Position numbers and translations under genes: made by a program. From Macrostomum lignano (Eukaryota): a DNA stretch of 64,000 bases. Shown here in pieces: positions 1 through 64,000 of this stretch. Within the stretch, counting starts at the first letter, position 1; every line of letters begins with the position of its first letter. The stretch is from contig NIVC01000051.1 in NCBI GenBank assembly GCA_002269645.1, positions 310,001-374,000 on the forward strand. Direction: 5' to 3'. The notes beneath the pieces were generated by a model. That model searched no databases. It saw only the letters and a program-made list of their open reading frames with translations, and had not been told where the DNA came from.

Positions 1-590
1 ACTGAGCTGCACTCATGAGAAATGAGTTGGTCTCTGAGAACACACACACTGAGCTGCACTCATGAGAAATGAGTTGGTCTCTGAGAACACACTGAGCTGC
101 ACTCATGAGAAATGAGTTGGTCTCTGAGAACACACTGAGCTGCTCTCATGAGAAATGAGTTGGTCTCTGAGAACACACACTGAGCTGCACTCATGAGAAA
201 TGAGTTGGTCTCTGAGAACACACTGAGCTGCACTCATGAGAAATGAGTTAGTCTCTGAGAACACACTGAGCTGCACTCATGAGAAATGGGTTGGTCTCTG
301 AGAACACACTGAGCTGCACTCATGAGAAATGAGTTGGTCTCTGAGAACACACACTGAGCTGCACTCATGAGAAATGAGTTGGTCTCTGAGAACACACTGA
401 GCTGCACTCATGAGAAATGATTTGGTCTCTGAGAACACACACTGAGCTGCACTCATGAGAAATGAGTTGGTCTCTGAGAACACACTGAGCTGCACTCATG
501 AGAAATGATTTGGTCTCTGAGAACACACACTGAGCTGCACTCATGAGAAATGAGTTGGTCTCTGAGAACACACTGAGCTGCACTCATGAG
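1..590. repeat. Minisatellite, 43-47 bp unit (ACTGAGCTGCACTCATGAGAAATGAGTTGGTCTCTGAGAAC(AC)n), runs off the window start
   Basis: About 13 near-identical units; length varies only in the CA tract. ORFs 277..495 and 365..583 are its translations. Confidence 0.95.
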
Positions 591-1321
591 GAACCTCAGA
601 CACACTGGGCTCTTCCCTGTCAATCTCGAAGTTATATTTGATACGCAAATACAGATTTCCTACACTTTGACAAACTCTCTGACATAATCTGCAACTTTGA
701 TGCCTTCAAAACAGCGTAGATCTTAAACTTAAATTGTTCCAACAAGAGTTAAACCCAGTGTAAGCCTATAAAAAGCACTTTTAGCTCGTAGTTAACCAAA
801 CCCTCGCCCACTCTTCATTTTGGAGCCCTAGCTGAGTCCTCTGGCAACACACCCCCTGCATGGCCCTCTTGCAGTTATTGCCCCAGCTGTGGGGATCTGC
901 TTGCCCTAGTCAAACTTTAGGAGAGAATTCAGCTAGCTATATATAAGTTCCACAGGCTTACCTATATCGCAGCCAGTACTCAGCAACATTCTTCGCAGTT
1001 TCTGTCAGTGGTGGGCATGCGCCCGCACCGTTTCAACTTTCTCTAACTATATGACGGCCGCATTTTGCAAGCGGTGCTATTCAGAGACGTTACTGAGAAA
1101 CTATGGGGCCTGTGTGGGAGAGAAGTAGAGAGAGGAGTGGCACTGGTGCAAGTGCACACGGAATTAGAAGCGAATTCCTGGCCTCTCTATTCAACCCAGT
1201 GCAAACAGCAGACTTAAGGACTGCGCTTGACGGACTCTCTCACCGACCGCTTTCTCCTCCATTTACCCTCTGCCCCCTCCGCCTGCCCTCTCCCTGCTTG
1301 TCCTTCCTTGTTTTAACTATT

Positions 1322-1800
1322 CACCTCTCTCCCTCCCTTCCCTCTAGACTCCTCTCTCCCTCCCTTCCCCCTAGACCCCTCTCTCCCTCCCTTCCCTCTA
1401 GACCCCTCTCTCCCTCCCTTCCCCCTAGACCCCTCTCTCCCTCCCTTCCCTCTAGACTCCTCTCTCCCTCCCTTCCCTCTAGACTCCTCTCTCCCTCCCT
1501 TCCCCCTAGACCCCTCTCTCCCTCCCTTCCCCCTAGACCCCTCTCTCCCTCCCTTCCCCCTAGACCCCTCTCTCCCTCCCTTCCCTCTAGACTCCTCTCT
1601 CCCTCCCTTCCCCCTAGACTCCTCTCTCCCTCCCTTCCCCCTAGACTCCTCTCTCCCTCCCTTCCCTCTAGACTCCTCTCTCCCTCCCTTCCCCCTAGAC
1701 CCCTCTCTCCCTCCCTTCCCCCTAGACCCCTCTCTCCCTCCCTTCCCTCTAGACTCCTCTCTCCCTCCCTTCCCCCTAGACTCCTCTCTCCCTCCCTTCA
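1322..1800. repeat. Pyrimidine-rich minisatellite, 27-bp unit (CCTTCCC(T/C)CTAGAC(T/C)CCTCTCTCCCTC)
   Basis: About 17-18 direct copies; produces the RLLSPSLPS / GKGGREESR ORFs. Confidence 0.95.
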
Positions 1801-2560
1801 TTCACCTGAGATCCCTCTCTAGCTCCTTCTTTCCCTCTTATTCGCAGTCTCCAGACAGTCTCCCTGGCCATGATTTTCAATCAATACGCAATATATCTGT
1901 TAGCAAATATAGTATTTGGCCTCTGCTAACAAGACAGAATAGATTCTAAACAGACAATACAATTGTAGGCAAATGCTCCAGCATGAACTGGTACTAACTG
2001 TGTTCACACAGCGAGCATGCATGGCTAAATGCTAATGCATTGTCTCTGCAGTTATTTTCTAAACTAATCATACAAATCATATTTCCCAGGTCGTTATCAG
2101 TCTATATTTAGCTGCAGGCGCGTCGCATAACTAAAAAAACTAAATAGACTGATCTGCAATTTTCTTATCGCAATATCTAGCTCTTAAGTTGCCCCGTCCC
2201 ATTAACAAGTACTATTAGAAACAATCGAATAACAACTATTAAGTTTTCTACCTTGCTACTAATTAGTAGTAACCACAGATACTAGAATACTAGATACTCA
2301 AGACATCTAAATATACTAATTAGATACTATTATGGATACTATAACCAGTTAAACTAGATTTTAAAATTAAAAAATAGTACAACGTCTACTCTTTTCTTGC
2401 GTAGTTTGCGTAGTGGACAGCTAAAATTATGAATTATTAATTTAATGTGACAGCTAAATTTGCTTTTCTTCCTCGGGGTTTGTCACCTCAGGAGCATCTG
2501 GGTTTAAGAATGAACAACAAGCATTTAACTCAATGTACACAAAAGTGACCGCAAGACGGA

Positions 2561-3030
2561 CGAAACTCAGCCTAGGGGACAGGCCCAGTCTGGCCAGCCA
2601 ATGAGAGAGCAGTAAGGAGAGAGATCAAAGTCAGACGGAAGAAACTCAGCCTAGGGGAAGGCCTAATCTGGCCAGCCAATGAGAGAGCAGTAAGGAGAGA
2701 GATCAAAGTCAGACGGAAGAAACTCAGCCTAGGGGGAGGCCTAATCTGGCCAGCCAATGAGAGAGCAGTAAGGAGAGAGGTCAAAGTCAGACGGAAGAAA
2801 CTCAGCCTAGGGGAAGGCCTAATCTGGCCAGCCAATGAGAGAGCAGTAAGGAGAGAGGTCAAAGTCAGACGGAAGAAACTCAGCATAGGGGGCAGGCCTA
2901 ATCTGGCCAGCCAATGAGAGAGCAGTAAGGAGAGAGGTCAAAGTCAGACGGAAGAAACTCAGCATAGGGGGCAGGCCTAATCTGGCCAGCCAAAGAGAGA
3001 GCAGTAAGGAGAGAGGTCAAAGTCAGACAC
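2561..3030. repeat. Tandem repeat, about 78-bp unit (AAACTCAGCCTAGGGGAAGGCCTAATCTGGCCAGCCAATGAGAGAGCAGTAAGGAGAGAGGTCAAAGTCAGACGGAAG)
   Basis: About 6 copies. The first copy has an extra base that breaks the + frame. Confidence 0.9.
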
Positions 3031-3890
3031 AAGCGGGCAAGAGGAAAGCCAAATTGTTTATCGGTCTGGCTGGGGGTTGGGATGCCACCTTTTTCTCTCT
3101 TGCTCGGTATGCACACGCACTAGAAGTTTAAATAATTTATCGATTCTGAGGCAGTCTGGAGTTGGTAAAACAGATGAAGACATTAATTTAATGGGTCTGC
3201 TATTAGAAAGCCAGACTCCTTGATTGCAGCTTCAAAACTTTAAATATCCATGTAAAATGTAATAAATATCTAAGTTTACTATTATAAAAACAAAAACGCT
3301 AATTTTGCTACTGAAAAGAGTAGATAAGCGCAGATTTTGCGACTGAAATATTTAGTTATTCGGTAGTATCTGTGGTTAGAAAATCCAAGTTCCACTCCCA
3401 GTGGAACTTCTCAGTTAAACAAAAACCATCAATTCCAAAAAATTACAAGCAGTTTTTTACGACACAAACTTGTCTCTAAAAAAATCAGGTTTCCCGAATA
3501 AATAATCACAGCTTTATTATTTCATTCATACCGATTTATACAAAAAACTATTGCTGTCGATAAGTCAAAAGAACTGGACGCTGTACTGTGTAAAATTGTT
3601 GTATAGATGGCATCAAATCAATGCACAGACGGTACAATGCAATTTTCACACTACATAGAGCATTTACAGGATTATTATAGTGTTGTTTTTCAAAAATCAA
3701 AATCATCAATACCAATTCAAAGTAGACAAAAATAATATTTGACTCGCACAACATCGACTATAATTCCACAACCATTGATAATCAAACAATAATAAATAAT
3801 AAATTCATAGTTGCTTGAGTATTTGATTTGCTAACACTGCGAAAAGGCAAACGATATCGAATATTATCAGGGAATGGTTAGCAGATTTTT

Positions 3891-4940
3891 CAGGAGAGGG
3901 GGTGGCAGCTGAGCTCACACAAATATTTGTCAGGAGAGGGGGTGGCAGCTGAGCTCACACAAATATTTGTCAGGAGAGGGGGTGGCAGCTGAGCTCACAC
4001 AAATATTTGTCAGGAGAGGGGGTGGCAGCTGAGCTCACACAAATATTTGTCAGGAGAGGGGGTGGCAGCTGAGCTCACACAACTATTTGTCAGGAGAGGG
4101 GGTGGCAGCTGAGCTCACACAAATATTTGTCAGGAGAGGGGGTGGCAGCTGAGCTCACACAAATATTTGTCAGGAGAGGGGGTGGCAGCTGAGCTCACAC
4201 AACTATTTGTCAGGAGAGGGGGTGGCAGCTGAGCTCACACAAATATTTGTCAGGAGAGGGGTGGCAGCTGAGCTCACACAAATATTTGTCAGGAGAGGGG
4301 GTGGCAGCTGAGCTCACACAAATATTTGTCAGGAGAGGGGGTGGCAGCTGAGCTCACACAAATATTTGTCAGGAGATGGGGTGGCAGCTGAGCTCACACA
4401 AATATTTGTCAGGAGAGGGGGTGGCAGCTGAGCTCACACAAATATTTGTCAGGACAGGGGGTGGCAGCTGAGCTCACACAAATATTTGTCAGGACAGGGG
4501 GTGGCAGCTGAGCTCACACAAATATTTGTCAGGACAGGGGGTGGCAGCTGAGCTCACACAAATATTTGTCAGGACAGGGGGTGGCAGCTGAGCTCACACA
4601 AATATTTGTCAGGACAGGGGGTGGCAGCTGAGCTCACACAAATATTTGTCAGGACAGGGGGTGGCAGCTGAGCTCACACAAATATTTGTCAGGAGAGGGG
4701 GTGGCAGCTGAGCTCACACAAATATTTGTCAGGAGAGGGGGTGGCAGCTGAGCTCACACAAATATTTGTCAGGAGAGGGGTGGCAGCTCACACACGGATA
4801 TGTCAGGAGAGGGGGTGGCAGCTCACACACGGATATGTCAGGAGAGGGGTGGCAGCTCACACACGGATATGTCAGGAGAGGGGTGGCAGCTCACACACGG
4901 ATATGTCAGGAGAGGGGTGGCAGCTCACACACGGATATGT
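3891..4940. repeat. Composite minisatellite: about 22 x 40-bp unit, then about 5 x 33-35-bp derivative
   Basis: CAGGAGAGGGGGTGGCAGCTGAGCTCACACAAATATTTGT repeats to about 4770, then CAGGAGAGGG(G)TGGCAGCTCACACACGGATATGT. Confidence 0.95.
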
Positions 4941-5576
4941 CATGCTTGATATTTGTTCGTTAAACCCGTGCAATACAGTCAACAGGTGTGAATGAAAAAT
5001 AGTTAATTGACAAGGAGAACAAGAGCAACTAAAAGGTAGCCCTAAATAAAAAAAGCAAACCAGTCAGAAAAAAATGTCCATAATAAATGCCACAATAACA
5101 ACAACAGCGTGGAAGCAGGCTGGAATTACCGAGTTAAAAAAGAAACACCAATATATATACACGTAATTAAATTTGTTATAAAATATGCAATGAATATTGA
5201 TTATTGCTAATTAGGAGACAAAAAGCCTCTTTGAAGACGAACACGAAGGGGGAAATAACACACCTCAATGCTAATTATCACCTGCATGATGTAATATAAT
5301 AGTTTCTATATACACAAAATTAAATAAAAGCGTCAAGCATATAAACAAAAAGTAGCTTGGAAGCGACTAAAAGAGCGGTTATTATCAATAATAACTGGGC
5401 TAGAGAGCGAATGAGTAACTGACTAGGGGGTTGATGGGATGCTGGGCAATTTTGAACTGGTCCACTGCTGCTGTGAATAAATACTTGGGCACAATTACTA
5501 AAAGTGCACTTTGATGTACTTTATGTAGTTTACTATGACTGTGATTAGCAAGGATTAGAAATGATAGACTTGAGAG

Positions 5577-5995
5577 AAATGAGGGGAATGAGTGGATAAT
5601 AAGAGGGGAATGAAAGGGGAATGAAAGGGGAATGAGTGGGGAATGAGTGGGAAATTAGTGGGGAATGAGAGGGGAATAAAGGGGGAATGAGAGGGGAATA
5701 AGTGGGGAATGAGTGGGGAATGAGTGGGGAATGAGAGGGGAATAAAGGGGGAATGAGAGGGGAATGAGAGGGGAATGAAGGGGGAATGAGAGGGGAATGA
5801 GAGGGAAATGAGAAGGGAATGAGAGGGGAATGAGAGGGAAATGAGAAGGGAATGAGAGGGGAATGAGAGGGCAATGAGTGGGGAATGAAGGGGGAATAAG
5901 AGGGGAATGAGTGGGAAATGAGAAGGGAATGAGAGGGGAATGAGAAGGGAATGAGAGGGGAATGAGAGGGGAATGAGTGGGAGTGAGAGGGAAAT
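5577..5995. repeat. Purine-rich GGAAT-containing low-complexity repeat (about 10-bp GAGGGGAAT-type units)
   Basis: Degenerate GAGGGGAAT/GTGGGGAAT units. Confidence 0.9.
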
Positions 5996-6088
5996 GACAG
6001 GTGTTACTCGTATCTATCCAGCTGACACAGCTGATAGCCAAAGTCAGTCCATCAAAGTCAGTCAGTGCTAAAACCGGCTTATCATCAA

Positions 6089-6541
6089 TCACTGGTCCAA
6101 CACTACGGCAGCATTGACGTTAGCAAAAGCGTTTGCTGTTGTCGCAGAGTCTTTGGCAAAAACGGCGGCCTCGAGGCTGTGCAGAAACCAATCGTCGTCA
6201 TCGTTATCATCTAATTCGTAATTGAAATTCCTTGCATTCTCAGTGTATAAGTTTACAGCGAAATCGTTGGAAATTATTGCGCTATTGTTGGAGGGAGCTG
6301 GCGGAGATTTGGGCTTCGATGCTGACGATGGCACCGGTGGCGCTGTTGAAGGAGCGGGCGAAATAGGCGGTGGCACTTGCGCCGGAGTTTCGCAAGCGGC
6401 CGCTATGGACGAGGCAACTGATTCGGCTGGCTGCAGCTTGGACTGTCCACGGCCTGATTGGGACCGCTGGCGACGGTGACGGAGATAGCCAAGGAGGCCT
6501 GGCGTTGGCGCAAGAGGAATCGGCGAGAATTGAGGAGCAGG
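6089..6541 (-). CDS. Possible terminal coding exon of an unidentified gene (Pro/Ser/Ala-rich, acidic DDNDDDDW motif)
   Basis: GC-rich non-repetitive island between two arrays. The frame of ORF 6089..6376 stays open upstream to a candidate acceptor (ATTATCAG|CCT at 6541, phase 0). No homology recognised. Confidence 0.3.
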   Translation of the reverse strand, partial: PAPQFSPIPLAPTPGLLGYLRHRRQRSQSGRGQSKLQPAESVASSIAAACETPAQVPPPISPAPSTAPPVPSSASKPKSPPAPSNNSAIISNDFAVNLYTENARNFNYELDDNDDDDWFLHSLEAAVFAKDSATTANAFANVNAAVVLDQ

Positions 6542-7075
6542 CTGATAATGGGGCTTTGGGGTGCCTAGCCAGGCTGATAATGGGGGTTGGGGTGCCTAGC
6601 GAGGCTGATAATGAGGGTTGGGGTGCCTAGCCAGGCTGATAATGAGGGTTGGGGTGCCTAGCCAGGCTGATAATGGGGGTTGGGGTGCCTAGCCAGGCTG
6701 ATAATGGGGGTTGGGGTGCCTAGCCAGGCTGATAATGGGGGTTGGGGTGCCTAGCGAGGCTGATAATGAGGGTTGGGGTGCCTAGCCAGGCTGATAATGG
6801 GGGTTGGGGTGCCTAGCCAGGCTGATAATGGGGGTTGGGGTGCCTAGCCAGGCTGATAATGGGGGTTGGGGTGCCTAGCCAGGCTGATAATGGGTGGGGG
6901 TTGGGGTGCCTCGCCAGGCTGATAATGGGGGGCTGGGGGTGCCTCGCCAGGCTGATAATGGGGGTTGGGGTGCCTAGCCAGGCTGATAATGGATGGGGGT
7001 TGGGGTGCCTCGCCAGGCTGATAATGAGTGATTGGGGTGCCTCGCCAGGCTGATAATGGGGGTTGGGTTGGCCAT
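6538..7075. repeat. G-rich minisatellite, about 31-bp unit (GCCAGGCTGATAATGGGGGTTGGGGTGCCTA)
   Basis: About 17 copies, two G-runs per unit. Confidence 0.95.
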
Positions 7076-8267
7076 TGGCCAGCCAGGCTAATAATGGGGA
7101 AGGGAGTTTAAGTAGCCAGCCAAGCTGACAAAGAGGTAGCCAAGCTGATAATAGGGCCTAGAAGTCATTAAGGCTAAGATAGAAACATTAATGATTATAT
7201 TATAATAAGCAAAATATAAAAAAAACATACCAGAAAGGCATGCAATACCAACAATTCCAGAACCAATTGTGACCCAGATCCAAATACTGATGTAGCCAGC
7301 TGAGCTATGTAGCAAACTATTATTATTATTGTAATGCATTAGAAATTTGATATTATTTATAGTGCAATTGCTTTGTATTGCTAATATTTTCATGTGCTGC
7401 TTGCTCTTCTTGATTGCTTATAGAACCTTTTTCTTAATTGATGAATATGAAATCAGATAGTGCAAGCTCAATAAAGTAAGCCATGCAATTTTTCATTATT
7501 ATAGTACATTACTTTAGCCTGAAAAATAAGGTGGTAGATACTAATGCTTATTAAATATTGGATAGAACAATATTATTTTATGCATTTTATACTATAGTCA
7601 AAGCCAACTAGTTTTAATCTATATATATCAAATTTAAATTTTGGCTTCCTTAGATACATTTATTATTATGCAATAAGCTTAATATTGCAAAAATTTACAA
7701 AGACAATAATAGGCCCATATCTTCAACTTTATAATTTATACAATTTTGGCCAAATTCAAAGAAATTTTATCATTTAATTACTAGGCCTATGTAATGTTCT
7801 AACGCCTAGATTATGCCTCACATAATCAATTTTTAAAGGACATAAAAATTTTAGCTATGAAGACAAATAGCAAAATCATATAATATATTTTTTCTAATAA
7901 TGTAGTATATAGTATACATAGGGTATATTATGACATTGATTGCTATTCACTTCATTTTAAAAAACATTTAAAATATTTTATAATCATTGAGTTGAGAAAC
8001 TTTTAGTTTTAGGTATATCAAATTAGAAAAGCATACCTAACTTAATTTTGATTTTCAGTCACAATATTGTGTTATACTGTACTTTTACTTATAGATGTTG
8101 CTTTTGTACAATATTACAATATAATAATAAATACTATAGACGTTACTAAGGAATGAAAAAATGTTTATTTAAAGTAAGTGAAAGGTAAATGAAATATGAT
8201 AATTGAATTTGTAATGAGCTATAATATCAAGAATAGAAATGTTAATCAAGATATCAACATCAAGCAA

Positions 8268-8589
8268 CACGCCTCCCCTGAAGAGAGAGTTTGGTCAATG
8301 AAATATACCCTAAAAAATATTGATTTCCCATGAATCTATGACCCAACAGACGTCCAAAAAAGCAATAGTTGAAATCCTATCGCATTGTCTGCATAGTGTA
8401 CAGGTATGCTAATTAGTACAGTGATTTTTAGTACCAGGTAGGTACTACAAGAAGAACAAGAAGGTCTGAGAGGACATGGCAACCATCCTGCAGCAACGAA
8501 AATGCTAAAACAAGGTAGAATTTACGTTTCTGTTCATTCTCTGTCACTTATGGTTCATTAATAGTGTTTTTATTACCTGTCCATACCTG
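8268..8589 (+). repeat. Left terminal inverted repeat (322 bp)
   Basis: Reverse complement of 11835..12156; I saw no mismatch by eye. Confidence 0.92.
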
Positions 8590-9227
8590 ACTGAGATTAA
8601 TTTACACATGGAGCTTGTGTTTTCCTAGTAACGTTTTCAATTTTTTAAAGTTTTTGGAGCAGTGCAGCGATAGACTGGCACTGGGAGTCAAAACAAAGCC
8701 AGTAACTATTAACGAGAGAAAAGTTTCACAAAAACAGAAAGCATAAGCAGAGGTCATTGGGAATTACAAGCTTATTTTGGCGGCAAATGACTACACGGGT
8801 AGAATAACTAGAGTAAAATAGCTAGAATAGTTGTTAAAGCTAGTACAATATTTAGTAAAACAGAAAGTTCTTGCAATTTGCGAAGATAAGCCTACAGAAT
8901 TTCTGGAAGCCTTGTGTGCTGCAGAATAAAAAAGACATGCATTGACTGATGTAGAGCAAACCCGAATTCAAGTTCCAGCTACTGTGATACAGTACCATTA
9001 CATGTACTTCAAGCACTTCATTTCATAGAAGGCCTTAAAACCTGCGACAACTTTCTGCTTTACCCAATACAAACATACGAGTTTAGTGGGTTGTCAAAAT
9101 ACAAGCATTGAATGTAACAGCAAAACCAATGTACTAACTACTAACTACTTTTTTCAACAGTTTACTTGTAGTTATCTTGGCAGTAGTAAATTGGAATTTG
9201 CAAGTTACAAGTTATGACATATTTGGC

Positions 9228-11267
9228 TCAGATGTGAAATGAATTATAGTTTATGATGGATTGCAGTAGACACGTGCTATACTGAGGATGATTTAGGGGG
9301 CGCTTATAGCGCTGCCAGGTGGCTTCGAAGTCACTGTGGGCTGATTCAACAGCCTGTTCACTAAAGCTGCCAAGCCCCTTGCCATACTTGCCGCAGAACG
9401 CTGGCACATGGTCAAAAAGCGCGTGCATCTTTGGCGTAACTGAAAGCTCGAGGTACCTACATGTCGTCTGGAAGCGAGCAATGTAGAGACTGTAATCAGC
9501 TGCCAGACTTTGGCCAAAGCAAGCTTCGCGCACAGCGTTGAAGTCTTGAAGTGCTGTTGCGTAGAGCTTCAGGTGTGGAGGCAGCACGCTCCACAGCTCA
9601 CTCGCCTTCAGAAGGAGCTTTTTGCACGCTGGGCCCTCCAGGCAACCTCCATGATACTGCTGCCTGCAGATGCCTGCTTCATAGGCCCACTCGTAGGCCT
9701 TGTTGCCACCCCAGCTTGCATTGAGAGCATCAAGCAATCGGTTCACAATGCCAAGCATCATGTGCAGCTCTGGCGGTGGTACCACGTCCAGCAGTTCAGC
9801 AGAATCGCTCCCAGGTAGCAGTGGAGGCTGGACGCAATTGGCAAATTTTTTGGCTAGAGGCTGGTGTCCACCAGCTGCCTGAAACTCACTTGCCAGGTTT
9901 CGAATTGAGCCGAGCGTCCTCCTTTGTGCTGGTACTTCTCATGGAGGCCTGCCCTCACAGTACAGGCAGGGATGCGATGAAGAATGGCTCTGGATCCCGC
10001 TGATTATGTTTGCCAGTTTAAAATCGCAGGCCAACGTGAAGTAAATGGAGCTGATGTCGATGGTTGACATTAGTACACTAACGTTCTGGTAGCATTCTTT
10101 GACATCCTCAACAAGGGCCAGGATGAGGATCTTTTTCACTCCAGAGTCCATAAATCGGTTAAATTGGGCAGACGAAGTGCATCCTCTGCCATCCACGGTA
10201 ACGCTGACGCACACCTTTAAGGAATTGCCTCCTCCATCAATCGCAAGTTTCACTCTCTGGTGCATCTCAGCAGTGCCTCTCGAGTTACTGACATGCGCCA
10301 GAAAAGCGTATACATCCCGGCAGAACACGACAGACCGTTCAATCACACACTCTTGTCCATTAGGCTGTTTGCGGAAAAACTGCCGCTGCTCAGCTGTAAA
10401 AAACTTGGCGACACTCTGACCTTCAGCAAACAGAAACTCCTTCAGCCCAGACTGCACGGCCTTTTTGCTGCCGGACGCTTCTCTGATCACTTGAGCCGCA
10501 CGTAGCGTCTGACTGGTGCTGAGGTTGAGTGCAGTCTTTACGGCTCGCATAGTGCTATGCTGGACCGACGCAATCTCGGTAGTTGATGTACCAGCCACTT
10601 GAACTTGGAGTGGGCGCCCACCTGTGCCAGAAGTCAGGCTTGCAGTTGCTAAGGAGCCAGAAGAGGTGGCTACACCCAGCTTCTCACGCAGAAGACCGCA
10701 GGCTACGTGCTCCCTTGAGTAGGGGCTTAGGGCATCAAGATAGCGCAGTTTTGCCGCCTGTCCACACTGGTGCCTCAATCCACGTGCCACTGGCGATGAG
10801 CACGTCTCACAGCGTTTGACGACACTGTCTCCCATCGGCCCAGGTGCCTTATTTGGAGGGCGACCAAGTGGCGTCGCAATACCAGCAGCAGACTCATCTG
10901 GCATGAAAGGGTGATATACAGCCACATTCTTGTTGGCTCTGCTGGAGCCCACATGGCACACCCAGCAGTTGCAATCGGGGCGTTCGCGAGTGAGTGGCGG
11001 AAGACAGCGCAGATCTGCAATAACTTGCTCGTAGGGCATTTTTGGCGGCAGAGGTGTTGGTGCAGGGCTGCTTTGTGACATCAGCTTGATTCTGCAGGAG
11101 TTGCAGATGCTTAAAGGCAGAAATCCACGATGGTCAGCGAAGCCTGGCAGCACATGGCATTCAATCAGCGCTTCAAGAGTGGCTGTCAGCGGTCGGTCTC
11201 CCTTCCGAAAGCACAAGATGCACACACATCTTCGATTTTCTTCATGTGAGCGCTTGTTGTTTGGCAT
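9228..11267 (-). pseudogene. DDE transposase (about 679 codons) with one in-frame TGA at 9939-9941
   Basis: ORFs 9939..11336 and 9228..9785 are in the same frame (1551 nt apart). Reading through gives ...CLYCEGRPP*EVPAQRRTLGSIRNL...DVVPPPELHMMLG. First ATG at 11267 (MPNNKRSHEE). Candidate catalytic motifs LAIDGGG, LACDFKL, SEQAVESAH. Confidence 0.85.
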
Positions 11268-11834
11268 TGTTCTGGAGCAGCCAGTGTCGCGGTATTTTTT
11301 TATTATTATTTCTTGTATTTCTACCTGCACGCTCAATTAGTCTAATATATTGCATGCATATTTATGTAGCTCATACGTACATTCCCCCAAATTATTGATC
11401 GCCCCACCCCATATCACACTCAATCGTGTATTGTACGCTTTCACTCAGCTTATAAATGTCGACCTAGAGTATCTCACTCAAATATACCCTTTTCATTTTC
11501 ATAGCTAGTTGTCTCACTTACAGTAACTTTAATTTCAGTAAAAGTTTAGTAAAAGTGTAGCAGCTGCTGCTTGCTATTTCTTTTTGTTCTGAAGAAAACA
11601 CTGGAATTAACTTGTCTCCTAGTTCTGACTGCCTCATCATCTGGAGATGTCTATGGGCTAAATAGCTTATTGAAACAGAAAGAAAAGTCTGCAGCCAGAA
11701 TATTGAATTCAATTTATTTTGAGCCACGAGCATATACATGTAAATACGCTCGTACAATGATAAGTGTGAAGATACACGTCCTGGTGTGAATTCAGCACAA
11801 TATAGTATGCAAAAACATAATTTTCAGGTGTACA

Positions 11835-12156
11835 CAGGTATGGACAGGTAATAAAAACACTATTAATGAACCATAAGTGACAGAGAATGAACAGAAACGT
11901 AAATTCTACCTTGTTTTAGCATTTTCGTTGCTGCAGGATGGTTGCCATGTCCTCTCAGACCTTCTTGTTCTTCTTGTAGTACCTACCTGGTACTAAAAAT
12001 CACTGTACTAATTAGCATACCTGTACACTATGCAGACAATGCGATAGGATTTCAACTATTGCTTTTTTGGACGTCTGTTGGGTCATAGATTCATGGGAAA
12101 TCAATATTTTTTAGGGTATATTTCATTGACCAAACTCTCTCTTCAGGGGAGGCGTG
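11835..12156 (-). repeat. Right terminal inverted repeat (322 bp)
   Basis: Reverse complement of 8268..8589. Confidence 0.92.
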
Positions 12157-12961
12157 GCAATGCCTAAAACAATGAGGATTAAGGTGCTAATAAATTAAAA
12201 GTTAATTATATGTGAAACGCTTTAGCTAACAGTAACGAATTGCTATTATAACCCAGCTTTACCCTAACCCTACAACAAATCAGGCTCAATTATTTTCTAA
12301 ACTAGTGATTATTTCCGTCTCGTTTCACGGAATTTCTCGTTTACTCGTTTCTCGTTTCACATGAATTAAAAATTCGCCACAATAAAAGCGGTGTTTCTCG
12401 TTGAATGTAAAACAAATAATAGCTCGTAAGCGTTTTCAGAAATGGCTGCCAGTGGCTGAATTATAACTCTATAGATAAGTGATTATTATAATGCCGTTTT
12501 TGGCGTAGGATTCTCTTTACAAGGAGTTAACTGTCTGATGAGCGACTTCGTCGAGATTCGATCTTGAGAATCATTTACTTTCTTAATACTAGTTAAAGTA
12601 AATCGCCCTCACCTCCTAGTCTAAACGTCTTATGACGTCTACGGCAACTTTTCCAGCATATACTGACTTCTCGTCGCCGTTTTCGTTTTCACTTTTGATT
12701 GGCTAATTAGCTAATGACTTGAACTACTTGTTGTCTCACTAATCCAAGTAAAACGCGGTTCGACTACAGTATTTTAGTCCCCGGGGGAGTAACATTTCAA
12801 CCCTATATTACTGTATGCAAGCTTTGTAAAGCTTTTTTCTCTACTCTGAAATAAATTACTCTCAATATTGGCTCAACAATATCTACTCGTATGCAGGTTT
12901 CCTGATAGTAGCGGGGGCGTAGAAAGAATTTTTTTTAGGGGGATATCCAGCACATCTTGGG

Positions 12962-13190
12962 CAGGGGCGCCGTCACCAGGGAGGGACAGGGGGACATGTC
13001 CGGTCCCAGTCTCACCCAACCCCACCTATGAGACCAGTTGCTAATAAAAAATTGCTTTAGAGCGCAAAGATATAGCGCCTTGGGCGCCAAAAAATAAATA
13101 CTTGCGGCGCCAAAATGAGTGTTTGCTTGCAGGAATTTAGTCATGTACATGTAGAATTCTTGGCTTTTGTCCCCCATCCCACCAATCAGA
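12962..13190 (+). mobile_element. Dispersed non-autonomous repeat; a second copy lies inverted at about 46010-46350
   Basis: GCGGCGCCAAAATGAGTG...CATGTACATGTAGAATTCTTGGCTTTTGTCCCCCATCCCACC aligns by eye with the reverse complement of 46011-46100. Confidence 0.6.
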
Positions 13191-13266
13191 CGCTGCATTA
13201 AGGTCAATCTTGCCGCATAGCCCAAATATTTTTTTCCGAAAACTTGCCTGTCATTACAGGAACGCA

Positions 13267-13273
13267 TGCATGA

Positions 13274-13361
<88 letters not shown>

Positions 13362-13368
13362 GAGAGAG
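13267..13368. repeat. (GA)n microsatellite
   Basis: About 50 GA units. Confidence 0.97.
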
Positions 13369-14651
13369 GCGACTGTACACGGTGTGAATATTTTCGTTTA
13401 TTTACACTGAATTTATGCGGCCACTAATCATTTGGACATGCATGGCTTCTAGTTTTAATTAATACAAAAAGAGCTAACCAAGTGATTTAGTTATTGCCTA
13501 ATATAATGCACAAAATACATGTCATTGGCGTCAAGACTATAGATGCTCCTTCCGTAAACACAATCGCTGAACACACCTTAATTGCACGCATTTATGCCGT
13601 TGTCACATTGCAGTCGCAAAAGTCTTCCACTATGCGACAACTTGATCGAAGTGAAGAATTTTTGTTAAAATTGCATTGCGCCTGTCTCTAATAGGCTGCA
13701 CACAGCACCACGTCAAGGTATACAGCAGCACTCTGTTCCGTTGCAGCGTGCCTACATGTATTTAGTTTTCAGTCTCTCAGCTACTGCCAAACCTCTACCC
13801 CTCACTTTAGCTATATACTTCGTTAGTATTAGAAAAGTCGAGCAGTTTAACCGACTATTTTAGAGAGTTTCTCCGCAAAATCTTCTACTTACATGCAATA
13901 TAATTTTCTAATACTTTCAGATAGGCTCACTTCCCGTGCTTATATTACTATTTTGTAGGTCTGAACATTTATTCAGATACCTGTATATAATACTCTGCAC
14001 TGTATTCTCCCCGATTCTGTACTGTATATCAGTGGCTATTAGGCTTCACCTGGTTTAACGACCGGTATCTATACCTAGCCATATCTTCAAGCCTGGTGCT
14101 GCAGAGAATGTTTGGTAAGAAGAATATTTTTACACTTTTCTCTTTTTATGACTATACGATCGTCATTAGTTATAGGGCAACATAAAGAAAAGAAAACAGA
14201 GGAGAGATGAGATAAGATAAGATTAGAGGCGAGAAAAGAGAGAAGATAGAAGAGAGGAGAGAAGAGAGCTAGGAGAAGAGACAAAACCCTGAGTGGGTCC
14301 GGTTTGCTATCGTGAAGCTTCAAAGGACCCAAGTTCTTGGAGTTTGCCAACCCTTGCTGAACTGTATTTGTCCTAAAAGTCTCTCCTCATTCCCCGAGAA
14401 TTTCTGTCAGTTTTGTGTACTTAATATTTTGTCCTATGGATTAATGCTGATCTATCTAAATGAAGGAACTCTCAAGTTCGGTAAACGTGTGCGTTTACAA
14501 TCCAGACATCGAAGGCATGCTATACAGTACTTCTAGCCTTCTTATAAATGCAATTTTTCAAGCCATCTTGTTTGAACAATAAGCTATGGTTACAAATGCT
14601 GTTCATTTTCCCAAATTAAAGGAAAAGTAAGATCAAGCTAACTGCTTTCAG

Positions 14652-17600
14652 GGCGAAGGACAAGCAACAGCAGCACTGGCAGCGTCGGCGGCGGCGGCAG
14701 CAACTCGGATCTGTCGAGCAAAAAGTGCTCCAACTGTGATCTGCTTGAGAAGCAGAGCCAGCGACTTCAACAGACTATTCGCGCGTGTAAGTTCAATTAG
14801 CTGATTTTCGGTGCTAGAGCAATTGGGTCCATATGAAATTTTGCTAGACAGTAACTTCTGACCCGAATTTGCTAGCCGGATGTGTCTGCTAACCGGATGT
14901 GTCTGCTAACCGGATGTGTCTGCTAACCGGATGTGTCTGCTAACCGGATGTGTCTGCTAACCGGATGTGTCTGCTAACCGGATGTGTCTGCTAACCGGAT
15001 GTGTCTGCTAACCGGATGTGTCTGCTAACCGGATGTGTCTGCTAACCGGATGTGTCTGCTAACCGGATGTGCCTGCTAACCGGATGTGTCTGCTAACCGG
15101 ATGTGTCTGCTAACCGGATGTGTCTGCTAACCGGATGTGTCTGCTAACCGGATGTGTCTGCTAACCGGATGTGTCTGCTAACCGGATGTGTCTGCTAACC
15201 GGATGTGTCTGCTAACCGGATGTGTCTGCTAACCGGATGTGTCTGCTAACCGGATGTGTCTGCTAACCGGATGTGTCTGCTAACCGGATGTGTCTGCTAA
15301 CCGGATGTGTCTGCTAACCGGATGTGTCTGCTAACCGGATGTGTCTGCTAACCGGATGTGTCTGCTAACCGGATGTGTCTGCTAACCGGATGTGTCTGCT
15401 AACCGGATGTGTCTGCTAACCGGATGTATTTCCAGTCGGATGTGTTTCCAGTCGGATGTGTTTCCAGTCGGATGTGTCTGCTAACCGGATGTGTTTCCAG
15501 TCGGATATGTTTCCCGTCAGATGTTTTTCCAGTCGGATGTGTTTCCAGTCGGATGTGTTTCCAGTCGGATGTGTTTCCAGTTGGATGTTTTTCCAGTTGG
15601 ATGTGTTTCCAGTCGGATGTTTTTCCAGTCGGATGTGTCTGCTAACCGGATGTGTTTCCAGCCGGATGTGTTTCCAGTTGGGTGTGCTTGCTAGCAATCT
15701 GGGGTTTAGACTACAAGTTAATTTAAGTATTGGACACAAAAACACGACACTTCAGCGTTTGAAAAGTCTAGCGAGGACTCGAGAGCCAATAAAGATGAGG
15801 TGAGTTCTCACATTTAATTTTTGTTTTTTCGCCATGAATTCGGAGATTTCCAAAAGTTTAATATTTTAATGCTACAATGATTTCATTTGACTACCACACA
15901 CACTTTAGATTGAAAAGCTGAAGGCGGAACTGAGAGCTACTCAGGATGAGCTGCATCTTATAAAGCTGGGTGAGCGCAGTACCGCATTTACTTCTATAGT
16001 ACATGCACTTCGGACCACTGTGAACTATGGACTTCACTAAATACGATGTATAATCATGCTGCAAAGTTGAATAACCTAATGTTAAAAATGTCACTGAGAA
16101 TGCAGTCTGCAACGCGAGTTCACTAATAGTTTACTGAGTTCACTGCGAGCATACAGTCAATTAGTCAGAAAAGTTACTGGCGACACACTGCGAAGGCGGC
16201 TTCGATACATCTTTTTGTGACATGAGTGACTCCTTGAGTGTATATAAGCCACGCAGTTTTGGTACAATTCGGGGTTGGGCTAAACATGCGTCTTTAGCGA
16301 CGCTAGACATGGTAGCTCCAGTACAAGTAGCTCATTATTCATTAGAAATCCACCGGAGTTGTAACTGGGGGGGGGGGGGTGATGTGTCTGACTCTCCGTC
16401 GTCTGAACATTAATTTGGGGCTCGTGCACGGATATCGACCTGAACTGTGGCCTTTTCGTACGACTTACGTCTGCAAATCGTGCCTGAAGATGAGAAAGTG
16501 AGGGGCCGCTGTCCCCGCGTGAACGTGTGCCTGCTTGTGTATCTGTGTTTGAGTTTCCATGCTCATCAGGAGTCAGTGCGGAATGGGCATTACTACTTGA
16601 CTCCTCGCTGACTGCAGTCTATTGTAGCCTTGATTTTAAGCAATGCTCAAAAAACCCTCTGTGGAGGTAATAAGTAAGCGCATCATTTTTACATTACGTT
16701 TGAATTCACAGAGCGACAGCAGCTGATGGAGCACGCTGAGAGGCTGGAGAAGCAGCTAGAATGGAGCCTCATCTATCATCAAGCAGCAGAGAGCGCCTGC
16801 GCCGATCTCGCCATTGAAGCCCGTCGGGTGAAAACTCGAAGTTGCGCCGTTTTAGGCCACCTCATGCTGCAGGGCGTTAGCGAGAGCGCCGATGACGATG
16901 GAGGCAGCGTCGTTGGCAGAACCGGCGGAGAAAGACGCAATCTCACAGACAGTTTCTGCTGTTCCAGCGTTGTTGACGCCATCGAAGAGCTAATCCAGGA
17001 CACCGAGTCTTCGTCGTCTGACTCGGAAGATTGGTCAATGGACCAGGCAGCTGGTAGTGAGCAGTTGGCGCAGGATGACGCACAGGATGCGCTGCGGAAG
17101 GCCAGGCAAGATCTGGAGCTCCGCAGACCGGAGAGGTTGCAAGCACTGCGACGATTGACCATGCTGATGCAGGAGCACGACGCGGATTTTAAAGTGGCTC
17201 GAAAGGAGCAGCCTGAATATTCGCGAAAAGCTATTGAGCTGTCTCAAGAACAGGAAAAACAGTTCGGACATCCTGTTGAGCCATTAGAGCAGAAGCAGCA
17301 GGCGAAAGAACAAAATGAACAACTTCGAGAAGCTATTGAGCCAAGTCGACAGCTGATTGGACAAGCTCGAAATCTTAAAAAGTCTCGAGAACTCATCAGG
17401 CAACCCGGAGAGCTCATTGATCAACCTGGAGAACGAAATGATCAACCAAGAGAACAGGATGAGCAACCTCGAGAACAGGATGAGCAACCTCGAGAACAGG
17501 ATGAGCAACCTCGAGAACAGGATGAGCAACCTCGAGAACAGGATGAGCAACCTCGAGAACAGGATGAGCAACCTCGAGAACAGGATGAGCAACCTCGAGA

Positions 17601-19348
17601 ACAGGATGAGCAACCTCGAGAACAGGATGAGCAACCTCGAGAACAGGATGAGCAACCTCGAGAACAGGATGAGCAACCTCGAGAACAGGATGAGCAACCT
17701 CGAGAACAGGATGAGCAACCTCAAGATCAGGTTGGGAAATCTCAAGAACAGGATGAGAACCTTCGAGAACAGGTTGAGAAACCTCGAGAAACGGATATTC
17801 GGCGTCCAGAACAAGATCAACAACCCCAGGAACAGGGTGAGAAACCCTATCAACAAGACGAACAGCACAACGAACAGGATGAGCAAACTCATAAATCTCA
17901 AGAGAACGAACAGATTATTGAACCGCAAGAACCGACAAAACGTGCCCAAGAAGAACACGAAAAAGAGGAGCCAAACCTTCTGGACTTGGTAAAAGTGTTG
18001 CAGCCTTTTCAGTACATGCATATTGTGTCCATCAGCGTTCGTATACAATCAATAACCCACGAAAGTCATCGTTTTTTTCTTCAGAAAGTAAACAAGCCCG
18101 CAGGCCTAGTAGAAGCCATGCTAGAACGGGTGAGGCAGTCCCTGACGCAGCAGCAGCAAAACCAGCAACAGTCAGATGGCACTGAAACTGAAATATCAAG
18201 AAACTGCGATTGCTGCAAAAGCCTATTGAACTCTTTGCTTTCGGATCTGTTGCAATTAAGGAGTTGTAAGTTAATCGGCTGATTAAGAATCAGTTTCCAA
18301 TCTGATTTATGAATTTAATGTATGCAGGAAAGATCTATAAAATTAGCTGCAGTTTGCTGTCATGAGGCTTGATTTTTTTATTTACACCTCATAAATAATA
18401 GTGGCCGTCATGGTGTAATGCACCGTCGGCAACTCCAGCATCCGTACCGAGTTTTATTGTCCACAGCGCACATGAGATCCCTTCAGTAACGTACTTTGTT
18501 GTTTGTAACATCCGTTACAATTCGTACTTTTCACAGACATCTGCCGACATCGACAACAACTACTGGAGCTTCAGGAGCAAATTCAAGCTCTGAAAACGCG
18601 ACCTCCGCCGCCTCCGCCACCACCGCCGCCACCGCCACCACCGCCGCCGCCAGCGCCTGTGCTTCGGCGACCAATAAACTCTATCAAGAGAATGGCAGGA
18701 GCTCAGCAGACAGGTATTTTCGAAAATTGTACAGTTTGAAGTCAGTTAAGTCGAATTTCACTGTGTAACAAAAGCAATGGATAAAAATCTGACAACAATA
18801 CCCGAATCCATGACATCTGACACCTGAATATCTTGACATCTTTAACTCCATCAGAGGGGGGGTTGTTTCAAGGGGTTCCAACTTAAGAAGCTCGAAGTTA
18901 GGACAGGCAATTCTGGCTATGGGAGTTCTATCCCCCTTCTTCTCCAAAGGAGGAGTTGGCCTCGTCTGTATGGCCTTATTGTCGTAAGACCAAACTTAGC
19001 TTTATAAAACACCCCTCAGCCGGCGGTAACCCGACGAACTTTGACACGGCTCTCGTCGACAGTTTGAAATCGGAGCTGAAGGCTGCGCTGAAAGGCCGCG
19101 GTCGGATCCTCCGACCAGTGCAGGACGCCAACCCGACAGGGGAGAAGAAGGAGCCAGAGGGCATGCAGTTCGCGCTGCGACACCGAGGCAGCAGCGGTGG
19201 CAGCGGCCGCGGCGGAAGTCACGATGCCGGATCCGGCGTGACGGATCCGCAGCTGCAGAAGCGACTGGAGAGAATTAGAAGGCGACTGTCCACTTACATG
19301 CCGGCAGTTGGCGAGCTCAAGGAGGTGGATGAACCCCAACAGTTCTAA
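14652..19348 (+). CDS. Shootin-1-like coiled-coil / poly-proline / WH2-type actin-associated protein, at least 7 exons, 5' end not found
   Basis: Phase-consistent GT-AG exons 14652-14786, 15756-15799, 15909-15969, 16712-17988, 18085-18265, 18537-18713, 19020-19348 (at least 734 aa). Coiled coils, then a 17-proline run followed by ...RPINSIKRM, then LKAALKGRGRILRPV and LERIRRRL. This order recalls shootin-1 (poly-P-NPIRSL, helix+HLRPV, ELERILRRR). Family call is from remembered motifs. Confidence 0.6.
14874..15680. repeat. Intronic composite minisatellite: about 32 x 17-bp (TGTGTCTGCTAACCGGA), then 16-bp (TGTGTTTCCAGTCGGA) units
   Basis: Direct periodicity, unit switch at about 15420, a few 17-mers interspersed afterwards. 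Confidence 0.95.
16405..16600 (+). mobile_element. Degenerate SINE-related fragment sharing a central domain with the SINE at 33971-34331
   Basis: Shared blocks in the same order: ACATTAATTTGGGGCT, AGGG(G)CCGCTGT, TGTGCCTGC, CAGG(G)AGTC.G.GCGGAATGGGCA. Confidence 0.55.
17443..17715 (+). repeat. Coding 21-bp tandem repeat, 13 x QPREQDE
   Basis: CAACCTCGAGAACAGGATGAG units in frame within the large exon. Confidence 0.95.
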
Positions 19349-21392
19349 TCAGTCAAATATGGCTCTACATAGGACTTTTTAATTTCTTATTTTTACCTAA
19401 TTGTTGCTTATCTTTTCACGAAATTATTCTTCAACTTGAAATTCTGTGATTCTACTTATACCGAAAGCCTGGTTATATTCTACTGTTCGATTATTTTGTA
19501 TTCATACAATACTTTTCAGCTTAATTTTATTGCAACAATAACTTGCATACCATTTTACTTGAACTTTTTCTAAAACTAATTCGTTGGTAAGCGGAGCGCT
19601 ACTATTACAATCATACAACCGGAGATTCCAATAGTTAATCAGCTAGATGTAAATTTAAAATTAACCAAGATATACGATCGACCCACCTTGTTAATTCGAA
19701 CTAAAAAAGGTTTCTAAAATCCATTACAATAGCGGAATTTACGGTGTAGAAGCAGACGACACTTTATGCTTTGATAAAGTTGTAAGGATATTTCCCTATT
19801 TCCTCAAAGAACTGTCTCTAACTGATTTGCTTTGAATTCTTTTTCAATTTTTCCCTGATATATCGGACAAAAAAGCAGACGGGGATTTGTGTTATTCGCT
19901 GATTGCCAGAGGTCTACCAAATTTGCAGGTGACTTACCCAGATGGGGCAGTAGTAATTATAAATATTAACTTCAAAGTAACTTTCAATTTACGGCACCGA
20001 TGGTGTCAATAATGGCACCAGACACAGGTACATGTACTAAGGAACAATAGTGTTGTTTAGTAGTCCTTGACATAAAAATGCCACGACAGGCAGACATCTA
20101 CATGTAGCTAATTAATCGCCGTACGCTAATTCTACTGTTATGCGTCGCCAGGTTCGATGATCCTTCTATTCAGCAGCTCAGGGCGTCTACCTTGCTTTAC
20201 TCAAGGTTACGAGTTTCGCTTTCGAGCACGCAAGAGGCTGTTGCTGTACATGTAGCAATAAAAAACAAATATAAACCTTTTCCAAGATTGTCAAGACATG
20301 TATGTAGAAGTTACATGTACCGTTGTATCAGGTCCTTGACCTTTTCCTATAGGTTTGACGCAAGATTTAAGCATTTCTAGCAGGCTAAACCGACTTCGCT
20401 AGTGAGCGTCAACAGACTTTTACCCGGCCCCGGTTCGCCAGCGTGTTAATTATAGTATAGTCAGCATGGTCAACAAATTTGCAATTTGTAAAATAATTCT
20501 AGGTTAGTTTAAAATATCGCGTTCACATTTTGCGGTAGTGAACAAACAAATCATGTGACAATATTTGCTGTAGAGAATTTTATTGCTATAAAAATAAAGC
20601 ATTCATAATTTTATTTAATTTAAAAATTTTTTTGCAGTTTTAATCAATAAAGTTAGATTTCACATAATACTTTTGAATTTACAGCTTTCGAATAAAATCA
20701 AATCCTAATCTCGAGTCTCTCGACGCATTGAGGCTTTTCATTTTACCAATTCCAGAATCAGAATCGGTTCGGATCTTCCAAGAAAAACAGCAGTATAACT
20801 ATTTAATTCTGTTGAATGTTTGACTGCCTCAACAACCTCACTTAGCACAATTTTTCACTCTCTTTTTTTGCGATTGTCATTCAATAATAAAAACTTTATA
20901 GCACGTATCTCCCTCTAGTTATGGAGACAAAAAGTTATACTTCACAAATTGGTTCTGGTTCTGGAACCAGAACGAGCAATATCAAAAGGCCCATTGACGA
21001 CGAAAAATATGTTTCTATGTCATCATTACTCATCAATCATCAGATTTAGATCACAGGGACAGGTCTACTAAAGGTCGAGGCTACATGAATCCAGAACTGT
21101 CTTTTGCTGATGCTAATATGTCTAAATTGTTTTGTCTATAATTTGATTTCATACATTTTACTAATCTAAAGTAGACTTCATGAAGTATATTAGGTGAATT
21201 CACCTAATATACTTTTTAGACAATTGTCAAGTTTCATTCATTAAATTATTTTGACTCCAGGAAATTAATCTATGAACCATTTTAAGTAACAATAACTACT
21301 TTTAAAAGACTTAAGCCTGAGTAAGCACTATTTCTATGTTTCAATTAAAACTATTGTATTTGATAGGGCCTACCAACATTAACAAGCTGCAG

Positions 21393-22375
21393 TAGGCCTG
21401 GCATTCCTTCCATTTACGATCATTTTTCCACCCACATTTCGGTTCACGATCCCCATGTAATTTTTCATATAAATGATCATAGCTTGCTTGAAAGAAACAA
21501 AAATTGTTAAACTGAGCTTATTCGTTACATTAAAAAAAACTGAACGGAATAGCCGACAAATGGTTTCTTTCATGGCATGGCGATGACGAGGATCCTATAT
21601 ATCCACTTCGGTTTACAATCATTTAAACGGAAGCAATACATGTAAATGATCGTGAACCGAAGCTAGCGTATGTGTGTAAGGGGGTTTTGGTGTTTTACAA
21701 GCTCTATCTAAAATCGATCACTATCTCAATACATGGCTAGCTTTGGTTCACGATCATTTACATGTATTTCTTCCATTTAAATGATTGTGAACCAAAGCTA
21801 AGGGGGGTGTCGAAGACATATGTAGTCATATATTTATTTGTTGGCTTGTTGGCAATTGAAATGTCATCTTGAGTTAACGTGCGCTCCCAAGTAACTTGAT
21901 GCTTTTTTATTCTCTGCACGCTGCCACCCCCCTCAGCTTCAGTTTACGATCATTTAGATGTAAGCAATATGTGTAAATGATCGTGAACTGAAGCTAGCCA
22001 TGTATTGAGATAGTGATCAATTTCAGATAGAGCTTGTAAAACACCAAAACCCCCTTACACACATACGCTAGCTTCGGTTCACGATCATTTGCATGTATCT
22101 CTTCCATTTAAATGATTGTAAACCAAAGTGGATATATAGGATCATCTTTGGATTCTTGGAACTGTGAAATGGATCACTATAACCCCTTTACCTTCTTTTT
22201 TCATTTGAACATGCAGCTAGTGTTATGATAGATAAATAAAAAGGATTGGAGTGCTTGTCTACTGATTTTTTTGCATTTTGATGAAATAGACAACAATTTT
22301 GTATCTTCCCTATCTCTCCAATGGGGATCGTCACTAATTTCAATGATCGTAAACCGAAGGAATGCCGTAGGCCTA
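21393..22375. mobile_element. Foldback / MITE-like element with nested inverted repeats
   Basis: Inner arms about 21591-21809 and 21925-22143 are reverse complements (about 220 bp, about 115-bp spacer). Outer arms TAGGCCTGGCATTCCTTCCATTTACGATCATT / AATGATCGTAAACCGAAGGAATGCCGTAGGCCTA. Recurrent TTCACGATCATTT subrepeat. Confidence 0.75.
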
Positions 22376-23189
22376 GTCTATGCCCAAATATTGCTAAAAT
22401 GTTAACAAGTCAGCAAATCTTAACAGAACAAGTTGTCAGATGTTCAACAAAAAAGCATTATATGCTATAATAGGGACTCCAATATAGAATAGGGGCCTAT
22501 TCCTAAATGGCTTCACTGGGTACAGTTGATACTATATAAATTCTTCTTATCTAAGTTATATTTTAAATAGGGCTTATGAAGTCCTATCCTATGCATGGCA
22601 TGCAGCTTAGTGTTGCAAATAGCTTAGCATATTTTTATAAATGTCTAACATATATTTACTAGATTTTTTGCTAGAGGCAAAGTGCATAATGGCACCTTAT
22701 ATTCAATTTAAAGGGACAATTTTAAGGCTTATTGTGCAATTTCTCTTTTTTAAGGTAGGCCTAGTATAAATAAGGCTTAAAAAGATAAATAGATTAGAAT
22801 ACATCTAAATTGCAACCACTTTTTTCAATTTCAAAGTGTGGTTTAAAATTTCGGGGTATATTTATTTATTCTATGCATAATAAACTAAGCTTGGGTATAA
22901 CCTAGGGATTTACTTGGCCATTTCTATTGGCAACATACATATGTAAATTGCTATTGGATAGAATAGTAGGGCAATCTTCAAGTTTTGTTTGTTTAATTAT
23001 TTCCGGAATTATTTCGCCCTCTATTCAAGGGTAGTGGGGGGTGGGTGTTGGAATTAAACGAACAAAACTTGAAGATAACCAATAGTAGACATGTGACTAT
23101 TCTTAGCCAATAGCAACTTCCAACTTAAAAGTATATGTTGCTAAAAGAAATGGCAAAGTAATTCCTAAGGTTGCAAATGTATATTAAAA

Positions 23190-23805
23190 GGTAACAATCC
23201 ACTTTGGTAATAGCCACTCTGGTAATAAATGATGACCAATTTGGTAACAGCCATTTTGGTAATAGCCACTTTGGTAACAAGTGGAAATAACAGTATGTAT
23301 TGATCAATATGCTCAAAAGTATTTGCAGACAAACTTTAAAGAAAGATAAAAATAATTGAGATATGTTTTTGTACCATTCAAGATTTGGATTAATGCAGAA
23401 AACTATGTATATTTTTAATCAACATGTATTTTAACTTTAATTTCCAGGTGCACCAGATGCATGCAAGCTGGGACATCCTATTGACCAAATATTTTGTATG
23501 GTCTACATTAGAATCTCTAAGTTAGCACCTTGATATTATAGAATCTACTTTTTTCTTCATTAATTACTTGGGCCCTACTTCAAATTTTCAATTCTCACTG
23601 CATAATGTTCTCATGAAAACTAACGTACATTTTTAAATAAATTCCAATTCAGTTTAACAAGAAAATTAGGCCATACTTGGGAATTTAATATTTGAAATAT
23701 TTATTATTAAACCAGTAGTTCTTAAAGTTTCTACTATTTAGATATAGTGTTGGTAGTTGTAAATCTTCTTTGTTACCAAAGTGGATGTTACCGAAGTGGA
23801 TTGTA
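23190..23805. repeat. Short CACTTTGGTAA(T/C)AGC subrepeats with inverted copies about 500 bp away (possible MITE remnant)
   Basis: CCACTTTGGTAA at 23208-23280 versus TTACCAAAGTGG at 23773-23800. Confidence 0.4.
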
Positions 23806-24227
23806 TTCTATAAAAAACCTAGATATTTAGTATTTACCCTTAGCTATATAGGTAGACCCTTAGAGCAATTAACAAAGCTTGCTAAATATGTATATGGAAA
23901 AAGTATGTTTTATAGAGTAGAAAGGGTGTACTTTGGAAAAGGGAAAAAAGTTTTTAACCAGGCTAGAATAATATGTCTTTCCTTCTCATACATGCCCAAC
24001 ACCTCTCCAACCCATCCAAACTAGACAGGTGAAATGGCCACCAGCCAAGGTAAGTTGCAAAATTGAAAATGTGAAAAAGGAAAAATTGGAGGAAGAAAGA
24101 AAGGAGAGGAAGAGAAAAGGAAAAGAAAGAAAGGAGAAAAGAGAGGGGAAAGAGGAGAGAGAAAGAGAAGGAGAAGAAAAGAGAAAAAGGCAAGAAAGTC
24201 ATATACAAAGTGAAGATTAAGTTGCAA

Positions 24228-24410
24228 TCAAGGGAACTAAGTCGCAATCAGGGGAACTAAGTTGCAATTGGGAGGAACTAAGTCGCAATCAAGAGGAACT
24301 AAGTTGCAATTAGGAGGAACTAAGTCGCAATCAAGAGGAACTAAGTCGCAATCAAGAGGAACTAAGTCGCAATCAAGAGGAACTAAGTTGCAATTGGGAG
24401 GAACTATGTC
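24228..24410. repeat. Minisatellite, about 21-bp unit (AAGTCGCAATCAAGAGGAACT)
   Basis: About 9 copies. Confidence 0.9.
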
Positions 24411-25355
24411 GCACTAAACAAGTGAAGTTTTGAGGTTGGGCATGTATGTTCCTTCTAGCCATTAGACATGCATATCCTACCAAGGGTAAATTAGCCAATA
24501 AGGGCTTAGCCTACACTAATAAGAAAGTTAAGTGATACACTTTTATCCAAACAATGTATGGAATACCTAAGGGACAAAGGGCTCATTATATAAAGCCATT
24601 GTAAGATAAGATCATTCTTAGCTCCTATCTCTACAGTGTAAAAGTTCCAATGTACAATCAAACTTATGCTACAACAGCTTTATAGTACGAACCCAAATTG
24701 CATGTTAAATTAAATACTATAAAATATATCTATGTTGTGTAGGGCTTGAATCTATTACTTGTATTTCTTTTTTGACATTAATAATTATCAATCTTAATAT
24801 AAATCACTATCTAAATTATTGAGTCATATAATATATTTTAGATTTATATAGATAAAGTTATAATTCTTTAAATTAGTTTATCTTACATTTCCTTGGTTTA
24901 AACCTAGCATGAAATCTTTGTTATAAATGAGAGTTTTTAACAAAATTGCAACAATTTTTGTGTATTTTCTGAACTTGAATGAATTTGACAATCTTAAATT
25001 GAATTAGTTATATTGTTGTCTCTTAGTGCATCATAAATGTAGCACTTTTTTCTGTGCATCACAATGTCCTACAATGTTTTTGTGAATGCAAATATCATTG
25101 CATTCCGTAATGGTAGAGATTGAACAAATATTCAGAATTGAATTGAATCAACCAAATATTCAGTTCAAATTGGAATCAGAAAGCTGACTAATCTAAATAT
25201 CAAATAGTTGCTTTGATGTGAAGCAAAGATTTGGAGCAAGTCAAGTGTTGAGTATTGGTGTTGTGGCTCATAAATGAAGGGAAGGAATTAGGGATAAATA
25301 TGAATAGATTAACTATCACTTCGGCAACAACTAACCTCTCCAATATAATTTTCAG

Positions 25356-25889
25356 GGTGTAGCCCTCGCCAAGCTTAGGCGCCTGTTTGGCAGCCGTCAA
25401 TGCAAACTGCTTCTAGTAGGACTAGACAATGCTGGCAAAACCACTGTACTCTACCAGCTAGTGCTGGGCGAAACTGTCCATATTGCTCCAACTATAGGAT
25501 CCAATGTTGAAGAGTTGCAATGGCGTGGACTGAAATTTTTATTGTGGGATCTTGGTGGACAGAGTTCAGTGCGGTCTACCTGGGAGTCATATTACTCTGG
25601 CACAGATTTTGTCATACTGGTTGTTGATTCCTCAGACCGGAAGCGTCTTGAACTGATTAAATCCGAGCTGTACAGTATGCTGTCATCCGATCAGCTGCGC
25701 AAGGCATCCCTATTGGTTCTAGCTAATAAGCAGGATGTTGCTGACAGGTTAACTGCAGCCGAGATTAGTCGAGCACTAGACCTCACCTGTCTGCGCTGCA
25801 GGCCTTGGCATATTCAAGCTTGCTGCGCCTTGAGCGGAGAAGGTCTCACAGCGGCTATGGAATGGCTGGTTTGTCAGGCAAAGGTTTAA
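25356..25889 (+). CDS. ARL5: ARF-like GTPase 5 (main coding exon; initiator ATG in an unlocated upstream exon)
   Basis: TTTTCAG acceptor at 25355, then GVALAKLRRLFGSRQCKLLLVGLDNAGKTT (P-loop), PTIGSNVEE, WDLGGQ, NKQD, WHIQACCALSGEGL. PTIGSNVEE and WHIQxCCAL are ARL5-type motifs. Confidence 0.9.
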   Translation, partial: GVALAKLRRLFGSRQCKLLLVGLDNAGKTTVLYQLVLGETVHIAPTIGSNVEELQWRGLKFLLWDLGGQSSVRSTWESYYSGTDFVILVVDSSDRKRLELIKSELYSMLSSDQLRKASLLVLANKQDVADRLTAAEISRALDLTCLRCRPWHIQACCALSGEGLTAAMEWLVCQAKV

Positions 25890-25984
25890 CAAAATAAATA
25901 AACAATAAATAAATAAATTTTCCTTGTTAAAGGATTGTGTAAAATTTCGTACTTTGAAAAACAGGAATCTGGATTTTGAAATCC

Positions 25985-26700
25985 CAGGATCCCGATCCTC
26001 AAATCCTAAAATCCCGACCCTGAAATCCTAAATACCGATCCTGAAATCCTAAATACCGATCCCGAAATCCTAAATACCGATCCTGAAATCCTAAATACCG
26101 ATCCCGAAATCCTAAATACCGATCCCGAAATCCTAAGATCCCGATCCTTAAATCCCTGGATCCCGATCCTGAAATCCTAAATACCGATCCTGAAATCCTA
26201 AATACCGATCCTGAAATCCTAAATACCGATCCCGAAATCCTAAATACCGATCCCGAAATCCTAAATACCGATCCTGAAATCCTAAGATCCCGATCCTTAA
26301 ATCCCCGGATCCCGATCCTGAAATCCCCGGATCCCAATCCTAAAAATCCTAAGACCCCGATCCTGAAATCCTAAGATCCCAATCCTGAAATCCTAAGATC
26401 CCGATCCTGAAATCCCGGGATCACAATCCTAAAAATCCTAAGACCCCGATCCTGAAATCCTAAGATCCCAATCCTGAAATCCTAAGACCCCGATCCTGAA
26501 ATCCTAAGATCCCAATCCTGAAATCCCCGGATCCCGATCCTGAAATCCCCGGATCCCAATCCTGAAATCCTGGGATCCCGATCCTGAAATCCCGCGATCC
26601 CAATCCTGAAATCCTGGGATCCCAGGATTCCTGTGTCTAAAGTCCGCGATCCTGAAATTCAAAGATCCCAATCCTGAAATCCCGGGGGATCCTGAAATCA
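25985..26700. repeat. Degenerate 20-21-bp minisatellite (GATCCTGAAATCCTAAATACC / ...AAGATCCC)
   Basis: About 33 units starting about 100 bp after the ARL5 stop. Confidence 0.92.
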
Positions 26701-27007
26701 TACGAGCGTATTTTCAAATGAAATAAGTAGGACTAAAAATTTTCTTAACTAATCTAGTTCTTAACTAAGAACTAATCTACACTTCCCGACTGGATGCCTG
26801 CATAAATTTGAATATGGCTGCATAAATGGCACACATGCAGACCAGTTTAGCAGCAATAATTCTCAGGTGTGGGCAATTTAGCGAAATTTAAGCTTCGTAT
26901 TTCTACTATCGAGTCTTTTAAGTACTTGCAGTTGCAATAGCAAATTTTGGTGATAGTATGGTATTGTATAATTAGAAATGATTTAGCACTCACAGTGGTG
27001 TAAATGG

Positions 27008-27293
27008 TATATATTCCCCATTTATTTTGTTGTCTGGCGGGCAAAGGCAAGAGGTGTCTCGTTTATTGACCGAGGCGAAGCCGAGGTCAATGATCGAGAC
27101 ACCTCTTGCTTTTGGCCCTAGACAGCTAAATGAGTGGGGAATATGATATGTATCCCCCGTTCGTTGTCTATGGTTGTTGTCTCGAATTTATCAGCCCGCG
27201 GGGCAGCGGGAAATAAATGATTTATTCACCTAGGGAAATAAATGAAAACATGCGTCACATAGACACTCGCCCGGGGCAAAAGGGGGATACATA
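27008..27293. other. Double-hairpin palindromic element with a GCGAAGC apex
   Basis: GCAAGAGGTGTCTCG...CGAGACACCTCTTGC perfect arms with imperfect extension to about 27008/27146. Second pair TATGTATCCCCC...GGGGGATACATA at about 27150/27293. Confidence 0.65.
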
Positions 27294-27619
27294 AGCGTTT
27301 ATAATTTTGCGACCATGACATTTTTTATTTAGCCTTCCCCAAATGCATTCTATGCTATCTTTGAACTTATTTTTGTCCGTTTTATTTTATCATTTATTTA
27401 GCGCCCCTAAGGTTAACACACAGGCCAAAGATGCTTCTATTTTTTATGACGTAATATATCGGTTATTATTTTACTAAACTATAAAATGCAATTGAAGCTT
27501 GCAAATGCCAATTAGTAAATGTAATTATAAGAATGCGCCGATTTTGGTGGCAGTTTGTCTTAATATCGTCTTAGATTGGTCTTCTTTATTTATTGAAACA
27601 TTACCTCACTCGTTGCAGC

Positions 27620-30600
27620 TAGGGTGACCCCATTCTAGATAGAGCGACCACATTCGAGATAGAGTGACCCCATTGCAGCTGAATTGACTCCTTTCTAGAT
27701 AGAATGACTTGATTGCGGCTGGAGTAAACTCCATTGCAGCTAGAGTGACCCCATTGCAGCTAGAGTGACCCCATTGAAGCTAGAGTGACCCCATTGCAGC
27801 TAGAGTGACCCCATTGAAGCTAGGGTGACCCCATTGCAGCTAGAGTGAACCCCATTGTAGCTAGAGTGACCCCATTGAAGCTAGAGTGAACCCCATTGCA
27901 GCTAGAGTGACCCCATTGAAGCTAGAGTGACCCCATTGCAGCTAGAGTGACCCCATTGCAGCTAGAGTGACCCCATTGCAGCTAGTGATCCCATTCTAGA
28001 TAGAGTGACCCTATCCCGATGAAAACGGTACCTGGGACAAGAAGCGGCCCGGAGTCACTTGCGTCACCCCAGAGTCGTTCTAGACGCGTTGCAGATGACA
28101 CAGGTTAAATAGGAAAGAAGTGATTCTAAACACATCTAAAGCGACGAGATGTCACGGTACAAGTCGCCAAAAAGTCGTCAAAGAGTCGTCTCAGAATCAC
28201 TTTGAAGCGTTGTATTGTCTGCGACTCTGAAACGATTCTGGAGCCGAAGAGTCGTATTTGAGGCGTTCTAGAGTCGCATTAGAGTCGTTGAGTTGTGTTT
28301 GAAGCGCATTTGCGTCGCTTGATGAATCAGAGTCACATTTCCGGCGTTTTAGCGGCGTTCTGGAATCGCTAAAAAGTCGCAGAAGAAGCGCTTTAGCGTC
28401 ACTGCAGAATCGTTAGTGCAGCACTTCTGATGCGCTCTGGACGCGTCACAGAGTCGTTACTACCGGCCTTAGACTGCTGGATCGTTACTTCTGGGCAAAT
28501 AGAAAACGCATGCTTATCGACTCAGAAGTGATGCACTAATGATTTTAAAATGACGCTAAAACGCTTCTTCTGCGACTTTTTTGACGACTTGTACTCGTAT
28601 ATGTCCATTACTCTGCCGCGTTCAGTGGCTTGCCTATTTATGCCGCCGCGTCGTTTGCTGCTCCCCCCTTTAATGCTTCGTTGCACTGTTGCCGCCTCGC
28701 TGCTCGCCTCTTGGCCTGTCCATCCTCATGGTTTAGAGTCGTTAGAATCACTTCTTTCCTTTTTAACCTGTCATCCGAACGCGTCTGAAACGACTCTGAG
28801 GCGACGCAAGTGACTCCGGGACGCTTCTTGGCTTAGGTGCCGTTTTCATCGTGCAATAAACACTCAGTTTTAGCCTACTGAGTTAGCGGAAAGTTAAGTG
28901 CCAGCACAAAGATTCTTGGACGACTTTTTCGCGACTATTTTACGCTTCTACAACTCACGTGACGCGCTTGTGATGCAACAGTCACCTCTCCATCGCATTT
29001 GACGCTTTTGAGTCGTTAAAAAGTCACAGGAGTCGCCCCAGACGCGCTAGAGTCTAGAGAGTTGTTTGCAACGACTTTTTAGCGACTTTTGTCACGGTCT
29101 CGTTTTCAACGGGTATTCTAGATAGAGTGACTGTTGCAGCTGAAGTGACCCCATTGCAGCAGAGTGACTATTGCAGCTGATGTGACCTCATTGCAGCAGA
29201 GTGACCCCATTCTAGATAGAGTGACCCAATTCTTGATAGAGTGACTATTGCAGCTGAAGTGACCCCATTGCAGCTGATGTGACCCCATTGCAGCAGTGAC
29301 CCCATTCTAGATAGAGTGACCCAATTCTAGATAGAGTGACTGTTGCAGCTGAAGTGACCCCATTGCAGCAGAGTGACTATTGCAGCTGATGTGACCCCAT
29401 TGCAGCAGAGTGATCCCATTCTAGATAGAGTGACCCAATTCTTGATAGAGTGACTGTTGCAGCTGATGTGACCCCATTGCAGCAGTGACCCCATTCTAGA
29501 TAGAGTGACCCAATTCTAGATAGAGTGACTGTTGCAGCTGAAGTGACCCCATTGCAGCAGAGTGACTATTGCAGCTGATGTGACCCCATTGCAGCAGAGT
29601 GACCCCATTCTAGATAGAGTGACCCAATTCTAGATAGAGTGACCCAATTCTAGATAGAGTGACTGTTGCAGCTGAAGTGACCCCATTGCAGCAGAGTGAC
29701 TATTGCAGCTGATGTGACCCCATTGCAGCAGAGTGACCCCATTCTAGATAGAGTGACCCAATTCTAGATAGAGTGACCCAATTCTAGATAGAGTGACTGT
29801 TGCAGCTGAAGTGACCCCATTGCAGCAGAGTGACTATTGCAGCTGATGTGACCCCATTGCAGCAGAGTGACCCCATTGCAGCAGAGTGACCCCATTCTAG
29901 ATAGAGTGACCCAATTCTTGATAGAGTGACTGTTGCAGCTGAAGTGACCCCATTGCAGCTGATGTGACCCCATTGCAGCAGTGACCCCATTCTAGATATA
30001 GTGACCCAATTCTAGATAGAGTGACTGTTGCAGCTGAAGTGACCCCATTGCAGCAGAGTGACTATTGCAGCTGATGTGACCCCATTGCAGCAGAGTGACC
30101 CCATTCTAGATAGAGTGACCCAATTCTAGATAGAGTGACCCAATTCTAGATAGAGTGACCCAATTCTAGATAGAGTGACCCAATTCTAGATAGAGTGACT
30201 GTTGCAGCTGAAGTGACCCCATTGCAGCAGAGTGACTATTGCAGCTGATGTGACCCCATTGCAGCAGAGTGACCCCATTCTAGATAGAGTGACCCAATTC
30301 TTGATAGAGTGACTGTTGCAGCTGAAGTGACCCCATTGCAGCAGAGTGACTATTGCAGCTGATGTGACCCCATTGCAGCAGAGTGACCCCATTCTAGATA
30401 GAGTGACCCAATTCTAGATAGAGGGACTGTTGCAGCTGAAGTGACCCCTTGTAGACAGAGTGACTATTGCAGCTGATGTGACCCCATTGCAGCAGAGTGA
30501 CTATTGCAGCTGATGTGACCCCATTGCAGCAGAGTGACCCCATTCTAGATAGAGTGACCCAATTCTAGATAGAGTGAACTGTTGCAGCTGAAGTGACCCC

Positions 30601-30940
30601 ATTGTAAACAGAGTGACTATTGCAGCTGAAGTGACCCCATTGCAGCAGAGTGACTATTGCAGCTGATGTGACCCCATTGCAGCAGAGTGACCCCATTCTA
30701 GATAGAGTGACCCCATTGTAGAAAAAGTGACCCCATTCTAGATAGAGTGACCTAATTGCAGCTGGAATGACCCCATTGTAGGAAGAGTGACCCCATTGCA
30801 GCTAGAGTGAACCCCATTACAGCATATGTGAACCCATTACAGCATATGTGAACCCATTACAGCTAGAGTGACCCATTACAGCTAGAGTGAACCCCATTCT
30901 AGATAGAGTGACCCTATTGCGGCTGGAGTGACCCCATTGT
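27620..30940. repeat. Satellite array of about 20-bp GTGACCCCATT(G/C)-based units with higher-order structure, split by an insertion at 28015-29113
   Basis: GTGACCCCATTGCAGCTAGA-type monomers on the left; on the right an ordered mix of ...GCAGCTGAA/GAT, ...GCAGCAGA and ...CTAGATAGA variants. Confidence 0.92.
28015..29113. mobile_element. Non-autonomous TIR element, 1099 bp, 3-bp TSD (TAT), inserted in the satellite
   Basis: Termini CCCGATGAAAACG / CGTTTTCAACGGG, flanked by TAT at 28012-28014 and 29114-29116. The first about 117 bp recur inverted at 28741-28852. Confidence 0.8.
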
Positions 30941-31058
30941 AAATAGAACCCAATAATGAATGCTATAAATGCAATGAAAACAGTCTGCCCACCTGCATTT
31001 CCAGTTCGCCTGCAGAGCAGAACCCTGAGATTACGTAACCCTCACTTCAGTCCCAGGC

Positions 31059-33160
31059 ATGAAGCGAGCCAACCCACAGTTCGCAACTCCTTCTCTGGGT
31101 TCATCCGAGGTCAGCACTGACCCCTGCCTGCTAGATCGAAAGCGTCTGAGGCCCACCGCTGCGGCCTCTGCAGCTCCAAACAGATTAAAGTCTATGACTA
31201 AACAGTTGAGCAGTAGTAGTCTCGTAATTCGCAAGGATGCTGCACTGCAGCGGAAGCAGCTGCATCCTATGCAGCAAGTTGAACCGCCCTATCTACCCAC
31301 GTCTAGCACTGGCCGCGGCCGAGCTGACAATTCTCAAGTCCGCGTACAATTGCTGCCTGTTCAGGCTGAGAATATTCGACTCCAATCAATGGCCACTTCT
31401 CGCTTTCGAACTCATATCTGGCGTCACGGTCCATCGCAGGCTATGTCGCGATCACAGTCTACCGCCTGTCTAGTTCGGTCCCGGTCTCCGTCCCAGCCGC
31501 ATCCCTCTCGACCTCACTTGTCCCTATCCCATGCTGTGCGGTCGCAGTCCCCGCCAGTGACTAGATCCCAATCTCCATCAGTGACTAGATCCCAATCTCC
31601 ATCAGTGACTAGATCCCAATCTCCATCAGTGACTGGATCCCAATCTCCATCAGTGACTAGATCCCAGTCTCCGTCAGTGACTGGATCCCAATCTCCGTCA
31701 GTGACTAGATCCCAATCTCCGTCAGTGACTAGATCCCAATCTCCATCAGTGACTAGATCCCAGTCTCCGTCAGTGACTGGATCCCAATCTCTGTTAGTGA
31801 CTGGATCCCAATCTCCATCAGTGACTAGATCCCAATCTCCGTCAGTGACTGGATCCCAATCTCCGTCAGTGACTAGATCCCAATCTCCGTCAGTGACTAG
31901 ATCCCAATCTCCGTCAGTGACTAGATCCCAATCTCCGTCAGTGACTAGATCCCAATCTCCATCAGTGACTAGATCCCAATCTCCATCAGTGACTAGATCC
32001 CAATCTCCGTCAGTGACTGGATCCCAATCTCCGTCAGTTACTAGATCCCAATCTCCGTCACTGCTTAGATCCGGGCCCCAGTCCCGGGTAAGGGCAAGAT
32101 CTCAATCGCCGTCCCGGCCGCCCCGGTCGCTATTCAAGTGCCGACGACACTCGCCGTCGCGGTCCCAGACGGGCCAGTCGCGGCCGACGCGTCGGGTTCG
32201 CTTCGCCGATCAGATTCGCGCGTTTCTATTCGAACGCGCCCTCGGCTTCTCCTGCGTCCCCAGTCGCGGTAGCGTCGGCCTTGGCATGCAGTTGAACCAT
32301 TGCGCCGTTGAGTCGCTGGCTCCGCATGATCGGCCAGTCGATGATAATAACAGTAGTAGCAGCACCGGCTATTCGGCAGCGTTCGGTTTCCGTTTAGCCG
32401 AAGACGGCCAAGCTCTGTCGCCGTTGCCAGTTAGATCGCGTCGCCAACTGCTGCGAGAGTCCGGCGTCCGACGTGCGGACTCGGCGGAGGAGCGGGCGGA
32501 GTGCCGGTTAATAAGGGCTAGCCGGGAGCGCTGCGGCTGCGACTGTCCAGACGGTTGCATTCTGGGCGTTTGTCCGTGCGCCGGAGACGAGATTCCTTGT
32601 CAGGTAAGCGAGGCCTATGGCGGTACATCTGTAGTCCCGGGTGACACCTTACTGGCCAACAATTTTCTCTTAGCTTTTGGTAAACAAACTGAAAATAAAA
32701 CCGGGAAGAAGCACTGCAACGATGTGGTATCGGTTAAAAAATTCTTAAATAAGCCAAGCCAAGTCCTTAGGTGGCAGAGGTAGCTCAGCGTTAAACTGAG
32801 CTAGGCGGCAGTGCCCAAAGCTACTGGCAAAATGACTTGCTCACCAAACGAGTCCATTCTCATTCAAATTCTTTCAAGGTTGACCGCGCCGGGTTTCCGT
32901 GCGCCTGCGCCCGGCCCGAGGCCTGCGCCAATCCGGCTGGCCGGCTTGAGTTCAACCCGTCGCGAGTTCGAGCTCACTATGTGCACACCGCCCACCGGCT
33001 CAGTCTGGAGTCTGAGCAGCAACAGGCAGACCTGTTCACACCAGACGGTTCGTGTTCGGTGTGCGCCGATGTTGACAACGTCCAAGATCAGTGTTCTACA
33101 ATGCCATTGACTGGCGCACCTCTTCTGACTGCTGCTAACGACATGCCAACAGCTACCTGA
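31059..33160 (+). CDS. CSRNP: Cysteine/serine-rich nuclear protein (CSRNP/Axud1 family), 2 coding exons, 608 aa
   Basis: Exons 31059-32603 and 32879-33160 (phase 0). RRVRF..., LGFSCVPSRGSVGLGM, RRQLLRESGV, IRASRERCGCDC, CQ|VDRAGFPCAC, CANPAGRLEFNPSRVRAHY match the CSRNP core. Confidence 0.9.
31557..32060 (+). repeat. Coding 24-bp tandem repeat, 21 x VT(R/G)SQSPS
   Basis: GTGACTAGATCCCAATCTCC(A/G)TCA units in frame in the CSRNP N-terminal region. Confidence 0.95.
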
Positions 33161-33970
33161 GTAAATGTGATCACTTTAACAATAAAATACTTTAGGAATC
33201 ACCAAATCCACGGTGGTTAGGCCTAGACCCCTGATACCTGGGTAATTTTTCTCCAAACATTCTGGGCCTTAGCCTAACCGCGACTCAATGCATGTATGAT
33301 AATATGTAATTTTGTCGTGTACAATGTTGTGCTCCATTTTTAGGGACGTGTTTTCTTTATTCTTTATTGTTGTTTTAACTCTCTATATCGAAACTTTATT
33401 TGATTCTTTCCTTTATTATCTCCGATAAATGTTGTTGACTTCATTTTTTGTAAAAAAATCTGTTGATTTGACTGCTCACCTGGCAACTCGGATTGGCTTG
33501 CTAAGCTTGTACGCTTTTGAAACGCTTTTGTATGTTAATGCATCGCTGCAGTTTGGTAATTTTATTATTTTACAAAATAAACCATTGAATCAACTTGTTT
33601 ATCAGTCTAGTTGTTGTGAATTAAATTTCTAGCAGTACTTGCCTACTTCTTCCCTTTTTTCACTTCCAAAACAACTTCTAAATGTGACTTCTGGAGGGAA
33701 GGGGTTCGATTACAGCTGCGTCTATACAGTGTCTAGTTAAGGACTATGGAATGAATTATCTTGTGGAAACCTATCTGATTGCATGCACAGTTAATACAGT
33801 CATCCTACTCAGGGGCGTTTACGTACCTGTATAAACGCTTGCTTGAAAGTAACGAAGTTACAAAAGTTAGGAAAATTGTGAGAATTACTGTACAAAAAAT
33901 ACCTCATACGGTCGTATAACTAACAGTTTATATCTCTCTGTGCTACATGTAGGTTGTAACCCCTGAGTTA

Positions 33971-34331
33971 AGGGGGCCGTAGCGCAGCGATAGCGCAGCT
34001 GCTCTGGTGTGCCAGCGACCCAGGCTCGATTCCAAGTGCAGTCACATTAATTTGGGGCTGAATTGGAATCTCGGCTTGGCTCTGCTCGTGCAATTAACGG
34101 CCTTGAGAGCCAACCCCCCAAGGCGCAGTGAAGTGTACATGCCTAACGATAATATAAAGTTAGGGCCGCTGTACACTCCTGTGTGAGTGTGTGCCTGCGT
34201 ACGTATCCGCGCGCTTGTATGCCTGCTCAGGGAGTCGGCGGAATGGGCAGTAATGCCTCCCGCCGGTTGTGTTCCTATGTCGCTTAAAGTGCTCCAGGGT
34301 GCACACAACCCCCCTGCCTCTAATAAAAAAA
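33971..34331 (+). mobile_element. tRNA-derived SINE, 361 bp, with 14-bp TSD
   Basis: A-box-like TAGCGCAGCGA, B-box-like GGCTCGATTCC, A-rich tail, exact TSD TAACCCCTGAGTTA (33957-33970 and 34332-34345). Confidence 0.85.
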
Positions 34332-35303
34332 TAACCCCTGAGTTAGGGCGTTGACAGCAATTTCGTCTACCTTATCAATCTGGTTCCTGACGTTCGCGAG
34401 ACTGCGTCTTCTTTCGTCTGGGCTGTTTCTGCGATCTCAGTCCTGGAGTTCGAGGCGCCAACTGACTGTCAGAAGCTAGGTGGCATTGGACCAGAGGGAG
34501 GTTAAGACCAGCGATGATCAGTGATTGCGATGAGCGATGAGCGAGTCACCGACTTAGCACTGTACCACCGTGCCGGTCTGGTCCGCTCAAACGACCTGTC
34601 ACCTGACTGCATCATCCGTACCGACTCGTACTGCCCAAAGCCGGTGCTGCTGCTGGCACTGCAGGCAACCTACCGGTGAGTACAGGCACGCACTTTGGCA
34701 ATCCGTCGACTGCTTGGATTCGGTCGGCAGCGCGGCCTATGCTCGCGACCACGCGCACTGTGATGCTGCTCTGTTTTATTAGAGTTAGACTTTAACTGAG
34801 TGCGTAGCTATCTATATACGCGTCTTTTTTGCTACTCAGTACCTGCAGGAAATAGTATGTCAATCGTTTGTCTAGTGAGGTTGACGCTAGCTTTAGTCTT
34901 AAAACATGCATACATCCTATCTAATGTGCTACGAACGTAAATGCGGTTTCATATCTACCGGTATATGTACAATCCCGTGCCTAGCGGCTTTATTAGAACT
35001 CGTAGGTAAGCTAAGTGCCAAGGTCAGGCAGAAGACGACTACGTTGCGAGTCTAATTGCGATAAGTTCTTTAACTCGATCGGAGCCATAGAAAGTGTAGA
35101 TGCTATATTGCTTTCTATATTGCTTCTCTTGCTCTTCGATTTTAATTATCTATGGCTGAAAAGTCAAGTGAACAATTGACAGGAAAGATTAAAAGAACAA
35201 GCGAGGGAAGAAATATTCTGACTGATACATCTTGTTTGCTTGGCCCGTGACTTTTGTCAGACGAATACTAAACTTTCTGGGCCAGTTGTCAACTTTCAGC
35301 ACA

Positions 35304-37921
35304 ATGTCGGACGGCTCAGAGAAGGGCAAAGGCAAAGGCGCCGGAAAGAAGAAGGCCGGAGGAACCGAGGGTAAGGAAGTAATTTCTGGTAGTTTCTGGT
35401 TGAATTTTATTCGGCGTAAAATTCTCTGTAAGAGTCCAAACGAGATGGTCAGTGGTATAATCACTCATGATATTCACGAGTATTCGGATGCCATAGCTCG
35501 GTCATTGAAGGGGTCGCTACTTGTCAGGCTAAATAGTGTATCATTTCGACTCGAAGTTCACTTAAAGTACATCATGCGTAGTGTCAACTCTGCTTATTGC
35601 AATTCCACACCAGGCCTGGGCCGTTCGTCTATGCAGAAGAACGGCGATGGTACCCTGGTCATGCCCAGATTCTACGATCTGCTTCCAACTGCCAATCTGC
35701 GCAAAGAGATGAACAACTACTTGGATTTGGACGTGCTGTTTATGAAGCTAAAGTACAATCAATTTTATAACCGAGCTACAGACAACGCCGTGAAGACAGG
35801 CAAATCTAAGCCAGAGAATGTCGGATTCGAGGGCAGGCCGTGAGTGCAACAGCTTGCATTCAATTGGTCCTGCATTATATTTAATCCCGTCTTAGCATAA
35901 TCAAAGCTGTGCGGGTACATACTCTTTATACCCTGTAGTTTTTGCCAATATTACCCTGTTGAACTGCTTTTTCGTGTTTTAAACCAAGTAGTTGGTAAAA
36001 TTCTTTGATTCTCGACAACCCTAAAGAAAAATCTAAAAGACTCTAGAAATAAAACTTTTCCTCCTCAAGGTTGAGGACAATTTACAAGTACATGAAACTA
36101 ATGCATGTCGACTCTGGATCAGCATAGTTCCCGGTAGTTCCCAGTAAGCCAGTTAAACAGACATACGAGACGCTGATCTCAAATTCGTATACGAAATCCG
36201 ACAGACTGACCATCGTTTGGGACGATGATACGCGCGAGGACAACAAGTTGAACGGCTACCGAATCATCGCTCTGCTCATGGCGGTGCGCTACTGCCTAGT
36301 GCAGCACATGGCCTGCGAGGAATGCGAAGGTCCGGCCTTTGTGTTCACCGATTTGCACGGTCAGCACTCAGATCAGCTGCGCTGGTTTTTCCTGTTCGGC
36401 GGACCCGAGCAGCAGAATGTCTACAATTACGTCATCTGCGGCGACTCCGTCGATCGTGGACCGCGCCAGATGGAGACCACACTGCTGCTGCTGTACTACA
36501 AGCTGCGCTATCCGACCCGAATGTTCTTTCTTAAAGGCAATCACGAAGATTTTGATATGCACGAGCACTACGGCTTTATGGACGAAGTGCGCAATCGGTG
36601 AGTATAGCTCTTGTACTGCTTGTTCTTATTATTCTACAAGTAAATCCAAATGTTCTCTGACGCTTTCCCAAGCACTCTAGACTCTAATTGTAACTCTAGG
36701 GTGTCCGTGCTCTATACATGTACACCTAACGTAAGGATATTTGTTACCCAAACCATTTGGATAATCAATTCATCTTGTCGTCGGTTAATACGAGTAATTT
36801 TCAATAAAATGTAAACAACTTGGCATTAGACGCTTCTGACACATCTACATGTATTTTAAATTTTAGCTGCTCCGAAAACGCCGGCAACAATGCCGCCCTC
36901 TACGACCTGTCATTCAACAACATGTACTACATGTTTGTGCACGTATTCGACTACCTGCCGTCCGTGTGCATCTTAGACAGAAAAATCTACTGCGTACACG
37001 GCGGCATCTCGCCGATACTTACCATGTGTCACACGTGCCGCGCCGGCACCGGCAAAAGTCGAATTGTTGACATCTGCGAGATACCGGATCACATGTCGTC
37101 TAGTCAGACTGTCGACTACCTGATTGACCTAATTAATACCAGGGTGAAGAATCCTAGCGAAATTGGCGACGCTTACGTCAAAGACAAGGGTGAGATGCTG
37201 CCTGAGATGACTTGAGAAAGAAAAGAGCATTACGTATTATGAACCTATAATCAATATTTAATTCAAACAGAGGTGCTTCGTGACGTCATCAGTACAAAGA
37301 CCTTCGAAACGTACGGCTTCTTATTGTCTGACCTTCTGTGGTCGGATCCGTCGGTGGTAAAAGGCACGACCGGACCCAACGATCAGAAGTGGCATCAGAG
37401 CAAAGGCTGGATATTTAACAACGATCGAAAGATCTCCTACATTTTTGGTACCAACGTTATTGAGAAGTTTCTGAACTCTTGGCAGTTAAACTTGATTATT
37501 CGCGGTGAGTGGTTATTGGAATGTGCGAACATCACTAACGACCAGTTACTTTCCAACACACGTACAACACTGTCTTTTCCGAATGGTCCCAAAACGAGAG
37601 TTAGTGTATCGTACCAAAGACCTAAATGTTATAATCTTTTATTAGCAATCAGAATGAACAGCATTTCTTATGTGTTTCACATAAACTGCGTTTAATCTAC
37701 ATTGAACCTCAAAAAATGTGACAGGTCACGATGTGCGCATGACTGGCTACGAATGGCACTATAAGAAGAACCTGATCACGGCATTCTCGGCCCCAGGCTA
37801 CACTGGCAAGTCCAACAAAGGCTGCGTTGCTATGGTCTCGGTGAAACGCGACGACGATACCAAGCGCAAGGTTCGTGTCGATCCCATTGTGCTGGACAAG
37901 ATCACTCGCGTCAATAATTAA
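35304..37921 (+). CDS. Divergent PPP-family (PP1-like) Ser/Thr phosphatase, 6 exons, 479 aa
   Basis: Exons 35304-35370, 35614-35839, 36205-36597, 36867-37189, 37271-37504, 37725-37921 join in phase (exon 2 acceptor is least certain). Motifs TDLHG, GDSVDRG, GNHE, HGG, DLLWSDP, RG|H, SAPGY. Confidence 0.88.
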
Positions 37922-38364
37922 CATTGGACGATATAAATCTACCTTTTTATGGAGGAAAACAGCATGACAGACAATGCTGACGAGGAAAATGTTCTGACAC
38001 AACCTGCGCATGGTTTCCAAAGGCCAGAAAATGCTTAAAATTGGCTTTTGGCTTTTATTTTAACAGAGGAAATATACGATTTTCTTTCAAAGTTTTTCTC
38101 TGCAGTCAATATACTATGCACTGTCGACTATAATATTTGCCGCATTTTCATCATACGTGGTTTTTTTATATTCCATAAATTGATGAACGAATCACATACA
38201 GTGCTTTTTGGCCATTCATAGTGTCTGACCTACCACTTCATTCAATGGGCGTAGCCGAGGTCAACCAATAGACTGACAAAAATATGGCGCCTGTTCACAA
38301 CAGGTGCGACGCCCCCTGTTGCCAATTTTTGTAGTTCCTTAACAAATTACTCGTACTTTAGTTT

Positions 38365-38738
38365 TGGCGCCCCTTGGTGCTGGCGCCCCTTGGTGCTGGC
38401 GCCCCTTGGTGCTGGCGCCCCTTGGTGCTGGCGCCCCTTGGTGCTGGCGCCCCTTGGTGCTGGCGCCCCTTGGTGCTGGCGCCCCTTGGTGCTGGCGCCC
38501 CTTGGTGCTGGCGCCCCTTGGTGCTGGCGCCCCTTGGTGCTGGCGCCCCTTGGTGCTGGCGCCCCTTGGTGCTGGCGCCCCTTGGTGCTGGCGCCCCTTG
38601 GTGCTGGCGCCCCTTGGTGCTGGCGCCCCTTGGTGCTGGCGCCCCTTGGTGCTGGCGCCCCTTGGTGCTGGCGCCCCTTGGTGCTGGCGCCCCTTGGTGC
38701 TGGCGCCCCTTGGTGCTGGCGCCCCTTGGTGCTGGCGC
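38365..38738. repeat. GC-rich 16-bp minisatellite (GGCGCCCCTTGGTGCT)
   Basis: About 23 perfect copies; source of five overlapping ORFs. Confidence 0.97.
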
Positions 38739-40198
38739 TAGCGAATTCAGGCAATTCGTGCTAACAATTTGCCCATGCCAGCGTACATACGTATGCACAT
38801 TTTATAACTTGACGCTTTACCACAACACTCATTTATTCATTTTGTCAAAGAAATTTAATACAGACAACAAATGCAACTTCAGGTCAGTGGCTCTTCGTGG
38901 AGCGAGAAGGGTAAAGAGGCTTGGGCGAGCAAAAAAACAAACAGAACTCAAACTGTCGGTCGGCAGTGGCACTCGAGGTGCTGCTACTGCAGTGTTGTTG
39001 GCTTTTCATGCCCTCAGTCTAAAGGAACGTTCGAGGGATCGGGGTGAAGTGTACAGTTATAAAAGTCTACTGATACGAGGGAGAACATAGGGGTTGGAAG
39101 GCTGGGTTTAAGCAAGGGCTGGAAGGATAGGGAGCTCTAGAGAGAGTATCTGGAGTGGCAGTCTGTTTTTTCATTACTTCAGGCTAAGGGTGTTCGGGGT
39201 TCGGAGTCGGGTCGGGTTTCGGGTCGGGTTTTCGGGGTTGTCGGGTTCAAAGGAAAAATTTTGCGCTAACAATGACAACTTAAACCCAAGTTGGTAAACA
39301 TTTGGATAAGTGGATGTTAAAGTCAATGCTAAGATCTTAAGAATGAGGAGTCAAATTATAGGGAGGGGAGGAGTGAAGACTTTGCTTGCTGATTGATGAC
39401 TAGAAATAGGAGTTAAGGAGCTAGGACTGCAAATGAGAACGAGAAGTAGACTACTAGAGTACTAGAGGTACCTCAGGACGTTTAACTCCCTTCAGTCGTC
39501 ACTCTTGGAAAAAAGATCATCACGGAAAGCCTGAGATAAAGCGTTCTCCTTTCAGGGAAAGTTCGGGGTCAGGTCGGGTCGGATTTCGGTCCGGGTCAGG
39601 TTTCGGGTTCGGGGTCAGTGTTTCGGGTTCGGGGTTTACATTGATTATAATTCTTTTTTATGGAAACGTTATAATGCAAAAATGCGATCTTTTCCTTAAA
39701 TTAGGAAATTCTATAGTTCAGCAAAATGCCGCTGAAGTAAAGAGATCCAGATTTCTAGCTTGAGGCGTCCATGGCCACTGCGGGCGGACCACGCGGCCTC
39801 GCTGTCCATGCCTGCACAACCAACCAATACCAAACCCCGGAATGTTTTGCCTTTCTCTCCTTACCCGCGTACAATCCACTAATGTACATTAAATGTTCCA
39901 AACAGTTGATGCAGCCCCTCTTCTTCGCGTGGGTTGAGAGTGAATTGGAAAAGAGCGCTTGGAAGGATACTTAGTGTACAGTTCAGAATGAGAAGAGGGC
40001 AAGAGCGGTTTTGCAACTGCCATTCCACCTAAATACGGTTTGATCTGATCGTGCGGGCAACTAGACGACCAGCTAGCGGCACTAAGTCAGCGACAAAGCT
40101 CATTCAGCAAATTATTTTAATATTTTGTCGTTTTTAATTCTGTGTACAATCGACGCAGTTTAGTATCGTGGACTTCTTGGAGTTTCTAAAATTTCTAA

Positions 40199-42366
40199 AT
40201 GGTTCGAATAATGCGTCGCATTATGTACTACGCTCGGCTTGGAAGATCACACTACCGGCTAATGTGGACGCTAATTATATGCGTGCCGATAGTGTACGTG
40301 TTTCTGGAGCTACTCCGGCAGCCGAATCTCATCAAGAAGCGCTTTCATCCGTTGCAAATCAAACAGGACGTTGTGCTCTCTGGGGCCAAGGAGGATACTG
40401 AAAGTCTCTGCATTCTGCCGCCCCTTCAACAGCAGTTAATATCGGCGAGACCGTTGTACACACTGAACTGCACTGCTGCCGAGCCTAACTGGGTCACGTC
40501 CGAGGGCGGCACTTTTCGGATTACGGACGCTACACGCAGCGCATATCCTGACGTCAAGTGCGCCATGGTGCCCGTATTGCGTGACGACGATTTCTCCGTC
40601 TACTACGGTGAAGCTGTCGATGATATATCGACGAATAGGCAACTAATCAACGACTTCTTTGTTGCTAACTGCGCCAGTGAGCAAAGATCGAAGCAGTACC
40701 AACTGTTGCACGCGGGTATAGCGCCAAAGCTATCTAAGGAGGCGCCGTACATCAAACAGAACCAAAAGCCGTTAAGCATAATTCTTTTCGGCCTGGATTC
40801 AGTATCGCGAGAAGCCTGGAAGCGCTACCTGCCAAAGTCGTACGGCTACTTTATTAACGACATTGGCGGCGTCGTGTTCGAAAAATTCAACATCCTAGGT
40901 GACGGCACGACGCCAAATCTGCTGCCAATGCTGACTGGCCATCTGGAGAGCGAACTGTACGAATCGCGTCGGGGTTTTAACAATTCGAAACCCGTCGACG
41001 ATTATCCGTGGATCTGGCGCGACCTGGCGGCTAAGAACTACACAACCCAGTTTGGCGAGGACGGTTCTAAATACGGCACTTTCCAGTACCGACTGCTGGG
41101 CTTTAAGAAGCAGCCTACTGATCACTATATGCGACCATTCTATCTGAAGCTTGATGAACTCTATCCGCACCGGAAGTACGGCTGCCTGGGCTCTAAGCCG
41201 CTTCATCAAGTGAAAATCGATTGGCAGAAGGACTTCCTGGACGTGTATCGGAACCGCAAGAAGTTTACCTTTGTGTTTCACTCCGAGTTGAGCCACGAAG
41301 ACAACTATTACCTAAGCCCGATGGACGCCGATCTATTGGCTTATCTGCGCTATCTGAAAGAATCTAAACACCTGGATGATTCCATACTGATACTTATGTC
41401 CGACCATGGCCACCGTTATGCCAAGACGCGATCAACGCTTCAAGGAAAATATGAAGAGCGCCTGCCCTTTCTAGGCATAGCCTTACCCAAGCGTCTGAAA
41501 GACGCTCATCCTATAGAGACCAAACAGCTAATAAAAAATCAAAATCGCCTGATTACACCGCTTGATTTGCACGCAACGATGCGGCATGCTGCCGAATTTT
41601 TTACGCCCCAGCCGCCGCCGCAGCATCAGGAGAACACAAAGACCACTAGTAAACGCGAGGCCGGCGTCAGCCTTTTTACGCCAATTTCAGAGAAGCGCAA
41701 TTGCGCTCAAATAGGCATCGAAGCGCATTGGTGCGCTTGCCTTGCCTGGCAGTCGCTCAGTCCGTTGGGCACTAACGTCAAAACGATTGGTTATTACGTT
41801 GTAGCGCAGTTCAATGCGCAAACTGAGAAGCATCGAGATCAATGCGCCGAGTTGACCTTCTCCAAGCTGCTTGCCGTGGATGGATACGCACCATCGACTA
41901 AGATTCTCTCCTTCAAGGTAGGTAAAATTTTTAAGGAAGAAATCAGGATCGTATTACGCGTATAGCAGAGGGAAGAGATAGAATCAATTTAGGGCAGGAA
42001 GTGATGCTCTACTCTCGACTGCAGGCAAAAATCAACACCCGACACTATTTGTTACAGGCAAGCGCAGACGCGGACGGTAGAAATCCGGACTTCTCGGACA
42101 CGATGTCGGCCGGCTATCGACTATATCGGCTCACAATTGAGACGCTGCCTAATCATGGCCACTACGAGGTGACGGTGCAAGAGGACATTGCTAGTCACCG
42201 ACTGAGCATGGATATAAATAGTGTTAGTCGGGTGAACGCCTATCGTCAACAAGCCGCCTGTCTAGGTGATAAGTTGCCTCATCTAAGAGCGCTTTGCTAT
42301 TGTCTGCATCAGAAATCGGAAGAGCAGAAAGCTGTAAAGTCGGGTTCCGGAGCTTCTATCAAGTAG
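40199..42366 (+). CDS. DUF229-family protein (alkaline phosphatase/sulfatase superfamily), N-terminal membrane anchor, 2 exons, about 675 aa
   Basis: Exons 40199-41917 and 42058-42366 (phase 0). Hydrophobic WTLIICVPIVYVFL, GLDSVSR, GDGTTPNL, SELSHED, MSDHGHR, EERLP, HWCAC. Confidence 0.88.
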
Positions 42367-42387
42367 AAGCTACCAACGAAGCTGGGC

Positions 42388-42721
42388 CAGGGGTCGGCAA
42401 ACTCCGGCTCACGGGTCACCTGCGGGCGAAGCCTCTCTATCCGGCCCCCGGGTCCTTTGAAACTTTTTGTGTTTGTGTCTCTTCTCGGCTCTCTTACCTC
42501 CTCTCTCCCCTCATATTCTTTTCTATCTCTTCTTTCAATTCTCATCCTTATCTATATTCTTAGCTTCTCTCTCTTCTCTCATCCTCATATCTCATATCTC
42601 ATATATCCTTTCTCATCTACTCTCTCTTTCCTCATCTCTCCTATATTACCTCTATATTACTCTCGTGGCATTAGCTAGGTTCTTTATCCGGCCCTGAAGG
42701 TAAAAAGTTTGCCGACCCCTG
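42388..42721. mobile_element. hAT-type MITE, 334 bp
   Basis: TIRs CAGGGGTCGGCAAACT / AGTTTGCCGACCCCTG; 8-bp TSD AGCTGGGC / AGCTAGGC (7 of 8 match). Confidence 0.85.
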
Positions 42722-44099
42722 AGCTAGGCCCTTATTTGCATGCATATGTTTGATACACTCTCGCACTATCTCTAGCAACCGATCGCGTTTTGTAAATGGA
42801 TTGTTAACAGCCACATGCTAGTAGATTTTTTTACTCTCTGAATTGTTGATTATGCTCTAAATACCATTTCATGTTTCGAGGTTTATTGGTAATCTATTGT
42901 ATTTCTAAGGGGTCACACTGCTGCGATGTCTAGACACTGCATGTATTCTCTAGGAATGTGATTTAGTAGAATAATCTAATCACGAGAAATGTTGAACTTC
43001 ATTGTCTGGGGGTTTCGTAACACCTAAATAGCTCGTACTTCATATCACCTAAAGGATATCTGCTTTCATAGCGCCTAAACTTCACCTGTGTTAAGATAGA
43101 GAAGGAAGTATAAAAGGTTCAATTTAGCAAACAAAACAATTTAAATGTGCTCCTACGCATTACTATTCGTTTTATTTCTGTTTTGTCTCGTCTATTTTCG
43201 GTTGTCTATAAAGTTTCTTACTACATATTTAGTGACTGATTGGTTATTTGATTTTTAAGATTGCATTTTGCATTTCTTGTTCAGTGTAGAGTTGCATATA
43301 TTTATACAGTAATAATCCATATTTGATAGTAAATTACTGCTATGATAGCAATAGTTAGCAGCACTTTTATCTGATATCTATACATTAAGCGGATGGAAAC
43401 CTGTTAATATCTTTATGAATCCATTCTATGATTCTAATTATAAATTTATGATTATGAAATTATAGACACCTTGGAACAATGAGATCCTGAATATTAATTT
43501 TATTTATTGCTATTCTGTTGAAAATGACCAGTTCTTCAACGAATTATGCTTTTCCTGGATACCCACTGTTTTAAATGATTTTTGAAAAGAAATTCGATTG
43601 CCACCTGGCAGAAATACATACATGAGATAAGTTTTCATTTTTTCAACGTTCCTTCGTAAATGCAAAGTACTGAAGAACTTGGCTACTATTAGTAGCTAAG
43701 CTAGTTGAAGTTCTTAACTTTCAATGTATTTTACGTATTTTAACAACGGACGGTTTGTTAGCCGATCTTTGCTAGCCGAAAATCGCTAGCGAGAAATTTG
43801 CTACAAGGAATTTTGCTTACAAAGTTTCGTATCGCAGGCTCTTTCCCTGTTCTCACCCGACCAACACCTCAAAAAGTTTGCCTATACAACTGTCTATTGT
43901 GGCGGCCACAGACAGAAGCTAGCTAGGACTTGCTATTCTCTATGTATGCATGGCCACTCAGACTGTTTGCGCATCGCGCTGTTTTGTTTGCGTGCCTATG
44001 GCAGATGAAAAATATCTGACTTTTTTCTCTTCTCGCTTGCTCGGTCGTAAAACGAGCCGCTAAATTGGTTAGCCCGACTTTTCTCAAATCGTGAGTTGA

Positions 44100-45600
44100 G
44101 AATGCCAGAGCACACAGCAACAGCGCTAACACAGTTGATGCAGCTGCCGATGTCACAGAGCACGAACCTGTCATCGCTACTGGCATCAGCACAACAGCCA
44201 GCGTTTTTAACGATGCGAGCAGCAACACAACTGTCAGCGCAGTAGCGCTCAAGCTGCCTCCATTTTAGGCCTCCCAGCCCCGAGCATGGTTTATCCAAGC
44301 CGAGGCTCAGTTTACACGTAGGGGCGCCACGCAGGACTCGACCAAATGCTACTATCAGCTGGTCGCAGCGCTAGACCACCAGTTCGCAGAACGTTTCTTG
44401 GATGTTCTTGAGGACCCCCCTACTGAAAACAAGTACGCATGGCAGTTGAAGGCTTGCCTGCTTGGCACTTTCGGTTTATCGAGGCAACAACGGGCCAATC
44501 GATTGCTCAACATAACCGGCCGATCCTCGTCCGTCTGAGCTAATGAACGAAATGCTGGCGCTGCTGGGCGACAACTCACCCAGCATGCTTTTTGAAGTAT
44601 TGTTCCGTCAGCAGCAGCTACCGGCCGACATCCGCATGGCGTTGGTCTCCGCGAATTTCAAGGAGCCCCGATCGGTGGCACTGCTCGTCGACAAGCTCTG
44701 GGCTAGTCGACCCCAGCCAGGGATTGCGTTGGTTCACCAGCCTGTGGTCGCGGCCGCCCGTGAGAGTCGTGTCAACCGTTTCGATAGGGGTGAGCTACCA
44801 CAGGGGTGAAGCCAGCGGTCTTTGCTTTTTCTCAAGAAGTTCGGCGCGAAGGCCAGGCGATGCGAAGCCCCGTGTAGGTTTCAGGGAAACGGGGCAGGCC
44901 AGCCGTCAGTGAACAGCTCGGCGGCCGGCAGCAGCAGTCTACTCCTTGTCCCGGATCTCTGCAGACAGGCCGGCGTTTCCGTGTTGACACCGGTGCCGAA
45001 GTCAACATCTTTCCGATCACCGCGGAGCAGCCCAAATGCAGCGCCAAGGCCCACCGCTCAACGCAGCCAACGGTTGTCAAATCCGAACTTTTGGCACCGG
45101 CCCACCAGTTCACTCTGGACCTAGGCATCCGGCGTTGCTCTTGCCTATTCATTCTGGCTGCGGTTCAGCGACCGTTGATCGGCGCGGGTTTTCTCCGGCA
45201 TCATGGCCTGCTATGGACCTGCCGCATCGGCGTCTGCTCAATGCTCGCGTGCACCTGATTGACAGCACGGGGCCGGGCCTGTAGCTCACCGCAGCCGCCG
45301 CTGCGGACCCGTACAGCCTTGGTCAGCGCAAGAAAGCAGCGCTACCTGGCCTATGTGTCCGAATTCAGCACGATTGTCCAACATGTGGCAGGCAAGGACA
45401 ACGCAGCAGCGGACGCGCTCTCCCGTTGCACGGTGGCTTCTGTTCAGCCCCAGTTGCTCCCTGGCGTTGATTTCATGGGAATGGCCAAGGCGCAGCAGGC
45501 GGATCCAACAAACCAGACCAGCAGCAGTCTCAGCTAGCGCAGGTGCGATTTGGTCCCGGGTTGGATTTGTTGTGTGACAACTCCACCGTCCGGCCGTGGC
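44100..45600 (+). mobile_element. Decayed, internally deleted Ty3/Gypsy LTR retrotransposon (gag, protease, end of RNase H)
   Basis: VALKLPPF*ASQPRAWFIQAEAQF (gag with stop), ELMNEMLALLG, LCFFLKKFGAKARRCEAPC (decayed knuckle), VDTGAEV at about 44983 (aspartic protease), then directly QRYLAYVSEFSTIVQHVAGKDNAAADALSR. Stops and frameshifts present. Confidence 0.85.
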
Positions 45601-45765
45601 CACTCGGCCGTGGCCAATTGTCACTTGTAATTTTTCTGACAAATGACTTCATGAAATCCACCGCAGGTGGCAATTTTTCTAGCAATGTTTAAAACTGGGT
45701 TGTTTCATTAACTCGAAATAGTTTCACGTCGTCAACCTAAAGAGGAATCTTGTGAAGTTTTAAAG

Positions 45766-46496
45766 CAGGGATCGGCAAACTCGACCGGACGGCAAAGCCT
45801 CTCTACGCTCGTATCCGGCGCACGGGTCTTTGAAACTTTACATTGGCAATCCGGCCCACTCAAGGCTTGTGTCTCTTCTCATCCCTCTTATCTCTAATCT
45901 CCTCTCTTTTCTCTCTTCTCTTCGATCTACTCTTCTCTCCTATTCTATATCTCCTATCTTCATAGATATGGATATTATGATATGGATTTTCGGCATGATA
46001 TGGATTTTATGGTGGGTGGGGGGAACAAAGGGCAGAATTCTACACGTACATGTACATTGTTTTCAGAATTAGTATTGCCAGCGCTCATTTTGGTGCCGCA
46101 GGCACTCATTTTAGCGCCGCATGCACTCATTTTAGCGCCGCATGCACTCATTTTAGCGCTCCAGGCACTCATTTTAGCGCTGCAGGCACTCATTTTAGCG
46201 CCGCTGGTACTCATTTTAGCGCCTCAGGCACTGTGTTTTGTCGCCCTGAAGCAAAACTATTGATTTCCACAACGGGTCACAAGGTCGGGTGGATGACAAA
46301 GCATTGGCATGTCCCTCCCATAGCTTACTATATAGCAGGTCCCCCACGGTGGCGACGCCTCTCTTCTTTATTCTCTCGCCTCTCCTTTCTCCTATCTCTT
46401 TTATCTCTTCTCTATTCCCTCTCCTCTCCCCTCCAGCGCAGTCATGCCCTAGGTTCTCTACCTAAACATTGAGGTAAAAAACTTTGCCGACCCCTG
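45766..46496. mobile_element. hAT-type MITE, same family as 42388-42721, enlarged to 731 bp by a nested repeat
   Basis: TIRs CAGGGATCGGCAAAC / TTTGCCGACCCCTG; perfect 8-bp TSD TTTTAAAG; shared internal GAAGCCTCTCTA...TTTGAAACTTT...GTGTCTCTTCTC. Confidence 0.85.
46075..46230. repeat. 21-bp minisatellite (GCACTCATTTTAGCGCCGCA(G/T)) inside the nested element
   Basis: About 7 copies. Confidence 0.85.
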
Positions 46497-46806
46497 TTTT
46501 AAAGGTTGAATGAAATATTCGAGCTTGTGAAAGCAGATCTTGACAAACAGCCAATGAAACTTATAATATTGTCGATAATTTTATGTCGTAGAGGACAACA
46601 AAGTATATTCATAAACGAGTAGGATAATGCTCAACAAAATATTATTTATTGTATTACATTGAATTGATGGCGGCTTAAAGCGTTGCGATATGATGAATAT
46701 TCACAACAAACAGCGGCATACATAGATAAGACAGACAGTAACGATTAATTAGTATTCAATGTACGACACTAAGTCACTGGTTATAACAACAGTCTGCCAA
46801 CAATTG

Positions 46807-47058
46807 TCACTCCGAGCAATGACAGTTGTTCCTTTTGCAACACTCGCCACCGGGTGTGCAGCCTGTGCCGCATTTGCAAGCCTTATCCGACGCAGCAGTA
46901 GCAGCAGCGTTCTTGGCTCCACCGCAGCAGCCGCCGACGCTGGTAGCGGCTTCCGACTTCGCCAAGCATCCGCAGCCGTTCTTTTTGCAGCAATCGCCAC
47001 CGGGTGTGCAATTGGGGCCGCATTTGCAATTTTGGCTACTACACGATTTACAGTCCAT
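46807..47058 (-). CDS. Metallothionein-like protein, 83 aa, 18 Cys, intronless, two homologous domains
   Basis: ATG at 47058: MDCKSCSSQNCKCGPNCTPGGDCCKKNGCGC - Ala/Gly linker with CC - ACKCGTGCTPGGECCKRNNCHCSE. CxC/CC motifs, no aromatic residues. Confidence 0.85.
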   Translation of the reverse strand: MDCKSCSSQNCKCGPNCTPGGDCCKKNGCGCLAKSEAATSVGGCCGGAKNAAATAASDKACKCGTGCTPGGECCKRNNCHCSE

Positions 47059-47462
47059 CTTCAACTTCGGTAGCGAGTCAGCGAGTGAGCGAGAAAATTG
47101 TCTGGATTGGATCAAATTTTAAATTTATTTAAATCGATCCGTCGGAGCTCTAGCTAACAATGATAAATAGAGGTTACAGAAGGGCTGTTTTAAAGACAAG
47201 AAGTTGAGGAGGGACCTTTCTTGAAAGAATTAGCATCTCGCGGAGTGCTAAAAATAAACGCCACTCCTCTGCCCTCAAGTGTACATTGGAGCGAGTAAAG
47301 AATTGGGGGGTGTGAATTAGGGGGGACGGGTGGCAGGCGGCTACGGCGGGAATAGAGGTCACGTGATTTAGTTCCACAGGCCAGACCACGGGCCTTTAGC
47401 TGACCAATAACTATGGGCTTGTCGCTTTCTCGTCTCTAACCATGGGAGTTCATATGTACAAT

Positions 47463-47469
47463 TGCACAC
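47463..47469 (+). promoter_or_regulatory. Possible metal-response element core (TGCRCNC) about 400 bp upstream of the metallothionein ATG
   Basis: TGCACAC; a CACGTG E-box lies at about 47360. A single 7-mer is weak evidence. Confidence 0.25.
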
Positions 47470-48286
47470 TCACTACTGGAACGAACTAGATAGACTTCAG
47501 GTTGTACATGTCTACGCGCCTACGCGCTTCTAATGCTCTCGCGCTCTGTACATTGCGCGATTAATTCTCTCAACTTGGGCTTCAGAGCCTCTCTCCGCCC
47601 TCGAATCGATCGATTTTGTCTTCCTCTCTTCCTCTCCCGTCCCCGTTCAAACTACTCTCGAAAGGCGAAGAAACATAAGGATTCTAGACTCTAGAGAATG
47701 AGAAGTTAATTAGAATGTAAAGAAGCCTCCATCTGCAAGTGGCAGCCCACAAACGTAGCTATTAGTGGCTAGTGCCATTGCTGAAATGTAGTTAAAAAAT
47801 AAAGCTAGCCTTCATTTTTGTGCAACAAGTATTGCATTGAGCATTGAGAATTGTGTTGAGTATTCATATCCCATGTACGAGTATATTTAGTCGGCGTTTA
47901 AAACAAAAATAAAGTTGATTTTTATTCGACTGCGCTTCTGGACAAGAGAGACATCAATTTCTTTTGATGAGATCATTAACAAAAAAGGGCCTGTCAATTT
48001 AAAAAGTGGAGCCCGAGTAACCTATGTATGTACACAAATGATACGTCATTCTGCTCACAGGGTGTCAGGGACACCAGAAAGCTGGGCTTGGCAAAAAAGT
48101 GACAAAAGTTGGACTTGCGATAACGGAGAACACCAAAGAGGATAATTGGGAATATTATGTCAACTTAAGCTCATATAAAGTAGAGTTCCTAATTATTCAC
48201 TTGCTTATTCTCTTCTATACCAAGTCCAACTTATGTCACTTTTTTTGCCAAGCTCAGCTTCCTGGTGTCACTGTGAGCACCCTCAG

Positions 48287-48480
48287 ATTGGCGAACCTAG
48301 CTATCCCCAGATTGGCGCCCTAGCTATCCCCAGATTGGCGCCCTAGCTATCCCCAGATTGGCGCCCTAGCTATCCCCAGATTGGCACCCCTAGCTATCCC
48401 CAGATTGGCGCCCTAGCTTACACCCCAGATTGGCGCCCTAGCTACCCCCAGATTGGCGCCCTAGCTTACACCCCAGGTTG
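48287..48480. repeat. 23-bp minisatellite (CTATCCCCAGATTGGCGCCCTAG)
   Basis: About 8 copies. Confidence 0.9.
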
Positions 48481-48849
48481 GCGTAGACTGGCGCTCCTAA
48501 GCTCGTAGATACCAATCAGATTTTAACCACCCAGAAACATTATGCACAGCGTACTATTGATAGTAGGCAGCTACCGTTTTATGCTCTTAATAAATAAAGT
48601 AAAATATCGATAAAATGCATATGATAGGCCTAGCTCGTGTATACCATAGGTCATTGTGCATTTTATTCGTATGGCTGAAAACTGGAATATTTGGTGACGC
48701 ATTTGTGCGTTTGAAACGATACAAAAATTAACAGAAAAAATGCCATGATTTCCTGCGAAGCTACTTACACTCGTCTTATAATTGGCTAATCCAAGTTGAA
48801 CTACTTGCTACTGGAGTGATTGTACTAGCGAAACTAAAGAGAAACAGGC

Positions 48850-50500
48850 TCTCTCTTCGATCCCTCTCTCTTCGATCTATCACCCTCTCTCCCCGATCTA
48901 TCAACCTCTCTCCCTGATCTATCTCCCTCTCTCCCCGATATATCTCCCTCTCTCTTCAATCTATCTCGCTCTCTCCCCCGATCTATCTCCCTCTCTCCCC
49001 GATCTATCTCGCTCTCTCCCCCGATCTATCTCCCTCTCTCCCCGATCTATCTCGCTCTCTCCCCGATCTATCTCCCTCTCTCCCCGATCTATCTCCCTCT
49101 CTCCCCGATCTATCTCCCTCTCTCCCCGATCTATCTCCCTCTCTCTTCGATCTATCTCCCCCTCTCCCCGATCTATCTCCCTCTCTCCCCGATCTATCTC
49201 CCTCTCTCCCCGATCTATCTCCCTCTCTCCCCGATCTATCTCCCCCTCTCCCGATCTATCTCCCTCTCTCCCCGATATATCTCCCTCTCTCTTCAATCTA
49301 TCTCGCTCTCTCCCCCGATCTATCTCCCTCTCTCCCCGATCTATCTCCCTCTCTCCCCGATCTATCTCCCTCTCTCCCCGATCTATCTCGCTCTCTCCCC
49401 CGATCTATCTCCCTCTCTCCCCGATCTATCTCGCTCTCTCCCCGATCTATCTCCCTCTCTCCCCGATCTATCTCGCTCTCTCCCCCGATCTATCTCCCTC
49501 TCTCCCCGATCTATCTCGCTCTCTCCCCCGATCTATCTCCCTCTCTCCCCGATATATCTCCCTCTCTCTTCAATCTATCTCGCTCTCTCCCCCGATCTAT
49601 CTCCCTCTCTCCCCGATCTATCTCGCTCTCTCCCCCGATCTATCTCCCTCTCTCCCCGATCTATCTCGCTCTCTCCCCCGATCTATCTCCCTCTCTCCCC
49701 GATCTATCTCCCTCTCTCCCCGATCTATCTCCCTCTCTCCCCGATCTATCTCCCTCTCTCTTCGATCTATCTCCCCTCTCCCCGATCTATCTCCCTCTCT
49801 CCCCGATCTATCTCCCTCTCTCCCCGATCTATCTCCCTCTCTCCCCGATCTATCTCCCCCTCTCCCGATCTATCTCCCTCTCTCCCCGATATATCTCCCT
49901 CTCTCTTCAATCTATCTCGCTCTCTCCCCCGATCTATCTCCCTCTCTCCCCGATCTATCTCCCTCTCTCCCCGATCTATCTCCCTCTCTCCCCGATCTAT
50001 CTCCCTCTCTCCCCGATCTATCTCCCTCTCTCCCCGATCTATCTCCCTCTCTCCCCGATCTATCTCCCTCTCTCCCCGATCTATCTCCCTCTCTCCCCGA
50101 TCTATCTCCCTCTCTCCCCGATCTATCTCCCTCTCTCTTCGATCTATCTCCCCCTCTCCCCGATCTATCTCCCTCTCTCCCCGATCTATCTCCCTCTCTC
50201 CCCGATCTATCTCCCTCTCTCCCCGATCTATCTCCCCCTCTCCCGATCTATCTCCCTCTCTCCCCGATATATCTCCCTCTCTCTTCAATCTATCTCGCTC
50301 TCTCCCCGATCTATCTCCCTCTCTCCCCGATCTATCTCCCTCTCTCCCCGATCTATCTCCCTCTCTCCCCGATCTATCTCCCCCTCTCCCCGATCTATCT
50401 CCCTCTCTCTTCGATCTATCTCCCTCTCCCTCGATCTATCAACCTCTCTCCCCGATCTATCTCCCTCTCTCTTCAATCTATCTCCCTCTCTCTCCGATCC
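48850..50500. repeat. Pyrimidine-rich 21-bp minisatellite (CCCCGATCTATCTCCCTCTCT)
   Basis: About 75-80 copies with recurring variant blocks. Confidence 0.96.
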
Positions 50501-51269
50501 AGCGTGTCCCCTTTCCTGTAACCCACTTCGCCCCTTCTTCCTCTTCAATTAATCTCTAATTTCCCCCTGACCTGCCTCATCTGCAACTCGCTCACTCAGT
50601 TCCTGATTAAGTGAAATGTAAAATCCAATGTCGGACCTATCGATAATTAGATTTTGAGTCCGAATGGCGCCCCTATCAGTGCCGTTAAGTATAAAACTCG
50701 AACAAAGTTGCTTCTCAAGGCAATTTCCGAATCCAGATGCCTGAATTTCTAGCTGTTGATTTGATTCACTATTTTTATAGAAGTCACGTGACCTAATATA
50801 TCAATATATCCGGCTGGTGACAATTTAACTGCTGAAGATGGGAATCAGCCAAAAGGAAACAAATAGGACTTCCTGTTGCGGACTCAATATCCGCTTAGAG
50901 GGGACCTACCGGGTCTACCCTCTACGGCTCGCAATTTCCCGCACAAGACCAAGACAGGGAAGTGTTTCCGCGTTGGCTGTCTCTCGGATAAGCAGAAATT
51001 GAAAATACTTCTGCTTTCTTCGTCTTCTTCTTCTTCTACCGAAAAATGTGAAAAGCCAAGTCATGCCATTTTTAGCTTGCTTGAAATTGAAGAAATTGAA
51101 AATTAAAGAAAATATCCAAAAAGTTAGTTACGCTACATATCGGTGGATTGATCACGCAGTACAAAATATGCTTATGTAGCAGATAGGAAGCGAATTTCTC
51201 ACGTTAATGGGAAGAATTTCTGGCATGAAGACTGGGGAATTCTCCATTTATGATTGCGGGAATTCTCAT

Positions 51270-51610
51270 ACAATGAATGGAGAATTCTCATATGATGAAT
51301 GGGGAATTCTCATATGATGAATGGGGAATTATCATATGATGAATGGGGAATTCTCATACGATGAATTATGAATTATCATATGATGAATGGGGAATTCTCA
51401 TATGATGAATGATGAATTATCATATGATGAATGGAGAATTCTCATATGCTGAATGGGGAATTCTCATATGATGAATGGAGAATTCTCATATGATGAATTA
51501 TGAATTATCATATGATGAATGGGGAATTCTCATATGATGAATGGGGAATTCTCATATGATGAATGGGGAATTCTCATATGATGAATGGGGAATTCTCATA
51601 TGATGAATTC
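51270..51610. repeat. 22-bp minisatellite (GATGAATGGGGAATTCTCATAT)
   Basis: About 15 copies. Confidence 0.93.
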
Positions 51611-52579
51611 TACCCTTTCGATAGGGGTATTTTCTAATAAATTAAATGAGAAATTCTCCCTCTAGGACAGGAAAATTTCTTTTTTAAGAATGTTGAATCG
51701 TAATGAATTAGTGAGATGAAATGATCTGCATAAGCTTTTATCAGGAGTTCCAAGTTTTCGTTATTTTCTCTCTTTTTGAAGTATTTTTTGCTAATACATC
51801 GCTTTCGTCTCACACGCACTCTCCCTCATCGTATCTGTCTCCGTGGCGACTCCCCCAGCCATATACATTTAAACTTCATCTCTTAGGCAAATGCGATTGC
51901 CCGTGCGCCACATGGTAGAATATCAGCCACGCCTTGGCCTCATTTAGGGACAGCTCCGGTGCTACTCGGCAGTGTTTGCTCCAAGCAATGCGGAACCCGC
52001 CCGCCTGGCCGACTCGTCTGTCTGTCCGTTGTACTCAGGCGGACGAACTTTTCTGGGGGGAAAATTTGCTCAACACTAAACTGTGCCAGGTGGATTTGAT
52101 CTACAAAAACCGAAGCATTTTATGTTTGCTCAGCCTCATAAGGGATTAATTAGCGATAATCTGATAAATCGCTGTCACTGTAAATCCAATATAGGTGTTA
52201 CACGCTGCGGACCAACGAAAGAGCATCTCCCAGAGCTCTAGCTGGGATGACAAAACACGCAGACGAATTGGGAAAATGAAATTCGAAAGTTAGATGAAGG
52301 GTTATGATAGATTCGCTAAGGGAAACTGTAAATCTTTATCATCCAAGATTATCTCTACGGGGCATCGGAGAACCTTGTCGTTCTTTCAATCTGATCATCC
52401 ACGACGCTGAACAATCGACAGTTTCATCATCCAGCAAAACGATTTTGTTTTTGACAGTAAAATAAAATATTGTAAAAATACGGGTTTTTTATCTAGGCGT
52501 TGGCTTTGAGAAATAGACGATTTGTAACTCTTTCAACATGTAGAAAGCATAAATCCCGGATGTAAAAACCCACACTTAA

Positions 52580-53045
52580 ATACTCAGGTGACAGACATCC
52601 TGCTCTCGGATACTCAGGTGTGATTGATTGCAGACATCCTGCACTAAGATGCTCAGGTGGGATTGCAGACATCCTGCACTCTGATACTCAGGTGTGATTG
52701 CAGACATCCTGCTCTCGGAGACTCAGGTGTGATTGCAGACATCCTGCTCTCGGAGACTCAGGTGTGATTGCAGACATCTCGCACTCAGATACTCAGGTGT
52801 GATTGCAGACATCCTGCACTCAGATACTCAGGTGGGATTGCAGACATCCTGCACTCTGATACTCAGGTGGGATTGCAGACATCCCGCACTCTGATACTCA
52901 GGTGTGATTGCAGACATCTCGCACTCAGATACTCAGGTGTGATTGCAGACATCCTGCTCTCGGTGACTCAGGTGTGATTGCAGACATCCTGCTCTCGGAG
53001 ACTCAGGTGTGATTGCAGACACCCTGCACTCAGATGCTCAGGTGC
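52580..53045. repeat. 35-bp minisatellite (ACTCAGGTGTGATTGCAGACATCCTGCTCTCGGAG)
   Basis: About 13 copies. Confidence 0.93.
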
Positions 53046-53269
53046 AGCAGCTATTTTTAGTTGAAATGACATACAACACCTTAGCCGTGATAAGGACTTC
53101 AGTTGCGCAAACCATCCCATATTAGTATATTTGCTACAGTTTTAGAACTTTTTCCAGTTGTCAGGCGTACTGAACTTTCAACCGTCTGATAACACCGAAA
53201 TTGTGACAAACAGAACGTCTTCTAAGTTCAGCTGCACTTCAGCTACTTGAAGACTCCTTCGTTTGTAAT

Positions 53270-53889
53270 TTAGTACATAGAAGGCTCTTCCTGAACAATA
53301 GCTGATCGCTTGCCGAATCTGGCGTAGCCGCGTTTCCCGAATCTGGCGTAGCCGCGTTTCCCGAATCTGGCGTAGCCGCGCTTCCCGAATCTGGCGTAGC
53401 CGCGCTTCCCGAATCTGGCGTAGCCGCGCTTCCCGAATCTGGCGTAGCCGCGCTTCCCGAATCTGGCGTAGCCGCGCTTCCCGAATCTGGCGTAGCCGCG
53501 CTTCCCGAATCTGGCGTAGCCGCGCTTCCCGAATCTGGCGTAGCCGCGCTTCCCGAATCTGGCGTAGCCGCGCTTCCCGAATCTGGCGTAGCCGCGCTTA
53601 TCCAACGTGTCAAAGTCTCTTAGCAAACGCGTTTGTACGACGTCGCTATCTGTCAAAGAAAAAGTTCCATAGCTGTTGACATTTGGCTGCACTAAAGACA
53701 GCGACTGCGACTAAGGAAAGCAAAGCAATAACCCTAACCCCATCCCTAAGCATAAACTAAAAACTAAAACCGAGTACCAAACAATTCATGTGGGTAATAA
53801 AAAGTGTCACCTGTATCTTCTTGCGCAAGAGACGGCACGCTGAAGAACGCAATCAGCACCGCGGCCAGCAGACCCCACAAAAAGTTCAT
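53270..53889 (-). CDS. FMRFamide-like neuropeptide precursor: signal peptide + 12 x GYARFamide, 152 aa
   Basis: Exons 53889-53811 (MNFLWGLLAAVLIAFFSVPSLAQEDT, donor G|GTGACA) and 53649-53270 (acceptor TTTCTTTGACAG), phase 1. Twelve KR-GYARF-G-KR cassettes give dibasic cleavage sites and a Gly amidation donor. Confidence 0.93.
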
Positions 53890-53976
53890 CGTAGCCTTTG
53901 TACTTCAGTGGCCAGCAGCTGAGTTGAAACGGTCTGAATTGGCTGCTCTGCTATCTAATGTTAAAGTGGATCCAAA

Positions 53977-54492
<516 letters not shown>

Positions 54493-54524
54493 AGTTTATA
54501 TTATAAATGGGAGAATAAACTTAC

Positions 54525-54655
54525 CTGAGAGGCAACGTGTCGTGCTGAGACAGCGCAGATCTCTGAGGCATTCAGCTCCGAATCCCTTTATCCCGTTGCA
54601 GCTCGACCCTCCTCCATCCCCAGCAGCCAATGGTTACTGTGTGGCGCCCCCATCC
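54525..54655 (-). other. Candidate non-coding 5'-UTR exon of the neuropeptide gene
   Basis: Minus-strand acceptor TTCAATTCAACAG at 54656 and donor CAG|GTAAGT at 54524; stops in all three frames. Confidence 0.5.
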
Positions 54656-54792
54656 CTGTTGAATTGAAAATTTTAAGTGAGGCAAATATCGCCTCAGTCA
54701 ATTGAACTCAACCGTACAAAAGGCTTTTGAAAGTCATCGTCAAATAAATTAGCAAATTGCTTTTGATAGTCATTATTAGCCAGGCCATTTGC

Positions 54793-55622
<830 letters not shown>

Positions 55623-56092
55623 CCTTAGTCCCTCGTCCCTCCCCTGTCTCACTGGTGTCCCGCAGTTCCCTAACGGGAGCGGAAAGCCTGGTAACTTGTC
55701 GATAAGAAGGCAAGATATTAGAATATCTCCAGCTAACCAATGTTGCCATATCAGACGCTTTGATTGTTGGGAATATTGTACAGCCTTGGCTGGGATATCA
55801 GCAGTGAGAGAGAGAATGCGGAGTCCAAATCTTATCGCTAGCCATAGGTATGAATATTCAGAGAAATCAGTGCGCGGTGACTCTGATTGGCAATAAAAAC
55901 CCGCACCGAGTGGAAATATTGCAAAATCGTGCTGCATAAAATTCTCATGCGCACTGGCTTCGGTAACCTGTTCCTCACTAGCCGAGACTATATCAGTTTT
56001 ATCTGCTCAAGTATATTTCCTAGAAAGCTATCTCGGCTAGGACTGGTAATTCACTGTCATCATTATTATTACGAACTCAATAGTGGATCAAT

Positions 56093-59000
56093 ATGTGGAA
56101 CAGCTGGATCTGTCCGACTGATAGACAGCTGCGACTGAGGTCCAAGTAAGTGGATTTGTGCTGTTCAATTTGTTTTACTGGAATGTCCTGCTGAATGTTT
56201 GTTTGTGTCCTTGATGTATTGATGAGGGTTTGTGTCTTCAGGGTGTCACTTGTGACTATCAAGTGTGTGTGTCTAACATGTGTGTGTCTAACATGTGTGT
56301 GTCTAACAATTTTTGGTTGTGTCTAACATGTGTGTGTGTCTAACAGGTTTGTGTGTGTCTAACAGGTTTGTGTGTGTCTAACAGGTTTGTGTGTGTCTAA
56401 CAGGTTTGTGTGTGTCTAACAGGTTTGTGTGTGTGTGTCTAACGGGTGTGTGAGTGTGTGTCTAACAGGTGTGTGAGTGTGTGTCTAACAGGTGTGTGAG
56501 TGTTAAACAGGTGTGGGAAATTTTATTATCAAGTTGGCTAGCCTGAAAACTCAGCCTGGCCAGTGAAAGCACTCGGGGCATCCACAGAGCTCAATTATGT
56601 CATCGCACCCTCCTTGCTCAGACTGTCCAAGGGCTGGTGCAACATCTACCAGCATCGACCGACTTTTACAACCGAGGAGTTGCAATTAATGGACAGGGTG
56701 ATGCGGGACAATGAGGCACTGCAAGCTATGGAGAGAAACAGGATTCGGTGAGAGAGAAGTCGATTGCAACACTGCGATGTGGATTCTTTGTTCCTACCGA
56801 CACAGTGCCTTTGTAGACTTGGGAGTGGCTGCGGCTTCAGTGTTGTTGCGGCTTTGGGGTGACAGAGTGTTAGCGCGATTCAGCTGATATGCGACCCCTG
56901 CCGCATTGTGCCTTTGCACTGCTCAGCTGCCCTATGCTGCTCTGCAGTGCCGTTGCCAGGATCCTGGCTGCTGCATCTCTCACTAATCTCCCTGCCCTTT
57001 TGATTTTCATCGCCTCTCCTCTCCTCTCGTCTCCTCTCCTCTCCTCTCCTCTCCTCTCCTCTCCTCTCGTCTCCTCTCCTCTCCTCTCCTCTCCTCTCCT
57101 CTCCTCTCCTCTCCTCTCCTCTCGTCTCCTCTCCTCTCCTCTCCTCTCCTCTCCTCTCCTCTCGTCTCCTCTCCTCTCCTCTCCTCTCGTCTCCTCTCCT
57201 CTCCTCTCCTCTCCTCTCCTCTCCTCTCCTCTCCTCTCCTCTCCTCTCCTCTCCTCTCCTCTCCTCTCCTCTCCTCTCCTCTCGTCTCCTCTCTTCTCCT
57301 CTCCTCTCCTCTCCTCTCCTCTCCTCTCCTCTCCTCTCCTCTCCTCTCCTCTCCTCTCCTCTCCTCTCCTCTCCTCTCCTCTCCTCTCCTCTTCTCTCCT
57401 CTCCTCTCCTCAGTACTCCCCTCTCTCCCCTGTCTCTACACACTCTCTTTTTTTCCTCTCTTCTATCCTGCTCTCCTTACTCTTCACTGATCCCTAGCTA
57501 GTATGTTGTGCTCACCTGTCAATAAACTACTCATTGTTTTCAATTTTGTCAGATTTTTTATTTTAACTATTCGCTCACAGTCGCCCTGGCAACAAAGTCA
57601 GTCTACTTAGCTAGCATTTTCTCAATGAACCGTGGCCTCTGCCGGAATCTACGAGTACTCTACTCTCTTCTCCATTTCCCAGCGCCAGCAAGCACTGAAT
57701 CCTACTTTGTCCATCAGTCAATTACTTAAAGCTTTTGTCCCGCACCCTTAAAACGGCGATTGTGTCCTTCTAAGCTAATTGGAGTTTTGCTCGGTTGACT
57801 AGTTTGAGTAAATTGTGACTCCCCTGATGGGCCCGAGCTCGAAGCCTGCTAAAAGCCTTAAAAGTACCGACCATTGTCGCCATAAAATGTCAAGCAATTC
57901 AAAGCCATGAAGAGAAATTGCTTTTCTCTGTTGAGCTTTCCCGCGGTTCAAGAGGACTGGAAGAGGCCGGGGCATCCACCCCACGTAGCTTACAATATTA
58001 CTCATAATCTTATATGCATTTAGCCAATGTCGTATGACCATTGCCATCTAGCTATCTTCTAGTTTGCTTGTCCTAGTGTGTGAGTGTCTTGAATGTCTTA
58101 GTCACTCAGTGTCTTTAGAGTCTTATAGTCTTAATGTCTTACGATAACTATTCTTTATAGATTAATATTTCCGGTGACCTCTAGTAAAAACTCAGTCTAA
58201 AGCTACACACTAAACAAAAAGTAAAGAGTTTTTCTTAAAGACCACCTTGATAAGTTTTTTTGGCTTATTTTCTCCTTCTCCTTGTTCTCCTTCCATCCTC
58301 TCCGTTTGTCTTCTTTCACTTCCTTTCCCCTTTTCCTCTTCGTAGCCATGGGGCACCATTTTTGCTATTGGCGCTTGACCACTCTAATGGTGAGTTGCAT
58401 ATAATGAATAACAAAAGTTGTTGGCGCTGGTCTATCTATAGTACGAGACGACTTACAAGACCCACCTGGATTGGTCGCGTAGTTGTGAATTGATTCGCAA
58501 ACCTCATCGTCGGTATTAATCCGCACACACACGGCCCTGGCTCAGTCCCTACGCTTTCGTGTTTTAGTGTCTGACTGTCTGTCTGAGCGTTTTATTGCCA
58601 TCAAGTCTTCCAGTCATAGTGTCAGTCAAAGTGTCGGTTATAGTGTCGGTGATGGTGTCGATGATTGTGTCGGTTATTGTGTCGGTCATAGTGTCGGTTA
58701 TAGTTTCGGTGATAGTGTCGATGATAGTGTCGGTTATAGTGTCGATGATAGTGTCGGTTATTGTGTCGGTAAAAGTGTCTGTGATAGTGTCAATCATAAT
58801 GTCGGTCATAGTGTCGGTCATTGTGTCGAATATATCGTAGGTCTTAGTGTCAGTGATACGCTCGTAGTGTCAATTATAGTGTCGGTTATTGTGTCGATTA
58901 TAGTGTCGGTCATAGTGTCGGTGAAAGTTTTGGATATAGTAACGGTGATACTGTCAGTCATTGTGTTGGTCATAGTATCGGTCATAGTGTCGGTTATAGT

Positions 59001-62000
59001 GTGGGTCAAAGAGTCGGTCATAGTTTCGGTCATAGTGGCTGTCATAATGTCAGTCTCTCAGACTCGAACCCCAATCCCACCGCCTCAGGCACTACATCTC
59101 AAAGCTGGAGTCGCTGAAGTCGCTGGCCCGAGGAGACGGTCACAGCCGCTGCCTGCTGTGCGGTGACCGAGTGTCAGACTCGCTACTGATGCGGCTGCTG
59201 CCGAAGGTTCACCGCCGACTGCGGTGCTGCGTCTGCGGTCTGGTGAGTCGGATGCTTGATCAGTTTCAGGCTGAGCTCAGACGAACCACCTCAGTTGCCC
59301 TGGTTGAACCTAAAAAAATGTCTTAAGCTAAAGTGCAGTCGCAGATTCACGCTGACTCAAATATGAAGGCTCAATAAGGTAGTTGCTACATTCTCAGCTC
59401 GGCTAGAGCAGTATTGAAAACAATTATTTGCTACAAAATGCCTTTGTGTGCCTTTTTTTTCCAATTTTCACATCTAAGCGACACATTTCTTATCTTTGCG
59501 CACTTTCGAATAGCTTTTTTAGCAAAATTGTGCGTTCATTACACCGCACCGCAGAAGACACTCCAGACAGGCAAAGATCTCAGAGTGCAGAGTCTTTTCT
59601 TTGCGAATGTTTACATGCCGGAGGGGCGCCAACGAAGCGCTTAAATGACGACTCGAAGGCAGCATCAAAGGACAAACTGATGTCGACAAAAAGTCATGCC
59701 AATTTGAGGGCCTTCAGAACACGCTTTGGGAAGCGTTATACCTCCTCCATGTCTCACTCTCCCCCTGTCTCACTCTCCCCCCTGTCTCACTCTCCCCCCT
59801 GTCTCACTCTCCCCTCTCCCTGTCTCCCTCTCCCTGTCTCCCTCTCCCTGTCTCCCTCTCCCTGTCTCCCTCTCCCTGTCTCCCTCTCCCTGTCTCCCTC
59901 TCCCTGTCTCCCTCTCCCTGTCTCCCTCTCCCTGTCTCCCTCTCCCTGTCTCCCTCTCCCTGTCTCCCTCTCCCCCTGTCTCACTCTCCCTGTCTCACTC
60001 TCCCCCTGTATTCCTCTCCGTCTCCCTCTCCCTGTCTTCGTCTCCCTGTCTCCCTCTCCCTGTCTCCCTCTCCTTTTCTCCTTCCTCCTTTCTCCCTCCT
60101 CCTGTCTTCCTCCCCCTGTCTCCCTCCCCCTGTCTCCCTCCCCCTGTCTCCCTCCCCCTGTCTCCCTCTCCCTGTCTCCCTCTCCCTGTCTCCCTCTCCC
60201 TGTCTCCCTCTCCCTGTCTCCCTCTCCCTGTCTCCCTCTCCCTGTCTCCCTCTCCCTGTCTCACTCTCCCCTGTATTCCTCTCCGTCCCCCTCTCCCTGT
60301 CTCCCTCTCCTTGTCTCCTTCCTCCTTTCTCCCTCTCCCTGTCTCCCTCTCCCTGTCTCCCTCTCCTGTCTCCCTCTCCCGGTCTCCCTTTCCCTATCTT
60401 CCTCTACCTGTCTCCCTCTCCCCTGTCTCTCTCTCCCCTGTCTCCCTCTCCCCTGTCTCCCTCTCCCTGTCTCCCTCTCCTGTCTCCCTCTCCCGGTCTC
60501 CCTTTCCCTATCTTCCTCTACCTGTCTCCCTCTCCCCTGTCTCTCTCTCCCCTGTCTCTCTCTCCCCTGTCTCCCTCTCCCCTGTCTCCCTCTCCCCTGT
60601 CTCCCTCTCCCCTGTCTCCCTCTCCCCTGTCTCCCTCTCCCCTGTCTCCCTCTCCCTGTCTCCCTCTCCTGTCTCCCTCTCCCGGTCTCCCTTTCCCTAT
60701 CTTCCTCTACCTGTCTCCCTCTCCCCTGTCTCTCTCTCCCCTGTCTCTCTCTCCCCTGTCTCCCTCTCCCCTGTCTCCCTCTCCCACAGTCCCCTACCCT
60801 CTCCCTATCACCCAAAACCATGGGACTCGCCTACTTCACACAAAATGCATTAAAAAGCACATTAAAAAGGCTGCTTAAACGACCAGACCGCATGTTATCT
60901 TTTGTGTCTGAGCTGTTTTGTGTATTAGTATAGTGCTTTAGCAAAACCCCTATTTCTGTACAAAAATTTTCAGTCTACTTGCGTAAAGTGCGGCACGAGA
61001 CCTCATGGTCATCATCGCAGACACAAGAGCTCAATCGAGCAGTTGCACTACTCAAGCAGATTGAAATCTCGCTCCTTAGATCGAGTCGAACCTCAGACCT
61101 CGCCAAATGATTGGCAGTGCAAAATCTGTCACAAAGAGATTCAGGTAACTCTTTTAATCCGGTTTTTTGCGGTAAAAAATTTGATTTTTTTGTCTAAGTA
61201 TATCGACAGATAAAAACTCAAAAATTCTTCAAAAACCATTTTTTTCGACGCTACTTAATCATAAGCAAGTAAACTCCTTTTCGAATAAGCACTGCATAAA
61301 ATAAACATCCTAGGATATCGACATAAAGAAACATATACAGTTAAACTGCCTATCAAATTAACTCTCATTTAATCATAAAATTGATCCGATAAACTCTATT
61401 AGATTAACATGCTGTTGAATGGTTTCCAATATTTCCAATATCCAACATTCCGTTGGATAGGAAAATTATTAGATAAACACCCTATTGGATAAACACCATA
61501 TTAGATAAACACCCTATTGGATAAACACCCTATTGGATAAACACCCTATTAGATAAACACCCTATTGGATAAACACCCCCTTGGATAAATACCCTATTGG
61601 ATAAACACCCTATTGGATAAACACCCCCTTGGATAAATACCCTAATAGATAGACACCCTATTAGATAAACACCATATTAGATAAACACCCTATTGGATAA
61701 ACACCCTATTGGATAAACACCCTATTGGATAAACACCCTATTGGATAAACACCATATTGGATAAATACCCTAATAGATAGACACCCTATTAGATAAACAC
61801 CCTATTTGATAAACATCCTATTGGATAAACATCCTATTGGATAAACACCCCCTTGGATTGACATCGTGTTAGATAAACGTCCTATTGGATAAACACCTCA
61901 TTGGATAAACATCCTATTGGATAAACACCCCATTGGATTGGATAAACACCCCGTTAGATAAACATCCTATTAAATAAACATCCTGTTCAATAAACACCCT

Positions 62001-63350
62001 ATCAAATAAACACCCGATCAAATAAACACCCGATCAAATAAAAAAGCACCTGCTTTAAATAAACAGTACCAAAATGCTTAGTAAACACTCTAACAAATAA
62101 ACACTCCGTCATGTACACATAAACACCAATAAAAACATTATCTTTTCAGCTGTGGAAGAAATCAGGCGCCTGGTTTTATCAGCGGCTGCCAGTTTCAGCA
62201 GCTGGAGTGGACAGCGAAGAGATCTCGCAGAAAAGCGACCACATCTCGGATACAGAAGCCGAAGCCGAGCCGATGCTTCATCCTTGTAAGAATACCGACT
62301 GCTGTTATTTCTACTTACAGTAGGCAGTGCCTCATTTGCACGGTTCGGGGGAAAAATACAATTTTGGAAAATTAACTTACAGATAAAGGATAGAAGCTTT
62401 TGGCGAAATTCACAGAACAGAGCAGTAGAAAGCGCGCCCGACTCTCGCGCCACGTGACAACTTGGTTGATCCCGTGCGCGGCCGTATTCATTTGGCGCCG
62501 GCCAAAAATGAACGCGAAAAACCAGAAATAAAAGTACATTCACAAAGTATACCTGCACAAGAAGGTGCATCAGAAAGGCGCAAGATGAAACACCGGGTGA
62601 ATTAAGGAGGCGCCGGGTGCATCAAGGAAGCGCCATGGGAGATCAAGAAAGCGCCATGGGAGATCAAGGAAGCGCCATGGGGGATCAAGGAAGCGCCATC
62701 GGAGATCAAGGAGGCTCCAGGTGCATCAAGGAAGCGCCATGGGAGATCAAGGAGACGCCAGGTGCATCTAGGAGGGTGCCAGGTGCATCTAGGAGGGCGC
62801 CAGGTGCATCTAGGAGGGCGCCAGGTGCATCAAGCAAGGAACCAAGTACATTAAGGAGGCGCCAGGTGCATCAAGGAAGCGCCATCGGAGATCAAGGAGG
62901 CGCCAGGTGCATCAAAGAAGCGCCATCGGAGATCAAGGAGGCGCCAGGTGCATCAAGGAAGCGCCATGGGAGATCAAGGAGGCGCCAGGTGCATCAAGGA
63001 AGCGCCATCGGAGATCAAGGAGGCGCCAGGTGCATCAAGGAAGCGCCATGGGAGATCAAGGAGGCGCCAGGTGCATCAAGGAAGCGCCATGGGAGATCAA
63101 GGAGGCGTCAGGTGCATCAAGGATCATGGCTCAAGTCGGCAATATACATGTAGGCTATTAATTAATGTTGATAATGCACGCAGCAAGATCAGAGTATTCA
63201 ATGCATACATATACGAGTTAACCTCCTCTCCATCAATGAGTGCGCGGGAAGCGGAGAGTTTCATACCTCCATATAAACTGCTCACTTCCTATAGTCAGCC
63301 TCCCCCCTTCGCATCCGACCGATGATGCTGATTGGCAAAATATAATCTAA
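56093..63350 (+). CDS. RPH3A: Rabphilin / Noc2-family Rab3/Rab27 effector (Rab-binding domain with zinc finger); last exon tentative
   Basis: Phase-consistent exons 56093-56145 (MWNSWICPTDRQLRLRSK), 56622-56747 (LSKGW...ERNRIR), 59089-59242 (GDGHSRCLLCG...CCVCGL), 60974-61144 (STCVKCG...WQCKICHKEIQ), 62150-62285 (LWKKSGAWFYQRLP), candidate last exon 63295-63350. WxCPxDRQLxLR, four CxxC pairs and SGAWF(F/Y) are rabphilin/Noc2 hallmarks. RPH3A versus RPH3AL cannot be resolved here. Confidence 0.88.
56262..56510. repeat. Intronic (GT)n-CTAAC composite repeat
   Basis: GTGTGTGTCTAACA(T/GGTTT) units of about 17-21 bp. Confidence 0.85.
57013..57410. repeat. Intronic (CTCCT)n pentanucleotide repeat
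   Basis: About 80 units. Confidence 0.97.
58600..59050. repeat. Intronic degenerate 12-bp repeat (ATAGTGTCGGT(C/T))
   Basis: About 35 degenerate units directly upstream of the 59089 exon. Confidence 0.88.
59740..60790. repeat. Intronic pyrimidine-rich 14-15-bp repeat (CTCCCTGTCTCCCT)
   Basis: Source of the 501-aa and 375-aa ORFs. Confidence 0.93.
61470..62040. repeat. Intronic 16-bp minisatellite (TTGGATAAACACCCTA)
   Basis: About 35 units. Confidence 0.93.
62600..63125. repeat. 21-bp-based repeat with a 42-bp dimer (GCGCCATGGGAGATCAAGGAG + GCGCCAGGTGCATCAAGGAA)
   Basis: Two alternating monomer types. Confidence 0.88.
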
Positions 63351-63780
63351 TGAATCCTGACAATAATCCCTCCCTCACTCTATATCAGCCTGTGAGCCAC
63401 CTGGGGCGGAGCTTAAACAAATTGGACAGAGGTGGCTTAGAAACAGCGGGGGGGGAGAAGGGGTGAACAGGGACGCACTTTGGGACGAGAGAGTCAAGGA
63501 CATCTATCCATATGCAAAACCTGGAGTTGAAAGCTTCGCCATCAAAACATTCAGCTTGTGTTTAGAATGAGATGTTTTTCGAATATTTAATCCCTTTAGC
63601 ATTGAGCAATTTCTTAGCCAAGACGCGTATACCATCACGTGATCGAATGGTGCAAATTTGAAAAAAATCGATTGAGTCGTTTTTCTGAAATCAATACATA
63701 TGATTCCTAGCCATGTGCGTCACTCTCAAAATCCGTCAATCTGATGATACAAAAAATCGATTTAATAATTGATTACATCC

Positions 63781-63970
63781 GCCCTATAGGCGGGAGGTCG
63801 CCACACACAGCCTCAATTACCCCAGCTAATGCTGGCACCCATTTTACAGCTGGGTGAACTGAAGCAATGCAGAGTTGAGTGTCTTACTCAATGACACAAA
63901 TTGTTCCTAGTGGGTCGGGAATCGAACTCCCGACCTTCAAATCGTGAGTCCGAAGCTCCAACCACTAGGC
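63781..63970 (-). mobile_element. CORE-type tRNA-derived SINE (5' end slightly truncated)
   Basis: Reverse complement reads GCCTAGTGG (A box)...GTTCGATTCC (B box)...TGTGTCATTGAGTAAGACACTCAACTCT...CAGTTCACCCAGCTGTAAAATGGG, resembling the MIR/CORE domain. Confidence 0.75.
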
Positions 63971-64000
63971 AGAGGGTGGACAGCGGTCCTGACTTTCTAA

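What the first reader, a model, noticed from the sequence alone, without database searches (positions are those of the whole stretch)
53270..53889. Complete precursor for 12 identical copies of GYARFamide
Seen: signal peptide in a separate exon missed by the ORF track, a short acidic pro-region and 12 KR-flanked GYARFG cassettes. The 24-bp units are almost identical at nucleotide level, including synonymous sites. Established: GYIRFamide/YIRFamide are flatworm FMRFamide-like myoactive peptides. Inference: this is an Ile-to-Ala variant whose copy number is kept or expanded by recent slippage or conversion, so peptide dose may be a VNTR polymorphism.
Basis: partly seen in the sequence, partly recalled or inferred. 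Interest (0 to 1): 0.7.

Follow-up and report, generated by a model that had tools for sequence, protein, structure and literature searches.

The report
Flatworm GYARFamide neuropeptide precursor gene

Summary
On the minus strand, exon 1 (53889-53811) supplies the ATG and a 22-residue signal peptide. A 161-nt GT..AG intron follows. Exon 2 (53649-53270) supplies an acidic pro-region, 12 abutting KR-GYARF-G cassettes and a short C-terminal peptide, giving 152 aa in all. Ten of the twelve 24-nt units are identical, and all three differences are synonymous.

The window is Macrostomum lignano: a neighbouring gene is 100% identical to a UniRef entry of that species. Searches of 5.8 billion and 1.84 billion proteins found only two true relatives, both M. 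lignano UniProt models. A0A1I8JRL5 is named "FMRFamide-related neuropeptides" and uses the same splice junction. A0A1I8IXZ7 is fused to a retroelement ORF. Both are frameshifted within the same repeat and carry about 14 and about 20 units.

The gene call is therefore right and the database annotation already exists. No paper in the held library mentions GYARFamide.

Still untested are orthology to the planarian YIRFamide gene (spp-11, three spaced copies), amidation, muscle activity and copy-number polymorphism among individuals. Multi-copy amidated-peptide precursors with variable copy number are well known. Interest is modest.

The parts
53811..53889 (-). Exon 1: start codon, signal peptide, and the first 4 1/3 codons of the pro-region (QEDT + g)
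   Evidence: ATG at 53889 with A at -3 and an in-frame TGA five codons upstream. The same N-terminus occurs in M. lignano A0A1I8JRL5 and A0A1I8IXZ7, with one V/A difference.
53824..53889 (-). Signal peptide coding part, MNFLWGLLAAVLIAFFSVPSLA (22 aa). Predicted cleavage is SLA|QED.
   Evidence: the Kyte-Doolittle 9-residue mean peaks at 3.1 over residues 7-15 and falls below 0 after residue 17. Small residues at -3 (S) and -1 (A) fit the von Heijne rule. No dedicated signal-peptide predictor was available.
53650..53810 (-). Intron, 161 nt, phase 1, GT..AG
   Evidence: GTGACA...TTTTTCTTTGACAG. The junction restores the frame. The same junction is used in UniProt model A0A1I8JRL5.
53270..53649 (-). 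Exon 2: rest of the pro-region, the peptide array, the C-terminal peptide and the stop codon
53600..53649 (-). Acidic pro-region (with the exon-1 part: QEDTDSDVVQTRLLRDFDTLD), ending at the first KR
   Evidence: It is identical in A0A1I8JRL5.
53312..53599 (-). Array of 12 x 24 nt, each unit encoding KR-GYARF-G. Predicted product: 12 x GYARF-NH2.
   Evidence: Ten units are identical; units 11 and 12 carry only synonymous changes.
53270..53311 (-). Final KR, C-terminal peptide SAIVQEEPSMY, and stop codon TAA (53272-53270)
   Evidence: KRSAIVQEEPS is shared with A0A1I8JRL5.

Best explanation
The locus is an intact FMRFamide-like peptide (FLP) preprohormone gene of Macrostomum lignano.

Shown by the sequence:
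- A two-exon, 152-aa open reading frame.
- An N-terminal hydrophobic signal sequence.
- An acidic pro-region.
- Twelve abutting cassettes, Lys-Arg / Gly-Tyr-Ala-Arg-Phe / Gly.
- A C-terminal 11-mer.

Inferred from the established rules of neuropeptide processing:
- Signal peptidase cuts after SLA.
- A PC2-type convertase cuts after each KR.
- A carboxypeptidase removes the K and R.
- Peptidylglycine alpha-amidating enzymes use the Gly as amide donor.
- One precursor therefore yields 12 molecules of GYARF-NH2 ([M+H]+ 612.325).

Inferred by analogy with GYIRFamide/YIRFamide in other flatworms:
- The peptide is released from neurons.
- It acts on a rhodopsin-type GPCR on muscle (G protein, then PKC, then voltage-operated Ca2+ channels) to excite contraction.
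- It is probably the antigen, or one of the antigens, seen by the GYIRFamide antiserum used to stain the M. lignano nervous system.

Inferred for the array:
- It is a coding minisatellite kept homogeneous by replication slippage, unequal exchange or conversion.
- This happens in a genome where a quarter of the sequence is tandem repeat.
- The length of the array differs between the copies of the gene that M. lignano carries.
For: - Anatomy.
- Repeat statistics: 98% matches; 12 matches against 0.05 expected.
- Grammar: this is the only stop-free stretch in the window (of at least 40 codons, six-frame scan) with more than four G[KR][KR] sites. It has 12. The next best have 4 and 3, both in purine-rich low-complexity sequence.
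- Variation between units: all three differences are synonymous. Only 17 of the 72 possible single-base changes in the unit are synonymous, so p is about 0.013 for three independent events, or about 0.056 if the shared AAG>AAA counts once.
- Independent model: UniProt A0A1I8JRL5 (M. lignano, 'FMRFamide-related neuropeptides') has the same signal peptide, the same exon junction, and the same pro-region and C-terminus. Its repeat region is the same 24-nt unit read in all three frames.
- Second copy: A0A1I8IXZ7.
- Organism.
- M. lignano DV1 carries three subgenomes, so three paralogues are expected (PMC12896417).
- M. lignano has a neuronally expressed, essential PC2 homologue (PMC4490696).
- A GYIRFamide antiserum labels its nervous system (PMC2717932).
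- FLP signalling through GPCR and PKC to Ca2+ channels, and a GYIRFamide GPCR in Girardia: PMC2919380.
- Tandem-repeat richness of the window: 29 arrays covering 26% of it.
Against: - No transcript, peptide or expression data could be examined here. Splicing rests on sequence logic plus a database gene model of a paralogue.
- Pfam FARP (PF01581) does not hit the precursor, whereas it scores 29.3 bits on Smed-spp-11. An Ala-to-Ile control still scores below the cutoff, so this test is weak.
- No canonical AATAAA lies within 320 nt downstream of the stop.
- From memory, not checked here: alanine substitution within YIRFamide lowered potency on schistosome muscle (Day et al. 1997, Peptides 18:917). 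Activity of GYARFamide therefore cannot simply be assumed from GYIRFamide.
- This may be only one of three homeologous copies, and which copy is expressed is unknown.
Confidence: 0.88

Rival explanations
1. The array is a non-coding 24-nt minisatellite that merely happens to be open in a frame resembling a neuropeptide precursor. The exon 1 to exon 2 join is then a coincidence.
For: The window is 26% tandem repeat. Many repeat-derived ORFs of more than 110 aa exist. Five of the six frames are open across this array.
Against: - The unit encodes the complete minimal processing cassette (KR, 5 residues ending in RF, Gly) 12 times, and no other stretch in the window does.
- An in-frame signal-peptide exon with canonical GT..AG lies 161 nt upstream.
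- The non-repetitive flanks (signal peptide, pro-region, C-terminus) are conserved in two other M. lignano copies.
- The differences between units are all synonymous.
Confidence: 0.02
2. The gene is real, but this copy is a redundant homeologue left by the recent whole-genome duplication. It would be silent or weakly expressed, with another copy supplying the peptide.
For: Nearly all DV1 genes exist as three paralogues (L1, L2, S; PMC12896417). Two other copies are recorded. This copy lies between a (GATA)n microsatellite about 90 nt upstream of the ATG and a 35-nt minisatellite about 225 nt downstream of the stop, which may affect its regulation.
Against: This copy is fully intact, whereas the other two models are the frameshifted ones. 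Its only variation between units is synonymous.
Confidence: 0.1
3. The near-perfect identity of the units and the count of 12 are partly products of assembly or polishing. The real locus would be more heterogeneous or of a different length.
For: M. lignano assemblies are reported to contain copy-number errors and collapsed haplovariants (PMC12896417). The older gene models of the paralogues are visibly riddled with frameshifts.
Against: The array is only 288 nt, far shorter than a long read. It is exactly in frame, and it keeps two distinct variant units at one edge. That is not what collapse or over-polishing typically gives.
Confidence: 0.07
4. The peptide does not act through a GYIRFamide-type GPCR. 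It acts on another target, for example a peptide-gated DEG/ENaC channel, or it has a non-muscular role.
For: Three M. lignano DEG/ENaC genes close to the FaNaC branch did not respond to FMRFa, YMRFa or two Wamides. GYARFamide was not among the peptides tested (PMC9234716).
Against: All functional data on flatworm FLPs point to G-protein/PKC coupling (PMC2919380). There is no positive evidence for a channel target.
Confidence: 0.08

Closest known systems
Macrostomum lignano UniProt models A0A1I8JRL5 ('FMRFamide-related neuropeptides', 191 aa) and A0A1I8IXZ7 ('RNase H domain-containing protein', 789 aa)
   Same: Same species. Signal peptide identical except V18A. Same exon junction, pro-region and C-terminus (A0A1I8JRL5). 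Same 24-nt GYARFG unit.
   Different: Both models shift between the three frames of the repeat (SAATPDSG, ARLRQIRE), so neither shows the clean precursor. They carry about 14 and about 20 units rather than 12. The 5'-UTR-derived extension of A0A1I8JRL5 differs from the window, so these are other loci (homeologues or alleles), not this one. A0A1I8IXZ7 is fused to a retroelement ORF.
Smed-spp-11 (Schmidtea mediterranea) and Sma/Sja-npp-23 (Schistosoma): YIRFamide prohormones
   Same: Flatworm FLP precursors with a signal peptide and KR-(x)Y-x-RF-G-KR cassettes. The peptide differs only at the residue before Arg (Collins 2010, PMC2953531 supplement).
   Different: spp-11 has 3 copies of YIRFG separated by unrelated spacer peptides, and npp-23 has one copy. 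Here there are 12 abutting copies with an N-terminal Gly and Ala in place of Ile. No similarity outside the motif was found. Neither search with the M. lignano protein retrieved spp-11 (it was not among the 150 listed hits). Only the artificial GYIRFG bait did.
GYIRFamide / YIRFamide / RYIRFamide (peptides isolated from the triclads Girardia tigrina, Bdelloura candida and Arthurdendyus triangulatus)
   Same: Pentapeptide G-Y-x-R-F-NH2. Expected myoexcitatory action through GPCR/PKC/Ca2+ channels (PMC2919380). A GYIRFamide antiserum stains M. lignano neurons (PMC2717932).
   Different: Ala instead of the branched hydrophobic Ile. No isolation, synthesis or bioassay of GYARFamide was found in the held literature (0 papers).
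Cnidarian multi-copy preprohormones (Antho-RFamide, GPRGamide and others)
   Same: Many identical copies of a short amidated RFamide-type peptide on one precursor. Copy number differs between related species, 5-50 copies (PMC7523074).
   Different: Unrelated lineage and peptide. From my own knowledge, N-terminal processing in cnidarians is at acidic rather than dibasic sites. Here every cassette has classical KR on both sides.
M. lignano FMRFa/YMRFa propeptide Mlig001796.g3
   Same: A second RFamide precursor of the same species (PMC9234716).
   Different: A different gene with different peptides.

Membership tests
FMRFamide-like peptide (FLP/FaRP) preprohormone | N-terminal signal peptide | tested here: met
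   Hydrophobic core over residues 3-16 and S-L-A at -3..-1. This is hydropathy plus the -3/-1 rule only; no SignalP was available.
FMRFamide-like peptide (FLP/FaRP) preprohormone | One or more peptides ending in Arg-Phe, followed by a Gly amide donor and bounded by basic cleavage sites | tested here: met
   12 x KR-GYARF-G-KR, read directly from the sequence.
FMRFamide-like peptide (FLP/FaRP) preprohormone | Match to the Pfam FARP model PF01581 | tested here: inconclusive
   No hit at E<=10 for the window protein. The positive control Smed-spp-11 scores 29.3 bits against a cutoff of 15.5. An Ala-to-Ile version of the window protein scores only 11.4 bits (12 copies) or 14.7 bits (2 copies), still under the cutoff. 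The 11-position model is therefore a poor test for abutting repeats.
FMRFamide-like peptide (FLP/FaRP) preprohormone | Homology to a protein annotated as FLP precursor | tested here: met
   A0A1I8JRL5, 'FMRFamide-related neuropeptides', E=1.6e-50. That name is an automatic annotation, not an experiment.
FMRFamide-like peptide (FLP/FaRP) preprohormone | Mature amidated peptide present in tissue; neuronal expression | not testable with these tools
   Needs peptidomics (m/z 612.325) and in situ hybridisation.
Flatworm YIRFamide gene (spp-11 / npp-23 orthology group) | Encodes (x)YIRFG | tested here: not met
   All 12 copies read GYARFG.
Flatworm YIRFamide gene (spp-11 / npp-23 orthology group) | Detectable sequence similarity or shared architecture beyond the peptide motif | tested here: not met
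   spp-11 has 3 copies with spacers. spp-11 was not retrieved with the M. lignano query (not among the 150 listed hits). Such precursors evolve too fast for this to exclude orthology.
Flatworm YIRFamide gene (spp-11 / npp-23 orthology group) | No separate YIRFamide gene in the same genome (so that GYARFamide could be its replacement) | tested here: inconclusive
   A 12-copy G/R-YIRFG bait found no M. lignano protein at E<=1. A single-copy gene would not reach significance.
Coding minisatellite / VNTR | Head-to-tail units of at least 10 nt with high identity | tested here: met
   Period 24, 12.2 copies, 98% matches, no indels.
Coding minisatellite / VNTR | Length variation among individuals of the species | not testable with these tools
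   Only 12, about 14 and about 20 units in three different M. lignano gene copies or models. These are probably homeologues from one inbred line.

The most novel reading that the evidence does not exclude
GYARFamide is a macrostomid-specific natural Ala-for-Ile FLP with a co-evolved receptor. Its array length (12, about 14 and about 20 units in the three M. lignano gene copies) has diverged since the recent genome duplication and still varies among individuals, so peptide yield per transcript would be a heritable, rapidly mutating quantity. GYARFamide might also be the missing ligand of the M. lignano DEG/ENaC channels that did not respond to FMRFa or YMRFa.
Probability: 0.25. Interest if true: 0.45.

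Novelty: new member of a known kind. Interest (0 to 1): 0.3.

Why it matters
It gives a clean, intact reference model for an M. lignano FLP gene that public protein databases hold only as two frameshifted, partly mis-fused models.

It names a concrete candidate (GYARF-NH2) for the 'GYIRFamidergic' immunoreactivity widely used as a neural marker in this regeneration and ageing model.

It offers a natural position-3 (Ile to Ala) variant for ligand-receptor structure-activity work on flatworm FLP receptors, which are discussed as anthelmintic targets.

The different array lengths in the three gene copies could make a small, tractable case of coding-minisatellite evolution after a recent whole-genome duplication.

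None of this changes the current picture of neuropeptide genes.

Tried and rejected
- Literature search for GYARFamide, YARFamide and GYARFG: 0 papers. Every 'GYARF' hit was a Hungarian surname or place name.
- McVeigh et al. 2009 (PMC2749192), the paper most likely to list M. lignano FLPs, is not held. Prior description there cannot be excluded.
- Exact-protein look-ups for the exon-2 ORF, A0A1I8JRL5 and A0A1I8IXZ7 in the contig collection: nothing on record. No DNA of the paralogous loci and no transcript contigs could therefore be obtained.
- Exhaustive HMMER search of 1.84 billion representatives: 401 hits. Apart from the two M. lignano proteins, the roughly 90 hits inspected were low-complexity repeats or unrelated precursors such as orcokinin/pedal-peptide-like and PMRFamide-like.
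- P0161 looked like the nearest architecture (tandem G-x-[VI]-RFG-KR after a signal peptide). It lies on a bacterial contig among PFL-like, DeoR and GGDEF/EAL genes, so it was rejected as chance.
- A degenerate DNA pattern for two GYARFGKR units in 241 million metagenome records: 0 hits.
- Rfam on the whole window: no RNA family.
- Pfam FARP as a membership test proved uninformative.
- Structure prediction was not attempted, because the precursor is a processing substrate and not a folded domain.

Full report
**Observation**

Read on the minus strand, the region holds an ATG at 53889. It is preceded by an in-frame TGA five codons upstream and has an A at -3. It is followed by MNFLWGLLAAVLIAFFSVPSLAQEDT.

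Exon 1 ends at 53811 before GTGACA. After 161 nt the sequence TTTTTCTTTGACAG ends at 53650, and exon 2 starts at 53649. Joining 53811 to 53649 restores the frame and gives a 459-nt CDS of 152 aa:
- a signal peptide;
- QEDTDSDVVQTRLLRDFDTLD;
- 12 x KR-GYARF-G;
- KR-SAIVQEEPSMY and a stop codon.

Coordinates of each part were re-translated.

TRF finds period 24, 12.2 copies, 98% matches and no indels at 53307-53599. A 17-nt core of the unit occurs 12 times, against 0.05 expected from dinucleotide shuffles.

Units 1-10 are identical. Unit 11 differs by AAG>AAA, and unit 12 by AAG>AAA and GGG>GGC. All three changes are synonymous, whereas only 17 of the 72 possible single-base changes in the unit would be. 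The variant units sit at the 3' edge of the array, and a degenerate partial unit (AAGCGA) follows. That is the pattern expected when the interior of an array is homogenised by unequal exchange or slippage.

The exon-2 frame has no ATG upstream of the repeats, and unspliced exon 1 terminates after 41 codons. The splice is therefore required for any secreted product.

**Is it more than chance?**

The question is a fair one in this genome. Twenty-nine tandem arrays with TRF score of at least 150 cover 26% of the window. Many repeat-derived ORFs exceed 110 aa. Five of the six frames are open across this very array. Openness is therefore worthless as evidence.

What distinguishes the locus is its grammar. 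In a six-frame scan of stop-free stretches of at least 40 codons, it is the only one with more than four G[KR][KR] sites. It has 12. The runners-up have 4 and 3, both in purine-rich low-complexity sequence.

The grammar is joined to an in-frame signal-peptide exon through canonical splice sites. The non-repetitive flanks are also conserved in other copies of the gene, as described below.

**Organism and relatives**

The 588-aa ORF at 40199-41965 (DUF229/sulfatase) is 100% identical over 98% of its length to Macrostomum lignano A0A1I8GVD2. The next best hit is 45% identical. The window is therefore M. lignano.

The word-indexed search of 5.8 billion proteins with the spliced precursor returned a single protein, A0A1I8JRL5 of M. 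lignano. It is named 'FMRFamide-related neuropeptides' and scored E=1.6e-50. It contains MNFLWGLLAAVLIAFFSAPSLAQEDTDSDVVQTRLLRDFDTLDKRGYARFG... and ends ...GYARFGKRSAIVQEEPS. So it uses exactly the predicted exon junction.

Its middle part reads SAATPDSG and ARLRQIRE. These are the other two frames of the same 24-nt unit. The model is therefore frameshifted several times within the array, whether through assembly errors or real lesions. The segment between DKR and SAIV is 111 residues, about 14 units.

The exhaustive HMMER search of 1.84 billion representatives with the exon-2 translation added one more true relative, A0A1I8IXZ7 of M. lignano. It has the same signal peptide, about 20 units that are again frameshifted, and then reads on into a retroelement ORF with an RNase H domain.

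Both of these models have Ala where the window has Val at residue 18. The 5' extension of A0A1I8JRL5 also differs from the sequence upstream of the window's ATG. They are therefore other loci. M. lignano DV1 is a neopolyploid in which nearly all genes have three paralogues, on subgenomes L1, L2 and S (PMC12896417). Three versions is thus the expected number. This assignment is inference.

The roughly 90 other hits that I inspected were low-complexity proteins or unrelated neuropeptide precursors. The one with a similar architecture, P0161, lies on a bacterial contig and was dismissed. A degenerate DNA pattern for two cassettes found nothing in the metagenome collection.

**How it most likely works**

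Shown: the sequence has every element of a classical preprohormone.

Inferred from the established processing pathway:
- signal peptidase cleaves after SLA;
- a prohormone convertase cleaves C-terminal to each Lys-Arg;
- a carboxypeptidase trims the basic residues;
- the Gly is converted to a C-terminal amide;
- one precursor therefore yields 12 GYARF-NH2 ([M+H]+ 612.325), an acidic N-terminal peptide and SAIVQEEPSMY.

M. lignano has a PC2 homologue expressed in the nervous system, and knocking it down is lethal (PMC4490696).

By analogy with GYIRFamide and YIRFamide, the peptide is expected to be a neuronal myoexcitatory transmitter. It would act through a GPCR, PKC and voltage-operated Ca2+ channels. 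A GYIRFamide GPCR is known from Girardia tigrina (PMC2919380).

A GYIRFamide antiserum labels a defined set of M. lignano neurons (PMC2717932; PMC4490696). No M. lignano protein with several YIRFG copies was found. GYARFamide is therefore a plausible antigen. This too is inference.

**Comparison with what is known**

The planarian YIRFamide prohormone Smed-spp-11 has three YIRFG copies separated by unrelated spacers. Schistosome npp-23 has one copy (PMC2953531 supplement). The M. lignano gene differs in three ways:
- Ala in place of Ile;
- an N-terminal Gly on the peptide;
- 12 cassettes with no spacers at all. Each cassette is the minimum possible 8 residues, and together they make up 96 of the 152 residues.

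Nothing outside the motif aligns, so orthology with spp-11/npp-23 can be neither shown nor excluded.

Pfam FARP (PF01581) hits spp-11 at 29.3 bits but not the M. lignano precursor. Replacing Ala by Ile in a control raises the score only to 11-15 bits, still under the 15.5-bit cutoff. This test is inconclusive rather than negative.

Precursors carrying many identical amidated peptides, with copy numbers that differ between related species, are common. Cnidarian examples range from 5 to 50 copies (PMC7523074). Molluscan FMRFamide genes are another example, from my own knowledge.

M. lignano also has a separate FMRFa/YMRFa propeptide, Mlig001796.g3 (PMC9234716).

**The VNTR idea**

The nucleotide identity of ten units argues for recent expansion or ongoing homogenisation. 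Array lengths of 12, about 14 and about 20 units in the three gene copies show that length has changed on a short time scale. There are two caveats: two of these numbers come from error-laden models, and the copies are probably homeologues rather than alleles.

The window also holds other in-frame coding minisatellites:
- 21-nt units encoding EQDEQPR at 17418-17790;
- 24-nt units encoding SQSPSVTR at 31551-32072, inside a CSRNP_N-domain protein.

Coding repeat expansion therefore looks like a property of this genome and not something special to the neuropeptide gene. Polymorphism among individuals remains untested.

**Novelty and verdict**

The gene family is already in UniProt for this species under an automatic FLP name, but only as garbled models. 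The held literature has no mention of GYARFamide. The most relevant paper, McVeigh et al. 2009, could not be read.

I class the finding as a new member of a known kind: a real, intact and unremarkable FLP preprohormone. Two mildly interesting aspects remain, the natural Ala variant and the array-length divergence between homeologues.

Noticed in passing
window 53981-54492 and 52592-53044: The gene is tightly bracketed by repeats. A (GATA)n microsatellite of about 127 copies ends about 90 nt upstream of the ATG. A 35-nt minisatellite (12.8 copies, 90% matches) starts about 225 nt downstream of the stop. Whether they lie in the promoter or the UTRs is unknown.
   Followed up: no
whole window: 29 tandem-repeat arrays with TRF score of at least 150 cover about 26% of the 64 kb. 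One is a perfect 16-nt array (38365-38738, 23.4 copies, 100% matches) and one is a 1.6-kb 21-nt array (48861-50499).
   Followed up: partly
window 31059-32783 (+), repeat at 31551-32072: A long ORF with a CSRNP_N domain (cysteine/serine-rich nuclear protein, E=2e-26) contains 21.8 in-frame copies of a 24-nt unit encoding SQSPSVTR. It is another coding minisatellite with the same period as the GYARF array.
   Followed up: partly
window 16726-18282 (+), repeat at 17418-17790: A 518-aa ORF rich in Glu and Gln, with no Pfam hit, carries 17.8 in-frame copies of a 21-nt unit encoding EQDEQPR.
   Followed up: no
window 40199-41965 (+) and 42001-42366 (+): An intronless-looking DUF229/sulfatase-like gene is 100% identical to M. 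lignano A0A1I8GVD2, which has 675 aa. The UniProt model is longer than the 588-aa ORF, so a further exon (perhaps the ORF at 42001-42366) probably belongs to it.
   Followed up: partly
window 25461-25889 (+); 36248-37695 (+): An Arf/Arl-family small GTPase exon (Pfam Arf, E=2e-48), and several exons of a calcineurin-like/PPP-type metallophosphatase.
   Followed up: no
window 9228-11336 (-): Two adjacent long ORFs (465 and 185 aa) have no Pfam hit. The first starts with a Cys-rich, zinc-finger-like segment. Possibly a transposon-derived gene.
   Followed up: no
UniProt A0A1I8IXZ7 (P0125), not in the window: In another M. lignano copy, the gene model leaves the precursor right after ...GKRSAI and continues into a retroelement ORF with an RNase H domain. 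This is either a retroelement insertion at the 3' end of that copy or a mis-joined gene model.
   Followed up: no
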